From an uncultured Pseudomonadota bacterium (GTDB taxonomy: Bacteria > Myxococcota_A > UBA796 > SXON01), in NCBI GenBank assembly GCA_903875225.1, contig CAIQVJ010000007.1, positions 3,802 through 67,801 of the forward strand: a DNA stretch of 64,000 bases, written 5' to 3'. This document shows, piece after piece, positions 1 to 64,000 of this stretch (position 1 is its first letter; the number at the start of each line of letters is the position of its first letter). The notes beneath the pieces were generated by a model. That model was not told the origin of the DNA. It saw only the letters and a program-made list of their open reading frames with translations, and ran no database searches. The position numbers were made by a program, and so were the translations under genes.

Positions 1-480
1 TGGCTCTCGTTGCCTCCGTCGCTCGAGGATGGGCCGCCGGAGGGCATCTACGTCGCGCCAGAGCAGGTGCCGCAGGTCGGGAACGTCCGTGTGCTGCTCG
101 GATCCTACGGCGGGGTGACCAACCCGATCCCCGCGCCCTCGCCGGCCGTGTACCTCGACGTCGTCCTGGACGCGGGAGAGACATGGACCTTCCAGCCACC
201 GGCCGGGCACACGGTCGGCTGGGCCATGGTGTACGCCGGTCGCTCCCGGATCTGCGGCCAGGCGATCGAGGGTGAGCTCGTGGTGCTGGACGAGTCGGAC
301 GGCGGATTCACGGTGGAGGCGGTGCAGTCGTGCCGCGTGCTCGTCGGCTGCGCGCAGAAGCACCCCCACCCGCTGGTGCTGGGGAGGTACTCGGTGCACT
401 CCAACCCCGAGTCCCTCGCGAAGGGCGAGGCCAACATCCGGGTGATCGGACAGCAGCTTCGGCAGCAGGGACGGATGTAG
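1..480 (+). CDS. Pirin family protein, C-terminal part (5' truncated by window edge)
   Basis: Frame open from base 1 (WLSLPP..., the end of the pirin FQLWxxLP motif). C-terminal cupin with HPHPLVLGRYSVHS, typical of pirin-like proteins. Confidence 0.8.
   Translation, partial: WLSLPPSLEDGPPEGIYVAPEQVPQVGNVRVLLGSYGGVTNPIPAPSPAVYLDVVLDAGETWTFQPPAGHTVGWAMVYAGRSRICGQAIEGELVVLDESDGGFTVEAVQSCRVLVGCAQKHPHPLVLGRYSVHSNPESLAKGEANIRVIGQQLRQQGRM
203..243 (+). repeat. 41-bp exact direct repeat, copy 1 (inside pirin CDS)
   Basis: CCGGGCACACGGTCGGCTGGGCCATGGTGTACGCCGGTCGC, identical to 12794-12834. Confidence 0.95.
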
Positions 481-542
481 CCGGAGGCCGGACCCGCGAG
501 TCATCCCCACGTTCGAAAAGCACAACCGCGATATCTTCTCGC

Positions 543-1370
543 ATGCCCGCGCAAAGTCGATCCCGACCGTCCCTGCCGGCCGCCGCGCCGCCGGAGGCCC
601 AGATGTCGCCCGCTGCCCCCGCGGGCAGCCGCGGCAACCAGTTCTACCAGGACCTCCTGCGCGAGGTGCCCCCACCGGCTCCGGGCGGGGGCGGTGCCTG
701 GTCGGCTGTCATCGACCGGATCTGGGAGGGTGCGGAGGCCGAGTCCACGCTGGCCGGAAGGCCGCCGTCCGAGGGCGTCGAGCAACAGACCCCATCGGCC
801 GACGGCGCGTCGGCGCCCATCGAGGTCTCGCCCTCGGGCCGGGCCGCCATGGACGGCCTGGCGGCCGTCGCGTCGACGCGCAAAGCGCAGCCGCCGAGGG
901 GGAAATGCTACAACTACGTCATGGGCGCTGGGAGCAACGCCTACGTGAACCGCGCGGCGGGGGAGAAGGGAACACGACGCTGGCAACAGCTCGCCGATCG
1001 CATCCCCACCGACCACGCAACGTGGGCCGTGAGCTTCGCTCACTGGCTCCAGGAGACGCCGTCAGGCCGGAAGGCCGCCACGGAGCTCGGCTTCGTCATC
1101 TACGAGTCCGATGGAAAGACCCGGCTGGGCGACCACCTCGCCGCGCACCCGGAGTTGAAGGGCAGCGTGGTGGTGATCCCCTACGGGCAGCAAGGGACCG
1201 CGTCGCGGGAGTGGAACGCCGCCGCCCATTACGGGGACAGGAAGTGGGGGGCGGGGGTGGGTGACATCTCGGTTGTGACCGAGATCGGCGCCAAGGGCGC
1301 GACCTACGTCGCCGACGGCGGCGTCCGCCATGACGCGGCGACGATGTGGTGGGTGGTCTACCCGAAGTGA
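543..1370 (+). CDS. Hypothetical protein: low-complexity N-terminus with GNQxxQDLL motif, possible CHAP/amidase-like C-terminal domain
   Basis: ATG 543 preceded by TATCTT-N5. C-terminal GKCYNYV...GSVVVIP...GDISVVT...YVADG pattern. Confidence 0.6.
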   Translation: MPAQSRSRPSLPAAAPPEAQMSPAAPAGSRGNQFYQDLLREVPPPAPGGGGAWSAVIDRIWEGAEAESTLAGRPPSEGVEQQTPSADGASAPIEVSPSGRAAMDGLAAVASTRKAQPPRGKCYNYVMGAGSNAYVNRAAGEKGTRRWQQLADRIPTDHATWAVSFAHWLQETPSGRKAATELGFVIYESDGKTRLGDHLAAHPELKGSVVVIPYGQQGTASREWNAAAHYGDRKWGAGVGDISVVTEIGAKGATYVADGGVRHDAATMWWVVYPK

Positions 1371-1706
1371 GTCCGGGGAGCCGGGCGACACCTCCGGCAC
1401 CCCGCACCCACGCCCCGCACCCACGCAACTGCACACCGAAAGTACCTCCGTCGAGGCGCAGGACGGTGAGGTGCAGGTCCTCGTTCGGGGCGACCTCCGG
1501 ATCGCCATGCGCCTTGAGCTTCCGTGTCAGCGTGGCCTCGTCATCGCGGCAGAGATCCTGCCGATCGAGCTCGCCGACCAGGCGCCCGCGCAGCCCCCAC
1601 CCGGTCTGGTTGCCCCAGAGCCCAACCTCGACCGGGTCGTCGATGCGCTTGTAGGTCCACAACGGGAGCACCAACCCCGGCACGCCGGTCGCCTTCAGGT
1701 GCGGCG

Positions 1707-2834
1707 CTACGGCGCGTGGCAGGTGTCTTCGCGCTCCCACTCCGTGTAGCGTCCGGTTGCACAGAGGTACTGACGCGTGCTGGTGTAGGAGCCGACCCAA
1801 CCCGGTGGGTAGCCAACCTCCTCGCACGTGTTGACCACGACCTCGGGGGCGGGATTCTCGCAAGTCGTGAACGTGTCGAGGTAGGCGGTCCATGCGGCGG
1901 GGTCGCCGGTGAGCGTGCCGTCGCAGAGTGGCTCGTAGTAGAGGTTGTCGATCTGGATCCAGCCGACGTCGGGCGCGAGGTACAGGAGCTGCCAGAAGGA
2001 GCTGTAGCCCGGGATGTGGGGGGTGGCGGCGGGTTGGTTGTCACAGAGCGGCTCGACGAGCCCCGGATAGGTGGCACCGTGCCCGAAGACGACGACCACC
2101 ACGTCGTTCCAGGTGGGGGCTGCGTCGGCCCCGAACCCGTCGCCGCCGTTCCCGTAGGCCGGCGTGTAGCTGTGCAGCGTCTCGACGACCTGCACGGAGC
2201 TCCACGCCCGGAAAGCCGGATCGAACGTGGGCTCGGTGACACCGTCGGACGCGACCCACATCTGGATGTTGTCCTGGGTGTATGGGTCCTCGCCCACCGT
2301 GTGACCTCCGGGCCGGCCGTGGCCGATCACCTGATCGTCGTACACTGCCACCCGACCGAGGCAGGGGATGGTGCATACCGCCGGACTGCCGTCGTCGCCG
2401 GTCAGCGCGAAGCTGTCCGCCACCTCGGAGACCGCACCGTCCGGGTCGTTCCGGAGATGCCAGGTGTCTGCGTAGTACAATGCGTCCTCGGCATCGTCAC
2501 TCCCCGCCGTCACGACGCCGTCGAGGTCGCGGACGGCGGCAAGGTAGTCATGGAGCACGTAGTGCGTGGCTCCAGGCGTGTCGGGCGCGAGCGACAGGCG
2601 CTCGTCCCAGGTCTCGAGCACCTGCTTCAGGTAGACTCGTCCGCTCGGCACCCGGTAGAGCCGAGCCCCGTCGACCACCGGGAAGTAGTCGGACATGTCC
2701 ACCCAGGCGACCACCCCGGTCTCGCCCGTATCGTCCGGGTCACCGGTCCCGGTTTCGCCCACGTCGGTGGGCGTCGAGTCGCGCGCACCGGCCGATGGCG
2801 AATGCGAGCAGGCGAGCACGATCAGGAGGAGCAC
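1707..2834 (-). CDS. Hypothetical lipoprotein
   Basis: GTG start gives MLLLIVLAC followed by an acidic DST/DTG linker and a protein-like globular region. Start is uncertain because the frame is open upstream. Confidence 0.7.
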   Translation of the reverse strand: MLLLIVLACSHSPSAGARDSTPTDVGETGTGDPDDTGETGVVAWVDMSDYFPVVDGARLYRVPSGRVYLKQVLETWDERLSLAPDTPGATHYVLHDYLAAVRDLDGVVTAGSDDAEDALYYADTWHLRNDPDGAVSEVADSFALTGDDGSPAVCTIPCLGRVAVYDDQVIGHGRPGGHTVGEDPYTQDNIQMWVASDGVTEPTFDPAFRAWSSVQVVETLHSYTPAYGNGGDGFGADAAPTWNDVVVVVFGHGATYPGLVEPLCDNQPAATPHIPGYSSFWQLLYLAPDVGWIQIDNLYYEPLCDGTLTGDPAAWTAYLDTFTTCENPAPEVVVNTCEEVGYPPGWVGSYTSTRQYLCATGRYTEWEREDTCHAP

Positions 2835-3129
2835 GTGCCGTATTGGTCCCGAAGCGATGCGTGTGCGAGCCGGCAAGGCTCCCCTTCGGGCGAGCCCGTG
2901 TGACTCCCTGCGGCCCAGATGCCGCTCCGTGGTGAAGGAGATCCACCACGTCGTCGAGCGCTCCCCGGACGAGGCGGGCGGCGGCGGCGTGCAGATGACC
3001 GTCACCGACAATCTGACCGTGATCCAGGTCGCCGTGTTGGGAGGCATCGTGGTGGGTTGCTCGTCCTGTCGATGGGCCCTGCCGCTTCGGGAGGAAGAGG
3101 AAGAGGTCGTGGCGGACCCGCCCCCCTGG

Positions 3130-4035
3130 TCAGGTGAAAAGTCTCCGCGCCCCATCCACCACCGCAGTGACCGCCGGATGCCGGATCCGACGCTCTGCGC
3201 TGATTGCCCAGAAGCGCTCCCGGACGTCCTGCGTCGTGCCGAAGGGGACAACCTCATACTGCCGCGCAACCTCCGCAGCGACCGCTGACGGCGCCGCGAA
3301 GACGCCCAAGCCCGCCTGCCCGAAGGCCTTCATCAGGCCACTGTCTGCGATCTCCGCCACGATTTCCGGCACCAGGTGGAGCCGGTCCAGCCACTCGTCG
3401 AGCGCTCGCCGCAAGGCGGACCCCTGCACAGGCAAGAGCATGCGGGTGCGGTCGAGGCTGCGGGGGAACTCCCCTTCGAGGGCGGCCGCGACCTCCGGTC
3501 TCGCGAAGAAGGTGACCCCACAGTCCCCGATCGCGTGGCTGTAGGCGCGAATCCCGCTGCCCGACGGAACCGGCGCATCCGACAGGACCAGGTCGAGCCG
3601 GTGCGCAGCAAGCTCGGTGAGGAGTGAGGGGATGTCGCCGTCCCGGACGTCCAGGCGGGCGCCTCCTTCGAGGTCCAGCACCGGCGCCAACAGCCGACAG
3701 ACGACGAGCTTCGGCAGCGTGTCGGCCACTCCCACCGCGAAGCGCTGGGGCCGGCCCGCGGGCCGGCCGCGCACCGCCTGGAGGAGCTCCTGACCAAGCC
3801 CGAAGATCTCATCCGCGTAGTGGTACACCGTACGTCCAGCGTCGGTGAGCTCGAGCCGTCGTCCGCGGCGTTCGAACAACGGTTCCCCCAGCATGTCCTC
3901 GAGCTGCTTGATCTGCCCGGACAGCGTGGGCTGGGCGAGCCGCAGCTTCTTCGCCGCCGCGGTCATGCTGCCCTCGCGGGCTGTCGCGTGGAAGTACAAC
4001 AGATGGTGGTAGTTCAACCAGACCGGGATGGACAT
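3130..4035 (-). CDS. nhaR: LysR-family transcriptional activator, NhaR type
   Basis: N-terminal WLNYHHLLYF...AREGS...LRLAQPTLSGQIKQLE and C-terminal AISAERRIRHPAV are characteristic of NhaR. Confidence 0.85.
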   Translation of the reverse strand: MSIPVWLNYHHLLYFHATAREGSMTAAAKKLRLAQPTLSGQIKQLEDMLGEPLFERRGRRLELTDAGRTVYHYADEIFGLGQELLQAVRGRPAGRPQRFAVGVADTLPKLVVCRLLAPVLDLEGGARLDVRDGDIPSLLTELAAHRLDLVLSDAPVPSGSGIRAYSHAIGDCGVTFFARPEVAAALEGEFPRSLDRTRMLLPVQGSALRRALDEWLDRLHLVPEIVAEIADSGLMKAFGQAGLGVFAAPSAVAAEVARQYEVVPFGTTQDVRERFWAISAERRIRHPAVTAVVDGARRLFT

Positions 4036-4104
4036 GGGCCTGATCTATCCATGGATCGATTCAATGGGTCATGTGCGTGCGGAACGGCGAGTCGTATATT
4101 CCAC

Positions 4105-4180
4105 GTCATGACCCCGGAAAACCGGATGATAGGTTTATACGATAGAATTGCAGTGATTTATCTATATTGTCGAACTACGG
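4105..4180. promoter_or_regulatory. AT-rich divergent promoter region with LysR-type T-N11-A box (ATAG-N7-CGAT, 4129-4143)
   Basis: The most AT-rich stretch I noticed, lying between divergent nhaR and terC. T4130-N11-A4142. Confidence 0.6.
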
Positions 4181-4219
4181 GGGGAGAATAAGCTCCGTCC
4201 ATCAACTGGACGGCCCGCT

Positions 4220-5242
4220 ATGGATGTCTCTCTCTTTCCCTTCAACGAGTACTGGTGGTTGTACACAGGGTTCCTGGTCTTCGTCCTCGCGATGCTGGGG
4301 CTGGACCTGGGGGTGTTCCACCGCAAGGCACATGCAGTCAGCTTCAAGGAGTCGGCGGTGTGGACGGTGGTCTGGATCGGCCTCGCGCTGTTGTTCAACG
4401 TCGGGCTGTATGCCTACGCCCAGACCACCTTCGCCTCGAACCCCCGCCTCCTCGCCATCCCCGGCTTCGACCCCGCCGCGGCCGCGGATCGCGTCGGGTT
4501 CGAGTTCCTGACCGGCTTCGTCATCGAGAAGGCGCTGGCCGTGGACAACATCTTCGTGTTCGCGGTGGTCTTCTCGTATTTCGCCATCCCCGCCGCATAC
4601 CAGCACCGCGTGCTCTTCTACGGCATCCTCGGCGCGTTGGCGTTCCGCGCCGGCTTCATCGCGCTGGGGGCCGTGCTGATGCAGTACCACTGGGTCGTCG
4701 TGCTCGCCGGCGTGTTCCTCGTCCTGACCGGGCTCAAGCTGATGTTCGGCCCCGAGAAGCCGATGAAGCCGGACAGCAACCCCCTCGTCAAGTTCATCCG
4801 ACGCTTCCTGCCGATCACGAAAGGCCACGAGGGCGAGCGCTTCTTCGTTCGCAAGGCGGGCGTCCTCCACGGCACCCCGCTCCTCATCGCGCTCATCGTG
4901 GTGGAGTTCTCGGACATCATCTTCGCGATCGACTCCGTGCCGGCCATCTTTGCCGTGACGAAGGAGCCGCTCCTGGTGTTCACCTCCAACATCTTCGCCA
5001 TCCTGGGGCTGCGCTCCCTCTATTTCATGCTGGCGAGCGTGATAGACAGGTTCCACCTGCTCAAGTACGGCCTCGCGCTGGTGCTCGTGTTCGTCGGGCT
5101 CAAGATGGCGTGGCTCAACGAGGGCTTCGGCGGGAAGTTCCCGATCGGCCTGTCGCTCGGCATCATCGGCGCGATCCTCGGCGTGTCGATCGTCGCCTCG
5201 TGGGTCCTTCCGGCGCGCCGCGCACCGGCCGGCATGGGGTAG
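4220..5242 (+). CDS. TerC/Alx family integral membrane protein
   Basis: Motifs EKALAVDNIFVF, QHRVLFYGILGA, DIIFAIDSVPAIFAVT, FTSNIFAILGLRSLYF. Confidence 0.95.
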   Translation: MDVSLFPFNEYWWLYTGFLVFVLAMLGLDLGVFHRKAHAVSFKESAVWTVVWIGLALLFNVGLYAYAQTTFASNPRLLAIPGFDPAAAADRVGFEFLTGFVIEKALAVDNIFVFAVVFSYFAIPAAYQHRVLFYGILGALAFRAGFIALGAVLMQYHWVVVLAGVFLVLTGLKLMFGPEKPMKPDSNPLVKFIRRFLPITKGHEGERFFVRKAGVLHGTPLLIALIVVEFSDIIFAIDSVPAIFAVTKEPLLVFTSNIFAILGLRSLYFMLASVIDRFHLLKYGLALVLVFVGLKMAWLNEGFGGKFPIGLSLGIIGAILGVSIVASWVLPARRAPAGMG

Positions 5243-5536
5243 CCATGGGGCCGGCTCGGGCGACGTCGGTGCCGGTCAACGCATCGTCGTCATCCAGCCC
5301 CCCGTGGGCCCAGTGCGTCGTGTTCCCGAGGCCGCCGGCCGTCGGGGGCCCGGTGGTGCTCGTCGCCCTCTTCCACCTCGTCGGTGCGATGATCGCCTGG
5401 GCTCGGTCGTGGTGATGGCCCCAGGCTTCTTCGCCATCGACCATCTCGGCGGCGCCGGAGGTCCGGGCACCGGCTGGATCCACGCCCCTGCGGAGCCGGC
5501 GGTGGCGCGATACGCCCGCAGGCCCCTGGAGCCGCC

Positions 5537-6400
5537 TTGCTCGCGCCGCTGCACCTCGCAATCCCGAAAGGCAGGATGTACGACTCCGTCGTGCGCCTGC
5601 TCGCCGACGCAGGGGTGCCCCTCAAGGTGGGCGCCCGCGCGTACCGGCCGGCCCTGGGCCTTGCCGGCTTCGAGACCAAGATCCTCAAGCCCCAGACCAT
5701 CGTGGAGATGCTCCACCACGGAACGCGGGACGTCGGGTTCGCGGGGGCCGACTGGGTCGCCGAGAAGGGCGCCGACCTCATCGAGGTGCTCGACCTCGGG
5801 CTGGATCCGGTGCGCCTGGTCGCCGCCGCGCCGCGGGAGCTGCTGGTGGAGGGGCGCCTTCCGGCCAACCGCAATTGGGTGGTCGCGAGCGAGTACGAGG
5901 CGCTGACTCGCGCGTGGATCGCGCAAAAGGGGCTCACGTCGGAGGTCGTGCGCAGCTACGGGGCCACCGAGGTCTTCCCGCCGGAAGACGCCGACTTCAT
6001 CGTGGACAACACCGCCACCGGGTCCACGCTGGTCGCGAACGGTCTCGAGATCTTCGACACCTTGCTGCACAGCAGCACCCGCCTGTGGGCGCACCCCGCG
6101 TCGTGGGCCGACCCGGCCCGGCGCGAGCGCATCGAGCACCTCGCCATGCTCCTGCGCTCCGTCGTCGATGCCCGCTCCCGTGTCATCCTCGAGCTCAACG
6201 TCGGCGCCGCCGACCTCGACCGCCTCGTGGCCATCCTGCCGTGCATGAAGGTTCCGACCGTGTCGCCGCTGCACGGCGGCAAGGGCTTCGCCGTGAAGGT
6301 GGCGGTGCAGCGGAAGATCCTGCCCGAGTTGATCCCGGTGATCCAGCGCAACGGCGGCTCCGACATCCTCGTCACCGAGCCCAGCCAGATCATCCCCTGA
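5537..6400 (+). CDS. hisG: ATP phosphoribosyltransferase, long form
   Basis: LAIPKGR, GATEVFPPEDADFIVDNTATGSTL and a C-terminal regulatory domain (PCMKVPTVSPL). TTG start. Confidence 0.95.
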   Translation: MLAPLHLAIPKGRMYDSVVRLLADAGVPLKVGARAYRPALGLAGFETKILKPQTIVEMLHHGTRDVGFAGADWVAEKGADLIEVLDLGLDPVRLVAAAPRELLVEGRLPANRNWVVASEYEALTRAWIAQKGLTSEVVRSYGATEVFPPEDADFIVDNTATGSTLVANGLEIFDTLLHSSTRLWAHPASWADPARRERIEHLAMLLRSVVDARSRVILELNVGAADLDRLVAILPCMKVPTVSPLHGGKGFAVKVAVQRKILPELIPVIQRNGGSDILVTEPSQIIP

Positions 6401-6401
6401 A

Positions 6402-8150
6402 ATGCCCCCGGTCAGCCAGCTCCCCGCCACCGCACCGGCGATCGCCGGCATGGTGGCGTACCACGTGCCCCGGCACCCCGCGCCGCTCGACCTCCTGCTC
6501 GACGGTATCGGCGGGCTGCCCGCACCCCCGGACCTGTTCGACCGGCTGCTCGGGGCGGACCCGGACGCGCTGGTCCGCGGCTACCCCGACGCGCGCTCGC
6601 TCCAGGCGGCGCTCGCCGCCCGGCACGCGCTCCCCACCGACCGCGTGCTGGTGACCGCTGGCGGGGACGACGCGCTCGACCGTGCCTGCCGCGCCTACCT
6701 GGCGCCCGGTCGGTCCATCGTGCTGCCGTCCCCCACGTTCGAGATGATCGGACGGTACGCCCGCTGGGCGGGTGCGACCATCCACGACGTGGCCTGGCCC
6801 GGCGGCGACTGGCCGATCGAGGCGGTGCTGGCCGCCGTGACAGCGGACACGACCCTCGTCGCCGTCGTGAGCCCCAACAACCCCACGGGGCAGGTGGTCC
6901 GGGGCGACGTGCTCCGGCGCCTGTCCGCCGCGCTCCCCGGCGTGCTCCTCCTGGTGGACCTCGCCTATGTCGAGTTCGCAGACGAGGACCTCACCGCCGT
7001 CGTGGCGGCCCTGCCCAACGCCGTCGCGTTCCGGACGCTGTCGAAGGCATGGGGTCTGGCCGGGCTCCGCGTCGGGTACGCCGTCGGGCCCGCGGAGGTG
7101 ATCGCGGCGTTGAAGGTCGCGGGCAATCCCTACACCGTGTCGGGCCCGAGCCTGTTCCTCGCCGAGGCGCGGATCACCCGGGACGTCGCCGCGTCCGTGG
7201 CGTACGTCGAACAGGTGCGCGCGGGGCGAGACGAGCTGGCAGGCAGCCTGCGGGACCTCGGCCTCGACGCCCAACGGTCGCAAGCGAACTTCGTGTTCGC
7301 TCGCTCGCCGCGGGCCGCGTGGGTCCAGGACGGGATGGCGGGCCTGGGCATCGCCGTCCGCGGTTGGCCCGGCCACGAGACCCTCGCCGATGCCATCCGG
7401 GTGAACGTCCCCGGCACCGCCTCCGAACGCGATCGGGTCCGCGCCGCGTTTCGTTCGGTGATGGCTCCGGAGGCCATCCTGTTCGACGCGGACGGCGTCC
7501 TGGTCGATGTCTGCGGGAGCTACCGAGAGGCGATCCGAGCCACCGCAGCGAGCTTCGGCGTGGAGGTCAGCGCGGCCGAGATCTCCGCAGCCAAGGCTCT
7601 CGGGCACGCGAACAACGACTGGATCCTCACCCGTGCGCTCCTGGCGGCGCATGGCGTGGACGCCAGCCTGGACGCGGTCACCGAGGCGTTCGAGCGGATC
7701 TACCAGGGGCACGGCGCGACACCGGGGCTCAAGCTCGCCGAGCGCGCCCGGGTGGACAGGGCGATGCTGGAGCGGCTCCGGGGCAGGTACCGGATCGCGC
7801 TGGTCACGGGCCGTCCGCGGCGCGACGCGGTGGAGCTGCTGGAGCGCGAGGGATGGCTCGACCTGTTCGAGGTCATGGTGGTGATGGGGGAGGCGCCATC
7901 CAAGCCTGACCCCGCGCCGGTGCGGCTCGCGCTCGAACGCCTGGGCGTCCAGCACGCCTGGATGCTCGGGGACACCGTGGACGACGTGCGCGCCGCGCGC
8001 GCGGCCGGGGTCGTCCCCATCGGCATCTACGCGCCGCCTGCAGAGGGCGACTCGACCGAGGCTCTCGCGGACGCCACGACCCTCCTGCTTCGCGCCGGCG
8101 CCGCCCGGGTCCTGCCATCCCCCACGATGTTGGAGTCGTTGCTGCCATGA
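6402..8150 (+). CDS. hisC: Fusion: histidinol-phosphate aminotransferase + HAD-family (putative histidinol) phosphatase
   Basis: PLP motifs [31 protein letters not shown]-terminal HAD motifs [25 protein letters not shown]. Confidence 0.9.
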
Positions 8151-8737
8151 ACCCCCGCACCACCACCACCCGTCGGGTCACCGCCGAGACCAACGTGACC
8201 CTCACGCTCGCGCTGGATGGAACCGGCCAGTCCACCATCCAGACGGGGCTCCCGTTCTACGACCACATGCTCACGGCGCTGGCCCGGCACGCGCGCTTCG
8301 ACCTCGACATCGCCTGCGTCGGCGACCTGCACGTCGACGACCACCACACGGTCGAGGACGTCGCTTTGACCCTCGGGGAGGCGCTGGCCACCGTCCTGGG
8401 CGACCGGCGCGGGGTTCGCCGCTTCGGCTCGGCGTACGCCCCCCTGGACGAGGCGCTCGCCCGCGCGGTCGTCGACCTCTCCGGCCGCCCCTGGGCCGAG
8501 GTCGACCTGGGGCTCCGGCGGGAGCAGCTCGGCACGGTCTCGTGTGAGAACCTGGGCCACGCGCTGCGGTCGCTCGCGATGGCGGCCCGGATGACGCTGC
8601 ACGTGGACGTGCTCAAGGGGGAGAACGACCACCACCGGGCAGAAGCCGCGTTCAAGGCGTTCGCGCTGGCGCTGCGCCAGGCCGTCGCCCTCGACGGGCA
8701 CGCAGACGTGCCGAGCACCAAGGGCGTTCTGGCGTGA
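8147..8737 (+). CDS. hisB: Imidazoleglycerol-phosphate dehydratase (monofunctional)
   Basis: [40 protein letters not shown] overlap with upstream gene. Confidence 0.95.
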
Positions 8738-9330
8738 CCATCCACGTCGTCCGAACGGGCGTTGCGAACCTCGCCTCGGTGCTGGCGGCGCTGGAGCGGG
8801 CGGGCGCGGTGCCCGTGCTGGCGGCAGACGCTGACGCGATCCGCGCCGCGGACCGGCTCGTGCTGCCCGGCGTAGGGGCGTTCGGGGCGGCGATGGGGGA
8901 GCTCCGGCGGCTCGACATCGTGCAGGCACTCCAGGAGCGCATCCGGGCGGGGCGCCCCACGCTCACCGTGTGCCTCGGGCTCCAGCTCCTCGCCGCTTCT
9001 AGCGAGGAGAGCCCGGGGGAGGCCGGACTGGGCCTCGTGAGCGCCGCCGTGACGCGCTTCCAGGGCGATGTCCGGGTGCCCCAGATGGGGTGGAACGCGG
9101 TAGAGCCCGAGCCCGGCGCCCAGTGGGTCCGTCCTGGGCACGCCTGGTTTGCGAACACGTTCAAGCTCGACCGCATCCCCGCCGGGTGGACTGGCGCGAC
9201 CGCGGACCACGGGGGACCGTTCGTCGCAGCGATCGAGCGCGGTGACGTGCTCGCGTGCCAGTTCCACCCCGAGCTCTCCGGCGCGTGGGGTGCCGAGCTC
9301 CTCGGGCGCTGGGTCGAGGGCCGATGCTGA
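8734..9330 (+). CDS. hisH: Imidazole glycerol phosphate synthase, glutaminase subunit
   Basis: [15 protein letters not shown] (nucleophile Cys), VPQMGWN, QFHPE. Confidence 0.95.
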
Positions 9331-10082
9331 CCGTCCGCATGGTGCCGTGCCTCGACGTCCGGGACGGGCGTGTCGTGAAGGGCGTACAGTTCCAGGGGCT
9401 GCGCGACGCGGGGGACCCGGTGGAGCGCGCCGCAGCCTACGAGGCGGGCGGAGGCGACGAGCTCGTGATCCTCGATGTCTCGGCCACCCCCGAGGGGCGC
9501 GGGAACGCCGTGGAGACGACCCGGGCCGTGCGGCGTGCGTTGGGGATCCCGCTCACGGTCGGTGGCGGGGTGCGCTCCGCGGCAGACGCGGGGCGCCTCC
9601 TGGACGCCGGCGCGGACAAGGTCGGCGTCAACACCGCTGCGGTCCAGGACCCGCCGTTGTTGACCGCCATCGCCACCCGCTACGGCGCGCAGTGCACGGT
9701 GCTGGCGCTCGACGCCGCCCGCCGGCTCGATGGATCGGGCTGGGAGGTGGTGGTGCGCTCGGGCAAGGACCGCACCGGGACGGACGCCGTCCGCTGGGCG
9801 GCCGAGGCCGCGAGCCGAGGCGCGGGCGAGATCCTGCTCACCAGTTGGGACCGCGACGGGACACGGGCGGGCTACGACCTGGAGCTGATCGCCGCGGTGC
9901 GCGCCGCCGTGTCCGTCCCGATCATCGCGTCGGGTGGTGCGGCCCACGCCGAACACATGGTGGACGCCGTGCGGGCCGGCGCGGACGCGCTCCTCGCCGC
10001 CAGCATCTTCCACGACGGCGAGACAACCCCCCTCACCCTGAAGCAGGCCCTCGGCAGGGCCGGGATACCGGTGCGAACGTGA
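9324..10082 (+). CDS. hisF: Imidazole glycerol phosphate synthase, cyclase subunit
   Basis: RMVPCLDVRDGRVVKGV, PLTVGGGVRS, GAGEILLTSWDRDGT, ASGGA, AASIFH. Confidence 0.95.
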   Translation: MLTVRMVPCLDVRDGRVVKGVQFQGLRDAGDPVERAAAYEAGGGDELVILDVSATPEGRGNAVETTRAVRRALGIPLTVGGGVRSAADAGRLLDAGADKVGVNTAAVQDPPLLTAIATRYGAQCTVLALDAARRLDGSGWEVVVRSGKDRTGTDAVRWAAEAASRGAGEILLTSWDRDGTRAGYDLELIAAVRAAVSVPIIASGGAAHAEHMVDAVRAGADALLAASIFHDGETTPLTLKQALGRAGIPVRT

Positions 10083-11341
10083 TCGTCCCTTCCATCGACC
10101 TCCAGGGCGGGCAGACCGTCCAGCTCGTCGGCGGCGAGACCCTGGCCATCGAAGCCGGGGACCCTCGCCCGATCGCCGCTCGCTTTGGCCGAGTCGGCGA
10201 GATCGCGGTCATCGACCTCGACGCCGCGCTGGGCCGCGGGAGCAACGCGCCGTTGATCACCGACCTCTGCAGTCGTCACGACTGCCGGGTCGGCGGCGGC
10301 ATCCGGGACGAGGCGACGGCGCGCCGCTGGCTCGACGCGGGGGCGGCGCGCATCATCCTCGGCACCGCCGCCACCCCCGACCTCCTCGGCCGGCTGCCCC
10401 GGGAGCGGGTCGTCGCCGCGCTCGACGCCCGTGACGGCGAGGTGGTCACCCACGGCTGGACGACCCGGACCGGCGCCCGCATCGAGGACCGGATCCGCGA
10501 GCTCTCCCCGTTCGTCGGCGCGTTCTTGATCACCTTCGTCGAGAAGGAAGGCCGCCTCGGCGGCACGGCGATGGACCGCGTGCAGCCGTTGATCGACGCT
10601 GCAGGCAGCTCGCGGATCACGTTCGCCGGCGGCGTGACGACGGCCGCAGAGGTGGCCGAACTCGACCGGCTCGGCGCCGACGCCCAGGTCGGGATGGCGC
10701 TCTACACGGGGCGCCTCGCGCTGGTGGATGCGTTCGCGGCCCCGTTGACCTCGGACCGCCCGGACGGGCTCTGGGCGACCGTCGTGGTCGACGAGCGCGG
10801 CACCGCGCTGGGCTTGTGCTGGTCCAACCGGGAGAGCCTCGCGCGCGCTTTGGAGACCGGCCGCGGCGTGTACTGGTCGCGTCGGCGCGGCTTGTGGGAG
10901 AAGGGGCTCGAGAGCGGCCACACCCAGGAGCTCCTGCGGGTCGACGCCGACTGCGACCGTGACGCGCTGCGGTTCACCGTGCGCCAGCACGGGCCTGGGT
11001 TCTGCCACCTCGGCTGCGCGACCTGCTGGGGCCCCGCGCGTGGGCTCGACGCGCTGGTGCAGACCCTCGCGGAGCGCACAAGGACTGCGCCCGACGGAAG
11101 CTACTCGCGCCGCCTGCTCGACGACCCCGGGCTCCTGCGCGCGAAGCTCCTCGAGGAGGCCGGCGAGCTCGCCGACGCGACCGATCCCGACCACGTCGTC
11201 GCCGAGGCTGCCGACGCGCTCTACTTCTCACTCGTCGCGCTCACCCGGTCCGGCCGGACGCTCGCAGACGTCGAAGCCCTGCTCGATCACCGGGCCCGCA
11301 AGCTGACGCGGCGCCCGGGCGACGCCAAGCCCACCCCCTGA
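10079..11341 (+). CDS. Fusion HisA (ProFAR isomerase) - HisI (PR-AMP cyclohydrolase) - HisE (PR-ATP pyrophosphatase)
   Basis: GTGA overlap with hisF. HisA: IVPSIDL, DLDAA, VGGGIR. HisI: DCDRDAL...CHLG..TC. HisE: KLLEEAGEL, EAADALY. Confidence 0.9.
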   Translation: MIVPSIDLQGGQTVQLVGGETLAIEAGDPRPIAARFGRVGEIAVIDLDAALGRGSNAPLITDLCSRHDCRVGGGIRDEATARRWLDAGAARIILGTAATPDLLGRLPRERVVAALDARDGEVVTHGWTTRTGARIEDRIRELSPFVGAFLITFVEKEGRLGGTAMDRVQPLIDAAGSSRITFAGGVTTAAEVAELDRLGADAQVGMALYTGRLALVDAFAAPLTSDRPDGLWATVVVDERGTALGLCWSNRESLARALETGRGVYWSRRRGLWEKGLESGHTQELLRVDADCDRDALRFTVRQHGPGFCHLGCATCWGPARGLDALVQTLAERTRTAPDGSYSRRLLDDPGLLRAKLLEEAGELADATDPDHVVAEAADALYFSLVALTRSGRTLADVEALLDHRARKLTRRPGDAKPTP

Positions 11342-11349
11342 GGTCCCCC

Positions 11350-12618
11350 ATGCTCCGCCGGGTCTCGCCCGCGGCCGTCGAGGCCGCCAACCTCTCCCCC
11401 GTCGATGCTCCGACGCTGGTCGCCGCCCGCGCGATCGTGGAGGACGTGCGGTTCGGCGGCGAGAGCGCACTACGGGCCCAGGCCTCGCGGCTCGGCGACC
11501 TGGCGCCGGGGGCGCCGCTGGTGATCGGGCGGGCCGAGCTCGGGGCCGCGGCCCGCTCCTTGCCGTCGGCAGATCTCGAGCTCCTCAAGCGCGCCGCCCA
11601 GCGCATCCGCGCGTTCGCGGACGCACAGCGAGCCGCGTTCGCCGACATCGACATCGCCGTGCCGGGCGGCCGGGCCGGCCACACGTTGTCGCCGGTGGAC
11701 AGGGCCGGCTGCTACGCGCCGGGGGGCCGCTACCCGTTGCCGTCGAGCGTGCTGATGACCGCAGTCACCGCCCGCGCCGCGGGCGTGCGCGAGACCTGGG
11801 TCGCCAGCCCCCGTCCGGCGGTCGTGACGCTTGCTGCGGCCTGGGTGGCAGACGCCGACGCCGTGCTCGCCGTCGGGGGCGCCCACGCCGTCGCCGCGCT
11901 GGCGTACGGCGCGGGCGACGTCCCGCGCATGGACGTCATCGTCGGCCCCGGCAATCGCTGGGTCACCGCCGCGAAGCAGCTGGGTGCGGGGCAGGTCGGC
12001 ATCGACATGCTGGCCGGACCGAGCGAGCTGGTGGTGCTCGCCGACGCGAGCGCAGACCCCGCCCGGATCGCCGCGGACCTGCTCGGGCAAGCCGAACATG
12101 ATCCCGACGCACGACCGATCCTCGTGACCTGGGACCCATCGCTCCCGGATCGGGTGGACCGGGCGCTCTCGGACCAGCTCGCCACCCTGTCCACGCGTGA
12201 CATCGCCCAGGAGGCGGTCGCAAACGGGTTCGTCGTCGTCTGCGCAGACGGCGCGGAGGCCCTCGCCGTGTGCGACCGGCTCGCGCCCGAGCACCTCGAG
12301 GTGCTGACGGTGAACGCCGACGAGCACGCGCGCGCGCTCCGGCACTACGGAGGGCTGTTCATCGGGGCGGCCTCGGCCGAGGTGTTCGGGGACTACGGGG
12401 TCGGGCCGAACCACGTGCTGCCCACAGGCACTGCCGCCCGGTTCACCGGAGGGCTGAACGTGCTGCACTTCCTGCGGGTGCGAACGTGGCTTCGGATGGA
12501 GCCCGGAGCCGGGCTGGGGGCGGTGGTCGAGGATGCCGCCCGCCTCGCGCGGCTCGAGGGGTTGGAAGCCCACGCCCGCAGCGCCGAGGACCGGCTGCGC
12601 GGGCCTGCAGGCCGCTGA
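11350..12618 (+). CDS. hisD: Histidinol dehydrogenase
   Basis: GCYAPGGRYPLPSSVLM, IVGPGNRWV, IDMLAGPSE, QAEHD, APEHLE, GDYGVGPNHVLPT, EGLEAHA. Confidence 0.95.
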   Translation: MLRRVSPAAVEAANLSPVDAPTLVAARAIVEDVRFGGESALRAQASRLGDLAPGAPLVIGRAELGAAARSLPSADLELLKRAAQRIRAFADAQRAAFADIDIAVPGGRAGHTLSPVDRAGCYAPGGRYPLPSSVLMTAVTARAAGVRETWVASPRPAVVTLAAAWVADADAVLAVGGAHAVAALAYGAGDVPRMDVIVGPGNRWVTAAKQLGAGQVGIDMLAGPSELVVLADASADPARIAADLLGQAEHDPDARPILVTWDPSLPDRVDRALSDQLATLSTRDIAQEAVANGFVVVCADGAEALAVCDRLAPEHLEVLTVNADEHARALRHYGGLFIGAASAEVFGDYGVGPNHVLPTGTAARFTGGLNVLHFLRVRTWLRMEPGAGLGAVVEDAARLARLEGLEAHARSAEDRLRGPAGR

Positions 12619-12793
12619 GCTCCCGTCGCCCGGCTGTGCGGTCGGGGCGGTTTCACTTCAACCAGGGCCTTGGAGTCTCCTCCGCCCAGATCCAGAGCGC
12701 GGCCCGCTGCGTTTCGTGGCCCTTCAGCTCGCGGGGCGGATCACCAGGTTGGCCAGCTGCACCAGGGCGCGCATGGGCTGGGGCTCCTGGGGA

Positions 12794-12834
12794 CCGGGCA
12801 CACGGTCGGCTGGGCCATGGTGTACGCCGGTCGC
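12794..12834 (+). repeat. 41-bp exact direct repeat, copy 2 (intergenic, downstream of hisD)
   Basis: Identical to 203-243. Flanking bases differ immediately on both sides. Confidence 0.95.
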
Positions 12835-12924
12835 GCAGCCCGGCAACGACCCGCGCAGGCCCGCGGACCTCTCCGATCGGCGGCCCGGTCCCGCGGACGA
12901 CGGACCACACTGTTAGGCCACCAG

Positions 12925-14937
12925 ATGGTCCCCCTCCTGCTCGCCCTGCTCGTTCGAGCCCACGCGGACGAGCCCGGGACCTGCCCGGACGACGCGAGCG
13001 CGGACACCGGCGTCATCACCGCGAACCTCGCGTGCGCCACCGCCTGTGACGGGTGCTGCGCCGAAGACGGCACGTGCCTCGATGGCACGGCGGACGACGC
13101 CTGCGGCATCGCCGAGACCTGCCAGGACTGCACCTCCTCGGGTGACTCCTGCCAGTCCGGCACGTGCCAGAGCGTGGCGTGGACGTCGTTCAGCTACCAC
13201 GACGACGACGAGCTCGACGTCCGCTCGATCGAGGGGGCGGCGCGCGCCCGCTCCGATGCGCTGCGCTTCATCTATGGCACGCCGGCGCTCCCGACCGAGG
13301 AGCCCACCACCGTGGAGACGAACGTCGAGAGCCCGCTCCCGGATCTCGCCGCGCTCGATCGCGTCGATCGGCTCACGATGGACCTCTCGGATGGGTTCAC
13401 GTCCGTGGCGTACGTGTTTCACCCCGCAGCGAGCAACGGGAAGCTGATGATCTTCCACCAGGGCCACTCGACGACCTACGCCGCTGATGGCGGGGTCGAG
13501 ACCATCGGCTTCTTCCTGGAGCGGGGCTGGGACGTCGCGGCGATGTGCATGCCGCTCTACGGCGAGTGCACGGGGCCCTACACGAGCCATGGGGAGATGT
13601 ACAGCGCCCGCTTCGACGGCTACTCGTACCTCAAGTTCTTCCTCCAGCCCGTCGCGGAGGTCGTGAACTACGGGCAGGACGTCCTCGGGGCCTCGGAGGT
13701 CGACATGATCGGGATCTCGGGCGGGGGATGGACGACGACGATGGCTGCCGCGCTCGATCCGCGCATCCGCGTGAGCATCCCCGTGGCGGGCTCGCTGCCG
13801 ATCTACCTGCGCACCGACCCGCGCGATCTCGGCGACGCCGAGCAGTACGGCTACGAGTTCTACCAGATCGTCGGCTACCCCGATCTCTACGTGCTCGGCG
13901 CGATCGGCCCCGACCGGCGCCAGCTCCAGGTGCTCAACCGCTACGACACGTGCTGCTTCGCGGGCACGCTCTACCAGGACTATGAGGCAGACGTCGCCGC
14001 GGGGGTCGAGACCGTGGCGCCGGGCGGGTTCTCCGTGTTCCTCGACCAGAGCCACGTCTCCCACGAGATCTCCCTGTTCGCCCTGCGCGCCGCGATCGTG
14101 CACGTCGTCGACGGCGACGGCGTCACCCTCGTGGACGACCTCGGCCCCGCCTACGGGGCGTTCGGGCTGCGCGGCACCTGGCAGAACGGGTCGGACGACG
14201 GGAGCTTCGGAGGCCACCACCAGGAGTCGTCGGTCGAGGGCGCCACCGCCACGTGGACGTACACGGGCGAGCCCGGTGAGTACCGGGTCTCCACCACGTG
14301 GGCCCCAGACCCGAACCTCGGGAGCGCGGTGCCCTACTCGGTCACGGGTGACAGCCGCGTCGACGTCACGGTCGATCAGACGGCAGCACCGGTGGGCTGG
14401 GCGGACGCGACGGCCCACTGGCAGGACCTCGCGGTCGCCGCGGCCACGTCTTGGGGCGTCCTCACCGTCTCGGTCGTGGTCCCCGAGGCCGCGTCGGTCC
14501 GCGCGGATGCCGTGCGCTTCGAGCGCATCTGCACGGCCTGCACCTGGTACGCCGACGCGGACGGCGACGGCTTCGGGGACCCCGGGGCCACGCGCGTGGC
14601 CTGCGCCGCCGAGGACGGATGGGTGGACGCAGCCGGCGACTGCGACGACGGCCGATCCGACGTCCACCCCGGCGCGGTCGACACGCCCGACGACGGCCTG
14701 GACCAGGACTGCGACGGGAGCGATGCGACCGGCCCGCACGACTCGGGACAGGAGACGGCCGGGGACTCCGCGAAGGACGAGCGACCGGGACCAGAGGACC
14801 CGGACAGGGGCTGTGGGTGCGCGAGCACTTCCAGCGTCGGCGGGATGGCGGGCGTCCTCGGGGCGCTGGCGCTCGCCGCCTCGCGGCGTGGAAAGCGCGC
14901 CTGGACCGCGTCGAGAGGGGCACCCGGGCCAGGATGA
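12925..14937 (+). CDS. Secreted multidomain protein: Cys-rich region, alpha/beta-hydrolase, golvesin/CBM-like domain, MopE-like repeat, MYXO-CTERM-like anchor
   Basis: Signal MVPLLLALLVRAHA, nucleophile elbow GISGGG, ADAVRFE, DCDD...HPGA..DGLDQDCDG, C-terminal GCGC + hydrophobic helix + RR. Confidence 0.8.
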   Translation: MVPLLLALLVRAHADEPGTCPDDASADTGVITANLACATACDGCCAEDGTCLDGTADDACGIAETCQDCTSSGDSCQSGTCQSVAWTSFSYHDDDELDVRSIEGAARARSDALRFIYGTPALPTEEPTTVETNVESPLPDLAALDRVDRLTMDLSDGFTSVAYVFHPAASNGKLMIFHQGHSTTYAADGGVETIGFFLERGWDVAAMCMPLYGECTGPYTSHGEMYSARFDGYSYLKFFLQPVAEVVNYGQDVLGASEVDMIGISGGGWTTTMAAALDPRIRVSIPVAGSLPIYLRTDPRDLGDAEQYGYEFYQIVGYPDLYVLGAIGPDRRQLQVLNRYDTCCFAGTLYQDYEADVAAGVETVAPGGFSVFLDQSHVSHEISLFALRAAIVHVVDGDGVTLVDDLGPAYGAFGLRGTWQNGSDDGSFGGHHQESSVEGATATWTYTGEPGEYRVSTTWAPDPNLGSAVPYSVTGDSRVDVTVDQTAAPVGWADATAHWQDLAVAAATSWGVLTVSVVVPEAASVRADAVRFERICTACTWYADADGDGFGDPGATRVACAAEDGWVDAAGDCDDGRSDVHPGAVDTPDDGLDQDCDGSDATGPHDSGQETAGDSAKDERPGPEDPDRGCGCASTSSVGGMAGVLGALALAASRRGKRAWTASRGAPGPG

Positions 14938-14995
14938 CCCGCATCGTCCCCGCACCAGCTTGACAGCCCCGGCCCCCGATGGCAGGAGCGGGGAG

Positions 14996-17383
14996 ATGGC
15001 CTCCTCCAAGCAGCACCCCGCAGACAGCCACGACCGGATCCGCGTCCAGGGCGCCCGGCACAACAACCTGAAGGACATCTGCGTCGACATCCCCAAGCGA
15101 CGACTGACCGTGTTCACCGGCGTCTCGGGGTCGGGCAAGTCGTCGCTCGTGTTCGGCACCATCGCTGCCGGGTCGCAGCGGTTGATCAACGAGACCTACA
15201 GCGCTTTCCTGCAGGGGTTCATGCCGGCGCTGGCCCGGCCCGAGGTCGACGTGCTGGACGGGTTGACGACCGCCATCCTCGTCGACCAGGAGCGGATGGG
15301 CGCCAACTCCCGCTCGACGGTGGGTACGGCGACCGACGCCAACGCGATGCTGCGGGTGCTGTTCAGCCGGCTCGGCAAGCCGCACGTCGGCTCGTCCAAC
15401 GCCTTCTCGTTCAACGTCCCGTCGGTACATGGGGTCGGGCAACTCTCGACCGACAGGGGCGGCGGAAAGACCGAGAAGCGCACGTTCACGGTCGCGGGCG
15501 GCATGTGCCCCCGCTGCGAGGGCATGGGCTCGGTCACCGACATCGACCGTTCCCAACTCTACGACGAGAGCAGGTCGCTCAACGAGGGCGCGCTCACCAT
15601 CCCCGGCTACACCGCCGATGGCTGGAACGTGCGGATCTTCGGCGCCTCGGGCTTCCTCGACCCGGACAAGCGCATCCGCGACTACTCGCCGCAGGAGCTG
15701 CAGGACTTCCTGCACAAGGAGCCTGTGAAGGTGAAGATCGGGAACGTGAACCTCACCTACGAGGGGCTCATCCCGAAGATCCAGAAGTCGTTCCTCTCGA
15801 AGGACGTCGACGCGATGCAGCCGCACATCCGGGCGTTCGTGGAGCGCGCTGTCACGTTCACCACCTGTCCTGCATGCAGCGGCACCCGGCTCAACGAGGC
15901 CGCCCGGTCCGCCAGGATCAACGGTATCAACATCGCCGACGCCTGCGCGATGCAGATCACCGACCTGACTGCGTGGGTGCGAGGGCTGGACGAGCCGTCC
16001 GTCGCGCCCCTGCTGGCCTCGCTGCAGCACACGCTCGACGCGTTCGTGGAGATCGGGCTCGGCTACCTGGGCCTCGATCGGCCGACCGGTACGCTGTCGG
16101 GCGGTGAGGCGCAGCGCACCCGGATGATCCGCCACCTCGGGTCTTCGCTCACGGACGTGACCTACATCTTCGACGAGCCGACGATCGGGCTGCACCCCCA
16201 CGACATCCGGAGGATGAACGACCTCCTGCTGCGGCTGCGCGACAAGGGCAACACGATCCTCGTGGTGGAGCACAAGCCGGAGGTGATCGGGATCGCCGAC
16301 CACGTCGTCGATCTCGGCCCCGGTGCCGGCGCCGCGGGCGGACGGGTGGTCTACGAGGGCTCCGTCGAGGGGCTCCGGACCAGCGGCACGCTCACGGGGC
16401 GTCACCTGAACGACCGGGCCTCCCTGAAACCCTCGGTGCGTCGGGCGTCGGGCGTAATGCGGGTGCGTGGCGCCTCCACGCACAACCTCAAGGGCGTCGA
16501 CGTCGACATCCCGCTCGGCGTGCTGGTGGTGGTGACCGGGGTGGCCGGCTCGGGCAAGAGCTCCTTGATCCATGGATCGGTGAGTGGCCGCGAGGGGGTG
16601 GTTTCGGTCGATCAGGCGCCGATCCGCGGCTCGCGGCGGAGCAACCCGGCGACGTACACGGACCTGCTGGAGCCCATCCGCAAGGCGTTCGCGAAGGCGA
16701 ACGGGGTGAACCCGGCCCTGTTCAGCGCCAACTCCGAGGGCGCCTGCCCGACCTGCAACGGAGCCGGGGTGATCGAAACCGACCTCGGGATGATGGCCAC
16801 CGTCACCACGGTGTGCGAGGCGTGCGAGGGTCGGCGGTTCCATGCGTCGGTGCTGGAATACCGGCTCGGCGGGCTCGACATCGCGGAGGTGCTCGATCTT
16901 TCGGTGGAGGAGGCAGTCCGCTACTTCGGCGCCGGCGCGGCGCGAACGCCCGCCGCGCTCTTGATCCTGCAGCGCATGGCTGACGTGGGCCTCGGCTACC
17001 TGCGGCTCGGCCAACCGCTCCCCACGCTGTCGGGCGGCGAGCGGCAGCGGCTCAAGCTGGCGACGCACATGGGCGCCGAAGGCGGGATCTATGTGCTCGA
17101 CGAGCCGACCAGCGGGCTGCATCTGGCCGACCTCCAGCAACTGCTCGGACTCCTGGACCGACTTGTCGACGCCGGCAAGTCGGTCATCGTGATCGAGCAC
17201 CACCAGGCGGTGATGGTGCACGCCGACTGGATCATCGACCTCGGGCCCGGCGCGGGCCACGACGGTGGGCGGGTCGTGTTCGAAGGCACCCCTGCGGATC
17301 TGGTGGCTGCGAGGTCGACGCTGACCGGGGAGCACCTGGCTGCATTCGTCGCGAGCAGTGCAAAGGCCGGCCCGCGTCGCTGA
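14996..17383 (+). CDS. uvrA: Class II UvrA / DrrC-like ABC ATPase (excinuclease ABC subunit A paralog)
   Basis: GARHNNLK, two Walker A motifs ([18 protein letters not shown]), two LSGGE signatures, CxxC zinc fingers. About 795 aa, shorter than canonical UvrA. Confidence 0.9.
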
Positions 17384-17449
17384 GCGGGGTGTGCAGACCG
17401 CCGGGGTCCGCCCGGATTATGCCCTGTTGGAGCAGGAAGGCGAATCCCC

Positions 17450-20400
17450 GTGCACAGCCGCAACGCCACCCCCGCACTGTCAGCGCCCCCCTGGTTGGGG
17501 CTCCGGACGGCGACCGCCGTGATCACCATCGGGACGCTGGGCGCCGGCTGCTCCCATGACCCGAAGGGCCACACGGTCCCCGACGACACCCTCGACACCC
17601 ACGACACCCCCATCGACACCGGCATCGAGACCGTGCCGCCACGCGCCGCCCCCTGGGAGCGCGAGGAGATCGCCGCGCCGGGCTCGATCACGTTCAACGA
17701 GCTGCTGTACCACTCGGCCACCGACGCGGATGTCGAGTGGATCGAGCTCCACAACCCCATGGCCCTGGACATGGATCTCTCGGGATGGTCGATCGCTGGC
17801 GGCGTGGCCTACACCTTCGCCGATGGCACCATCCTGCCCGCCGGCGGATACCTCGTGGTCGCCGCGGATCCGGCCCGGATCGCGGGTGCACTCGGGCCCT
17901 ACGTCGGCACGCTCTCGAACTCCGGCGACCGGATCGATCTTCGGAACAACGGCGGCCGGCTGATCGACACCATCGCGTACGGCACCGACGATCCCTGGCC
18001 CGTCCAGGCCGACGGCTCGGGGCTCACCCTGGCCAAGATCGACCCGGACGCCGCCAGCGACCACGCCGAGAACTGGACGGCCAGCAGCGATCTCGGCGGG
18101 ACCCCTGGCCAGCCGAACGTGCTCGACCCCCTCGCGCCGCCCACCACCCTGGACCTCGTGGCGCTCGACGCCCCGTGGACCTACGACGTCTCCGGCGGGT
18201 ATCCCGCCGCCGACTGGGCGCAGCCCGACTACGACGACAGCGCCTGGGACAGCGGCGCGGCCACCTTCTTCGCGGGGGCGGCCCAGGAAGATGCGCCCGC
18301 GACCGTCCGGGTGACAGCCGACAACTACTACGGCGTGTACCTGGGCCAGGCCGACGGCACCGATCTCCGCCTCGTCGGGCAGAGCGACGGCGGGGACTGG
18401 ACCACCGTGGAGAGCTTCGACACGACGGTCACCCCCCAGGACCACCTCTACGTCGCCGCCTGGGAGGCGCCGACGGACTCGGGTGGCCCGCAGATGACCA
18501 TCGCCGAGGTGGAGATGCCCTCCGGCGTCGTGGGCACGGACGCCTCCTCCTTCGAGTGGGTGCTCGGCCCCACGGACGGCTGCCCCGGTACCACACCGCC
18601 CGATCCGCCGCCGGCCGTCGAGGAACTCGGACCCTGGATCGAGGATGCGGACGCCGCCGCGTCCTGGGCCCTCCCGGGGGTCGAGGCCGACCGCACCTCC
18701 GACCCCTGGGGCTGGGCCAACAGCGGCTCCTTCACCGACGCGAAGTTCGTCTGGGCCGACACCTTCGACGATCCCTCGATCACCAACACCGAGAACACGT
18801 ACGCGCTCTTCCGCTCGAAGGACGCGCTGCTGGGGTCGCGCGGGACGACCGAGCTCTACGCGGTCCCCACCACGAGCACCTTCCGCACCACCTTCTCCTT
18901 CGACGCCGACCCCGGCTCGGCCGAGCTCTCCCTCGAGTACCTCGTCGACGACGGCGCCGTCTTCTACCTCAACGGCGTCGAGGTGCTCCGCGAGAACATG
19001 CCGACGGGCCCTGTGGACGCCAGCACCCTGGCCTCCGCACCGGTCGGGGATCCTTCGGAGCTGTACGCCGACATCCCCGCCGATGCGTTGGTACGCGGTC
19101 TCAACGTGCTGACGGTCGAGGTCCACCAGGCCGAGCCCGACGACCTGGACCTGACCTTCGCGTGTGCGCTGACCGCGCGGATCGCTCCCCAGGCCGCCGG
19201 CCCCACGATCCTCCTGAACGAGATCGCGCCGGCCGCCGAGTCGCCGTTCTGGGCGGAGCTGCTCGACGTGAGCACGAGCACCCAGGACACCACCGGCCTC
19301 GTCCTGACCTCGTCGACGGGCGGCGAGCTGGTGCTCCCGGCTGGGACGCTCGCGTCCGGCAGGCTCCTGGCTGTGGACGACCTGGGCTTTCCCGTCGAGG
19401 CCGGCGACATGCTGTACCTGTACTCCGCCGATCGGCGCGATCTGCTCGATGCGGTGCGGGTTCAGGACGGGCTTCGGGGTCGGGCGAGCGCCGACGAGGC
19501 GGGCGTCGGTGGCCCCTGGCGCGTTCCGAGCGAGGCGACGCCAGGCGCGCAGAACGTCGTCGAGAGCACCGACGATGTCGTGATCAACGAGATCCAGTAC
19601 CACCACGAGCCGCATTCGCAGGAGGGCGAGCCGGTGACGGACGTGGCCGAGGAGTGGATCGAGCTCTACAACCGGGGCGCCGAGGCCGTGGACCTCGGCG
19701 GCTGGCAGCTCGTCGACGCCGTAGGCTTCGCGTTCCCCTCGGGCACGGTCCTCGCGCCAGATTCCTACCTGGTGGTCGCGGGCGACGCCGCGGCCCTGCG
19801 GGAGGAGCACCCCGACATCGCGGTGGTGGGGAGCTACTCGGGCGGCCTCGGCAACGGGGGCGACCGGGTCCTGCTGCTCGACGCCCGCGGCAACCCCGCG
19901 GACGAGGTGCGGTACTTCGACGGGGGGCGCTGGCCTGCCGCGCCCGATGGGGGCGGGGCGACGCTCGAGTTGCGCGACCCGCGCGCCGACAACGAAGCCC
20001 CCGAGGCCTGGGCTGCGAGCGACGAGAGCGCGCGTTCGGCCTGGACCTCCTACAGCTACCGCGGCGCGGCCCAGCCGAGCGCGGTGGGCCCCGACGGCGC
20101 CTGGCAGGAGTTCGTGCTCGGGTTGCTCGACAGCGGCGAGGTCCTGATCGACGACCTGAGCGTGGTCCAGGATCCGGATGGGACGCCCGTCGAGCTGGTC
20201 CAGAACGGCACCTTCGACGCCGGCAGCGATCACTGGCGGCTCCTGGGGAACCACCGTCACAGCGAGGTGGTCCCGGACCCCGACGACCCCGCGAACTCCG
20301 TCCTACGCGTCGTGGCCACCGGCGCGACCGAACACATGCACAACCACGCCGAGACGACGCTGCTCCGGCCGATCGGCACGCGGCCCTACGAGGTGTCCTA

Positions 20401-22258
20401 CCGGGCCCGGTGGGTTTCGGGCAGCAACCAGCTCAACACGCGGCTCTACTTCAACCGCCTGCCGCACACCACGCTGGTACAACAGCCCGACCTGTCGGGC
20501 ACGCCCGGCGCGCCCAACTCGACGCGAGTGGACGACCTGGGCCCGACCTTCGCCGACCTTCGCCAGGACGTGGCGGTGCCGGCGGCCCACCAGCCGGTGG
20601 CGGTCACGGTGTCCGCGGACGACCCCGACGGTGTGGTGTCGGTCACGCTGTGGTCGTCGGTCTCGGGAGCACCGTTCCAGGACCAGGCGATGACCGAGGT
20701 GCAGCCCGGCCACTGGGAGGCCGAGCTCAGCGGGGAGGCGGCCGGGACGATCGTGCAGATGTACGTCGAGGCGCAGGACGGCCTCGGTGCCCGCTCCACG
20801 TTCCCCGCTGCAGGACCGGACTCCCGCGCCCTCGTGAAATTCGACGACGGCCTGGCGGCCACCAACGGGCTGCACAACTTCCGGATCCTCATGACCCAGG
20901 CCGACTCGGACTGGCTGCTCGACGACGTGAACGTGATGAGCGACGATCCGATCGGCGCCACGGTGGTGTACGACGAGTCGAAGGTGTACTACGACGTGGG
21001 GGTGCGGACGAAGGGCAGTGAGCGGGGCAGGCCTGAAGTGGCGCGCCTGGGCTACGGCGTCACGTTCCACAGCGAGCAGCCGTTCCGGGGCAGCCACTCG
21101 AGCGCGCTCGTCGATCGGTCCGAGGGAGTGGGCACCGGCCAGCGCGAGGTGCTGATGAACCTCGTGATGACCCACGCGGGCTCGGTTTCCGGGGAGTACA
21201 ACGATCTCATCCAGGCGCTGACGCCACGGCGGGAGCACACGGGGCCGGCAGAGCTGCAGCTCGATCGGTTCAGCGATCTCGTGCTCTCCTCGCAGTTCGC
21301 CGAAGGGGACAGCGGGACGCTGTTCAAGTACGAGCTCATCTACTACCCGCTGACCACCGACGACGGGACGCCCGAAGGGCTCAAGCTGCCCCAGCCGGAC
21401 TCAGTGATCGGCACGCCCCTCACGGATCTCGGCGACGATCCGGAGGCCTATCGCTGGAATTTCCTCATCCAGAACAACGAGCGGGAGGATGACTACGACC
21501 GTCTGATCGACATGGACAAGACCTTCGCGCTCCCGAATTCCGACTTCCTGGCGCAGGTGGGCGCGGTGATCGACGTGGACGAGTGGCTGCGTGCCTTCGC
21601 CTTCGCGACGCTCTCGGGCGCGGTCGACAACTACGGGGGGGATGGGAGCCAGCACAACGCGCAACTGTACGTCCGGCCCGAGGACCAGCGGGTGCTGTAC
21701 TTCCCGCACGACCTCGACTACTACGGCGGCTCCTCGGGCTCGGTGGTGGCCAACGGCGACCTCCAGCGGCTGCTGCAGGACCCCGCCAACCGGAGGTCGT
21801 ACTACGGGCACCTGCAGGACATCATCGCGCGGGCCTACAACGTGGGGTACCTCGGGCGGTGGTGTGACCAGATGGGTGTGCTGCTGCCGGACCAGGACTT
21901 CGCCGGCCACTGCCGGTTCATCGACGACCGGGCGAACTGGGTGATGAACGGCTCGCCGGACGCCGTGATGACCCAGTATCCGTCCCTGGACTTCCGCATC
22001 ACGACCGGCGGGGGCACCGACTTCACCGTCGCGTCGAAGGAGGTCGTGCTCGAGGGGGAGGCCTGGATCGACGTGCGCCAGATCACGCTCGACGGCGCCG
22101 CTGCGCCCCTGGCGCTCACGTGGGTCGACGATCGGACCTGGCGGGTGACCGTGCCACTCCTGGCCGGCGCCAACGACGTGACCCTCGTCGCCACCGACCT
22201 CGAGGGCGCAGTGGTCGGCACGGACTCGATCGTCGTGACCTCCACCGCAGCTCCGTGA
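17450..22258 (+). CDS. Large lipoprotein with lamin-tail domains and a CotH kinase-like domain
   Basis: Lipobox LGAGC, repeated INE(L/I)xYH...EWIEL(H/Y)N...DLSGW lamin-tail motifs, CotH-like GVRTKGS and DNY..HN..LY...PHDLD. Confidence 0.85.
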   Translation: MHSRNATPALSAPPWLGLRTATAVITIGTLGAGCSHDPKGHTVPDDTLDTHDTPIDTGIETVPPRAAPWEREEIAAPGSITFNELLYHSATDADVEWIELHNPMALDMDLSGWSIAGGVAYTFADGTILPAGGYLVVAADPARIAGALGPYVGTLSNSGDRIDLRNNGGRLIDTIAYGTDDPWPVQADGSGLTLAKIDPDAASDHAENWTASSDLGGTPGQPNVLDPLAPPTTLDLVALDAPWTYDVSGGYPAADWAQPDYDDSAWDSGAATFFAGAAQEDAPATVRVTADNYYGVYLGQADGTDLRLVGQSDGGDWTTVESFDTTVTPQDHLYVAAWEAPTDSGGPQMTIAEVEMPSGVVGTDASSFEWVLGPTDGCPGTTPPDPPPAVEELGPWIEDADAAASWALPGVEADRTSDPWGWANSGSFTDAKFVWADTFDDPSITNTENTYALFRSKDALLGSRGTTELYAVPTTSTFRTTFSFDADPGSAELSLEYLVDDGAVFYLNGVEVLRENMPTGPVDASTLASAPVGDPSELYADIPADALVRGLNVLTVEVHQAEPDDLDLTFACALTARIAPQAAGPTILLNEIAPAAESPFWAELLDVSTSTQDTTGLVLTSSTGGELVLPAGTLASGRLLAVDDLGFPVEAGDMLYLYSADRRDLLDAVRVQDGLRGRASADEAGVGGPWRVPSEATPGAQNVVESTDDVVINEIQYHHEPHSQEGEPVTDVAEEWIELYNRGAEAVDLGGWQLVDAVGFAFPSGTVLAPDSYLVVAGDAAALREEHPDIAVVGSYSGGLGNGGDRVLLLDARGNPADEVRYFDGGRWPAAPDGGGATLELRDPRADNEAPEAWAASDESARSAWTSYSYRGAAQPSAVGPDGAWQEFVLGLLDSGEVLIDDLSVVQDPDGTPVELVQNGTFDAGSDHWRLLGNHRHSEVVPDPDDPANSVLRVVATGATEHMHNHAETTLLRPIGTRPYEVSYRARWVSGSNQLNTRLYFNRLPHTTLVQQPDLSGTPGAPNSTRVDDLGPTFADLRQDVAVPAAHQPVAVTVSADDPDGVVSVTLWSSVSGAPFQDQAMTEVQPGHWEAELSGEAAGTIVQMYVEAQDGLGARSTFPAAGPDSRALVKFDDGLAATNGLHNFRILMTQADSDWLLDDVNVMSDDPIGATVVYDESKVYYDVGVRTKGSERGRPEVARLGYGVTFHSEQPFRGSHSSALVDRSEGVGTGQREVLMNLVMTHAGSVSGEYNDLIQALTPRREHTGPAELQLDRFSDLVLSSQFAEGDSGTLFKYELIYYPLTTDDGTPEGLKLPQPDSVIGTPLTDLGDDPEAYRWNFLIQNNEREDDYDRLIDMDKTFALPNSDFLAQVGAVIDVDEWLRAFAFATLSGAVDNYGGDGSQHNAQLYVRPEDQRVLYFPHDLDYYGGSSGSVVANGDLQRLLQDPANRRSYYGHLQDIIARAYNVGYLGRWCDQMGVLLPDQDFAGHCRFIDDRANWVMNGSPDAVMTQYPSLDFRITTGGGTDFTVASKEVVLEGEAWIDVRQITLDGAAAPLALTWVDDRTWRVTVPLLAGANDVTLVATDLEGAVVGTDSIVVTSTAAP

Positions 22259-22262
22259 GACC

Positions 22263-23369
22263 ATGAGCTCGCACCTGCCGGGCGGCGCAGCACCGCCGAC
22301 GCCCCTCGCGCTCGGCCGACTGGTGTTCCTCGCGCCCGGCCTCCTGGCCCTGGTGTTCGGCCTGTGGGCCGGCCTCGGCCGCCTGGGCTGGACGGGAACG
22401 GCGAGCCCAGGCCTCGTCGCGGCGCACGGCCCGCTGATGGTGGTAGGCTTCCTGTACACCGTCATCAGCGTGGAGCGTGCCGTCGCGCTCGGTCGCTGGT
22501 GGGCCTGGGTCGGCCCCGCGCTGTGCGTGGTCGGCGCGGGCCTCGTCGCCGGGGGCATCGCCGCGGGGGCAGCGCTCGCGGCGATGGGCTCGATCGCGCT
22601 GGTCGGGGTCTTCACCGCGCTCACCCGTCAGGAGCCCACCCTGCACATGGGGATCATGTGCGCAGGTGCCGGCTGCGGGGCCATCGGAACGACAATCTGG
22701 GCCGCCGGCGCCACGGTGCCGATGGCGGTGCCCTGGTGGGAGGCCTTCATCGTGCTGACCATCGTGGGCGAACGGCTGGAGCTGGGACGCGTGCAGCGGC
22801 TCCCAGGGGCCGCCCGCTACGCGCTGGTCGCGCTCGTCGGCATCGCGCTCCTCGCGCTACCGGCGACGCACCGCGTCGATGACGCCGCCGTTCGCGGGCT
22901 CGGTTGTGTGTGGATCGGGATCGCCGTGTGGCTTGGGCGCCACGACATCGCTCGTCGTACCATCCGCACGCCGGGCCTCCCGCGCTTCGTCGCGACCGCC
23001 CTCCTGCTCGGCTACTGCTGGCTCGCCGTGGGGGGTGCCGCGATGCTCGCCTGGGGTCGCCAGAACGCCGGCCTCCCCTACGACGCCGAGATCCACGCCG
23101 TCTTCGTGGGCTTCACGCTCTCCATGGTGCTCGGGCACGCACCGATCATCTTTCCCGCCGTCCTCCGCGCCCAGGTCCCGTTTCGCACCCTGGCGTGGGT
23201 GCCGCTCGCGCTGCTGCACGCGTCGCTCCTGCTGCGGATCTTCGGCGACGTCGCGGGGCAGGGCGGCGCGCGATCGGCGGGCGGCGTGGCCGGCGTGGTT
23301 GCCTTGCTGCTGTTCCTGGCGACGACGGCGTGGGCCTTCGCTCGCCGTGGCGCACCGGGCGGGCGGTAG
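22263..23369 (+). CDS. Multi-pass membrane protein, NnrS-like
   Basis: About 11 hydrophobic segments. Conserved-looking HGPLMV, ISVERA, GERLEL, YDAEIHAVFVGF, GHAPIIFPAVL. Confidence 0.7.
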   Translation: MSSHLPGGAAPPTPLALGRLVFLAPGLLALVFGLWAGLGRLGWTGTASPGLVAAHGPLMVVGFLYTVISVERAVALGRWWAWVGPALCVVGAGLVAGGIAAGAALAAMGSIALVGVFTALTRQEPTLHMGIMCAGAGCGAIGTTIWAAGATVPMAVPWWEAFIVLTIVGERLELGRVQRLPGAARYALVALVGIALLALPATHRVDDAAVRGLGCVWIGIAVWLGRHDIARRTIRTPGLPRFVATALLLGYCWLAVGGAAMLAWGRQNAGLPYDAEIHAVFVGFTLSMVLGHAPIIFPAVLRAQVPFRTLAWVPLALLHASLLLRIFGDVAGQGGARSAGGVAGVVALLLFLATTAWAFARRGAPGGR

Positions 23370-23400
23370 CCGCAGCGGGCCCCGGGCCGCCAGGCCCGAA

Positions 23401-23895
23401 CTACAGCGCCTCGCAGCCCGCGGAGACCTCGGAGAGCTGCGAGGCGAACTCGGGGAGCTGCAGCACGTCCGCGTCGAACATGGTGCCGATCACGAGCACG
23501 TCCTCGGGGGGCAGGTCGCAGAACCCGCTGTCCACGTAGCAGCCGGCGTGGGTGGCGAAGCCCTCCTGCCACACCTCGTCGCAGGTGGCGTCCGCCGTCA
23601 CCACGTCCGCGAGGCGCTGCTGCAGGCAGGGGGAGACAGCGAGGAAGAAGGCCTGCCCGGCAGGGCTCAACTCGTACCAGACCTCCTCGAAGGAACGGTC
23701 CGCGTACTTGGCGCCGAACCCGATCGGGTACCCCTCCGCACCACAGCCGGCACCGCCGCGGAGCGTGCTGTCGAGGCACCGGTAGTAGTCCCCCTCGCGG
23801 TCCCGGATGTCGTCGGGGGTGGCCGGCGCGCACTCGGCGGGGTCAGGAGACTCCCCGCCCGAGCGGAGCGAGCAGCCGAGGAGGAGCAGGACCAT
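23401..23895 (-). CDS. Small Cys-rich lipoprotein
   Basis: MVLLLLGC lipobox, with in-frame stops 4-5 codons upstream fixing the start. CG..GYPIGFG.KY and H.GCYVDSGFC motifs. Confidence 0.75.
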   Translation of the reverse strand: MVLLLLGCSLRSGGESPDPAECAPATPDDIRDREGDYYRCLDSTLRGGAGCGAEGYPIGFGAKYADRSFEEVWYELSPAGQAFFLAVSPCLQQRLADVVTADATCDEVWQEGFATHAGCYVDSGFCDLPPEDVLVIGTMFDADVLQLPEFASQLSEVSAGCEAL

Positions 23896-23958
23896 CGGGC
23901 GCGGCTATCATGACCGCGGGCGGGTCATCCGCAGCCGGGGGAGTGCAGACAATCCCGC

Positions 23959-24939
23959 TCAGGGCACATCCGATCCCGGCGGGGGTGGGTGGCGCTCGGG
24001 CCCCCCGACCATCCCTTCCGGCACCGTCGCAGCCGGATCGATCGCCACCGCCTTGCGGAACTCCTCCCTGGCCTCGGCCGGCCGATCGAGGGTGACCAGG
24101 GCGTTTCCCCAGGCGAGGTACAGGTCCGCCCCGGCGTAGCCGTGCTCCTCAGCCAGGCCGAAAGCGACGATCGCCGCTGCAGCGTCGCCGCTCTCGACGA
24201 GCAGCGTGCCTCGTGTCATGAGCAGGCGGCCGCTCTCGGGCCGCAGGACGAGGGCCCGCGCCACCACCTCGAGCGCCACAGGCGTCTGGGCCTGCTGGAC
24301 GAGCGCCGTCGCCACGCGCACCACCACGTCCTCGTCCACGCGCAGGCCCATCGCCGCGACGGTCGCGGCGGCGGCCTCGGGCATGCGGTGGGCGTACAGG
24401 GCGTAGTTCACGAGCTGGTACGCCGAGTCGGCATCGTGGGGGTTGAGCTCCCGCGCCATCACGGCCCCGGCGAAGGCCACCTCGGGATCTCCGTAGGCGC
24501 CGGCCGTCCGGCTCAGGATCGCGTGCAGGCGCCAATCAGCGATGCCCCCGGTGGTCATGCTGTGCCAGACCGCAGCGCAGAAGCCCCAGCGGATGTCCAC
24601 CCGGACGGCGGGGTCGGAGCAGACCCCGTCGAGCAGGTTCGCGTAGGTGTCATCGCCGACGACAGGGGCCGCCCTCGCAGCCTTCACCTGCTTCTTCCAG
24701 TCGCGGCCTTCGTGCAGTGCGACGAGCCACTGGATCGCGTCCATGGCGTCCACCGTGAGCGCAAACACGTTGTTCTCCGAGTCGGCGCGTGCCACGATCT
24801 CCGGGGCGAGAGGGGCGAGGGGGCCGGAGAGGTGGGTCAGCGCCAGCTGGAACGCGGCGGCCTCTTCCGCCTCGTCCGCGGGGTCTGCGGCGCGGGCCGA
24901 CGAGAGGAACAACGCAAGGGCAACGAGGGAGGTCGTCAT
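23959..24939 (-). CDS. Secreted TPR-repeat protein
   Basis: Signal MTTSLVALALFLSSARA. C-terminal TPR-like helices (LYLAWGNALVTLDRPAEAREEFRKAVAIDP). Confidence 0.75.
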   Translation of the reverse strand: MTTSLVALALFLSSARAADPADEAEEAAAFQLALTHLSGPLAPLAPEIVARADSENNVFALTVDAMDAIQWLVALHEGRDWKKQVKAARAAPVVGDDTYANLLDGVCSDPAVRVDIRWGFCAAVWHSMTTGGIADWRLHAILSRTAGAYGDPEVAFAGAVMARELNPHDADSAYQLVNYALYAHRMPEAAAATVAAMGLRVDEDVVVRVATALVQQAQTPVALEVVARALVLRPESGRLLMTRGTLLVESGDAAAAIVAFGLAEEHGYAGADLYLAWGNALVTLDRPAEAREEFRKAVAIDPAATVPEGMVGGPERHPPPPGSDVP

Positions 24940-25084
24940 GAGCGCACCGTGTGGGCTGCCGGCCGGGACGGCGCGGACGGTGGGCCACGACGCGCGAGTA
25001 TAGTCCCTCGGACGTCGGGCACCGGGCGGATCTTCGTCGGTTCTGGTGGCGCCTTGCGCGAAATCGTGGGATCCTGCAGGCCAC

Positions 25085-26056
25085 ATGAGCGCCCCGATGC
25101 ATCTCCTCCGCTTTGCGCTTCCGTCCCTCCTCCTCGGTTGCTCTGCCGCCACCATCCGGTTCGGCACGGACAGTGGTCGGCCGGATCTCAACTCCGATGC
25201 AGACACCGACGCGGATGCCGACGCCGACTCGGACTCGGACTCGGACGCCGACACCGACACGGACGCCGACTCGGACTCCGACGCCGACACGGACACCGAC
25301 ACCGACACCGACTCGGACACCGACACCGACTCGGACACCGACACGGGCCCCGTGCTCGACCCCACCAGCTGCGCCGACGTGCTCGCTGCCCACCCGTCCT
25401 CGGCCTCCGGCGTGTACGCGATCGATCCCGACGGCACGGGCCCGAACCCGCCCTTCAACGTGCTGTGCGACATGGACACGGACGGCGGTGGCTGGACGCT
25501 CTGGTGGTGGTTCAACGCCGATGGGACCGTCGACTGGCGCTCGGTCCACGACGTGCTCGGCTCCAACCTCGCGGACTGCGATCCCGCTGCGGATTCCTGC
25601 TTCGCCCACATCCCCGATCCCTCGGCATCGGAGCTGCGCGCCACCGACGGCACGGACTGGGCCACCTGGCAATTCGACGCGAGCAACACCACGAGCGCCC
25701 GTGCCTACGCCGCGTTCGTGAACCGGACGACCTCGGTCTACCAGCTCGATCTGCACCTCGACGCCTGGAACCCGGTCCGCCAGAGCTCGGTCAGCCCGCG
25801 GTTCACCGATCCCTTTGCCTGTGACTCCGATCGGGACATCGCCTCGGACGGCGACTGTCGCAACTTCTGGTACGCGGATGCACGCGGGCCGTACGGCACC
25901 GTCCGCTCGTTCAACCTCGACGACGATGGCGGCTACGGACAGACGGCGTTCGCGGGCGGCACCGACAACGCAGGTGCGGACGTCGGATGCGACTTCTTCG
26001 AGCAGTCGTTGTCCTACACGGACGGCACCTGCACCGGCGCCTTGTACTACCGCTAG
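25085..26056 (+). CDS. Lipoprotein with Asp-rich D-x repeat and fibrinogen-like domain
   Basis: Lipobox LLLGC. SCADV...SGVYAIDPDG...VLCDMDTDGGGWTL is the start of a fibrinogen-like domain. Confidence 0.8.
   Translation: MSAPMHLLRFALPSLLLGCSAATIRFGTDSGRPDLNSDADTDADADADSDSDSDADTDTDADSDSDADTDTDTDTDSDTDTDSDTDTGPVLDPTSCADVLAAHPSSASGVYAIDPDGTGPNPPFNVLCDMDTDGGGWTLWWWFNADGTVDWRSVHDVLGSNLADCDPAADSCFAHIPDPSASELRATDGTDWATWQFDASNTTSARAYAAFVNRTTSVYQLDLHLDAWNPVRQSSVSPRFTDPFACDSDRDIASDGDCRNFWYADARGPYGTVRSFNLDDDGGYGQTAFAGGTDNAGADVGCDFFEQSLSYTDGTCTGALYYR
25196..25345 (+). repeat. Coding 6-bp tandem repeat: 25 x (Asp-Ala/Ser/Thr)
   Basis: GAC-ACC/GAC-TCG/GAC-GCC units translate to DADTDADADADSDSDS...DTDT. 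Confidence 0.95.
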
Positions 26057-26085
26057 GACCGCGCCCCGCCGGTTATGGGTGTCAG

Positions 26086-26670
26086 ATGGCCACCTTTCCG
26101 CCCGAGACCCTCGCCTTCCTCTCCGACCTCGCCGCTCACAACGACAAGGCCTGGTTCGATGCCAACCGGGATCGGTACGAGCGCTGGTACCTCGGCGTCG
26201 GTCGCGAATTCATGGCCACGCTCGCCGGGCACCTCGGCATGCCGGGCAAGATGATGCGCATCTTTCGCGACGTGCGCTTCTCGAAGGAGAAGACGCCCTA
26301 CAAGCCCCACCTCGACGTGTGGTTCACCGAATCGGAGGGGTGGGGACCGGGCCTGTTCGCGCGGCTCGAGCCCACGAGCTTCCTCGTCGGCATGGGCTGT
26401 CACGACTTCGACAAGGACGCCCTCGCAAAGTATCGAAAGGCGGTGGTGGAGGACGGCGACGCCCTGAGGACTGCGCTCACCGGCCTCCATCCGGGCGGCC
26501 AGACGCTCAAGCGGGTGCCCAGGGGCCTCCCCGACGATCCACTGCTCCTGCACACGAGCCTTCACGTCCAGGAGCGCGGGCCCGTTCCCGACGATGCAGT
26601 CGCCGCCACGCTCGCGGCAGTGAAGCGGTTCTCGCCCGTCTACGCCTGGCTCAAGACCCACGTCGGGTGA
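26086..26670 (+). CDS. DUF2461 family protein
   Basis: FLSDLAAHNDKAWFDANRDRYE, RIFRDVRFSKEKTPYK, LKRVPRG. Confidence 0.9.
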   Translation: MATFPPETLAFLSDLAAHNDKAWFDANRDRYERWYLGVGREFMATLAGHLGMPGKMMRIFRDVRFSKEKTPYKPHLDVWFTESEGWGPGLFARLEPTSFLVGMGCHDFDKDALAKYRKAVVEDGDALRTALTGLHPGGQTLKRVPRGLPDDPLLLHTSLHVQERGPVPDDAVAATLAAVKRFSPVYAWLKTHVG

Positions 26671-26684
26671 TATGACCGGCCGGT

Positions 26685-27323
26685 TCAGCGCCAGATGGTG
26701 TTCCCGTTCTGGAAGGTGTCCACCCAGACGATCTCGCAGGCTCCACCGCCGGTGTCCTCCCGGCTCGTGCTCGAGTGGGCCAGGGGTTGCCAGGCCGAGT
26801 CGAGGATGGTGACCAGGTAGCCCTCGATCGCCACGAGATCCCCCTTTCTGGCCCAGCGCACGGCCCTGTCGATCGCGGAGTGCCCCTCCGCCGGGATGAT
26901 GTGTTGGTTGCCGACGTGGGTGGTCACGTCCAGGCGATCGGCCTCGGACACCGGGCTGTCACTGCGCCAGAAGAGCCAACGATGATCCTGATCGAAGGTG
27001 TACTTTTCCTTCAAGCTGGGCACGTGGTCGCCCCACGCCAGGCCGATGTCCACGTCGAAGAACTCGTTCGTGAAGGCCAGGGAGTAGGTGGAGGCGGACA
27101 GGACCTCCCCGACCACCCGGTAGTGGTGGGTCTTCTGGATGTGGAACGTCTTGCCGTCCCGCTCGATGGTCACGGCCTCGGGCTTCTCGAGCTCCTCCTG
27201 GACCGGCTCGGCGCCGAGCGCCACGGGAGCGACCTTCACCCCGCCCGTCGGGCAGCCGCGAAAGCCGCGAAACGTGTACAGCACACCGATGACGACGAGC
27301 ACGAGCGGGAGGTAGCGGCGCAC
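26685..27323 (-). CDS. Membrane-anchored conserved hypothetical protein
   Basis: GTG start preceded by TACGCT-N6. N-terminal TM, DIGLAWG, NQHIIPA, SSTSREDTGGGACEIVWV. Confidence 0.75.
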   Translation of the reverse strand: MRRYLPLVLVVIGVLYTFRGFRGCPTGGVKVAPVALGAEPVQEELEKPEAVTIERDGKTFHIQKTHHYRVVGEVLSASTYSLAFTNEFFDVDIGLAWGDHVPSLKEKYTFDQDHRWLFWRSDSPVSEADRLDVTTHVGNQHIIPAEGHSAIDRAVRWARKGDLVAIEGYLVTILDSAWQPLAHSSTSREDTGGGACEIVWVDTFQNGNTIWR

Positions 27324-27404
27324 GGCCACAGCGTATCGCGGAGGGGGGCGTGGACCCGGGGCCCGCTCCGGTGGGCTGCCGGATACACTCGCGTGGAGGT
27401 GCCC

Positions 27405-27767
27405 ATGCCCGGTCAGGTCCACCACGCGGCCGAGGTCGATTTCGCCATGGTCTGGCGTGACGGTTCGTTGTTCGGGCGCGATGGGCTCACACCCCTGCTG
27501 ACCAAGCGAGCGAACGGCTGGGCGCTGGGCAACCAGGCCTCCGTGACCTGGCGGATGCAGGGCAACACGCTCTTCCGGGCGCCATCCTCCGCGCCGTTCT
27601 GCCGGATCGTCCAGGGCCAGATCCTCCGGGGCAGCAGCTACGACGTGCTCTACCGGCACGTGGGCGACGGGCTCACCCGGGGGGCGAGCCGCGGCGTGGT
27701 GGTTCGGGGCGAGGGGTTGACAGCAGAAGAGCTGCTCCTCGCGGCGGTTGTGCTCGACAAGGTCTGA
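27405..27767 (+). CDS. Hypothetical protein
   Basis: GGAGG RBS and TACACT -10-like hexamer upstream. Coding-like codon usage. Confidence 0.6.
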   Translation: MPGQVHHAAEVDFAMVWRDGSLFGRDGLTPLLTKRANGWALGNQASVTWRMQGNTLFRAPSSAPFCRIVQGQILRGSSYDVLYRHVGDGLTRGASRGVVVRGEGLTAEELLLAAVVLDKV

Positions 27768-27800
27768 CACGGGGGCGCCCGTCGTGGACCGCCCCCTGTC
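27766..27800 (+). terminator. GC-rich hairpin after stop codon (possible terminator, no U-tract)
   Basis: GACA-C-GGGGGCG ... CGCCCCC-TGTC. Confidence 0.35.
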
Positions 27801-27818
27801 GGTGCTTACGATCTGGCC

Positions 27819-28820
27819 ATGTCTCCCGGGCTCCCCCTACTCGCGCTGATGTGGCTCTGCGGCGCCCTGTCGACGCCCGCTCGTGCCTACGAGACAGACC
27901 AGATCACCGATCGACTCGTGGAGCTGCAGGACTCCGGGATCGTCGCGGACGATGAGGTGGACCGCATCCTCGCGGCTGCTCTGGAGCAGACGAACCGGCA
28001 GACCGGCTGCCACTCCAGCGTGAAGGAGACCCGCCGACTGCTCGCCGAGAGCATCTACGACATCGCCTCCTTTCCCACCTACGTGCACGGGCGGGGCGAG
28101 CTCGCAGGCCTGGGCTACGGGGCCTACGCGGCCTGGCTCGAGACCGACGCGCGCGTCGACCGCCGCCCGTTCGTGAAATTCGGCGACATCTACGACCTGC
28201 TGCGCCCCACCGACTCGCTGGTCCTGGGAACGGTCGGGGTGTGCAGCACCATCCACCTCGCCGGGATCCTGATGGGTACCGACAAGCCCGACCACTTCTG
28301 GTCCCAGGGGTACGAGTACTTCCTGGCCTCCCGGCGAGGGCGCGCGGACGAGCGGGCGATGCGTTGGGGAACGCTTAGTGAGCGGGGCCAGTACGGGCTC
28401 GCGACCTCGGGGGTGTTCAGCTATGCCGACCTCGCCGCGAACTGGGAGGGCTACCAGTTCTACAAGGCGCTGCTCACCGAGGACAGCCCGCTCGAGCTCG
28501 GGGAGGACGGTTGCGTGGTGCAGACCCGACCGTTCCGTTGGGTCGATTGGATCACCGACGCGGTGGACGAAGCGGTGAATCCACCCAACTACGGGAAGGT
28601 GGTGCGGGCCGCAGTGCAGGAGCGACTCCTGTCGGAGCGGGACAACGTCTGCCAGGCCTACACCACGTGGGGCCCCGAGGTGATGCGCCGCAGGGCGCAG
28701 GTTGTGGCAGAGCAGGCGTCGCAACTTGTCCCCACCACCCCGCCCCGGCTGGACGAGTGGCAGTTGGACAGCCTGTGCAAGGGCTACGAAAGCACGAACA
28801 CCGTGAGCAGGACGAGGTAG
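27819..28820 (+). CDS. Secreted conserved hypothetical protein
   Basis: Signal peptide ending ARA-YETDQ. Motifs GTDKPDHF and GVFSYADLAANWEG. TACGAT-N6-ATG. Confidence 0.75.
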   Translation: MSPGLPLLALMWLCGALSTPARAYETDQITDRLVELQDSGIVADDEVDRILAAALEQTNRQTGCHSSVKETRRLLAESIYDIASFPTYVHGRGELAGLGYGAYAAWLETDARVDRRPFVKFGDIYDLLRPTDSLVLGTVGVCSTIHLAGILMGTDKPDHFWSQGYEYFLASRRGRADERAMRWGTLSERGQYGLATSGVFSYADLAANWEGYQFYKALLTEDSPLELGEDGCVVQTRPFRWVDWITDAVDEAVNPPNYGKVVRAAVQERLLSERDNVCQAYTTWGPEVMRRRAQVVAEQASQLVPTTPPRLDEWQLDSLCKGYESTNTVSRTR

Positions 28821-28857
28821 CTCCGCGTCGGGTTCGGCCAGCGGCTACATTGCCGGG

Positions 28858-28887
28858 ATGCTGACCCTCCTCGGTCGTGTCCCATGA
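28858..28887 (+). CDS. Putative leaderless uORF (MLTLLGRVP) coupled to the downstream glycosyltransferase
   Basis: TACATT(28846-51)-N6-ATG. Its TGA overlaps the downstream ATG as ATGA. Confidence 0.45.
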
Positions 28888-30326
28888 CCCGCCGATCCTG
28901 GGCCGCCTGCATCGTCGCAATCGCGATCCTGGCCATCTCGGCATGGCCATCGCTCCCCTCCATGGTCGACGACGCGTACGTCTCCCTCCGCTACGCCCGC
29001 AACCTCGGGCTTGGGAACGGCCTCGTCTACAACGCCGGGCAGCCGCCGGTGGAGGGGTACACCAACTTCCTGTGGGTCGTGTGGATGGCGCCGGGGACCC
29101 TGTTGCCGATCCACCCGTCCACCTGGGCGACCGGGTGGGGGCTGATCTTCGGTGCGGTCGGGCTGGTCGCGGCGACCGGGCTGGGCGTGGTGCTGTGCGG
29201 GCGCGGATCACGGTGGTCGCTGCTCCCTGCCGCGGTGCTCGCAGCGCTGCCGGTGTACGGGATCGCGGTGACCAACGGGCTGGAGACCGGCATGTACGTG
29301 GCGATGGTGCTGGGTGCCGCCTGGGCTGTGCTCGACCGCCGGACGCCGTGGCTCGGAGGCGTCCTGGCGGGGCTGCTCTACCTCGTGCGTCCGGAAGGGC
29401 TGGTCGCAGGCGTCGCGCTGGTGTTCGTGCCGATCTTCAGCCGCCCCCGAGCCCACCGTCCCGCAGATCTTCGGCCGCTGGCGGCGCTGCTGGCCGTGGT
29501 GGTGCCCTACTTCGTCGCGCACACGCTGTACTTCGGCACCTTCATCCCCAACACCTTCGCGGCACAAGCACGCGAGCCGTTCTTCGACATGATGAAGATG
29601 AACGCCGGGTACTTCAAGCGCTCGCAGGAGTTGTATGCCGGCGCCGTGTGCGCCTGGCTCCTCGCGGCCGTGCTCGGGCCCCGTACGGCCCCGAAGTACA
29701 CGCTGCTCGGCATCGCGGCGGTGCTCACCATCGTCTCCCTGCGCGTGTACAACTGGATGCCCGGCGCCCGGCTCTTCCTGGCGCCCATCGCGCTCACCCT
29801 CGCGGCGCTCGCCCCCTCGCTGCAGGCGCTCCGTCGCCGCCCCCGCCGCGTGCTCGCGGGCGCCCTGGCGCTCGGTACGGCGTACCTCACGCTGGGTCCG
29901 TCCCGGGCGGTGGAGACCCGCTACGATGCATACAACACCGTGCTCCCCGGCAACCCAGCCGAGCTGATGGCGCGGCGGATCGCGGCGGGGGTAGTTGTCC
30001 CCGGTTCGTGGTTGCTCGCGAGGGATGCTGGCGTGGTGCCGTACTTCGCAGGGCCCGACGTGAACGTGATCGACATCCACCCCTTCTCGCTCACCGACCC
30101 CGTCCTCACGGGAAAGCGGTTCGACGTGAACCATGTTTTGGCGGTCCATCCCACCTGGATCGTCACGACCGCAGACAGCGAGGACGAGCTCCCGACCCGG
30201 TACCTCGAGGAGCGCATCCTCCTGAGCGACCCACGGGTCCGCGACCACTTCGTCCGCGGTCCGGATGCCCGGCAGCACCACCGGCGGTGGTACGCGCTGT
30301 GGACCCGCACGGGAGCCGCACCGTAG
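28884..30326 (+). CDS. GT-C-type membrane glycosyltransferase (AftB-like arabinofuranosyl/mannosyltransferase family)
   Basis: [40 protein letters not shown]. Many TM segments. Confidence 0.8.
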
Positions 30327-30375
30327 CCCGCGCGGCTTCCCGTACCCCACCTCACACCAGCGCGGTCGAAACCCG

Positions 30376-30426
30376 TTGACGGTCCCGACGGACCATACTA
30401 AGACTCTTACGTAAGCGTGAGAGTCT
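30376..30426 (+). promoter_or_regulatory. Promoter (-35 TTGACG) with MerR-type operator palindrome AGACTCTTACG-TAAG-CGTGAGAGTCT
   Basis: 11-bp arms with 1 mismatch at 30401-30426, internal perfect palindrome CTTACGTAAG, and a second small inverted repeat GGTCC-N4-GGACC at 30381-30394. Confidence 0.75.
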
Positions 30427-30463
30427 GTTGAATCCTGACCCCCCCACCGCCGCGACCCAGCCG

Positions 30464-30946
30464 ATGAAGATCGGCGAGCTCGCGGAGCGTTCGGGAAAGA
30501 CCATCCGGACGCTGCACTTCTACGAAGAGCTCAACCTCCTCGTCCCGGTCTCTCGCACCAAGGGCGGGTTCCGGCTCTACGACGCCCAGGCGCTCGTGCG
30601 CATCGAGTGGATCGGCCGGTTGCAGGAGCTCGGATTCTCGCTGCCGGACATCCAGACGTTCCTGGCGGACCTGCATTCGCAGCCCTCCGGGCCTGCGATG
30701 ATGACCGAGCTGCGCCAGTTCTACGCCCAGAAGCTCGAGTCCACTCGCCAGCAGGTGTTTCGCCTGCGGGCTCTCGAGCTCCAGCTCCAGAACTCGATCA
30801 TGTACCTCTCGACCTGCAAGGCCTGCGCGCCCGCGACCGAGAAGACCCGCTGCCACAGTTGTGATGATGATGAACACCAGGGCAAGGAGCCGCCGATGAT
30901 GGTCGCCGCGGTCTCCCCCCACCCCACGCATTCGGAATCGGCATGA
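30464..30946 (+). CDS. MerR-family transcriptional regulator with C-terminal CxxC-x8-CxxC
   Basis: [42 protein letters not shown]...CHSC. Alternative TTG start at 30428. ATGA overlap with iscS. Confidence 0.9.
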
Positions 30947-32163
30947 AACTACCTATCTACCTTGACAATCATGCGACAACCCGTTGTGACCCTGCGGTGG
31001 TGGAGGCCATGCTCCCGTACCTCACCGAGGTGTATGGCAACGCCGGCTCCCGCAACCACGCCTTCGGCTGGGCGGCCCAGGCCGGCGTCGACACGGCGCG
31101 TGAGCAGCTCGCCGACCTGATCGGCGCGGATCCGAAGGAGATCGTCTACACCTCCGGCGCGACAGAGTCCGACAACCTCGCGGTCCTGGGGGTCGCCCGG
31201 TTCTACAAGGACAAGGGGCGGCACATCATCACGAGCAACATCGAGCACAAGGCGGTGCTCGACTCCTGCCACGCGCTCGAGAAGGAGGGCTTCGAGGTCA
31301 CGTACCTGCCCGTCGACTCACTCGGGATCATCACGCCCGCGCAGGTGGCCGAGGCCATCCGTCCGGGCACGATCCTCGTGAGCATCATGCACTCCAACAA
31401 CGAGATCGGCGTGGTGCAGGACATCGCCGCGATCGGCGCCGTGTGCCGCGAGAAGGGCGTCATCTTCCACTCCGACGCGGTGCAGTCGCTCGGCAAGGTC
31501 CCGTTCGACGTCACGACGATGAACGTCGACCTCGTGAGCATCTCCGCCCACAAGATGTACGGTCCGAAGGGCGTCGGCGCGCTCTATGTGCGCCGCGGAC
31601 GGCCGCGCATCCGGCTGGAGCCGATGATGTTCGGCGGCGGCCAGGAGCGGGGGATCCGCTCCGGCACCCATGCGGTGCACCAGATCGTGGGGCTGGGGAA
31701 GGCCGCGGAGCTCGCGAAGGCGGCGTTCACCAATGGTGAGGTGGACCGCGTGCGCGGCCTCCGTGACCGGCTCTGGAGTCGGCTCCAGGCCATCGACGAG
31801 GTGTACCTGAACGGCCCCGTGCCGGGTCCCTCCCGGTTGCCGAACAACCTGAACGCGAGCCTGGCCTATTGCGAGGGCGAGGCGATGATGATGGCGATCA
31901 AGGACCTCGCCGTCTCCTCCGGCTCGGCGTGCACCAGCGCCAGCCTCGAGCCCAGCTACGTCCTGCGGGCGCTGGGCGTGGAGGTCGAGCTGGCCCACAC
32001 CTCGATCCGCTTCGGCATCGGCCGGTTCAACACCGTCGAGGAGATCGACTACGCCGCGGAGCTCGTGGCCTCGAAGGTCACCTGGCTGCGCGACATGAGC
32101 CCGCTCTACGACCTGGTCAAGGAAGGGGTCGACCTGAAGTCGATCTCGTGGACCGCACACTAG
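30943..32163 (+). CDS. iscS: Cysteine desulfurase IscS
   Basis: [53 protein letters not shown]-terminal WTAH. Confidence 0.97.
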
Positions 32164-32198
32164 CCCCATCCGCAACTCAATTTCAGGAGAACAAGACC

Positions 32199-32615
32199 AT
32201 GGCGTACTCGAACAAGGTCATCGACCACTACGAAAACCCCCGCAACGTCGGCGTGCTCGACAAGAACGCAGACGACGTGGGCACCGGCCTCGTCGGCGCG
32301 CCCGCCTGTGGGGACGTGATGAAGCTGCAGCTGAAGATCTCGGACGAGGGCATCATCGAAGACGCCAAGTTCAAGACGTTCGGGTGCGGATCGGCCATCG
32401 CGTCGAGCTCGCTCGTCACGGAGATGGTGAAGGGCAAGAGCATCGACTACGCCGCAAGCATCAGCAACAGCACGATCGCCGAGGAGCTCAACCTGCCCCC
32501 CGTGAAGATCCACTGTTCGGTGCTCGCCGAAGACGCCATCAAGGCCGCCATCGCCGACTACCAGAAGAAGCGTGCAGCGCGCGCCGCAGTCTCCGAAGCC
32601 TCGTCGAAAACCTGA
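32199..32615 (+). CDS. iscU: Fe-S cluster scaffold IscU
   Basis: AGGAGA RBS. MAYSNKVIDHYENPRNVG, GAPACGDVM, FGCGSAIA, LPPVKIHCS. Confidence 0.97.
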   Translation: MAYSNKVIDHYENPRNVGVLDKNADDVGTGLVGAPACGDVMKLQLKISDEGIIEDAKFKTFGCGSAIASSSLVTEMVKGKSIDYAASISNSTIAEELNLPPVKIHCSVLAEDAIKAAIADYQKKRAARAAVSEASSKT

Positions 32616-32624
32616 GGTCCACCC

Positions 32625-32960
32625 ATGGCAATCCAACTCACCGACCGTGCAGTCAGCCGCATCAACGAGCTGAAGCTCAAGCGGCAGACCCCTGACCACT
32701 ACTTCCGCATCGGTGTGCGGGGCGGTGGCTGCTCGGGCCTCTCGTACTTCGTGGACTTTGCCGAGCAGGCCGATCCCAAGGACAAGCAGTTCCAATTCGG
32801 CGAGGATCAGAAGGTCACCGTCCTGATCGACCGCAAGTCCTACCTCTTCCTGAACGGCACCGAGGTGGACTGGAAGTCGGAGCTGATGAAGACCGGGTTC
32901 GAATTCAAGAACCCGATCGCTGGAAAAAGCTGTTCCTGCGGGGAGAGCTTCTCGGTGTGA
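32625..32960 (+). CDS. iscA: A-type Fe-S carrier IscA/HesB
   Basis: GGGCSG and CSCGESF motifs. Confidence 0.95.
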   Translation: MAIQLTDRAVSRINELKLKRQTPDHYFRIGVRGGGCSGLSYFVDFAEQADPKDKQFQFGEDQKVTVLIDRKSYLFLNGTEVDWKSELMKTGFEFKNPIAGKSCSCGESFSV

Positions 32961-33490
32961 GCACCTGCCGCGTGTGCCACGAGCCTGCGCTCATCGCGTG
33001 CGTGGGGTGTGGTGCGTTCCAGACCCCGCCGACGCATGTGGACCCGTTCCTGGTGCTCGGGTTGCCTCGCGCGTGGCACATCGACAAGGCGAAGCTCGAG
33101 GCCAACTATCGGGAGCTTGCACGCAAGATCCATCCGGACCGGCAGGGTGCGAAGTCCCAGGCCGACCGGAGGCTCGCGCTGCAGTGGACGGCAAACGTGA
33201 ATTTTGCACGCCGCGCGCTGCTGGACGACACCAAGCGCGCCTGGTTCCTCGCCACCGGCTCGGTCGAGCCCCCCGAGCGCGGGCTCCGGCTCTCCCCGGC
33301 CTTCCTCGCCGAGATGTTCGAGTGGAGAGAGGAGGAGGAGACCGCTCCGGGCACTTTCGCCGAGCGGGCGAGCGAGCGGGCCGCACAGATCCGTGCGGAG
33401 CTCGAGGAGATGTTCACCGCCTGGGAGGCGGGCGCTGGCGGCCTCGGGGGCGTCGAGGAGGCGCTCTCCCGGTTGAGGTATGTGAGCTGA
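32957..33490 (+). CDS. hscB: Co-chaperone HscB with N-terminal tetracysteine motif
   Basis: CxxC...CxxC, J-domain HPD motif, C-terminal LRY. Positioned after iscA. Confidence 0.85.
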   Translation: MSTCRVCHEPALIACVGCGAFQTPPTHVDPFLVLGLPRAWHIDKAKLEANYRELARKIHPDRQGAKSQADRRLALQWTANVNFARRALLDDTKRAWFLATGSVEPPERGLRLSPAFLAEMFEWREEEETAPGTFAERASERAAQIRAELEEMFTAWEAGAGGLGGVEEALSRLRYVS

Positions 33491-33506
33491 CGGAATACGG
33501 GGCGGA

Positions 33507-34979
33507 ATGCCCACTTTGGCAGCTCGTCTCGCCCGAGGTCTGGCCCGCGTGTGGAACACGCTGGAGCACGTGGTGGGGCGCACGCGGCTCCGGCTTCGGC
33601 GGCAGCAGCGAAAGATCGAGGCCGGGGCACGACAGTTGGGGCTCCAACTCCTCGACGTGATCGACGATCTCCCGTTCGTCCCCACGCTGGTCCCCATCCG
33701 CCCGGTGCACAACCAGTACTATGGCCACGGCGCCTTCATGGGCGCGGCGCCGGCCCTGCTCGCCGACGATACCTGGAGGCGGATCCTCGCCTTCCTGATG
33801 CCCGACGTGTACCTGCAGGTGGACGCCGCCCTCAAGGGGGGTGCGAGCAATGCGGCCCTGATCCCGATGTTCGAGAACAACCCGGTGATGTGCGCATTCG
33901 GCTGCTGGCAGGGGCTGCGCCGACGAAAGGGCCAGGCGCCACGGCCACTTGGCGACCTCTCGGGCATGGAGTGGGACGTGTTCGTGGACAGCGCGCAGGT
34001 GGAGGCCTGGGAGTCCGTCCCCGGCGAACCGGATGCCCCAGCCCGCGAAGCGCTCGTGGACCGGATCGTGGACCGGATGGTCATCGCGCACGCCTCCACC
34101 GCCGACACGGTGCAGGAGAGCGTGGGGGTGTGCCAGTATCCGGACGTCCGGCGCACGCCCAAGACGGCCATGGGCGGGGTCCCGGCCCCCGCTTGGATGG
34201 ATCTGTACACGCGTGCCCTCCGCCTCGCGCAGGCCGCCGATCTGCGCAAGGCCATCGACGCCATGGCAGCCGACGCGCGGACCGAGTCGGCAGAGGAATG
34301 CGAGCGCAACACGTTCCGGACCCCGATCCCCATGGCCGTGGGGGCGGCGGAATACCGGGAGATCGCCGGCCAGCGCTTCAGCGTGGTGCTGGAGATGAAG
34401 ACGCTCCGGAGCACGGCCCTGTTGCTGGCGGCCATGGTGCGCGCGCTCAACCGGCGAGGCGTACACGTGGCGGCGGTCTGCTCGTTCCAGATCGCCGAAG
34501 TGCGCGGGGTCAGCCAGCAGTCCCAGATGGACGGGCTGCCGGGACCGAGGGAGATCCTGTTCTTTCACTACGCCGGGGATCTTCAGCACGCGTGCGACCA
34601 GGGCGATCTGGCCCCGGGCCAGGGCGTGCTCTTCAACGGCGCCACGCTCCTGCGCTACGCGGAGGGAGCCGCGCGGCCCTACGAGATCGAGGACGACGTG
34701 ATCGTCGAGCTTGGCGAGTACCGCGATCGGTTCGGGATCGACATCGGCATCTACGTGCAGGAGGGCGACTGCGATGCGCTGGCGGCCGGCGCCCTCTCCG
34801 AGATGGTCGCGGCGAATGCGCAGACCTTCACGCTGGGGTTCGCCTGGGGTGGGCTCCTGGACGAGGCGCACGTGCAGCCCGACGGCACGGATCGGCGGGG
34901 GCTCGGCAGTCAGGCGATGCTCGGCGTGATCGGGCGCGCGCGCGACTGGCGGCGGCCGGCCGGGCACCCCGGAGCCTGA
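33507..34979 (+). CDS. Hypothetical protein (490 aa), possibly a PLC/GDPD-like TIM barrel
   Basis: Long ORF with strong GC3 bias. VIAH...VVLEMK pattern is only weakly GDPD-like. Confidence 0.65.
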   Translation: MPTLAARLARGLARVWNTLEHVVGRTRLRLRRQQRKIEAGARQLGLQLLDVIDDLPFVPTLVPIRPVHNQYYGHGAFMGAAPALLADDTWRRILAFLMPDVYLQVDAALKGGASNAALIPMFENNPVMCAFGCWQGLRRRKGQAPRPLGDLSGMEWDVFVDSAQVEAWESVPGEPDAPAREALVDRIVDRMVIAHASTADTVQESVGVCQYPDVRRTPKTAMGGVPAPAWMDLYTRALRLAQAADLRKAIDAMAADARTESAEECERNTFRTPIPMAVGAAEYREIAGQRFSVVLEMKTLRSTALLLAAMVRALNRRGVHVAAVCSFQIAEVRGVSQQSQMDGLPGPREILFFHYAGDLQHACDQGDLAPGQGVLFNGATLLRYAEGAARPYEIEDDVIVELGEYRDRFGIDIGIYVQEGDCDALAAGALSEMVAANAQTFTLGFAWGGLLDEAHVQPDGTDRRGLGSQAMLGVIGRARDWRRPAGHPGA

Positions 34980-35045
34980 TCCGCTCGGGGCGAGCACTTG
35001 ACCGTCGGCTCGCCCGTGTGAAAAGCGCGCAGGACGGAGAGCCAC

Positions 35046-35684
35046 GTGAAGATCGAGATCTGGTCGGACATCATCTGCCCCTGGTGCGGCATCGGCCAGC
35101 ACCGCCTGGACACCGCGCTCGCGGCGTTCGAGCACCGCGCGGAGGTGCAGGTCGTGCACCGGTCGTTCCAGCTGGATCCCTCGTTTCCGATGGGCACGAC
35201 GCAGCCGGTGTCCGAGCTCCTGCGCTCGAAGTACGGCATGACCGAGGCTCAACTGGCCGCCTCCACGCACCGGATCACGGCGTTGGCCGCCGCAGAGGGG
35301 ATGGTCCCCTACAAGGTGGGCGAGAACTCGGTCGGCAACACCCGCATGGCGCATGAGCTGCTCGCCTTCGCCGCGGAGCAGGGGCTCGAGGACGCTGCAT
35401 GGAAGCGGCTCTACCGCGCCTACTTCGGCGAAGGACGGTCGGTCTTCGACCTTGACGCGCTCGTCGCCCTCGCGGCGGAGATCGGGCTCGACCCGGGTGC
35501 CACCCGCGAGGCGCTCACGTCGGGGCGGTACATCGCGAAGGTGGAGGCCGACGGGCGCGGGGCCCGGGCCCTGGGGGCCACCGGGGTGCCGTTCGTCGTG
35601 GTGGACGGTCGGTACGGCATCGCGGGCGCCCAGCCGGTCGCGGTATTCAAGGACGCGCTGCAGCAGGCCTGGCGCGACCGCTGA
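35046..35684 (+). CDS. DsbA-family (FrnE-like) oxidoreductase
   Basis: KIEIWSDIICPWCGIG, SFQLDP, GVPF, GAQP. Confidence 0.92.
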   Translation: MKIEIWSDIICPWCGIGQHRLDTALAAFEHRAEVQVVHRSFQLDPSFPMGTTQPVSELLRSKYGMTEAQLAASTHRITALAAAEGMVPYKVGENSVGNTRMAHELLAFAAEQGLEDAAWKRLYRAYFGEGRSVFDLDALVALAAEIGLDPGATREALTSGRYIAKVEADGRGARALGATGVPFVVVDGRYGIAGAQPVAVFKDALQQAWRDR

Positions 35685-35764
35685 CCCGATCGGGGCCCGC
35701 CGCCTTCACCATCCCCTGACTGCAAGTTCCGGCGGCCGGCTCGGTCTCCGAGGTACGGTTGCCC

Positions 35765-37099
35765 ATGTTCTGGCTCTTCGCCTGCACCGCCTCCGTCCCG
35801 CTCGTCACCGACACCGCGCCTCCCGCGGCGGACCTGGAGCTCACCGTCGACCCTGACGTGGTCACGGTCCTGCACGCAGCCTGGACCGAGTCGGGCTCCA
35901 CGGACGTCCGGGTGGAGTACCGCTGGGAGGGGGCCGACTGGCAGGTGGCCCCGGCCGTGAGCCCGGGCGACGCCGTCCTTCTCGGGATCCCCGCCGATAC
36001 CGACGTGGAGGCACGCCTCGCCGCCGACGTGGACGGTTCGGCCTGGTCCAGCGACTCCACGACGATCATCACGGGAACGTTGCCCGCCGAGCTCCTGCTG
36101 CCCAGCATCGACGTGTGGGACGAGGCCCTGGCCTCCCCGGCCTCGTACGCGATGATCTCCGTGGACCACGGCGACTACACCTACCAGCCGCCCTTCTGGA
36201 TCGAGATCTTCGATCGCACCGGCCGCATCGTCTGGTACAAGAAGGTCGGCGACGACATGATGACGTTCTACCCGACCGTCGCGAGGGACGGCACCCACAT
36301 CTGGTTCGAGGGGGGCGACGTGTTCGGCATGGGGGACATCAGGCCCTACATCCAGCGCCAGACGTTGGATGGGCGCTGGTCGCAGTCGGTGGAGGTCCGT
36401 GAGATGGGCCAGGCGGCGGGCGAGGGGCCCGACAGGTCGTTCTTCTACGAACAGCGGACCGGCGCCAACCACGGGCTCGGCCGCGTAGACGCCGACGGCA
36501 CCACCACGATCGTGTGGGACTGCGGCGCGTGGATGAGGGACCACTCGGAGTTTCCCTCGTCGTGCGACATGAACACGACCAACTGGAGCGAGTCCCACGA
36601 CAGCGTCCTCGCCTCCATGTTCGAGTCCAACACGGTGTTCGAGATCGACCTCGCCACCGGCCAGCCCGTTCGGCAGATGGGACAGCTCACCAGCGGCGAC
36701 CCGTACATCTTCTCGCCCACCGACTCGATGTTCGACTATCAGCACGACGTGTACTGGACCGACGCCGGCACGCTGCTCGCGAGCACCCACATCGTCGGGG
36801 AGTCGGGCGTGCAGGTGGCCGCCGAGTACGAGGTGGATGACGCTTCGAAGACCCTGACGCGCGTCTGGTCCTACGTCTCGACCGACATGTGGGCCGAGCA
36901 GATCGGCGAGGCCATCCGGCTGCCCAACGGCAACACGACCCAGGGCTATGGCCAGGACGGTGCGGTGCGCGAGATCACGCCCGATGGAACGGTCGTCTGG
37001 CAGGCGAGCTGGCAGAAGGATCGTCAGGGGGACCGGGTGGTCGGACACCTCTCCCTCATCGACGATCTGTACGCGTTGAACGCTGGTCCTGTCGAGTAG
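35765..37099 (+). CDS. Arylsulfotransferase-like beta-propeller lipoprotein
   Basis: MFWLFAC lipobox, IFDRTGRIVWY, NTTNW, FDYQHD, GEAIRLPNGNT, EITPDGTVVW. Confidence 0.75.
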   Translation: MFWLFACTASVPLVTDTAPPAADLELTVDPDVVTVLHAAWTESGSTDVRVEYRWEGADWQVAPAVSPGDAVLLGIPADTDVEARLAADVDGSAWSSDSTTIITGTLPAELLLPSIDVWDEALASPASYAMISVDHGDYTYQPPFWIEIFDRTGRIVWYKKVGDDMMTFYPTVARDGTHIWFEGGDVFGMGDIRPYIQRQTLDGRWSQSVEVREMGQAAGEGPDRSFFYEQRTGANHGLGRVDADGTTTIVWDCGAWMRDHSEFPSSCDMNTTNWSESHDSVLASMFESNTVFEIDLATGQPVRQMGQLTSGDPYIFSPTDSMFDYQHDVYWTDAGTLLASTHIVGESGVQVAAEYEVDDASKTLTRVWSYVSTDMWAEQIGEAIRLPNGNTTQGYGQDGAVREITPDGTVVWQASWQKDRQGDRVVGHLSLIDDLYALNAGPVE

Positions 37100-37135
37100 G
37101 CCCGCCGTGTTCGGGCCGAGACGGCGATCGCCGCC

Positions 37136-37714
37136 CTACGGCCGCGGCAGGAGCAGCGCGAATTTCGTCGCGGCGCGCTCGATCTCTGCCAACTGGTCCC
37201 GGGCCCAGGCGTCCAGCGCGGCGTGGGCGGCCAGGGCAGGGATCGCCACGAGCAGGCCGAAGGCGGTGGACGCCATCGCCGTGGAGCTCCCCTCCGAGAG
37301 GTGTGCGGCGCGCTCGGCCGCTGCCAGATCCCCCATCGAGCCGAAGGCGAGGATCAGCCCGTACACCGTGCCGAACAGGCCGATCATCGTCGCCAGGCTC
37401 GCCACGGTGGAAAGGTACGGGATCCGACGCCGGATCACCTGCTCGGCGCGGATCGATTCGGCGGTCATCGCGTCCCAGGCCCGCTCGTAGTCGGGTTGCC
37501 CCGCGCCGGCGGCGATCACCGCCTCGAGCGGCGTGCTGCCCAGCGGCAGGCGCTCGGCCACCCGCTTGAGCACTGCATCTCCGTCCACCCGGAACCGGGC
37601 GACCTGCAGGAGCCTGTCGACAGTCACGCCGATGGCGAAGGCCGCGACCGCGAGCAACAGGTACATGAAGAGCCCCGCCGGCCCGCTGAAGGCGTGGAGC
37701 AGGTACGCCGCCAC
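37136..37714 (-). CDS. MotA/TolQ/ExbB proton channel family protein
   Basis: LSTVASLATMIGLFGTVYGLI...G..TAMASTAFGLLVAIPA. Confidence 0.9.
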   Translation of the reverse strand: MAAYLLHAFSGPAGLFMYLLLAVAAFAIGVTVDRLLQVARFRVDGDAVLKRVAERLPLGSTPLEAVIAAGAGQPDYERAWDAMTAESIRAEQVIRRRIPYLSTVASLATMIGLFGTVYGLILAFGSMGDLAAAERAAHLSEGSSTAMASTAFGLLVAIPALAAHAALDAWARDQLAEIERAATKFALLLPRP

Positions 37715-38247
37715 TACAGGATCCGTCCGCCCCGGTTCATCCGCTCGAGCGCCTCCAGCGCCTTTGGCGCATCCGGGTGGTCGGCGATCGCAGCGACCTT
37801 CTCGAAGGCGGCGATCGCCTCGTCTCGGCGCCCGGTCACACGAAAGAGTACTCCGAGTCGGTACAGCGCCGCGCCGTCGTCGGGCTTCATGGCCAGGGCC
37901 TCCCGGTACTTCGCCTCGGCGGCGTCGACTTCTCCCGCCGCAAACAGGTCTTCCCCCTCGCGCACCCGCTCGCTGGCCTCGTGTACGAGCTCCACCTCGA
38001 TGAACGCCTTCACCCCGAGGTTCACCACCAGCACCTGCAGCGGTCCCAGCAGCGCGAGCGAAAGCCCCTCGGCCGCGAGCACCGCGCCGAGCGGCAGATC
38101 GGGCAGCAGTTGCCGCCCCTTGTAGCGAAACCGCACCTTGGTGTACCGGCCCTGGTCCACCGCTCCGCGAATTCGCTCACGCAAAGCACGGATGGAGGCC
38201 TCGACAGCCTTGGGGTCCACTTCCCAGCGAAACGCGTCTGAAGCCAT
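37714..38247 (-). CDS. DUF4342-like N-terminal domain + TPR protein
   Basis: IRGAVDQGRYTKVRFRYKGRQLL..LPL, C-terminal TPRs. TAGTG overlap with the exbB-like gene. Confidence 0.75.
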   Translation of the reverse strand: MASDAFRWEVDPKAVEASIRALRERIRGAVDQGRYTKVRFRYKGRQLLPDLPLGAVLAAEGLSLALLGPLQVLVVNLGVKAFIEVELVHEASERVREGEDLFAAGEVDAAEAKYREALAMKPDDGAALYRLGVLFRVTGRRDEAIAAFEKVAAIADHPDAPKALEALERMNRGGRIL

Positions 38248-38301
38248 GCGAACTGCTAACCCATGCTTGCGTGCGCGCGCCGGTAGCTCTACGCTGTGCG
38301 C

Positions 38302-41300
38302 ATGCCCCGCCATTTGTCCGTCTCCGTCGCACTTCGGGTCGCCGTGCTCGCTCCGTTCCTCGGGGCATGCGGCCCGGCGCTGGTGAAGTTCGACACCGCG
38401 GCTGTGGACACCGGGCCCGGGCCGGACGACACGGCGGTCGACATCCCGCGGCTCTCGCTGTCGGCCACCGATCTCGATCTCGGGTACGCCGGCGCGAACG
38501 AGACGTTGTCTGCGGTGGTTATCGCCTCGAACACCAACGATGGCGTGTCGCCGCTGGAGATCTCCGCCGAGGTCGGCGATGGCAACACGCACTTCTCGGT
38601 CGACGTCCTGCAGGCGAGCATCGATCCCGGGGAGGCCACCACGCTCACCGTGAGTTTCGCGGCCGGCGAGACCGGCACCTACGGCGGCAGCCTCGACCTC
38701 ACCAGCAACGACCCGGATCAGCCCTCCGTCACGCTACCGCTCACCGCGACCGTGGCGGTGGACGAGGACGGCGACGGCTACGTGGAGGGCGAAGACTGCA
38801 ACGACGCGAACCCCGACGTGAACCCGGGCGAGACCGACACGCCGTACGATGGCGTGGACTCCGACTGCTCGGGCACCTCCGACTACGATGCCGACGGAGA
38901 CGGTCACGACTCCAGTGCCTACGGTGGCGACGACTGTGACGACGCCGATGCTGCGATCTCGCCCGATGCGGAGGAGGCCTGGTACGACGGGGTCGACCAG
39001 AACTGTGACAACCGGTCCGACTTCGACCAGGATGAAGACGGCCACGACTCCGACGCCTACGGCGGAGATGACTGTGACGACGAGAACCCCAACGCGTACG
39101 TGGGCAACCTCGAGGACCCCGGCAACGGCGTGGACGACGACTGCGATGGTTTCGTGGACGAGACTCCGTCCACCACGGACGACGATGGAGACGGCTTCTC
39201 CGAAGCGACGGGGGATTGCAACGACACCGATGCGGCGATCTCCCCCGCGGCGGACGAGACCTGGTACGACGGCATCGACTCCGACTGCGCGGGAGACGAC
39301 GACTACGACGCCGACGCCGATGGCTACGACGTGGACACCTACGGCGGCGACGACTGCGACGACACGGCCGCCTCCATCCACCCCGGAACGACCGACGTTC
39401 CCTACGACGGGCTGGACACCGACTGCTCGGGCGGATCGGACTTCGATGCCGACGGCGACGGCTACGATGCCTCGACGTACGGCGGGACGGACTGCAACGA
39501 CGCCGACGCGACGATCAACCCGGGCGCGACGGAGATCTGGTACGACGGGGTGAACCAGGACTGCCTCGGCACCTCGGACTACGACCAGGACGGCGACGGC
39601 AAGGACAGCGCCGACTACTCCGGCACCGACTGCAACGATCTGGACCCCACGGTCTTTCCGGGTGCCACCGAGACCTGGTACGACGGCGTGGATTCAGACT
39701 GCAACGGCCGCTCGGACTACGACGCCGACTCCGACGGCTACGACTCCGACGCCTACGGTGGCACCGACTGCGACGACACGGTCGCCACCGTTCACCCCGC
39801 GGCACGCGAGACCTGGTACGACGGCGTCGACTCGGACTGCTCGGGCGGGTCGGACTACGACCGGGACGGCGACGGCTACGACTCCAGCGCATACGGCGGC
39901 ACCGACTGCTCGGACAACAACGCCGCGATCCATCCGGGCGCGACCGAGGTCTGGTACGACGGTGTGGACTCGGACTGTTCGGGAGGCTCGGACTACGACC
40001 AGGACGGCGACGGCGCGACGGTGGGTACGGCCGACTGCAACGACACCGACCCCTCCATCTACCGCGCAGCGACCGAGTCCTGCGACGGGAAGGACAACGA
40101 CTGCAACGGCGTCGTCGACGACACGGGGGCGACCTGGTACCGGGACGCCGACAGGGACACCTACGGCAACCCGGCGGTCACCACGGTCTCCTGCACGGCG
40201 CCCTCGGGGTTCGTGGCGAACGACGGCGACTGCGACGACACCACGCCGAGCACGCACCCCGGCGCGCCCGAGCTCGCATACGACGGCGCCGACAACGACT
40301 GCAACGGCAGGGTCGACGACATGACCGCCCTGGCCCAGAGCGACTGGGCGGTGGTCGGCACCTCGGCGAGCCATGCGGTCGGGGCCACGGTCGGCGCGAT
40401 CTTCGATGACGAGGATGGGGACGGCAACCCGGAGCTCGTGCTCGCGGCCCCGGCCGACGACGTGGGCGGGAGCAACGCTGGCGCGCTCGCCTGGCACGAC
40501 CTGGGCCTTCGCGGCACGAGCGTGTCGTTCACCTCCGGGTACCTGCACATCTACGGCGAGAGCGCAGACGACGGGTTCGGCACCGGCGTCGCCACACTCG
40601 GCGACGTGGATGGGTACGACAGCGGGGAGACCGAGTTCATCGCGGGGGCGGCCGGCGACGACGACGGCGGCACGAACGCTGGAGCCGTCTACATCTTCGA
40701 CCTGTACAACTACGGGTGGAAGACCGGGAACCAGAAGGTGAGCGGCCTCTCCCAGGCAAAGCTCATCGGCCGGGCTGCCAGCGAGGCGTTCGGCTCCGTC
40801 GTCGCCACAGGGGATCTCGACGCAGACGGGTGGCCCGACATCCTGGTGGGTGGGTACGGACGCACGTCGAGCCAGGGCGAGGCGTACCTGTACACCGCGG
40901 CAGACGGCTACTACTCGGGCTCGCTCTACTACGACAGCGACTACACCTTCGGGCTGCGGGGCACGGCGGCCGGGGACGAATTCGGCAAGGCGCTCACCAC
41001 CGGCGACGTCGACGGTGACGGGCAGGATGACGTCGTGGCCTGCGCGCCGGCCTTCGACGTCTCCGCGGCCACGACCTCCGCAGGTGGGTGCTGGCTCCTC
41101 AACGCAGGCTCGATCCCGGCGTACGCCACCACGATGGTGAGCACGATCGACGACGCCCGGATCGTCGGCGTCGCCTCGTCCGACGGAGTCGGCTCCGCGC
41201 CGGGATCGATCGACATGGCCGACGTGGACGGCGACGGGCTCGCCGACCTCGCGATCGGCGTACCGGGCTACGACGGCACCACCACCAACGGCGGCGCCGT

Positions 41301-41700
41301 GGCGCTGTTCCTCTCGGCCAGCCTGACCGGTGAGCACACGGTCGCCGTCGCCGACGCGATGGTGGAGGGCGATGGCGCGCTCGGCACCTCGGTGCAGCTT
41401 GGGGACATCGATCGCAGCGGGACCATCGGGCTCCTCGCCGGCGCCCCCTCGGCGGGATCCGCGGGCATGGTGTATGCCCTCTCCACCACATCGCTGCGCG
41501 CCGGCGGGACCATCGACATCCGCACCGCGGCCTCCGGTAGCTGGGTGGGGGAGGCGGCCAGCGACGCTTTCGGCACCACGCTCTCCAACGTCTACGACGT
41601 GGACAACGACGGGAGGGACGAGTTCGTGAGCGGGGCCAGCGGGTGGGACAGCGGCGCCACCACTTCTGCAGGCAAGGACTACGTCCTGCCGCTCTGGTAG
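38302..41700 (+). CDS. Large lipoprotein: Ig-like domain, 11 MopE-like Asp/Cys repeats, FG-GAP (integrin-alpha-like) propeller
   Basis: Lipobox [16 protein letters not shown]..x[14 protein letters not shown] repeats, [14 protein letters not shown]-type repeats. Confidence 0.9.
38761..40320 (+). repeat. Coding tandem array of about 11 MopE-like repeats (mostly 46 aa / 138 bp units)
   Basis: Repeated GACTGC(G/A)ACGAC...TGGTACGACGG(C/G)GT...GACTGC. Confidence 0.9.
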
Positions 41701-41708
41701 AGAGCGAG

Positions 41709-42467
41709 GTGCTTCCGCGCACGTTCTTCCGGGCTCACGGGCTCGGCAACGACTACCTCGTGTGGGAGGGGGAGCCCGGGGTGGTCACCCCTGGCTGGGT
41801 GCGCCGCGTGTGCGACCGCCACACCGGCGTGGGCTCGGACGGCGTGCTCGTCCCAGGCGACGCTCGCGACGGCGCACAGACGGCGGTCCGGATCTTCAAC
41901 CCCGATGGCAGCGAGGCCGAAAAATCGGGGAACGGCGTACGCATCTACGCGCTCTGGTGGGCCCGGCGGACCGGTGCCCGCGATTTTGCAGTGAGCACGA
42001 TCGGCGGGACCGTCACCGTGCAGGTGTACGATGGCGACCGGGTCCGGGCCGCGATGGGCGTGGCCAGGCTCGGCTCGGCAGTCGAGCTCTGCGGGTACCC
42101 CGCCTGGCCGGTGGACATCGGGAACCCGCACCGGGTCATCCTCGCCATCCCCGACGACTGGTGTGCGATCGGCGCGCGGATCGAGCTTGCGGTGCCGGGC
42201 CGGACGAACGTGCAATTCGTCCACGTCCTTGACCGGACGCGGGTCGTGGCCCGGATCTGGGAGCGTGGCGCCGGCCGTACGCTCGCGAGTGGGTCGAGCG
42301 CCTCTGCGATCGCTCGCGTGGTGACGGCGCTGGGCCTGTGCGACAGCCCGATCGAGGTCGGGATGGAGGGCGGCACGCTCACCGTTGAGGTGGATGCCTC
42401 AGGGCGCTGCACGATCGACGGGCCCATCGTCGCGATCGCGCGGGTGGAGCTGGACCGCGGGTGGTGA
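41709..42467 (+). CDS. dapF: Diaminopimelate epimerase, Ser/Ser active-site variant
   Basis: [53 protein letters not shown]. Confidence 0.88.
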
Positions 42468-42517
42468 GCCGGGGGTGACCCCGCGAGGTGGGCGCCCCGG
42501 CCGCGCAGCTCGCCAGC

Positions 42518-43501
42518 CTAGTCCTGTGCCTTCTTGGTCTCGGCGAGCGCGGCGCTGTCGAACCAGTCGGGCGCAGCCGCTGGAGCAGCCTCGGACGCAG
42601 CAGGGCGGGCCATGCGAACGGGAGCGTACTCGGCCTTGAGGCTCGCCGCTTCGGCCTGGACCGGCGCTCCGCCTGCGAATCCGCCGTCGTCGTAGGGGTT
42701 CGTCGGCGCGGGCCCGGGCGAGTCCATCTGCTCCACGGGGTAGCCGCCGGCCGATCGGGAGAGCTCGTCGCGCGCCTGCACGCCGGCGACCGGAGACCAG
42801 CTCTCGATCCGCAGCGACACGAACTGGTCGAGGGGCACCGAGACCTCGGTCGGGCCCATCGGGAGCGCCACCGTCACCTTGTCGTCCTGCAGCTTGCCGA
42901 GCAGCACCGTACCGGTCTGGAGCTGCACACGCCACAGGCCCTGGGGGTCGTTCACCGGCGCGACGTACTGGCACTCGGAGAGCAGCGGGGAGAAGGTGCC
43001 GAGATCGTTCACGATCACGAGGTGGGTGAGCGCGGGGTCGACCAGGAAGTCGTCGCCGAAGCGGGTCTTCATGCGGTAGATCGGGCCGCCCGGCCACCGG
43101 GCTTCTCCCTGGAGCTGGAACCGGGAGAGGTCGTTCATCGGGAGATCGACCGGCACCTCGGCGCCGCCGACCGAGATGCTCATCGCGAGCTTCGGGTCGG
43201 CCCAGGTGCCGCGAAGCTCGGAGCCGTTGCGCAACCAGACGTCCACACGGCCATCGGCATCGCCCAGCTGACCGCCTGTCGAGGGGACCACCTCGCCCAC
43301 GTCCGCGAGCGGGATCTCGAGGTCACCGGAGCCACTCTTGAGCAGGAGGGTTTTTGTGTGGATCTCGCCCATCAGGATCTGGCCATCGCCGAGCGTCGCA
43401 CGCACGGGGGTCTCAGCGTCCCGGTGCTTGAACAGGGATGCATAGGCGGGCTCGATCAGGAGGGCGGGGAGAGCGAAGATCAGGAAGTAGCGGGAGTTCA
43501 C
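42518..43501 (-). CDS. Secreted hypothetical protein
   Basis: GTG start, signal peptide ending AYA, repeated beta-rich LxxGxxLxG modules. Confidence 0.7.
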   Translation of the reverse strand: MNSRYFLIFALPALLIEPAYASLFKHRDAETPVRATLGDGQILMGEIHTKTLLLKSGSGDLEIPLADVGEVVPSTGGQLGDADGRVDVWLRNGSELRGTWADPKLAMSISVGGAEVPVDLPMNDLSRFQLQGEARWPGGPIYRMKTRFGDDFLVDPALTHLVIVNDLGTFSPLLSECQYVAPVNDPQGLWRVQLQTGTVLLGKLQDDKVTVALPMGPTEVSVPLDQFVSLRIESWSPVAGVQARDELSRSAGGYPVEQMDSPGPAPTNPYDDGGFAGGAPVQAEAASLKAEYAPVRMARPAASEAAPAAAPDWFDSAALAETKKAQD

Positions 43502-43656
43502 GTTGGCCTCGGGGTTCGCGGGGACAACGCCGGGGCCTGGGCGGGCCTTACACGTCTCCGACCCCGAGGAGGCGATTTGGGCACGTTCCCGTGCAAGCGT
43601 CGTGCAACGCGTGTTCCTCGCGCAGGCCGCCCGAGTCCTGCGGCTACTGCAGGAGC

Positions 43657-44829
43657 ATGAACCGCATCCTCCCCTTCACCCTCGTCGCTGCAGCCACCCT
43701 CCTGCTCGCAGCCCAACCTGTACCGCCGAGCGCGCCAGCCCCGCCCGTCCCCCTGCCCGGGGATGAGCTCGCCGACGGCCTCGCGCTGGGCGTGGGCGAC
43801 TGGCTGGACCGGACGGTCCAGGCGGACCAGTTCCGCACCTCCTCCCCGCTCTTCGACGAGGAGTGGATGTTCGGAACGTGGATGATGGCCGCTGTCGGCT
43901 TCGGTCAGCACGCCCGGGCCCACCCCGATGCCCGCGCAGCAGACCTCGTGCGCATGGATGCCTGCCTGGACGTGCTGCTCGGCCCCGACGGCGTGCGGTT
44001 CGACGAGCGCAAGTGGAACGCTTCCCCGCTCACCGATCTCGAGGAGGTCCGGCACGGCCACGCCGCGTGGCTGGGCTACGTGAACCTCGCGCTCGGGCTG
44101 CGGCACGGGCTCGCGGAGGGCGCGCCGGACCGGTACTCGGACATCCACGATCGCGTGTCCGACGCGCTGATCGCGCGGCTGGACGCGCCCATCATCGAGA
44201 CCTACCCCGGGGAGGCCTACCCCGTGGACAACGCTGCGGGGCTCGGCTCGCTGGGGATGTCCGCCGCGAGCCCCGCGGATCCCGAGCGCACCGCACGCAC
44301 GGCGGCTGCCCTGGGAGCGGCCCTGGGGCGCCTGCAATCCCGCTGGCGGGAGCCGCAGACCGGGCTGCTGTACCAGTGGCTGTCGCCCGCGGGGACAGCG
44401 CACGGCCCGCCACGGGGCTCGGGCACGTTCCTCGCCTCGTGGTTCCTGAGCTTCGGCGCACCCGAACCGGCGCACTCCCTGTACCGCGCAGGTCGCACCT
44501 ACCTCTACGAGCCGCTCGGCCCGCTCGGGGCGATGCGTGAATACCGCTTCGACGATGCGACCGCGGGCGGTGACATCGACTCCGGGCCGCTCGTGCTCGG
44601 CCGCGGCGTCTCGGCCACCGCCTTTGCCATCGGCGCCGCACGCGCCGCAGGCGACGCCGACACGGCCGCCGCGCTGATCCGCACGGCGACGCTGTTCGGG
44701 GCCCCCGCAGCAGACGCCGACGGCGCCTTGCACTTCCGCACTGCGGGCGCCGCGATGTGCGGTGCGGAGAGTTGCGGCGCCCTCGGCGATGCGATCCTGT
44801 TCGCGATGGTCACGACCCCGGCGCAGTAG
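43657..44829 (+). CDS. Secreted (alpha/alpha)6-barrel protein, linalool dehydratase/isomerase-like
   Basis: AGGAG RBS, signal peptide, ETYPGEAYPVDN, PRGSG, GDIDSGP.V.G..VSATAF. Confidence 0.6.
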   Translation: MNRILPFTLVAAATLLLAAQPVPPSAPAPPVPLPGDELADGLALGVGDWLDRTVQADQFRTSSPLFDEEWMFGTWMMAAVGFGQHARAHPDARAADLVRMDACLDVLLGPDGVRFDERKWNASPLTDLEEVRHGHAAWLGYVNLALGLRHGLAEGAPDRYSDIHDRVSDALIARLDAPIIETYPGEAYPVDNAAGLGSLGMSAASPADPERTARTAAALGAALGRLQSRWREPQTGLLYQWLSPAGTAHGPPRGSGTFLASWFLSFGAPEPAHSLYRAGRTYLYEPLGPLGAMREYRFDDATAGGDIDSGPLVLGRGVSATAFAIGAARAAGDADTAAALIRTATLFGAPAADADGALHFRTAGAAMCGAESCGALGDAILFAMVTTPAQ

Positions 44830-44905
44830 CCCCCCTGGGGCCACGGGTTCGGCCTGCCGCGCTCCCCCGTGCGTTACAGAGCGTGCCTCACTCGGAACCC
44901 CGTTC

Positions 44906-46318
44906 TTGGACCTCGTCCACCTGCACGACCAACGCAAGCCCTTCGAGGACCTCGAGACAGCGCTGGTCCGCCTCGCGCTGAAGCGACCCGGCGACCTGCA
45001 CGACGACGCCGTGGACGTGCTCCGCTACGTCATCCGATTCGCGAAGCTCCACCTGGTGCGCAACGAGCACGGCGTGGACGTGGACGTGACCGACCGCCTC
45101 CGTCACCTGGCGCGGCGCGTGAAGGAGCTCCTGATTCCTGCGATCATCGAGCAGGAAGACCTCTGGATGGCGATGCGCAGCGCGCCCGAGCTTTTGCGGG
45201 AGGTGCGGCAGCAGGAGCGCCGGCTGGCGCAGAACTCGGCGCTGGACCGTGCGAGTCTCCTCGCGGAGGTGTGCACGCGGCAGCTTGTGGTCGCGTGCAG
45301 CGGCGGCGGGGGCAGCGGTTACGGGTACGCTGGCGCCTGGACCCTGCTGCACCGGCGCGGCCTGCAGCCCGAGATGATCGCCGGCACGAGCATCGGCGCG
45401 CTGATGAGCCTTTTCCGGGCGAGGCGGCGCGTGTACGACGGCGTGCCGCTGCTCGAGGCCTCCAAGCGCCTCTCGTGGGACAACGTGTTCCGGGTATTCG
45501 ACATGGAGAGCCGGTACGGCATCCCGGCCACCCTCAGGCTCTATCTGCGGTCGGCGATCGGCAGCCTGTTCGAGACGCCGGACGGCCGCCCGCTGACGTT
45601 CGCAGACCTCGAGATCCCCTTGCTGATCGTGACGACGGGCATCGGCGTCGAAGCGTTCAAATACGACATGAAGTACTACGAGCACTTCATGGACGACGCC
45701 GTCTCCCCGGGCGCCCAGCCCGGCGTGAGCCGCGTCCGGCAGATGGCGCAGGTCGCCACGATCTTCCGGGACTTCATGTCCACGCCCGACGCCCTGCGCG
45801 AGGTCGTGTTCGGCTCGGATCCGGCCACCTACCAGGCGGACATCCTGGACGCCGCAGGCTTCTCGGCCTCGATCCCCGGCCTCATCCACTACGACGTGCT
45901 GCGGGACGACCGCCGGATGAAAGCGCTGCTGGACGACCTGTACTCGAGGTACGGGATCACGCGGCTCTCGGAGGGCGGCCTGGTGAACAACCTGCCCATC
46001 CGGCCGCTCTGGAACGAGGTGCAGGGCGGCCGGATCGTTCGACGCAACGCGTTCGTGCTCGCGCTGGACTGCTTCTCGCCCCGGCTGCGCTACCCGCTGT
46101 TCTACACGATCCAGCAGGGTGTGCGCCCGAATGTGAACCGCAACATCCCGTATGCGAACCTGTACTTTCCGATGCAGCGGGTGCTGAGTCCGCTCAACCT
46201 CGTCCCGGCGCTCCCCGACGTGACGGACGCCATGCGCTGGACGATGGAGGAGCTGGGCCCCGAGATGCCGTTCATCGAGCGGATGTGCAACCCGATCCGC
46301 GAGCTTCCACCCGGGTAG
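44906..46318 (+). CDS. Patatin-like phospholipase family protein
   Basis: SGGGGSG oxyanion loop, GTSIG nucleophile, SASIPG, EGG..NNLP. TTG start is uncertain. Confidence 0.85.
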   Translation: MDLVHLHDQRKPFEDLETALVRLALKRPGDLHDDAVDVLRYVIRFAKLHLVRNEHGVDVDVTDRLRHLARRVKELLIPAIIEQEDLWMAMRSAPELLREVRQQERRLAQNSALDRASLLAEVCTRQLVVACSGGGGSGYGYAGAWTLLHRRGLQPEMIAGTSIGALMSLFRARRRVYDGVPLLEASKRLSWDNVFRVFDMESRYGIPATLRLYLRSAIGSLFETPDGRPLTFADLEIPLLIVTTGIGVEAFKYDMKYYEHFMDDAVSPGAQPGVSRVRQMAQVATIFRDFMSTPDALREVVFGSDPATYQADILDAAGFSASIPGLIHYDVLRDDRRMKALLDDLYSRYGITRLSEGGLVNNLPIRPLWNEVQGGRIVRRNAFVLALDCFSPRLRYPLFYTIQQGVRPNVNRNIPYANLYFPMQRVLSPLNLVPALPDVTDAMRWTMEELGPEMPFIERMCNPIRELPPG

Positions 46319-46438
46319 CTGGCGCGGTGCAGGCGGCGTCTCGCTCGCGTGCCGGGGCCAGTGGCCGCCTCCGTGGACGCCGTCCTCCCCCCGGACTATG
46401 CGCGTGCCGCGGCGGTTTCCCAGCCGCAGGAGGTCCGA

Positions 46439-46804
46439 ATGCTCATTGCCCTTTACGCCGCCCTCGCCCTCGCCACCGATCCCATCGCCGCCACCACCGC
46501 CAGCACGTTCTCGTGGACGGCGCTGTCGGCTGCGAAGGCCCCCATCGCCGTTGCGACCTTCACCCAGGGGAAGGTGACCTACGACCTCAAGTGCGATCCG
46601 ACCTCGTGCACCATCGACCACGGCACGACCCACCTCTCCGCGCACGTCACGATCACCGTCGTCAAGGGCACGCAGCCCACGGTGAACGTGGTGATCGACG
46701 GCACGGACGCCGGCTACCTGTTCTCGAAGGTCGCGGTCCGCTGGATCGCGCCGGCGCCCGCCAAGGGCACCGTGGTGCGGTTGGGCGGCTACGAGGTCCA
46801 ATAG
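46439..46804 (+). CDS. Small secreted hypothetical protein
   Basis: GGAGG RBS, MLIALYAALALA signal. Confidence 0.65.
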   Translation: MLIALYAALALATDPIAATTASTFSWTALSAAKAPIAVATFTQGKVTYDLKCDPTSCTIDHGTTHLSAHVTITVVKGTQPTVNVVIDGTDAGYLFSKVAVRWIAPAPAKGTVVRLGGYEVQ

Positions 46805-46808
46805 GCGC

Positions 46809-48152
46809 TTGAGGATTCCCCACCTGACGCTGCTCCCGGTGCTCGCCGGGTGTGGCCACGCGTCTCACGAACGGGCGCATCCCAACGTGGTGCTCATCCT
46901 CGTCGACACGCTGCGGGCCGACGCTGTCGGCGCCTACGGCAGTCGGCACGCCACCACGCCCAACCTGGACGCGGTGGCGGCGAGCGGGATGGTGTGGGAG
47001 CAGGCGACGAGCCAGGCCGCGTGGACCGTCCCCAGCGTGGCCAGCCTGTTCACGGGTGTGGACCCGCAGGCCCACCATTGCCTGCGGTTCGACGTTCACG
47101 GCGCCATCTCGCTGGACACGCTCTCTCCCGCTCACGACACGCTCGCCGAGCAGTTCCACGCCTCCGGGTACGCCACGGCTGCGTTCATCAAGTCCACGGT
47201 GCTCGACGCCTCGCTCGGCTACGACCAGGGCTTCGGCACCTACCAGATCATCGACGGCGACGACCGCGCGTGGGGGCACTCCGCCAGAGACCTGAACGAC
47301 GCAGCCATCCCCTGGCTCACCGCGGCGGAAGCAGGCCACGAGCCCTTCTTCGCCTACCTGCACTACATGGACGCCCACTCGCCCTACCATCCGCCTCCGC
47401 CGTACGACACGCGGTACGACGCCGCGTACGATGGGCCCTACGATGGCGCCCACATGCCCGTCGTCGAGGCCGTGGCACGTGGCGCACCCCCCGGGCCTCG
47501 GGACTGGGAGCACCTCCGCGGGCTCTACGACGGCGAGATCGCCTACTGGGACAGCGAGTTCGGACGCTTGTACCAGGCGCTTGACGCCGTGGGCGCCTGG
47601 CGGGACACCGTGCTCGTGGTGGTGGGAGACCATGGCGAGGCGTTCTTCGAGCATCACGACGTGTTCCACGAGGACGTCTACCAGGAGAACGTGCATGTGC
47701 CGCTGGTGATGGTGGGGCCTGGGGTGCCGGTGGGTCGGATGTCCGGGTACACGCAGCTGATCGACCTGCCGCCCACGCTCGTGGCGCTGACCGGCGTCCG
47801 ACCGGGCTCGCGGTGGACGGGTCGGAGCCAGCTTGCGGGCATGGCCGCGGGCGTGGCCCCGGGGGAGGAGGTCTACAGCGAATACGAGGACAAGCGCTCG
47901 CTGATCGAGCCCGGCGGCCTGAAGCTGCTCGTCGGTGAGGGACAGGAACAGCTCTACGATCTCGCCGTCGATCCGGGGGAGACGAGGGACCTCGCGGCCT
48001 CCCGGCCGGTGGACGTCAGCCGACTGCGGGGAGAGCTGGATGCCCGCGTGGCTGCGGCGCAGCGGCTCGGCCGTGCGTTCGTCGCCGCGCCCCGGCACGC
48101 GCTGAATGACAAGCTCGTCGAGGAGCTGCAGAACCTCGGCTACCTCGAGTGA
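46809..48152 (+). CDS. Sulfatase-like hydrolase/transferase (lipoprotein)
   Basis: PNVVLILVDTLRAD, TPNLD, PFFAYLHYMDAHSPY, YDGEI, GDHGE, LYDLAVDPGE, LQNLGY. Confidence 0.9.
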   Translation: MRIPHLTLLPVLAGCGHASHERAHPNVVLILVDTLRADAVGAYGSRHATTPNLDAVAASGMVWEQATSQAAWTVPSVASLFTGVDPQAHHCLRFDVHGAISLDTLSPAHDTLAEQFHASGYATAAFIKSTVLDASLGYDQGFGTYQIIDGDDRAWGHSARDLNDAAIPWLTAAEAGHEPFFAYLHYMDAHSPYHPPPPYDTRYDAAYDGPYDGAHMPVVEAVARGAPPGPRDWEHLRGLYDGEIAYWDSEFGRLYQALDAVGAWRDTVLVVVGDHGEAFFEHHDVFHEDVYQENVHVPLVMVGPGVPVGRMSGYTQLIDLPPTLVALTGVRPGSRWTGRSQLAGMAAGVAPGEEVYSEYEDKRSLIEPGGLKLLVGEGQEQLYDLAVDPGETRDLAASRPVDVSRLRGELDARVAAAQRLGRAFVAAPRHALNDKLVEELQNLGYLE

Positions 48153-48158
48153 GCGGTA

Positions 48159-50000
48159 TCACTCCAGGTCGGACCTGGGGATCTGCCAACTCGCCTGCAC
48201 GACGCCGCTCACGTCGAAGATGGAGACGTCGAGCGTCGGATCGGCCAGCGTTGTGTCCACCTCCACGCCGATGAACGAGTCCGCCGCGTAGCACGAGAGG
48301 ATCTCGCTATCGCCGGGGCAGCTCCCGGGGCTGTTGCGGGCGAGCGGGGACGACGTGAGCTCGGGCACGTCGTACCCGACACCGGGAACCAGCCGGAGCT
48401 CCGAGTGGTGCACGTCCCCGGAGAGAAAGACGACGCCCGGAACCCCGGCCACGGCGTCCATCAGCCGCTGCTGCGCGGTGGGCCACTCCGCCCACGAGTC
48501 TGTGGTGCCCTGGGTCGTGAACTGGCTCCCGCTCACGAGGAACTTGAAGGTCGCGTCGCTCGCAGCGAGGGCGTCGTAGAGCCAGGCCTCCTGCGCATCT
48601 CCGAGCACCGAGTCGTCGAGGCCCCGGTAGTAGCGATCATCGAGGAGGAAGAACTCGATCGGCCCGTACCGTTGGGTGGTGAAGATCCCCGGGATGTCCG
48701 TGGTTCCGTAGCCCGGGTTCGCGGTGTACTCTTCAAACACCCGCAGCGCGTCCTCCTTGCCGGGGGCGTTGCCGTCCTCGTTGTCGCCTGCGTAGTCGTG
48801 GTCGTCCCACACGGACAGGATCGAGGCGAGGTGGGTCACGTCGCGTCGGAGGGGCAGCCCGTAGGCGTGGCGGTAGAACTGGCGCTGGGCATCGCGATCC
48901 GGGGTGTCACCGTAGAAGTTGTCGCCCACGAACAGGAACACGTCGGGGTCCCAGGCGGCGACGGCCCCGAAGATCGGCTCGTCGTCGTTCAACGCGCAGG
49001 AGCCGAAGCCGAATCGCAGGCGCGAGGGCGCGTCGTTCGCAGGAGCCGTCGTGAACGACCACGGGCCCTTCCGCTCCCCGTCGATCTCCAGATCGTACCA
49101 CCAGGTGGACTCGGGCGAGAGGCCCTGTACGTGCACCACTTCGGTGAAATCGTCCTCCACAGACGGATATCCGTAGTGCACCACCGGCGCGGACTCCAGG
49201 GCGGACGCTGTCGACGCGACGCGCAGCAGTACGGGCCGGGTGACGTCGGTGCGGTACCAGATGCGCACGCCGTCGGAGTCGACGGCCCCGAGCACCGGGC
49301 CCACCGTCAGCGGCGCATCCCACACGGTGTCACAGTCGAGGGAGAGCCCCTGTGACCACGAGGTCACCTCGCCCGACTCGTTGCCGATCTTCACGGTCAG
49401 GCCGTCGGCGCAGGCCACCTGCTCCCCATCGAGCGTGAGGGAGAACGCGACCGGACTCCACTGGTCGGACCCTGTGAGCGTCCGCACCTCCAGCCGGTCG
49501 AGGTCCGCGCGGGCAAGATCGAGCCCCTCCACGGTGAAGACGTCGATTGCGCCGTTCTGGAACTCGTCCCAGTCCGTGATCGCCGCCGGCCAGCACGCGG
49601 TGGCCGACAGGCAGAACTCGGCGGGGGAGTCGGTCGCGGCGTACACCGACGTGCCGGTGCGGCTCACGAGTTGAACAGTGTGCACCCTGTCCGCAGATGC
49701 CGGCGACCCGGGATCCTGGCAACCGGCGCCGTCGTTCGGCACGCCATCGTCCGGGCTCCCGTCACAGTTCTGGTCGCGCCCGTCACAGATCTCCGGAGCC
49801 CCTGGGAACACCGTGGGATCGGTGTCGTCACAATCCTCGTCGACGGCCGCTCCATCCCCGTCGGCGTCGACCGGCGGCGGGGTGGCGCTGTCCCCGCCGG
49901 CGCTGTCGTCCGGGGTCGTGCCGCCCGCGCCGGCGACGTGCCGGGCGAACGGGGTGGAGCAGGAGGTCAACAGCGTGAGGAGGAGCACGGGGTGGGCCAT
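48159..50000 (-). CDS. phoD: Alkaline phosphatase D (PhoD) family lipoprotein with MopE-like repeat
   Basis: FGSC, GDNFYGD, WDDHDY, LDDRYYR, LGDAQ..WL, LSGDVHHS, ELTSSPL. Confidence 0.88.
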   Translation of the reverse strand: MAHPVLLLTLLTSCSTPFARHVAGAGGTTPDDSAGGDSATPPPVDADGDGAAVDEDCDDTDPTVFPGAPEICDGRDQNCDGSPDDGVPNDGAGCQDPGSPASADRVHTVQLVSRTGTSVYAATDSPAEFCLSATACWPAAITDWDEFQNGAIDVFTVEGLDLARADLDRLEVRTLTGSDQWSPVAFSLTLDGEQVACADGLTVKIGNESGEVTSWSQGLSLDCDTVWDAPLTVGPVLGAVDSDGVRIWYRTDVTRPVLLRVASTASALESAPVVHYGYPSVEDDFTEVVHVQGLSPESTWWYDLEIDGERKGPWSFTTAPANDAPSRLRFGFGSCALNDDEPIFGAVAAWDPDVFLFVGDNFYGDTPDRDAQRQFYRHAYGLPLRRDVTHLASILSVWDDHDYAGDNEDGNAPGKEDALRVFEEYTANPGYGTTDIPGIFTTQRYGPIEFFLLDDRYYRGLDDSVLGDAQEAWLYDALAASDATFKFLVSGSQFTTQGTTDSWAEWPTAQQRLMDAVAGVPGVVFLSGDVHHSELRLVPGVGYDVPELTSSPLARNSPGSCPGDSEILSCYAADSFIGVEVDTTLADPTLDVSIFDVSGVVQASWQIPRSDLE

Positions 50001-50112
50001 GGAGGGGGAACGTAGCACCCCGTCCGTGACAACCGTCGCCCCCGGTACGCCCGCGCACCCAATCGCCGACACCCGGGGGACCGCTCCCCGATAGACCGTC
50101 GACGGAGGTCGG

Positions 50113-51171
50113 ATGCAGATCGTTTCGGTTGGCCGGGCCTTCCCGCCGCACTACGCCGACCAGGAGTCGCTCATCGCCGCCTTTCGGGCGGTGTGGGGCG
50201 CGCGGCACCACAACGCGGCGCGGGTCGAGCAGCTCCACCGCAGCGTGCTCGTCGGCGGGAGACACCTGGCCCTGCCTCTCCACGAGTACCCGGCCCTGCG
50301 CGACTTCGGGGACGCGAACGACGCGTTCATCCGGGTGGGGACGGACGTGGGCGCTGCAGCCCTGCTGCAGGGACTGGACGCTGCCGGGCTCGCCCCCGCC
50401 GATGTGGACGCCATCTGGTTCACCAGCGTGACGGGCATCGCGGCGCCATCGATCGATGCGCGCATCGTGAACCGCGTCGGGCTCCGGTCCGACATCAAGC
50501 GCACCCCGATCTTCGGCCTCGGGTGCGTGGCGGGCGCGGCGGGGGTCGCCCGCGTGGCCGACTACCTTCGGGGCAACCCCGACGACGTCGCCGTGCTCGT
50601 GTCCGTGGAGCTGTGTTCGCTCACGCTGCAACGGGACGATCTCTCGATCCCGAACCTGATCGCGAGCGGGCTCTTCGGCGATGGGGCGGCATGCGTCGTG
50701 ATGGTCGGCGAACGGCGCGCAGCGCGCCTCGGCCTCGCCGGGCCGCGCGTCGTCGCCTCGCGGAGCTCGTTCTACCCGGGCACCGAGGAGGTGATGGGCT
50801 GGCGGATCGGGGCCTCCGGGTTTCGCATCGTGCTCTCGGCCGAGGTGCCCGAGATGGTGCGCCGCCACCTCGTCGGCGACGTGGCGACGTTCCTCGCCGA
50901 CCAGCACGTCGCACCCACAGACGTAGCGGCCTGGATCGCCCACCCCGGGGGGCCGCGCGTGCTGGAGGTCATGGAGGAGGTCCTTCCGCTGCCGCCCGGC
51001 GCGCTCGCGTTCACATGGGACGGGCTCAAGCGCCTGGGCAACCTGTCCAGCGCGTCCGTGCTCCTGGTGCTGGCGGACACCCTGGCGGCGCCGCCTCCCC
51101 CCGGGGGCCTCGGCTTGATGCTCGCCATGGGCCCCGGCTTCTGCTCGGAGCTGGTGCTCCTCCGATGGTGA
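50113..51171 (+). CDS. Type III polyketide synthase (alkylresorcinol/alkylpyrone, SrsA/BpsA/FtpA-like)
   Basis: GLGCVAG (Cys), HPGGP (His), GNLSSAS (Asn), ELCSLT, LFGDGAA, AMGPGFCSEL. Confidence 0.95.
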   Translation: MQIVSVGRAFPPHYADQESLIAAFRAVWGARHHNAARVEQLHRSVLVGGRHLALPLHEYPALRDFGDANDAFIRVGTDVGAAALLQGLDAAGLAPADVDAIWFTSVTGIAAPSIDARIVNRVGLRSDIKRTPIFGLGCVAGAAGVARVADYLRGNPDDVAVLVSVELCSLTLQRDDLSIPNLIASGLFGDGAACVVMVGERRAARLGLAGPRVVASRSSFYPGTEEVMGWRIGASGFRIVLSAEVPEMVRRHLVGDVATFLADQHVAPTDVAAWIAHPGGPRVLEVMEEVLPLPPGALAFTWDGLKRLGNLSSASVLLVLADTLAAPPPPGGLGLMLAMGPGFCSELVLLRW

Positions 51172-51689
51172 GCCTGCCCTGGGCCTGGCTCGCGCTCCTT
51201 GGCGTGGTCGCCGCGGAGCGTGTCGCCGAGCTGGTGGTCGCGCGGCGCAACGCAGCTTGGAGCTTCGCGCGGGGCGGGGTGGAGTACGGCGCCGGGCACT
51301 ACCCGGTGATGGTGGCGCTGCACGCGGGCTTCCTCCTCGGGATGCTGCTCGAGGTGTGGCTCCTCCAACGTTCGTTCCTGCCGGCGCTGGGGCTCCCCTG
51401 CCTCGGGCTGGTGGTCCTGGCGCAAGCCCTGCGCTGGTGGGTGATCCGCACGCTCGGACCGCGCTGGAACACCCGGGTGATCGTGATCCCGGGGCTCCCG
51501 CCGGTCGAGGCAGGGCCATTCCGTTGGCTGCGCCACCCGAACTACGTGGCCGTGGGGGTGGAGGGCATCGCGCTGCCCCTCGTGCACACGGCGTGGGTGA
51601 GCGCGCTCGTGTTCACGCTGGCCAACGCACTGCTGCTCTTCGTGCGGATCGGCGTCGAGGACCGCGCGCTCGGGAGGACGGGGGCATGA
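51165..51689 (+). CDS. ICMT-family membrane methyltransferase (SrsB/BpsB-like)
   Basis: R..ELVVARRN, GVEYG..HYP.MV.LH, LGPRWNTRV, GPFRWLRHPNY, RI..EDRAL. Confidence 0.92.
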   Translation: MVSLPWAWLALLGVVAAERVAELVVARRNAAWSFARGGVEYGAGHYPVMVALHAGFLLGMLLEVWLLQRSFLPALGLPCLGLVVLAQALRWWVIRTLGPRWNTRVIVIPGLPPVEAGPFRWLRHPNYVAVGVEGIALPLVHTAWVSALVFTLANALLLFVRIGVEDRALGRTGA

Positions 51690-51925
51690 ACGACGACGAG
51701 ATCCGGGAGGGCATTGCGCAGGTCGCCCGGGCGCACCTGGGCTGGGAGGGCGGCCTGCCGGGGGACACTCCGCTGGTCGAGGCGCTCCGGTTGGACTCGC
51801 TCCGGCTCCTCACGCTGGTGGTGGAGCTCGAGGACCACTTCCGGGTGGTGATCGAGGACGACGACGCAGCCGGGCTCGAGCGTGTGGACGATCTCGTCGC
51901 CATGCTGCGGCGGCGGCTGGCGTGA
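51686..51925 (+). CDS. Acyl carrier protein
   Basis: LRLDSL phosphopantetheine site, VELEDHF. ATGA/GTGA overlaps on both sides. Confidence 0.88.
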   Translation: MNDDEIREGIAQVARAHLGWEGGLPGDTPLVEALRLDSLRLLTLVVELEDHFRVVIEDDDAAGLERVDDLVAMLRRRLA

Positions 51926-53643
51926 GCGACACGCTCGCCAGCGCCCTCGTACGCGCGGCGCGGGTCCGCGGGCGCGGCCTGCGCTTCTGGGACCGCAGCG
52001 AGCAGGAGACGCGGCTGGACTGGGCGGACGTGCTCGACCGGGCCGCGCGGGTGGCCGGAGGGCTGCGCGAGCGTGGCATCCGCCCCGGGGACACGGTCGC
52101 GCTGGTCTTTCCCACCGGACCGGCCTTCTTCGACGGGTTCTTCGGCGCCGTGCTCGCCGGCGCGGTGCCCGTTCCCCTCTACCCGCCGGTGCGCCTCGGC
52201 CGGCTCGACGAGTACCACGCCCGCACCGCCGCCATGCTCGGCGCCGTGCAGGCGCGGATGGTGCTGTGCGAGGCGCGCACCTGGCGGGTCCTCGGCGTCA
52301 GCGTGGCGGCCGCGCGCCCCCCGCTCGGCGCCGTGGACATCGCTGACGTGCGGGGTCCTGCCCACGTGGCCGAGGGCTCACCCGAGGACCTCGCATTCGT
52401 CCAGTTCTCCTCCGGCACCACAGTGGACCCCAAGCCGGTCGCGCTGAGCCACGGGGCCGTCATCGCCAACGTCCGCGCGATCCTCTCGCTGATCATCCGC
52501 TCGGACGCCGACCAGGACGGGGTGAGCTGGCTCCCGCTGTACCACGACATGGGCCTCGTGGGTTGCGTGTTCACCGCACTGCTCCGGGGCGGCAACCTCA
52601 CGCTCCTCGCCCCCGAGCAGTTCCTGGCCCGGCCCGCCAGCTGGCTGCGGGCGATCAGCCGCACCCGCTCCCTCATCAGCCCCGCCCCGAACTTCGCGTA
52701 CGCGCTCTGCGTGGATCGCATCGCGGACGCCGATCTGGACGGCGTCGACCTCTCCAGCTGGCGCTACGCGCTGAACGGCGCCGAGCCTGTGTCGCCGGCG
52801 ACGCTCCGCCGCTTCGTCGATCGCTTTGCCCGCTGGGGGCTGCGGCGTGAGGCGCTCACCCCGGTGTACGGGCTCGCCGAGGCCTCGCTCGCGGTGACCT
52901 TCTCGGCCGTGGACGAGCCCTTCTCCTCCCGTCGCTTCGATCGGACGGCGCTGTCTGAAGGGCGCGTGCTGGAGGCCGTGGACGGCGTGGAGCTGGTGAG
53001 CGTGGGACGTCCCCTTCCCGAGACCCGGGTCGAGGCCCCGGTGGACCGCATCGGCCCGGTGCGCGTGTCGGGCCCCGGGTTGATGACGGGCTACCTGCAC
53101 CAGCCGGAGCGTACGGCCGCCGTGTACGCCGGTGGTTGCCTCGACACCGGCGACCTCGGCTTCCTCCACGAGGGGGAGCTCTTCCTCACCGGGCGCGCCC
53201 GGGACCTGATCATCCTCCGCGGTCGCAACCACTCCCCGCACGAGATCGAGCAGGCCGTGGACGCCGTGCCCGGGGTGCGCACCGGCTGCGCGGCCGCGGT
53301 GTCGTGGCGGCCCGAGGCCGCGGAGCATGAGCAGCTGGTCGTGTTCGTCGAGGTGCGGAGCGACGGGTCCGGCGGCCTCCCGGAGGCGGCGCCCGATTCC
53401 GGGATCGCAGAGATGTGCGCGAAGGCGATCCTCGCGGCCACCGGGCTGGACCCGACGCTCGTGGTGCCCCTCGCCCCGGGCAGCCTGCCGCGCACCTCCT
53501 CGGGGAAGATCCGGCGCGGCGAGGCGCTCCGGCGGTGGGTAGCCGGAGAGCTCTCCCCACCGGACGCCGTGAACGCGTGGACCCTCGCGGGCGCGCTGGC
53601 AAAAGGCACGCTCGCGCACTGGAGATCCAGCTTCGGGCGCTGA
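51922..53643 (+). CDS. Fatty acyl-AMP ligase (FAAL, FtpD-like)
   Basis: QFSSGTT..PK, SWLPLYHDMGL, PNFAY, NGAEP, YGLAEA, TGDLG, GR..DLII.RGRN, PRTSSGK. Confidence 0.93.
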   Translation: MSDTLASALVRAARVRGRGLRFWDRSEQETRLDWADVLDRAARVAGGLRERGIRPGDTVALVFPTGPAFFDGFFGAVLAGAVPVPLYPPVRLGRLDEYHARTAAMLGAVQARMVLCEARTWRVLGVSVAAARPPLGAVDIADVRGPAHVAEGSPEDLAFVQFSSGTTVDPKPVALSHGAVIANVRAILSLIIRSDADQDGVSWLPLYHDMGLVGCVFTALLRGGNLTLLAPEQFLARPASWLRAISRTRSLISPAPNFAYALCVDRIADADLDGVDLSSWRYALNGAEPVSPATLRRFVDRFARWGLRREALTPVYGLAEASLAVTFSAVDEPFSSRRFDRTALSEGRVLEAVDGVELVSVGRPLPETRVEAPVDRIGPVRVSGPGLMTGYLHQPERTAAVYAGGCLDTGDLGFLHEGELFLTGRARDLIILRGRNHSPHEIEQAVDAVPGVRTGCAAAVSWRPEAAEHEQLVVFVEVRSDGSGGLPEAAPDSGIAEMCAKAILAATGLDPTLVVPLAPGSLPRTSSGKIRRGEALRRWVAGELSPPDAVNAWTLAGALAKGTLAHWRSSFGR

Positions 53644-53682
53644 CGGCGCCAGGTCAGCCCGGTGGCTCCCCGGTGCCCCCAC

Positions 53683-54660
53683 TCATGCAGCGTACCCGAG
53701 CTCGGCCACTGGTCCGAGGAGATCCTCCACGACCGAGCATGCGAGGGGCGCGAGGCCGGGCGCGTGCACCCACGCTGGGTGCTGGCGCACAGTGTCCGCG
53801 AGTTTTTCCACACGTTCCACCACGGCTGCGAGCGCGCCGCTCTCCTCGAATCGCCGGCTCGCCATCGCGAGGTGCGCCTCGCCGGTGCCCTCCCGGGGGC
53901 GATCGAGGATCGCCAGCAGCCAGTCCCGATCGTGCGGCCGGCACTCGAGGTGCGCCACGACGAGCGCGGTGACCCGCCCCTCCCGCAGGTCGTTGCCGCC
54001 GCCCTCGATCCCCGTGCCGTACAGGTCGAGGACATCGTCCCGGAGCTGGTACAGGGTGCCGAGGATGCGGAAAGGGATCGCGAGTTCGGCAGCCCTTTCG
54101 TGGCGGCAGAGGGCGAGCGCCCCCTGCACGGGCAGGGCGAAAAGCGCCCCGGCCTTGCCGTCCACGGCGCGCAGGTAGGCATCCCAGCCCAGCAGCCTTC
54201 GCGGCCGGAGGTCCAGCTCCAGCGACTGCCCGCGCGCGGCGTCGGCGGTGGCCTGGGCGAGCAGGCGGGCCAGGGCCCAGCGGAGGTCACCCCCCACGGG
54301 GATCTCTCCGACGGCGAGTGTCGACAGCGCGAGCAGGAGGTCTCCCGCCGCGATCGCCTGCGGCATGCCCTGGGCCGCCCAGAGGGCGGGGAGCCCGCGA
54401 CGCATGGGGGCCGCATCCTGCACATCATCATGGACCAGGCTGGCGTTGTGGAGGAGTTCGACGGCGGCGGCCCACGGCTGGATCTGCCGGACAGGAACGC
54501 CAAGGGCCCGGCCTGCCTCCAGCGCGAGGAGGGCCCGGATCCGCTTGCCACCGGTGTCGAGGTGCGCCGCGCACGCGCGCACGCACGGATCGAGCGGGTC
54601 CTCACCGACGAGCGCTCCCATGGTCCGAACGATCTCTCGCATGGCTTGTGTGTGCATCAT
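53683..54660 (-). CDS. Polyprenyl (trans-isoprenyl) diphosphate synthase
   Basis: GGKRIR, LLHNASLVHDDVQD...RRG (FARM), QLRDDVLD (SARM), NDLREG. Confidence 0.9.
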   Translation of the reverse strand: MMHTQAMREIVRTMGALVGEDPLDPCVRACAAHLDTGGKRIRALLALEAGRALGVPVRQIQPWAAAVELLHNASLVHDDVQDAAPMRRGLPALWAAQGMPQAIAAGDLLLALSTLAVGEIPVGGDLRWALARLLAQATADAARGQSLELDLRPRRLLGWDAYLRAVDGKAGALFALPVQGALALCRHERAAELAIPFRILGTLYQLRDDVLDLYGTGIEGGGNDLREGRVTALVVAHLECRPHDRDWLLAILDRPREGTGEAHLAMASRRFEESGALAAVVERVEKLADTVRQHPAWVHAPGLAPLACSVVEDLLGPVAELGYAA

Positions 54661-54834
54661 CCGTACGGCTCCAGCGTGGCGGACAAGGTGCAAACCTCGT
54701 GCCAGATACCCGTCGATGTCAAACACCCTTCCACCTCCGGCAGCCGTCGGGCCACGCGGGGCCGACCCCTGCCCGGAGCGGTTACCCCCACGGCAAAAGG
54801 TGCGCAGCTGAAGACCTCGTTCCAATCCCGCTGG

Positions 54835-57276
54835 GTGATCACCCTTGCCGGCCTCCTGCCCAGCACGTTCGCATACGCGCACTACCCTCACGACACCGCC
54901 TACTGGGTGGCCGTCTCCCCCGACCCGGCCGAGCCGCGGCTGGCGACCAGCCTCGAGCGTATCGACCTCGACGTCCTCGGTCGCTCCGAGAACGGCCTCG
55001 ACTGGGCGGCCCGCCTGGTGCAGGCGACAGACGACGGGGAGGTGCACTCCGGCGCCTTCCTCACGCCGATGCGCCTCGTCCTGGCCACGAACGAGCGAGG
55101 CCTCCAGGTGAGCGAGGACGCAGGCGACACGCTGGTCCGCGCCCCTACGGTCACCGACTCTGTGATCACCCGGGTGGTGGCCTCTCCCGCGGTCATGGAG
55201 GATGGGCTGGCCTTCGCGACAGGCGAGACAGCGGTCTGGCGGACGCAGGATTCGGGCGTCGGCTGGGAGGCGGTCTGGCAGGCCACGGGAGACGGGTTCA
55301 TCGACGTCGACCTCTCGCCGGACTTCGGCGCGGATGGCCGGGTGTGTGCGGCGGAGGGCGAGGCGCTCTCGTGCAGCCCGGATCGCGGGGTGACATGGAC
55401 CCGCACCTCGATCCCCGCCGGGACCTTTCGCATCTCGGTGGGTGCGGGGCATCGGGTGTGGGCGGCCGCGCGCGGCGAGGGGCTGTACGAGTCGTCGGAC
55501 GATGGCGCGTCCTGGGTCCTGGCCGGGTTCGCCGGCGAAGACGTCACTGCGATCGCCGAGCTCTCCGGGGGGCTGGTCCTGCTGGCGAGTGCGATGCAGG
55601 CGGAGTGGCGGTCCGATGACGCGGGTGCCACCTGGGGCCTCGTGGACGTGGCCCAGATCACGGTGAACCAGCAGCGCGACGGCGTGAATTTCTTCGATTT
55701 CGTCGAGGGACCGGAGGGGGCGGTGTACCTCACCTCCTGGAACGGGCTCGCGAGGTCGGACGATCGCGGGTTGACCTACGCGCTCTACGCGACCGAGCGG
55801 ATCGAGAACACCCACTCCGTGGTGCTGACGGAGGGTTCAGGCGGCGGGATGTCGGCGTGGATCGGCACCTACGGGGGGGGACCCATCCTGACCGACATCC
55901 ACAGCCTCGAGGCGGTGGCGTTCCCCGGCCTCCCGAGGCGGTTCACGCGCAACTCCCCGACCACGACGAGCTGGGAGCGTGACGGCACCGCGATCTTCGA
56001 CGAGGGCTACACCACCTGGCGCACCACGGACCACGGGGCGACGTTCGACCTCATCGCCGAAGACCCCATGGCGAACGGCGAGATGCAGCTCGAGAACGAC
56101 GTGAAGGGAGTCGCCCTCGCTCCGAACCCCAGCGAGGATCCCTTCCTGCTCACCATCGTGGGCCAGCGGGCGATGTCCTTCGTGGTTTCGGACGACCTCG
56201 GAGACACGTGGACGACCGGCACGCAGGATCCCGCGTGCGCCATGGACGGCTTCGCCGTTGCGCTCTCCCCACGGTGGCCGGACGAGTCCCGCGCCTGGGC
56301 GGCGTGCGGCGGAGCGATCTACGAGTCCCTCGACCGCGGCGAGAGCTGGTCGGTGCTCGGCGACACGGGGGCCTCGTTCGTGTTCCGCATCGCCGAGCAG
56401 GTGGATGGCGCCCTCCTCGTCGCGACCAGCGACGGCTTGTGGCGGATCGACTCCGGAACCACCACGCAGATCGGCTTTCCCGGAGTGCTGGTCGACGCGG
56501 TGGCCGCGGCCACGGAAGAGGGCGACGACACGGTTTTTGCGCTCGTGCCCACCGAGGGGTGGATGCGGAGCGAGGACGGCGGGAACACGTGGGCGGAGCT
56601 GCCCGCCCCGACCGGTGACGTCCCGAGGATGGTCGCGATGTCTCCCTCCTTTGCAGAGGACGGATCGGTGGCTGTCGCCGGGTACGGAGGCGCGTGGGCG
56701 AGCACCGATCGCGGCGATTCCTGGTTCTCGATCTACGCGCTGGAGCTGTACGAGAGCGACGAGGACGCCTGGCGGAGCACCGGCACCTGGACCTCGACCC
56801 AGCTGGAGACTGCCTCGGGGCGGAGCGTCGCGCTCACGGATCAGGTCGGCGCCACCCGCACGCTCGACTTTCGTGGGATCGGCATCGCCGTCGAGGCGCC
56901 GGCCGACGCCGAGGCCGGCGTGATGGCCATCTCGCTCGACGACGGCCCGCCGGAGGAGGTCACGCTGCCAACCGGAAACCGCAGGGTGTGGGAGGTCCAC
57001 GGGCTCGCGGACGGCTGGCACACGCTGCGCATCGAGGCGCTGCTGGGAACGGTCACGCTGGACGACGTGCGGGTGAACCGCCTCGAGGTCACGGACACGA
57101 ACACCGACACCGGCGCCGACACGGGCCCCGACTCGGGTCCGGGCGCGGGTGACCACCTGGATCACCAGGACCTGGCCGGCGGCTGCTCCTGCCGCGGCTC
57201 GGGCGGCGACGCCCTCCTGCTGCTGCCGCTCCTGCTCGTGCGCCGGCGCCGCCACGTGCGGGTCGACGCCGCCTGA
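54835..57276 (+). CDS. Secreted BNR/Asp-box beta-propeller protein with MYXO-CTERM-like anchor
   Basis: Many SxDxGxTW Asp-boxes. C-terminal GGCSC + LLLLPLLL + RRRR. Start uncertain (54808-54835). Confidence 0.82.
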   Translation: MITLAGLLPSTFAYAHYPHDTAYWVAVSPDPAEPRLATSLERIDLDVLGRSENGLDWAARLVQATDDGEVHSGAFLTPMRLVLATNERGLQVSEDAGDTLVRAPTVTDSVITRVVASPAVMEDGLAFATGETAVWRTQDSGVGWEAVWQATGDGFIDVDLSPDFGADGRVCAAEGEALSCSPDRGVTWTRTSIPAGTFRISVGAGHRVWAAARGEGLYESSDDGASWVLAGFAGEDVTAIAELSGGLVLLASAMQAEWRSDDAGATWGLVDVAQITVNQQRDGVNFFDFVEGPEGAVYLTSWNGLARSDDRGLTYALYATERIENTHSVVLTEGSGGGMSAWIGTYGGGPILTDIHSLEAVAFPGLPRRFTRNSPTTTSWERDGTAIFDEGYTTWRTTDHGATFDLIAEDPMANGEMQLENDVKGVALAPNPSEDPFLLTIVGQRAMSFVVSDDLGDTWTTGTQDPACAMDGFAVALSPRWPDESRAWAACGGAIYESLDRGESWSVLGDTGASFVFRIAEQVDGALLVATSDGLWRIDSGTTTQIGFPGVLVDAVAAATEEGDDTVFALVPTEGWMRSEDGGNTWAELPAPTGDVPRMVAMSPSFAEDGSVAVAGYGGAWASTDRGDSWFSIYALELYESDEDAWRSTGTWTSTQLETASGRSVALTDQVGATRTLDFRGIGIAVEAPADAEAGVMAISLDDGPPEEVTLPTGNRRVWEVHGLADGWHTLRIEALLGTVTLDDVRVNRLEVTDTNTDTGADTGPDSGPGAGDHLDHQDLAGGCSCRGSGGDALLLLPLLLVRRRRHVRVDAA

Positions 57277-57324
57277 CCCGGCACGCTGACATCCCCGCAT
57301 CCGGCGCCGCCTGGAGGCAGCATC

Positions 57325-58254
57325 TCACCTGGCGGCCCCCGACAGCACGCCGGCGACCGCCGCGACCTGGGCGTCGAAGAACGCCCGGCTCACGGGAGCC
57401 TTTGGCATCACGGCGTCGAAGCCGTGAAAGGCCCCGTCGACGACCTCCAGCGAGGCCGGGACGCCCGCCTCGACGAGCCGCCGAGCGTAGGCAAGGTCCT
57501 CGTCGTGGAAGAGGTCGAGCGTGCCCACGCCGATCCACGCCGGAGGCAGGCCGCGGAGGTCCTCGCGCCGTGCGGGCGCCATGTGGTCCGTCACGCCATC
57601 CCCGCCCGGAGCGCGTGCGAGGTACGACGACCAGCCGAGCACGTTGCTCTCCTGGTCCCACACCCGGAGGGTGAGCCCCTCGACGGTCCGCGCGGCCGTC
57701 CGGTCGTCGAGCATCGGGTACACCAGGAGCTGGAAGATCGGGGCCGGTCGGCCGCTGTCGTGCAGGCGCAGCACGAGCGCCGCCGCGAGGCCACCGCCCG
57801 CGCTCTGGCCGGCGACGATCACGCGTCGTGGGTCGAGGCCGAGGGCTGCGGCCTCGCGCTGAACGAAGTCGTAGGCGGCGACGCAGTCGTCCAGGGGCGC
57901 GGGCCACGGATGCTCGGGAGCCAGCCGGTAGTCGACGGAGACGACGGTGACGCCGAGCCGTTGCGCATACCGGGCGCAGAGCGCGTCGTCCTGCACTGCG
58001 CTCCCGATGATGTAGCCGCCGCCGTGCATCCACAGCAACACGGGTCGCCCGCGCTCGTCGTCCACGGGTCCCACGATGCGAACGGTCGCCGTCGTTCCCG
58101 GCAACGCCATCTCGCGCACCACCAGCCCGCGGGGCATCGCACCTGCGGGGGGCTTGAGCCATCTCAGGACCGGCAGGAGCCACTTCCTCGCCACGCCGCT
58201 CGGCAGGAACCGGGCGACGAACCGCAGGTCGGGATGGACGACGTTTGGGCTCAT
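57325..58254 (-). CDS. HSL-family alpha/beta hydrolase (esterase/lipase)
   Basis: HGGGY, VDYRLAPEHP, GQSAGG, YPMLDDR, FHGFD. Confidence 0.93.
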   Translation of the reverse strand: MSPNVVHPDLRFVARFLPSGVARKWLLPVLRWLKPPAGAMPRGLVVREMALPGTTATVRIVGPVDDERGRPVLLWMHGGGYIIGSAVQDDALCARYAQRLGVTVVSVDYRLAPEHPWPAPLDDCVAAYDFVQREAAALGLDPRRVIVAGQSAGGGLAAALVLRLHDSGRPAPIFQLLVYPMLDDRTAARTVEGLTLRVWDQESNVLGWSSYLARAPGGDGVTDHMAPARREDLRGLPPAWIGVGTLDLFHDEDLAYARRLVEAGVPASLEVVDGAFHGFDAVMPKAPVSRAFFDAQVAAVAGVLSGAAR

Positions 58255-58444
58255 GGCTCCGCATGATTCCGCGTCGTCCTGAACCTGGCAAGCGGCCGAC
58301 CGCGATGCCCGCCGCAGCGCAGGCGTTCGACCTCTCGACCGTGCCTGATCCCTGCTGCCGTCGCCCAGCGTGGGCCGAGCCCCTCGGTGGCGCGCGACCC
58401 CGGTTGGGGCCCGACGTGGAGCCGCGACAGGGTACTCTGTCCCC

Positions 58445-60526
58445 ATGGTCGCGCTCCTCGCCTTGATCGCCTGCAGCGCCGGAACCGGCAAGCCGGGCCC
58501 GGACGCGCGTGACTCCGGCTGCGCCTCGACGCTGTACGCCGATCTCGACGGCGATGGCTACGGGGATCCCGACGCCGCTCGCCCGGGCTGCGAGGACTCC
58601 GTCGTGGCGAACGCCGATGACTGCGACGACGCGAACGCGGGCATCCACCCCGGTGCCGACGAGCTCTGCGACGGTCTCGACGACAACTGTGACGGCCTCG
58701 TGGACGACAACGACCCCGCGGTCGTCGGCCAGACGTCCTGGTACCCCGACGCCGACGGCGACACCTGGGGCGACTCCGACGCCGCCCCGCGGATCTCCTG
58801 CTTCAACGCCGGCACGGACGTCGCCGACAGCTCCGACTGCAACGATGCGGATGCAAGCGTGAACGCGGACGCCGACGAGGTCTGCGACGGCCAGGACGAC
58901 GACTGTGACGACCTCGTCGACGACGCCGACCCGGACCTCGTCGGTGACGTCCGCTGGTACCCCGACGGCGACGGCGATGGCTACGGAGACGGAGACGCCG
59001 TCGCGGTGATCTCCTGCCTGCCCGTCGACGGATCCGTCGTCGACGACACGGATTGCGACGACCTGGACCCCGACGTGAACCCGGGCGAGGCAGAGGTCTG
59101 CAACAACGGCGTCGACGACGACTGCGACGGGGGCTGCGCAAGCTGCCTCGGGTCAGGCTCGCTTTCCGGTGCGGCCGCCGAGTACACGGGGATCGGTTCC
59201 GGCGACTACGCGGGTCAGGCTGTCGCGGGTGCCGGCGACGTGAACGGAGACGGCTACGACGACATGCTGATCGGCGCGATGAACGCCAACGGAGGCACGG
59301 GCCACGCAGCGGGAGCCGCCTACATCGTCCTCGGCGGCGCTGCGCCAACCTCCGGCTCCCTCTCGGGCGCCGGGGCAACCTACGATGGCGAGGGCACGGA
59401 GCAGGCCGGCTACTCGGTTGCCGGGGTCGGGGACGTCGATGGGGATGGCTACGACGACGTGCTCATCGGCGCGAACTACTACGGGGAGGACTCGTCCTAC
59501 GCCAGCGGCGCCAGCTACCTCGTGCTCGGCGGGCCCCACCCCACGTCGTCCGTACTCTCCGCGGCAGGCGTGGCCTACATCGGTCAAGAGAGGGATGCCT
59601 CCGCCGACGCCGTGGCCGGCGCGGGAGACGTGAACGGCGACGGCTTCGCCGACCTGCTGATCGGCGCGCCCGGAAACACCGACGGAGGGCAAGCCTCGGG
59701 CGCGGCCTACCTCGTGCTGGGCGGCCCATCCCCGGCGGGCGGCTCACTCTCCGCCGCGGATGCCGAGTACACGGGACAGGCGTGGCCCGTCCAGGATGAG
59801 GTGGGCGCCGCGGTGGCGGGAGCGGGAGACGTCAACGGAGACGGGCTGGATGACATGCTCATCGGGGCCGCCACGAACAGCGAGGGCGGCGACTTTTCCG
59901 GGGCGGCGTACCTGGTCCTTGGGACAAGGACCCCAAAGGGGACCTCGCTCACCGGCGTCGATGCCGAGTATGTCGGCGAGGCTGCGAGAGACGAAGCTGG
60001 GAGCTCCGTCGCGGGGTCCGGGGACGTCAACGCAGACGGCTACGCGGACTTCCTCATCGGCGCTCCTGGCAACAGCGACGGCTCGCTGGAGGGGGGCGCT
60101 GTCTACCTGCTCCTCGGCGGGCCCGCGCCGGCGTCGGCGTCGCTCTCCTCCGCGGACGCCGAGTACACGGGCAGGGCCGGTGACGATGCGGGCGCGGGCA
60201 CGTCGGTCTCGGGCGCCGGGGACGTCGATGGAGACGGTCACGACGACGTCCTCATCGGTGCCTGTGAGGACAACGAGGCCGGGTTCGACGCTGGGGCTGC
60301 CTACCTCGTGCTCGGCAGCACCACCCCCGCTGGGGAGTCGCTCTCGGTCGCGGATGCCACGTACCTGGGAGCGGCCCCCGCCGACCATGCGGGTTGGTCG
60401 GTCTCGGGCGCGGGGGACGTCGACGCGGACGGGCACGACGACATGCTCATCGGCGCCTACCCCAGCAGCGACGGGGGCAGCCCGGGGTCCGGCGCGGTGT
60501 TCCTGATCCTGGGGGCCGGTCCCTGA
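58445..60526 (+). CDS. Lipoprotein with 3 MopE-like repeats and an FG-GAP propeller
   Basis: MVALLALIAC, DCDD..IHPGA.ELCDGLDDNCDG, about 7 x AGDV(N/D)GDG.DD.LIGA...GAAYLVLG. Confidence 0.9.
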   Translation: MVALLALIACSAGTGKPGPDARDSGCASTLYADLDGDGYGDPDAARPGCEDSVVANADDCDDANAGIHPGADELCDGLDDNCDGLVDDNDPAVVGQTSWYPDADGDTWGDSDAAPRISCFNAGTDVADSSDCNDADASVNADADEVCDGQDDDCDDLVDDADPDLVGDVRWYPDGDGDGYGDGDAVAVISCLPVDGSVVDDTDCDDLDPDVNPGEAEVCNNGVDDDCDGGCASCLGSGSLSGAAAEYTGIGSGDYAGQAVAGAGDVNGDGYDDMLIGAMNANGGTGHAAGAAYIVLGGAAPTSGSLSGAGATYDGEGTEQAGYSVAGVGDVDGDGYDDVLIGANYYGEDSSYASGASYLVLGGPHPTSSVLSAAGVAYIGQERDASADAVAGAGDVNGDGFADLLIGAPGNTDGGQASGAAYLVLGGPSPAGGSLSAADAEYTGQAWPVQDEVGAAVAGAGDVNGDGLDDMLIGAATNSEGGDFSGAAYLVLGTRTPKGTSLTGVDAEYVGEAARDEAGSSVAGSGDVNADGYADFLIGAPGNSDGSLEGGAVYLLLGGPAPASASLSSADAEYTGRAGDDAGAGTSVSGAGDVDGDGHDDVLIGACEDNEAGFDAGAAYLVLGSTTPAGESLSVADATYLGAAPADHAGWSVSGAGDVDADGHDDMLIGAYPSSDGGSPGSGAVFLILGAGP

Positions 60527-60647
60527 GGTGAACGGGCACCGCGGCCACTTCGGGAGCAGGCGGTGGTCTACGGGTCGAACGGCAGCGGGTCGGGCTCGCC
60601 ACGGTCCGTACAAAGCTCGCCGCACACCTGGTGGTCCGTCTCCGAAC

Positions 60648-61298
60648 TCAGGGCGTGGTCGGCGACTCGAATTGGAGCATGTACCGGGCCCAGCTGGACG
60701 TCTCGGTGGACCCCTGCCATCCCACGCTGCCGGTGACGAGCGTGCCGCCATCCACGATGTCAGCCTGCGCGAACGCCTCCTCGATCCCACGCTCCTCCAC
60801 GGTCGGCAAGCCGCTCGCGTCTGCGGGGGCGACAGACGAGTCCAGGGACACGAAGTCGAGGAGACTTCCATCGTTCGCGGACACCGTGCCCGCCTCGGAG
60901 TAGTCGATGGCCCCGTCGTCGCTGCTCACGGACAGGGTGATCGGCACGCTCAGGGTGTTGCGGCAGATGATCGCCATGTCGTACGACGTCTCGCCCCACA
61001 GCATGCCGTTGGGGACCCGGGTCGTGACGATCTCCGTCTCGGTGAAGGTGGCCTCCCCGTCGCCGCGCACGCCGTCCAGCGTTGCGGTCACCGCGGTGCC
61101 ATCCTCGAGGGTGCCCGGGACCGTGCGCAGACCCGCCCCGACGGAGAGCAGGTCCGCCGCAGAGAACCCGAGCGCGGAGACCTCGTCGTCGCCGAGGTTC
61201 GTGGTGGAGGTCGTCTGGCAGTCCTTGGAGAGGGTGACGCCGCAACCGGGGAGCAGGAGGAGCACCAGGGGCGGGAGGACGAGGGCGGGAGCGCGCAT
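60648..61298 (-). CDS. Hypothetical lipoprotein
   Basis: Hydrophobic leader ending LLPGC. Acidic, Thr-rich body. Confidence 0.65.
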   Translation of the reverse strand: MRAPALVLPPLVLLLLPGCGVTLSKDCQTTSTTNLGDDEVSALGFSAADLLSVGAGLRTVPGTLEDGTAVTATLDGVRGDGEATFTETEIVTTRVPNGMLWGETSYDMAIICRNTLSVPITLSVSSDDGAIDYSEAGTVSANDGSLLDFVSLDSSVAPADASGLPTVEERGIEEAFAQADIVDGGTLVTGSVGWQGSTETSSWARYMLQFESPTTP

Positions 61299-61396
61299 GG
61301 TGGCTTGATCCTTCTGAGAACCTTAGCACAGAGCGTTCCAGGGCCCCGCGTGGCTCTTCGTGACCCGCGGCGCCAGCAGACGAGCGGGCGCCCGGC

Positions 61397-62647
61397 TCAG
61401 TCGCCAGTCCCCGCCACCTCCGCCATCGCCCCGTCCACCAGCCGGAAGAACGCCCGGAGCGCCTCCTCGAGGTGCGGCTCGGGCGTGTCCTCCTCCTTGC
61501 AGTGCGAGAGCCCGCGCGCCGAGGACGCGAACATCATCACCGTGGGGACGATGCGCGCCATCTCCGATGCGTCGTGCAGGGGACCGGAGGGAAGGGTGGG
61601 CGCGTGGCCGGTCTCCGCCAGCACGGCCGCCTCGCAGAGCGCGAGCAGCCGGGGGTCGAAGGGGCGCGGGTCGATGCGCAACAGCGGGGTCCACTCGACG
61701 GTGACGTCGTTCCTACGGGCAGCAGATGCAACGGCCTCCCTCGCCTCCTGGTGGATCCTCGCGAGCACGCCCGCGTCCAGCGCGCGCTGGTCGAGCGAGA
61801 TCTCGCAGACCCCGGGCACGGCGGTGACGATCCGCGGCTCGACCTCGACCACGCCGACCGTGCAGACGACCCCGCCACCCGGCCGGGAGTGCGCCACAGC
61901 GATGTCGCGGAACCGCAGGGCGGCCTCGGCCGCCGCGAGGAAGGCGTCGCGGCGCATCGGGATCGGCGTCGACCCGGAGTGTGCCGCCTGCCCGCAGAAG
62001 CGGATCCGGTGACGCTCGACGCCGACCGTCCCGAGCACCACCGCTGTGGATCGACCGAGCGACTCCAGGACGGGTCCCTGTTCGATGTGGAGCTCGAGGT
62101 AGGCCCGGGGCGCGAGGGCAACGAGCCGCGCGTGCGCGTCGAGCACCCGCTCCAGCTCCACGCCGTTCTCGCGCAGCGCATCCACGAGCGCCGTTCCCTG
62201 CCGATCACGCAGCGTCCGAACGTCGGCGAGATCGAGCGTCCCGCACGCCGCCGCCGAGCCGAAGAGGCTGCGACCGAAGCGCGCACCCTCCTCGTCCGCC
62301 CAGTCCACGGCCACCAGGGTCGCCGCCGGGCGCGAAGCCGCATGGTCCCGGAGCAGCTCCAGCGCCGTCACGACGCCGAGGCAGCCGTCGAGCCAGCCGC
62401 CGTTCGGGACCGAGTCGATGTGGCTCCCCACGACCACCACGCGGTCCGAGGCCCCCGGGAGCGTCACCCAGCGGTTGCCGGCGGCGTCGGTCTCCACGTC
62501 GAGCCCGAGCTTCCCGACCTCTTCGGCGAACCACGCCCGCGCTGCGCGCCAGGTGGGACCCCACGCGACGCGCTGTGCGCCGTCCCTGGTGGAGGTCCGC
62601 TGTGCCAGCTCCCGAAGATCCGCGATCACCCGCCTTGCGTCAGCCAC
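61397..62647 (-). CDS. M20-family Zn amidohydrolase (N-carbamoyl-amino-acid / allantoate amidohydrolase type)
   Basis: GSHIDSVPNGGWLDG, DEEGARF, ELHIEQGPVL, G.AAHSG.TP..MRRDA, SGPLHDA, GLSH..EE. Confidence 0.92.
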   Translation of the reverse strand: MADARRVIADLRELAQRTSTRDGAQRVAWGPTWRAARAWFAEEVGKLGLDVETDAAGNRWVTLPGASDRVVVVGSHIDSVPNGGWLDGCLGVVTALELLRDHAASRPAATLVAVDWADEEGARFGRSLFGSAAACGTLDLADVRTLRDRQGTALVDALRENGVELERVLDAHARLVALAPRAYLELHIEQGPVLESLGRSTAVVLGTVGVERHRIRFCGQAAHSGSTPIPMRRDAFLAAAEAALRFRDIAVAHSRPGGGVVCTVGVVEVEPRIVTAVPGVCEISLDQRALDAGVLARIHQEAREAVASAARRNDVTVEWTPLLRIDPRPFDPRLLALCEAAVLAETGHAPTLPSGPLHDASEMARIVPTVMMFASSARGLSHCKEEDTPEPHLEEALRAFFRLVDGAMAEVAGTGD

Positions 62648-62739
62648 AACTCACCTCGCCGATGGAGGGGCTCCTAACGCCCGGCCGGCGCGACGGGTGA
62701 CCAGCCGCGATAAGCGCCCCACCTCCCCGAGCCGCCGCC

Positions 62740-64000
62740 ATGCCCACCCCGCTCATCGAGTGCGTCCCGAACATCAGCGAGGGGCGCGACCCCGCCATCA
62801 TCAAGCAGATCGTCGACCAGATCGGCACCGTCGACGGCGTCTGGCTGCTCGACGTGGACGCCGGCAAGGCGACCAACCGCACCGTGATCACCTTCGTCGG
62901 GCCGCCCGAGGCCGTGATCGAGGCCGCCGTGCGGCTCGCGAGGAAGGCTGCCGAGCTCATCGACATGCGCCGCCACACGGGTGAGCACCCGCGCTTCGGC
63001 GCGCTGGACGTCTGCCCGCTCGTCCCGGTCTCCGACATCACGATGGAAGAGACCGTCGAGTGGGCGCGAAAGCTCGGAGCGCGGCTCGCGGACGAGGCTG
63101 GCCTCACCGTCTACTGCTACGAGCGCGCGGCGCTCACCGAGGCCCGTCGCAACCTCGCCGACGTCCGCGAGGGCGAGTACGAGGGCCTCGCAGCCCGGCT
63201 GGCGCGCCCCGAACGGCAGCCCGACTTCGGCCCAGCGACGTTCAACCCAAGGAGCGGGGCGACGGCCGTGGGCGCCCGCGACTTCCTCGTCGCCTACAAC
63301 GTGAACCTCAACACGACCTCCACGCGCCGGGCGAACGCGGTCGCCTTCGACATCCGGGAGAAAGGCCGGGAGCTGCGCGACCCGGTCACCTACAAGATCC
63401 TCCCCGGCCCGGACGGCCAGCCCGTCTGGGTTCCCGGCTCGCTCAAGGCGGTCAAGGCCATCGGTTGGTTCATCGAGGAGTTCGGCGTCGCCCAGGTGTC
63501 CATCAACCTCACGGACATCTCGGTAACCCCGTTGCACGCAGTGTTTGACGAGTGTGTCGAAAAGGCGGGAGCGCGCGGCGTGCGGGTGACCGGCTCCGAG
63601 CTGGTGGGGCTCGTCCCGCTGCGCTCCATGCTGGACGCAGGCCGATACTTCCTGCGGAAGCAGCAGCGCTCCACGGGCGTCGCGGACTCCGAGCTCATCA
63701 AGATCGCCGTGAAGTCCCTCGGGCTCAACGATCTCTACCCCTTCAAGCCCGAGGAGAAGATCGTCGAGTATGCCCTGGCGGCCCGCCGAGGGAAGGCGAA
63801 GCGGCTCGTGGACCTGTCTCTCGAGCGGTTCGTGGAGGAGACGGCGTCCGAGTCACCCGCGCCCGGCGGGGGGTCGATCGCCGCCGCGATGGGCGCCATG
63901 GGGGCGAGCCTCGCGACGATGGTCGCGAACCTGTCGTCGCACAAGCGGGGATGGGACGCGCGGTGGGAGGAGTTCTCCAGTTGGGCCGAGCGGGGCAAGG
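62740..64000 (+). CDS. ftcD: Glutamate formimidoyltransferase - cyclodeaminase fusion (3' truncated by window edge)
   Basis: IECVPNISEGRD, NRTVITFVG, IDMRRHTGEHPRFGALDVCP, GARDFLVAYN, GSELVGL, then cyclodeaminase SPAPGGGS. Absent from the ORF track because it has no stop in the window. Confidence 0.93.
   Translation, partial: MPTPLIECVPNISEGRDPAIIKQIVDQIGTVDGVWLLDVDAGKATNRTVITFVGPPEAVIEAAVRLARKAAELIDMRRHTGEHPRFGALDVCPLVPVSDITMEETVEWARKLGARLADEAGLTVYCYERAALTEARRNLADVREGEYEGLAARLARPERQPDFGPATFNPRSGATAVGARDFLVAYNVNLNTTSTRRANAVAFDIREKGRELRDPVTYKILPGPDGQPVWVPGSLKAVKAIGWFIEEFGVAQVSINLTDISVTPLHAVFDECVEKAGARGVRVTGSELVGLVPLRSMLDAGRYFLRKQQRSTGVADSELIKIAVKSLGLNDLYPFKPEEKIVEYALAARRGKAKRLVDLSLERFVEETASESPAPGGGSIAAAMGAMGASLATMVANLSSHKRGWDARWEEFSSWAERGK

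Follow-up and report, generated by a model that had tools for sequence, protein, structure and literature searches.

The isc operon described here lies in a 64,000-nucleotide stretch of DNA that is called the window below. The first gene of the operon encodes a MerR-family protein with four conserved cysteines, and a palindrome that is a candidate operator overlaps the predicted promoter directly upstream. Lake-water or freshwater DNA metagenomes are the only listed data sets that contain the locus, with no RNA set among them, and all hits to relatives come from metagenome-assembled genomes. Its features are as follows.

30376..30381, + strand: -35 hexamer TTGACG of the predicted isc promoter, read directly and conserved as TTGACN
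30399..30404, + strand: -10-like hexamer TAAGAC, predicted by consensus and conservation; TATAAC in most relatives
30401..30426, no strand assigned: putative operator, a 26-bp imperfect palindrome with 10/11 arm positions complementary
30464..30946, + strand: MerR-family regulator gene (merR), 160 amino acids, with C118-x2-C121-x8-C130-x2-C133 and a conserved tail (H138, P144, V147)
30943..32163, + strand: iscS, cysteine desulfurase (NCBIfam NF010611 IscS, 647 bits versus a cut-off of 548)
32196..32615, + strand: iscU, scaffold (TIGR01999, 223 bits versus a cut-off of 192)
32625..32960, + strand: iscA-type gene for an A-type carrier (TIGR00049, 111.5 bits versus a cut-off of 58.8; Pfam Fe-S_biosyn)
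32957..33490, + strand: hscB, co-chaperone with an N-terminal CxxC-x7-CxxC module (Pfam DnaJ and HSCB_C)

The assignments of merR, iscS, iscU, iscA and hscB are backed by Pfam and NCBIfam; for HscB, the NCBIfam models score below their cut-offs in the profile search. The merR start is placed at the ATG at 30464 (MKIGELA...), and homologues start at M[KR]IGEL; an in-frame TTG at 30428 is a possible alternative. The TGA stop codon of merR and the ATG of iscS overlap as ATGA (30943-30946). The original prediction that merR heads an iscS-iscU-iscA-hscB operon and is coupled to iscS in this way is borne out by the sequence, the list of open reading frames and the Pfam and NCBIfam matches.

The regulator carries the Pfam domains MerR_1, MerR and MerR-DNA-bind, and scores of 58.9 bits for PF13411 (cut-off 21.6), 46.5 for PF00376 and 37.2 for PF09278 place it in the MerR family. 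A Pfam search found no match in the protein to the Rrf2 winged-helix domain, PF02082. The best-matching profiles are those of ZntR, MerR, CadR/PbrR and CueR, as are the best-matching solved structures, and every NCBIfam equivalog cut-off is missed. A search of the ESM Atlas returned generic MerR clusters only, and genes of this type are currently annotated as 'MerR family' or 'copper efflux regulator'.

All 38 aligned homologues retain the cysteines C118, C121, C130 and C133. The spacing C-x2-C-x8-C-x2-C is as originally proposed; the protein was also said to end in this motif, but the motif spans residues 118-133 and is followed by 27 further residues. In the 38-sequence alignment, this tail includes the conserved residues H138 and P144/V147/A148/A149, the latter within the conserved pattern P-x-[LM]-V-A-A-V. 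Clustering at 50% identity divides the wider family into about 159 groups, and C-x1-3-C-x7-11-C-x2-C is found in 112 among the best 150 of the 159 representatives, the others being mostly truncated sequences. An AF2 model, computed from a 38-row alignment, has a confident winged-helix domain (helices in residues 3-71 and a long helix at 76-115, pLDDT > 93) and a Cys region of low confidence (residues 118-140, pLDDT about 51-74). A profile search of the PDB found no solved chain that aligns past about profile position 126, and thus none over the Cys region. Both the alignment and the model place the four cysteines directly after the dimerization helix, which is also where SoxR, CueR and ZntR have their cofactor sites.

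All 20 orthologous loci (44-86% identity) have merR immediately upstream of iscS, as do 17 of the 20 loci examined in other orders of the phylum; these counts are taken over related genomes and are therefore not independent. Of the orthologous loci, 19 of 20 continue with iscU and iscA and 18 of 20 with hscB, and the missing cases are loci truncated by a contig end. The linkage also occurs in three Acidobacteriota loci (L022, L062/L186 and L185) at about 27-31% identity. A neighborhood survey had been suggested alongside the original prediction, and both the merR-iscS linkage and the Cys motif proved to be conserved.

Among 201 sampled Myxococcota genomes, 48 (about a quarter) contain the four-Cys MerR. 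Of the 20 genomes that lack Rrf2 proteins, 18 contain it, versus 30 of the 181 with such proteins, and some Rrf2 protein remains in 30 of the 48 MerR-positive genomes. The genome to which the window belongs, which is 94.8% complete, has no match to Rrf2 (PF02082) or to SufB/D. The four-Cys MerR branch appears to stand in for IscR in many Myxococcota. ISC operons were originally said to be led normally by IscR, which is a proteobacterial norm. In five MerR-negative genomes of Myxococcota, no Rrf2 gene was seen within 1.5 kb upstream of the iscS homologue either, so that the norm may not extend to this phylum. The upstream neighbors of iscS in these five genomes are SDRs, a methyltransferase and open reading frames without Pfam hits. 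The displacement of an ancestral IscR is therefore unsupported.

The arms of the palindrome occupy 30401-30411 and 30416-30426 around a 4-nucleotide center, and the 22-bp core, ACTCTTACGTAAGCGTGAGAGT, corresponds to 30403-30424. With 10 of 11 arm positions paired, the near-perfect 26-bp palindrome claimed to lie directly upstream of merR is present. The core consensus, ACYCTnACGTnnACGTnAGRGT, is matched at 17 or more of 18 positions in 17 of 21 upstream regions. Within the window, the 7+7 arm pattern with at most two mismatches is found once versus 0.08 times expected, and 8 of 100 shuffled sequences contain at least one match. With at most one mismatch, the 22-bp core consensus occurs in 31 of 41 related genomes, usually once per genome, for a total of 37 sites. 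Of these, 31 precede merR-iscS, 4 precede cysM and 2 lie in other places, and the reversed pattern has no match across the 41 genomes. A site of at least 22 bits is present in 19 of 20 loci from other orders, none of which were used in training the weight matrix. A separate candidate, G015:C8 (L101, 16/18), lies inside long open reading frames without Pfam hits and with no merR close by, and is probably a chance match.

A weight-matrix scan of the 7.2-Mb genome revealed only three sites above 12 bits (35.2, 34.4 and 26.9), and none in the reversed genome. The second of these is the isc operator itself (34.4 bits). The third is located 9 nucleotides upstream of the ATG of hscA (774 bits versus a cut-off of 620), and a gene for an ISC-type ferredoxin (fdx) comes after hscA. 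The first is upstream of a cysM-JAB-ThiS-ThiF/rhodanese operon, which resembles the cysM-mec-cysO-moeZ operon for cysteine synthesis. The original prediction had suggested that a genome scan with the palindrome might define a regulon, and the scan indeed returned hscA-fdx and the cysteine-synthesis operon in addition to isc. The regulator is thus encoded in the isc operon and has predicted sites both at the promoter of that operon and at further genes for Fe-S assembly, a genetic arrangement like that of IscR.

The hscA gene is separate from hscB in all five genomes of the same genus, and every copy has its own site (18-28 bits). At 23 loci where hscA directly follows hscB, no hscA site exceeds 10 bits (0/23). 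The cysM operator is found in 4 of 30 orthologues, which rules out cysM as a universal member of the regulon.

Between TTGACG and TAAGAC is a spacer of 17 nucleotides. The palindrome begins inside the predicted -10, whose last two nucleotides are the first two of the operator core. Of 44 non-redundant isc upstream regions, 23 have the arrangement TTGACN-17-TAnnA[CA] (18 nucleotides in one locus) overlapping the operator by two nucleotides, and in 11 the operator starts 3-19 nucleotides past the predicted -10. In terms of predicted promoters, none of the 44 regions has its operator centered in a 19-20-bp spacer. Among 34 loci with a clear predicted promoter, the spacer is 17 bp except for one of 16 and one of 18. 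A consensus promoter scanner called no sites at the isc locus, and support for the promoter comes from its conservation across loci, which is far stronger than the statistics within the window. The predicted -10 of hscA lies inside its operator, and the operator center shifts, relative to the predicted promoters, from about -6 (hscA) to about +3 (isc) and past +10 in other clades. The palindrome had been claimed to overlap the -10/+1 region of a TTGACG promoter, unlike activating MerR operators, which sit in the spacer, and the predicted geometry agrees. An operator over or just past the -10 of a predicted promoter whose 17-bp spacer is of optimal length suggests that the regulator is most likely a simple repressor, rather than an activator that untwists DNA.

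From the computed gene order, the conservation of the motif and operator, the regulon sites and the promoter geometry, we infer that the regulator binds DNA and represses, and what cofactor it carries. We consider it reasonably probable that it is a dedicated transcription factor of the ISC regulon, namely a MerR repressor whose four cysteines likely ligate an Fe-S cluster in an IscR-like feedback. A dimer of the MerR-family protein would bind the 22-bp palindrome and, as a plain repressor, block the -10/+1 region. Its four cysteines would hold an Fe-S cluster supplied by the ISC machinery itself, so that the holo-protein would repress when Fe-S clusters are sufficient. Loss of the cluster, through Fe-S demand, oxidants, or shortage of iron or sulfur, would relieve repression, and the outcome would be a feedback loop resembling that of IscR but using another fold. 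The original prediction of a MerR autorepressor acting as an analogue of IscR is supported, in that each part open to computational testing was borne out.

An alternative that we judge unlikely retains the same regulator, operator and regulon, but replaces the Fe-S cluster at the four cysteines with Zn(II), either structural or redox-labile. Oxidation of the thiols or formation of a disulfide would then release the protein from DNA, and oxidative or thiol stress, rather than Fe-S occupancy, would induce the ISC and cysteine-synthesis genes. The compact CxxC-x8-CxxC site contains only the four cysteines, in a spacing characteristic of Zn(Cys)4 sites as well, and 18 of 19 HscB orthologues have a similar tetracysteine module at the N terminus. 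The equivalent N-terminal domain of mitochondrial HscB binds zinc. More distant MerR proteins with identical Cys spacing adjoin unrelated genes (folE, HEAT/HD and methyltransferases), which indicates that the Cys module is not specific to ISC control. Moreover, the predicted regulon includes a cysM-mec-cysO pathway, which is tied to oxidative stress in mycobacteria. However, the Cys loop is at the position of the 2Fe-2S cluster in SoxR. Because the predicted regulon is the ISC machinery, in a genome without IscR or SUF, feedback by Fe-S occupancy is also more economical than a Zn or redox switch.

The regulator might instead sense a mononuclear metal directly, in the manner of ZntR, CueR or CadR, for example with Fe(II) at the Cys4 site, such that isc expression follows metal availability. 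The top-scoring profiles and structures are of this kind, and the 22-bp palindrome with ACTCT/AGAGT-type arms appears to resemble the operators of the heavy-metal MerR subfamily. This explanation is nonetheless improbable, because the models score far under their cut-offs (47-62 bits versus 117-168). The individual scores are 62.1 versus 143 for NF007069 (ZntR), 58.9 versus 150.85 for TIGR02051, 56.1 versus 151.45 for TIGR02047, 55.7 versus 167.95 for TIGR02043 and 51.9 versus 147.4 for TIGR02044. Also, the predicted regulon contains no efflux or metal-resistance gene, and the operator is outside a long spacer.

We give little credence to a classical MerR switch, in which the protein stays bound, represses weakly and, on a signal, activates isc by distorting DNA. 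Such activation is the usual mode of the MerR family, according to PMC9909328. The regulator belongs to this family, and at locus L020 the operator fills both the spacer and the -10. However, the predicted near-consensus -35 and 17-bp spacer would make realignment unneeded, and the varying position of the operator center is typical of repressors rather than of helix-face-dependent activators. Least credible of all is a sensor of sulfane sulfur or persulfide, whose cysteines would be persulfidated or bridged by sulfur mobilized by IscS to tune cysteine desulfuration and synthesis: in four genomes the regulon does bring together a cysteine desulfurase and an operon for a cysteine synthase that depends on a thiocarboxylate, but the cysM site is absent in 26 of 30 orthologues, and hscA-fdx and iscU/iscA indicate a role in assembling clusters rather than in sulfur trafficking alone.

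A broader reading can also be proposed, to which we give a little less than an even chance. Under this reading, the regulator would be a third independent circuit, after IscR and SufR, in which an assembly machinery loads its own repressor. A ZntR-like MerR would have gained a four-Cys Fe-S site, lost activation by distortion and become a promoter-occluding repressor. It would act as the sole regulator of the one Fe-S assembly system identified in lineages without IscR and SUF. The four-Cys MerR is found in roughly one in four of the Myxococcota genomes sampled and sporadically in Acidobacteriota. As part of the same reading, the operator would accompany any transcription unit that is split off from the operon.

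A search of the open full-text literature, with subscription journals outside its scope, found no paper on a MerR-type isc regulator, and the four-Cys MerR branch appears to be previously undescribed within that literature. Control of Fe-S assembly is understood almost only through IscR, an Rrf2 protein, and SufR. The proposal, if true, would provide a defined regulator family for IscR-less lineages, with known operator and regulon, and only the second Fe-S-type sensor on the MerR fold, after SoxR. It would also be a clear case of a metal-sensor MerR turned simple repressor. The specified operator, regulon and four candidate ligands make the hypothesis directly testable, and annotators gain a basis for naming such merR genes.

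Among known regulators, SoxR, a 2Fe-2S protein, resembles the four-Cys MerR in its family and in having all candidate ligand cysteines in a short loop after the dimerization helix. The Cys spacing of SoxR is C-x2-C-x-C-x5-C, in contrast to C-x2-C-x8-C-x2-C (TIGR01950 scores 47.6 bits versus a cut-off of 116.9). SoxR also controls soxS or efflux genes rather than a predicted ISC regulon, and the operator of the four-Cys MerR is outside a long spacer. ZntR, CadR/PbrR, CueR and MerR provide the best-scoring profiles and structures and presumably have 22-bp palindromes with similar outer arms. The four-Cys MerR differs in missing their cut-offs widely, and in its ligand pattern, repressor-like operator and lack of metal-resistance targets.

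HspR and CarH/LitR are MerR-fold repressors that occupy promoter-proximal palindromes, but their effector domains are different (DnaK co-repression and B12 binding, respectively). NF047375, for HspR, scores 25.8 bits versus a cut-off of 105, and the Hsp70 among the predicted targets is HscA, not DnaK. The SufR proteins of cyanobacteria and actinobacteria are Cys-ligated Fe-S sensors that repress a suf assembly operon adjoining their own gene. SufR would thus be a functional analogue, from another protein family and acting on SUF rather than ISC.

A close counterpart in predicted role is the E. coli type of IscR. This protein is likewise encoded by the first gene of an isc operon, is autoregulated and has a Cys-rich sensor site; its regulon includes iscSUA, hscBA and fdx, and its operator overlaps the promoter. 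The two proteins are unrelated in fold and family, since the four-Cys MerR has MerR domains only and no Rrf2 domain. The ligands of IscR are three cysteines and a histidine, whereas the four-Cys MerR has four cysteines and a single type of palindromic site, and its own genome offers no suf operon to activate. The two are nevertheless linked by distribution, because the presence of the four-Cys MerR accompanies the absence of Rrf2 proteins in 18 of the 20 Rrf2-less genomes.

The isc operon is headed by a gene for a MerR-family protein whose TGA overlaps the iscS ATG (ATGA, 30943-30946), so that sequence, open reading frames (ORFs) and Pfam domains all bear out the coupling of the two genes in the original prediction. 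The region contains the following features.

28884-30326, + strand: 480-aa protein with no Pfam match, flanking the operon upstream
30376-30381: predicted -35 element (TTGACG) of the isc promoter
30399-30404: predicted -10-like element (TAAGAC), 17 nt from TTGACG
30401-30426: palindrome with 11-nt arms, 10 positions complementary, and a 4-nt centre
30464-30946, + strand: MerR-family regulator, 160 aa (MKIGELA...), three MerR Pfam domains
directly after merR, + strand: iscS (NF010611, 647 bits, cut-off 548)
after iscS, + strand: iscU (TIGR01999, 223 bits, cut-off 192)
after iscU, + strand: A-type carrier gene, then hscB (Pfam/NCBIfam profile matches)
33507-34979, + strand: 490-aa ORF, 17 nt past hscB, in the slot that holds hscA-fdx in other genera
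35046-35684, + strand: DsbA-like thioredoxin-fold protein (PF01323, 135 bits), flanking the operon downstream

The 490-aa ORF overlaps a 646-aa minus-strand ORF (33414-35354), has no Pfam match and no homologue in the fetched loci L001-L080 or elsewhere in its own genome, and may be lineage-specific or spurious. Judged by eye, the 480-aa upstream protein looks like a multi-pass membrane protein. HscB opens (32957-33040) with a tetracysteine module, CRVC-x7-CVGC, which shares its spacing class with the tail of the regulator. HscB starts were also examined in the orthologous loci L001-L020 and in the Acidobacteriota locus L062, and a C-x2-C-x7/8-C-x2-C module is present at the N-terminus in 18 of 19 orthologues. 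It resembles the zinc-binding N-domain of mitochondrial HscB; such a domain is not commonly known from bacteria.

The anticipated C-x2-C-x8-C-x2-C motif of the regulator occupies residues 118-133, but the protein does not end there as had been supposed, and 27 more residues follow. A word-indexed search found 291 homologues (E <= 1e-3), the best 120 of which are 55-90% identical; existing labels, where there is a name at all, are just 'MerR family' or 'copper efflux regulator'. Among 38 aligned homologues hand-chosen from the best 120 listed, C118, C121, C130 and C133 are invariant, and H138, P144, V147, A148 and A149 vary little or not at all. Searching 1.84 billion representatives with a profile returned 41,506 MerR-family proteins at a threshold of E <= 1e-3; at E <= 1e-30 only 159 remained, which marks the four-Cys MerR as a discrete clade. 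The best 150 of these 159 include 112 with C-x1-3-C-x7-11-C-x2-C, 58 of them with the exact x2/x8/x2 spacing; the remaining 38 are mostly fragments stopping before the motif, frameshifted sequences or other spacings. In profile scoring, the protein reached the curated cut-off of no named MerR subfamily (ZntR, 62 versus 143; MerR, 59 versus 151; CadR/PbrR, 56 versus 151; CueR, 52 versus 147; SoxR, 48 versus 117; HspR, 26 versus 105). The nearest solved structures are MerR, PbrR, MtaN, TipAN, CueR and CadR, and none of those matched aligns beyond the end of the dimerisation helix. In the AF2 model, the DNA-binding domain and helix 76-115 have pLDDT above 93 and the Cys loop 51-74, so the first CxxC starts three residues past the long helix. 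The ends of the alignments to solved structures would place the Cys loop at the ligand-binding position of CueR and SoxR.

A one-genome-per-species scan yielded 80 loci, 20 of them full-length matches (44-86% identity), all from metagenome-assembled genomes filed under Myxococcota, 'Deltaproteobacteria' or various other names. The proposed survey of MerR-iscS neighbourhoods found iscS directly downstream of merR in all 20; in 19 of them iscU and iscA come next, and hscB is present in 18, the exceptions being loci that reach a contig end. The other 60 loci contain other MerR proteins, matched chiefly over the N-terminal domain. Two of these (L022 and L062, Acidobacteriota, 27-31% identity) nevertheless precede iscS and keep C-x2-C-x8-C-x2-C. 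At 1e-20, matches occur in 6 of 121 sampled Acidobacteriota genomes, and in two of the 6 (G228 and G343) isc genes adjoin a MerR with four Cys. Within the phylum sample, orthologues occur in 48 of 201 genomes and are patchy by family: 15/15 in family f13, and none found in others (0/13, 0/19, 0/18, 0/13, 0/11 and 0/11). Elsewhere in the phylum, in 19 genomes belonging to other orders, 20 further places were compared: iscS comes after merR in 17, all 20 have four Cys (two as C-x3-C), and 19 have an upstream operator-like site scoring at least 22 bits; the three MerRs that lack isc neighbours look like paralogues. Loci L202, L209 and L210, in family f37, carry second four-Cys MerR copies with no isc genes within ~2 kb downstream, each preceded by an operator-like site of 23-34 bits.

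The predicted near-perfect 26-bp palindrome upstream of merR is real. Within the window alone it is mildly unusual (1 match versus 0.08 expected; 8/100 shuffles reach 1), and a generic promoter scanner called no promoter at the isc upstream region, so the case rests on comparison across genomes. The same 22-bp palindrome, ACYCTnACGTnnACGTnAGRGT, recurs upstream of merR. Of the 21 regions compared (the window and L001-L020), 17 match it at 17/18 or more and four at 14-16; two sites occur in some loci. Allowing at most one mismatch, a pattern search found 37 sites in 31 of 41 related genomes, and the reversed pattern found none in any of the 41. Placement by tblastn puts 31 sites before merR-iscS and 4 before cysM orthologues; of the last two, one is within unannotated ORFs and one precedes a CRP-family gene. 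In the latter locus (L112, G025:C50, 2001-2776), the operator (17/18) is 9 nt past a predicted TTGACA-17-TACATA promoter and before the cysteine-free CRP-family regulator P0121, whose gene may be an additional regulon member in genome G025.

Promoter geometry was surveyed by consensus prediction in 44 non-redundant isc upstream regions. In 23, including the window, TTGACN is followed after 17 nt (18 in one) by TAnnA[CA], and the operator core starts with the last two bases of the -10 hexamer; the overlap with the -10 element of a TTGACG promoter foreseen for the window thus recurs. In 11 regions, the spacing from TTGACA (TTGCCA in one) to TAnnnn is 17 nt (16 in one) and the operator lies 3-19 nt past the TAnnnn hexamer; the geometry of another 10 is unclear. 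At L020, the operator occupies the 17-bp spacer plus the -10 element, and hscA has a conserved predicted promoter, TTGcCC-17-TACGTG, with its -10 element within the operator. The operator was centred in a 19-20-bp spacer in none of the 44. Across the predicted isc and hscA promoters, its centre shifts between about -6 and positions beyond +10. DNA-realigning activation is the typical MerR-family mode (PMC9909328). A near-consensus, optimally spaced promoter with a drifting operator centre would be expected for a repressor, not for a family-type activator, and the ISC-regulon MerR probably acts by repression.

Following the suggestion that the palindrome could define a regulon, 43 isc sites were combined into a symmetrised weight matrix, which was scanned over the full 7.19 Mb genome. 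Three matches exceed 12 bits (35.2, 34.4 and 26.9), none does in the reversed genome, and the three delimit a regulon of isc operon, hscA-fdx and cysM operon. The 34.4-bit match is the window's own operator. The 26.9-bit match precedes the hscA start codon by 9 nt; two HscA models score this gene above their cut-offs (774 and 756 bits), and the next gene codes for an ISC-type ferredoxin (85 bits, below its own cut-off). Most relatives have hscA-fdx straight after hscB, and in 5 genomes of the window's genus it lies elsewhere. Detached hscA has an operator-like site just upstream in 5/5 (26.9, 18.0, 21.2, 28.4 and 28.0 bits) versus 0/23 above 10 bits at adjacent hscB-hscA loci, two further loci at contig ends being outside these counts; the operator therefore marks starts of ISC transcription units. 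The motif CTACCGAAC (variants ACCGAAC), which may be a second regulatory element, lies ~25-35 nt upstream of the predicted hscA -35 element in 5/5 own-genus genomes (L125-L129) and also near two cysM sites (L155 and L173).

The 35.2-bit match is 84 nt upstream of cysM, between it and a divergent mevalonate-diphosphate-decarboxylase-like gene, and outside the window:

G000:C108 ~92659-95412 (L117 2659-5413), minus strand: operon of cysM, JAB/Mec-like peptidase, ThiS-family carrier and ThiF-rhodanese genes

This is presumably the gene set of the CysO-thiocarboxylate cysteine route of mycobacteria. Cysteine is the sulfur source for IscS. Among 30 cysM orthologues, 4 have the site, in each case 84-95 nt before the gene start, and the operon is a putative accessory regulon member. 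From these sites and linkages, the protein is very probably an ISC-regulon transcription factor acting via the 22-bp palindrome.

As for the ligand, the genome (94.8% complete) has no match to Rrf2 or to SufB/D, each of which was detected in 14/14 control genomes, so ISC is the only assembly system found and the four-Cys MerR the only candidate regulator in view. Rrf2 is missing from 20 of the 201 phylum-sample genomes, 18 of which have the four-Cys MerR, and present in 151 of the 153 that lack this MerR; because the sampled genomes are kin, the pattern is a tendency and no test. Against an Fe-S-sensing, IscR-like role, 30 of the 48 MerR-positive genomes keep an Rrf2 protein of some kind, and no Rrf2 gene lies beside an iscS homologue in 5 MerR-negative genomes. 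The four-Cys spacing is also apt for Zn(Cys)4. The similar module in HscB of the same operon favours zinc, as do distant MerRs (L030, L037 and L051, ~29-32% identity) that retain the exact spacing beside genes for GTP cyclohydrolase I (folE) and an SDR, HEAT/HD proteins, or methyltransferases near conjugation genes. Fe-S sensing is nonetheless our best guess, and the ligand may well be an Fe-S cluster. An IscR-like loop, in which the holo form would repress, would suit a four-Cys MerR that is co-transcribed with the ISC machinery, governs nothing beyond it and has four invariant thiolates at the position of the 2Fe-2S cluster of SoxR.

No MerR-type regulator of isc genes is described in the full-text literature searched; most subscription journals fell outside the search, so this does not prove absence. 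The putative function is like that of IscR, but the four-Cys MerR is outside the Rrf2 family. The protein belongs to the MerR family, but by the features compared it is none of SoxR, the heavy-metal sensors or HspR. It is best placed in a new MerR subfamily, set apart by a ligand motif, operator and regulon of its own and, by inference, by its repressor mode.
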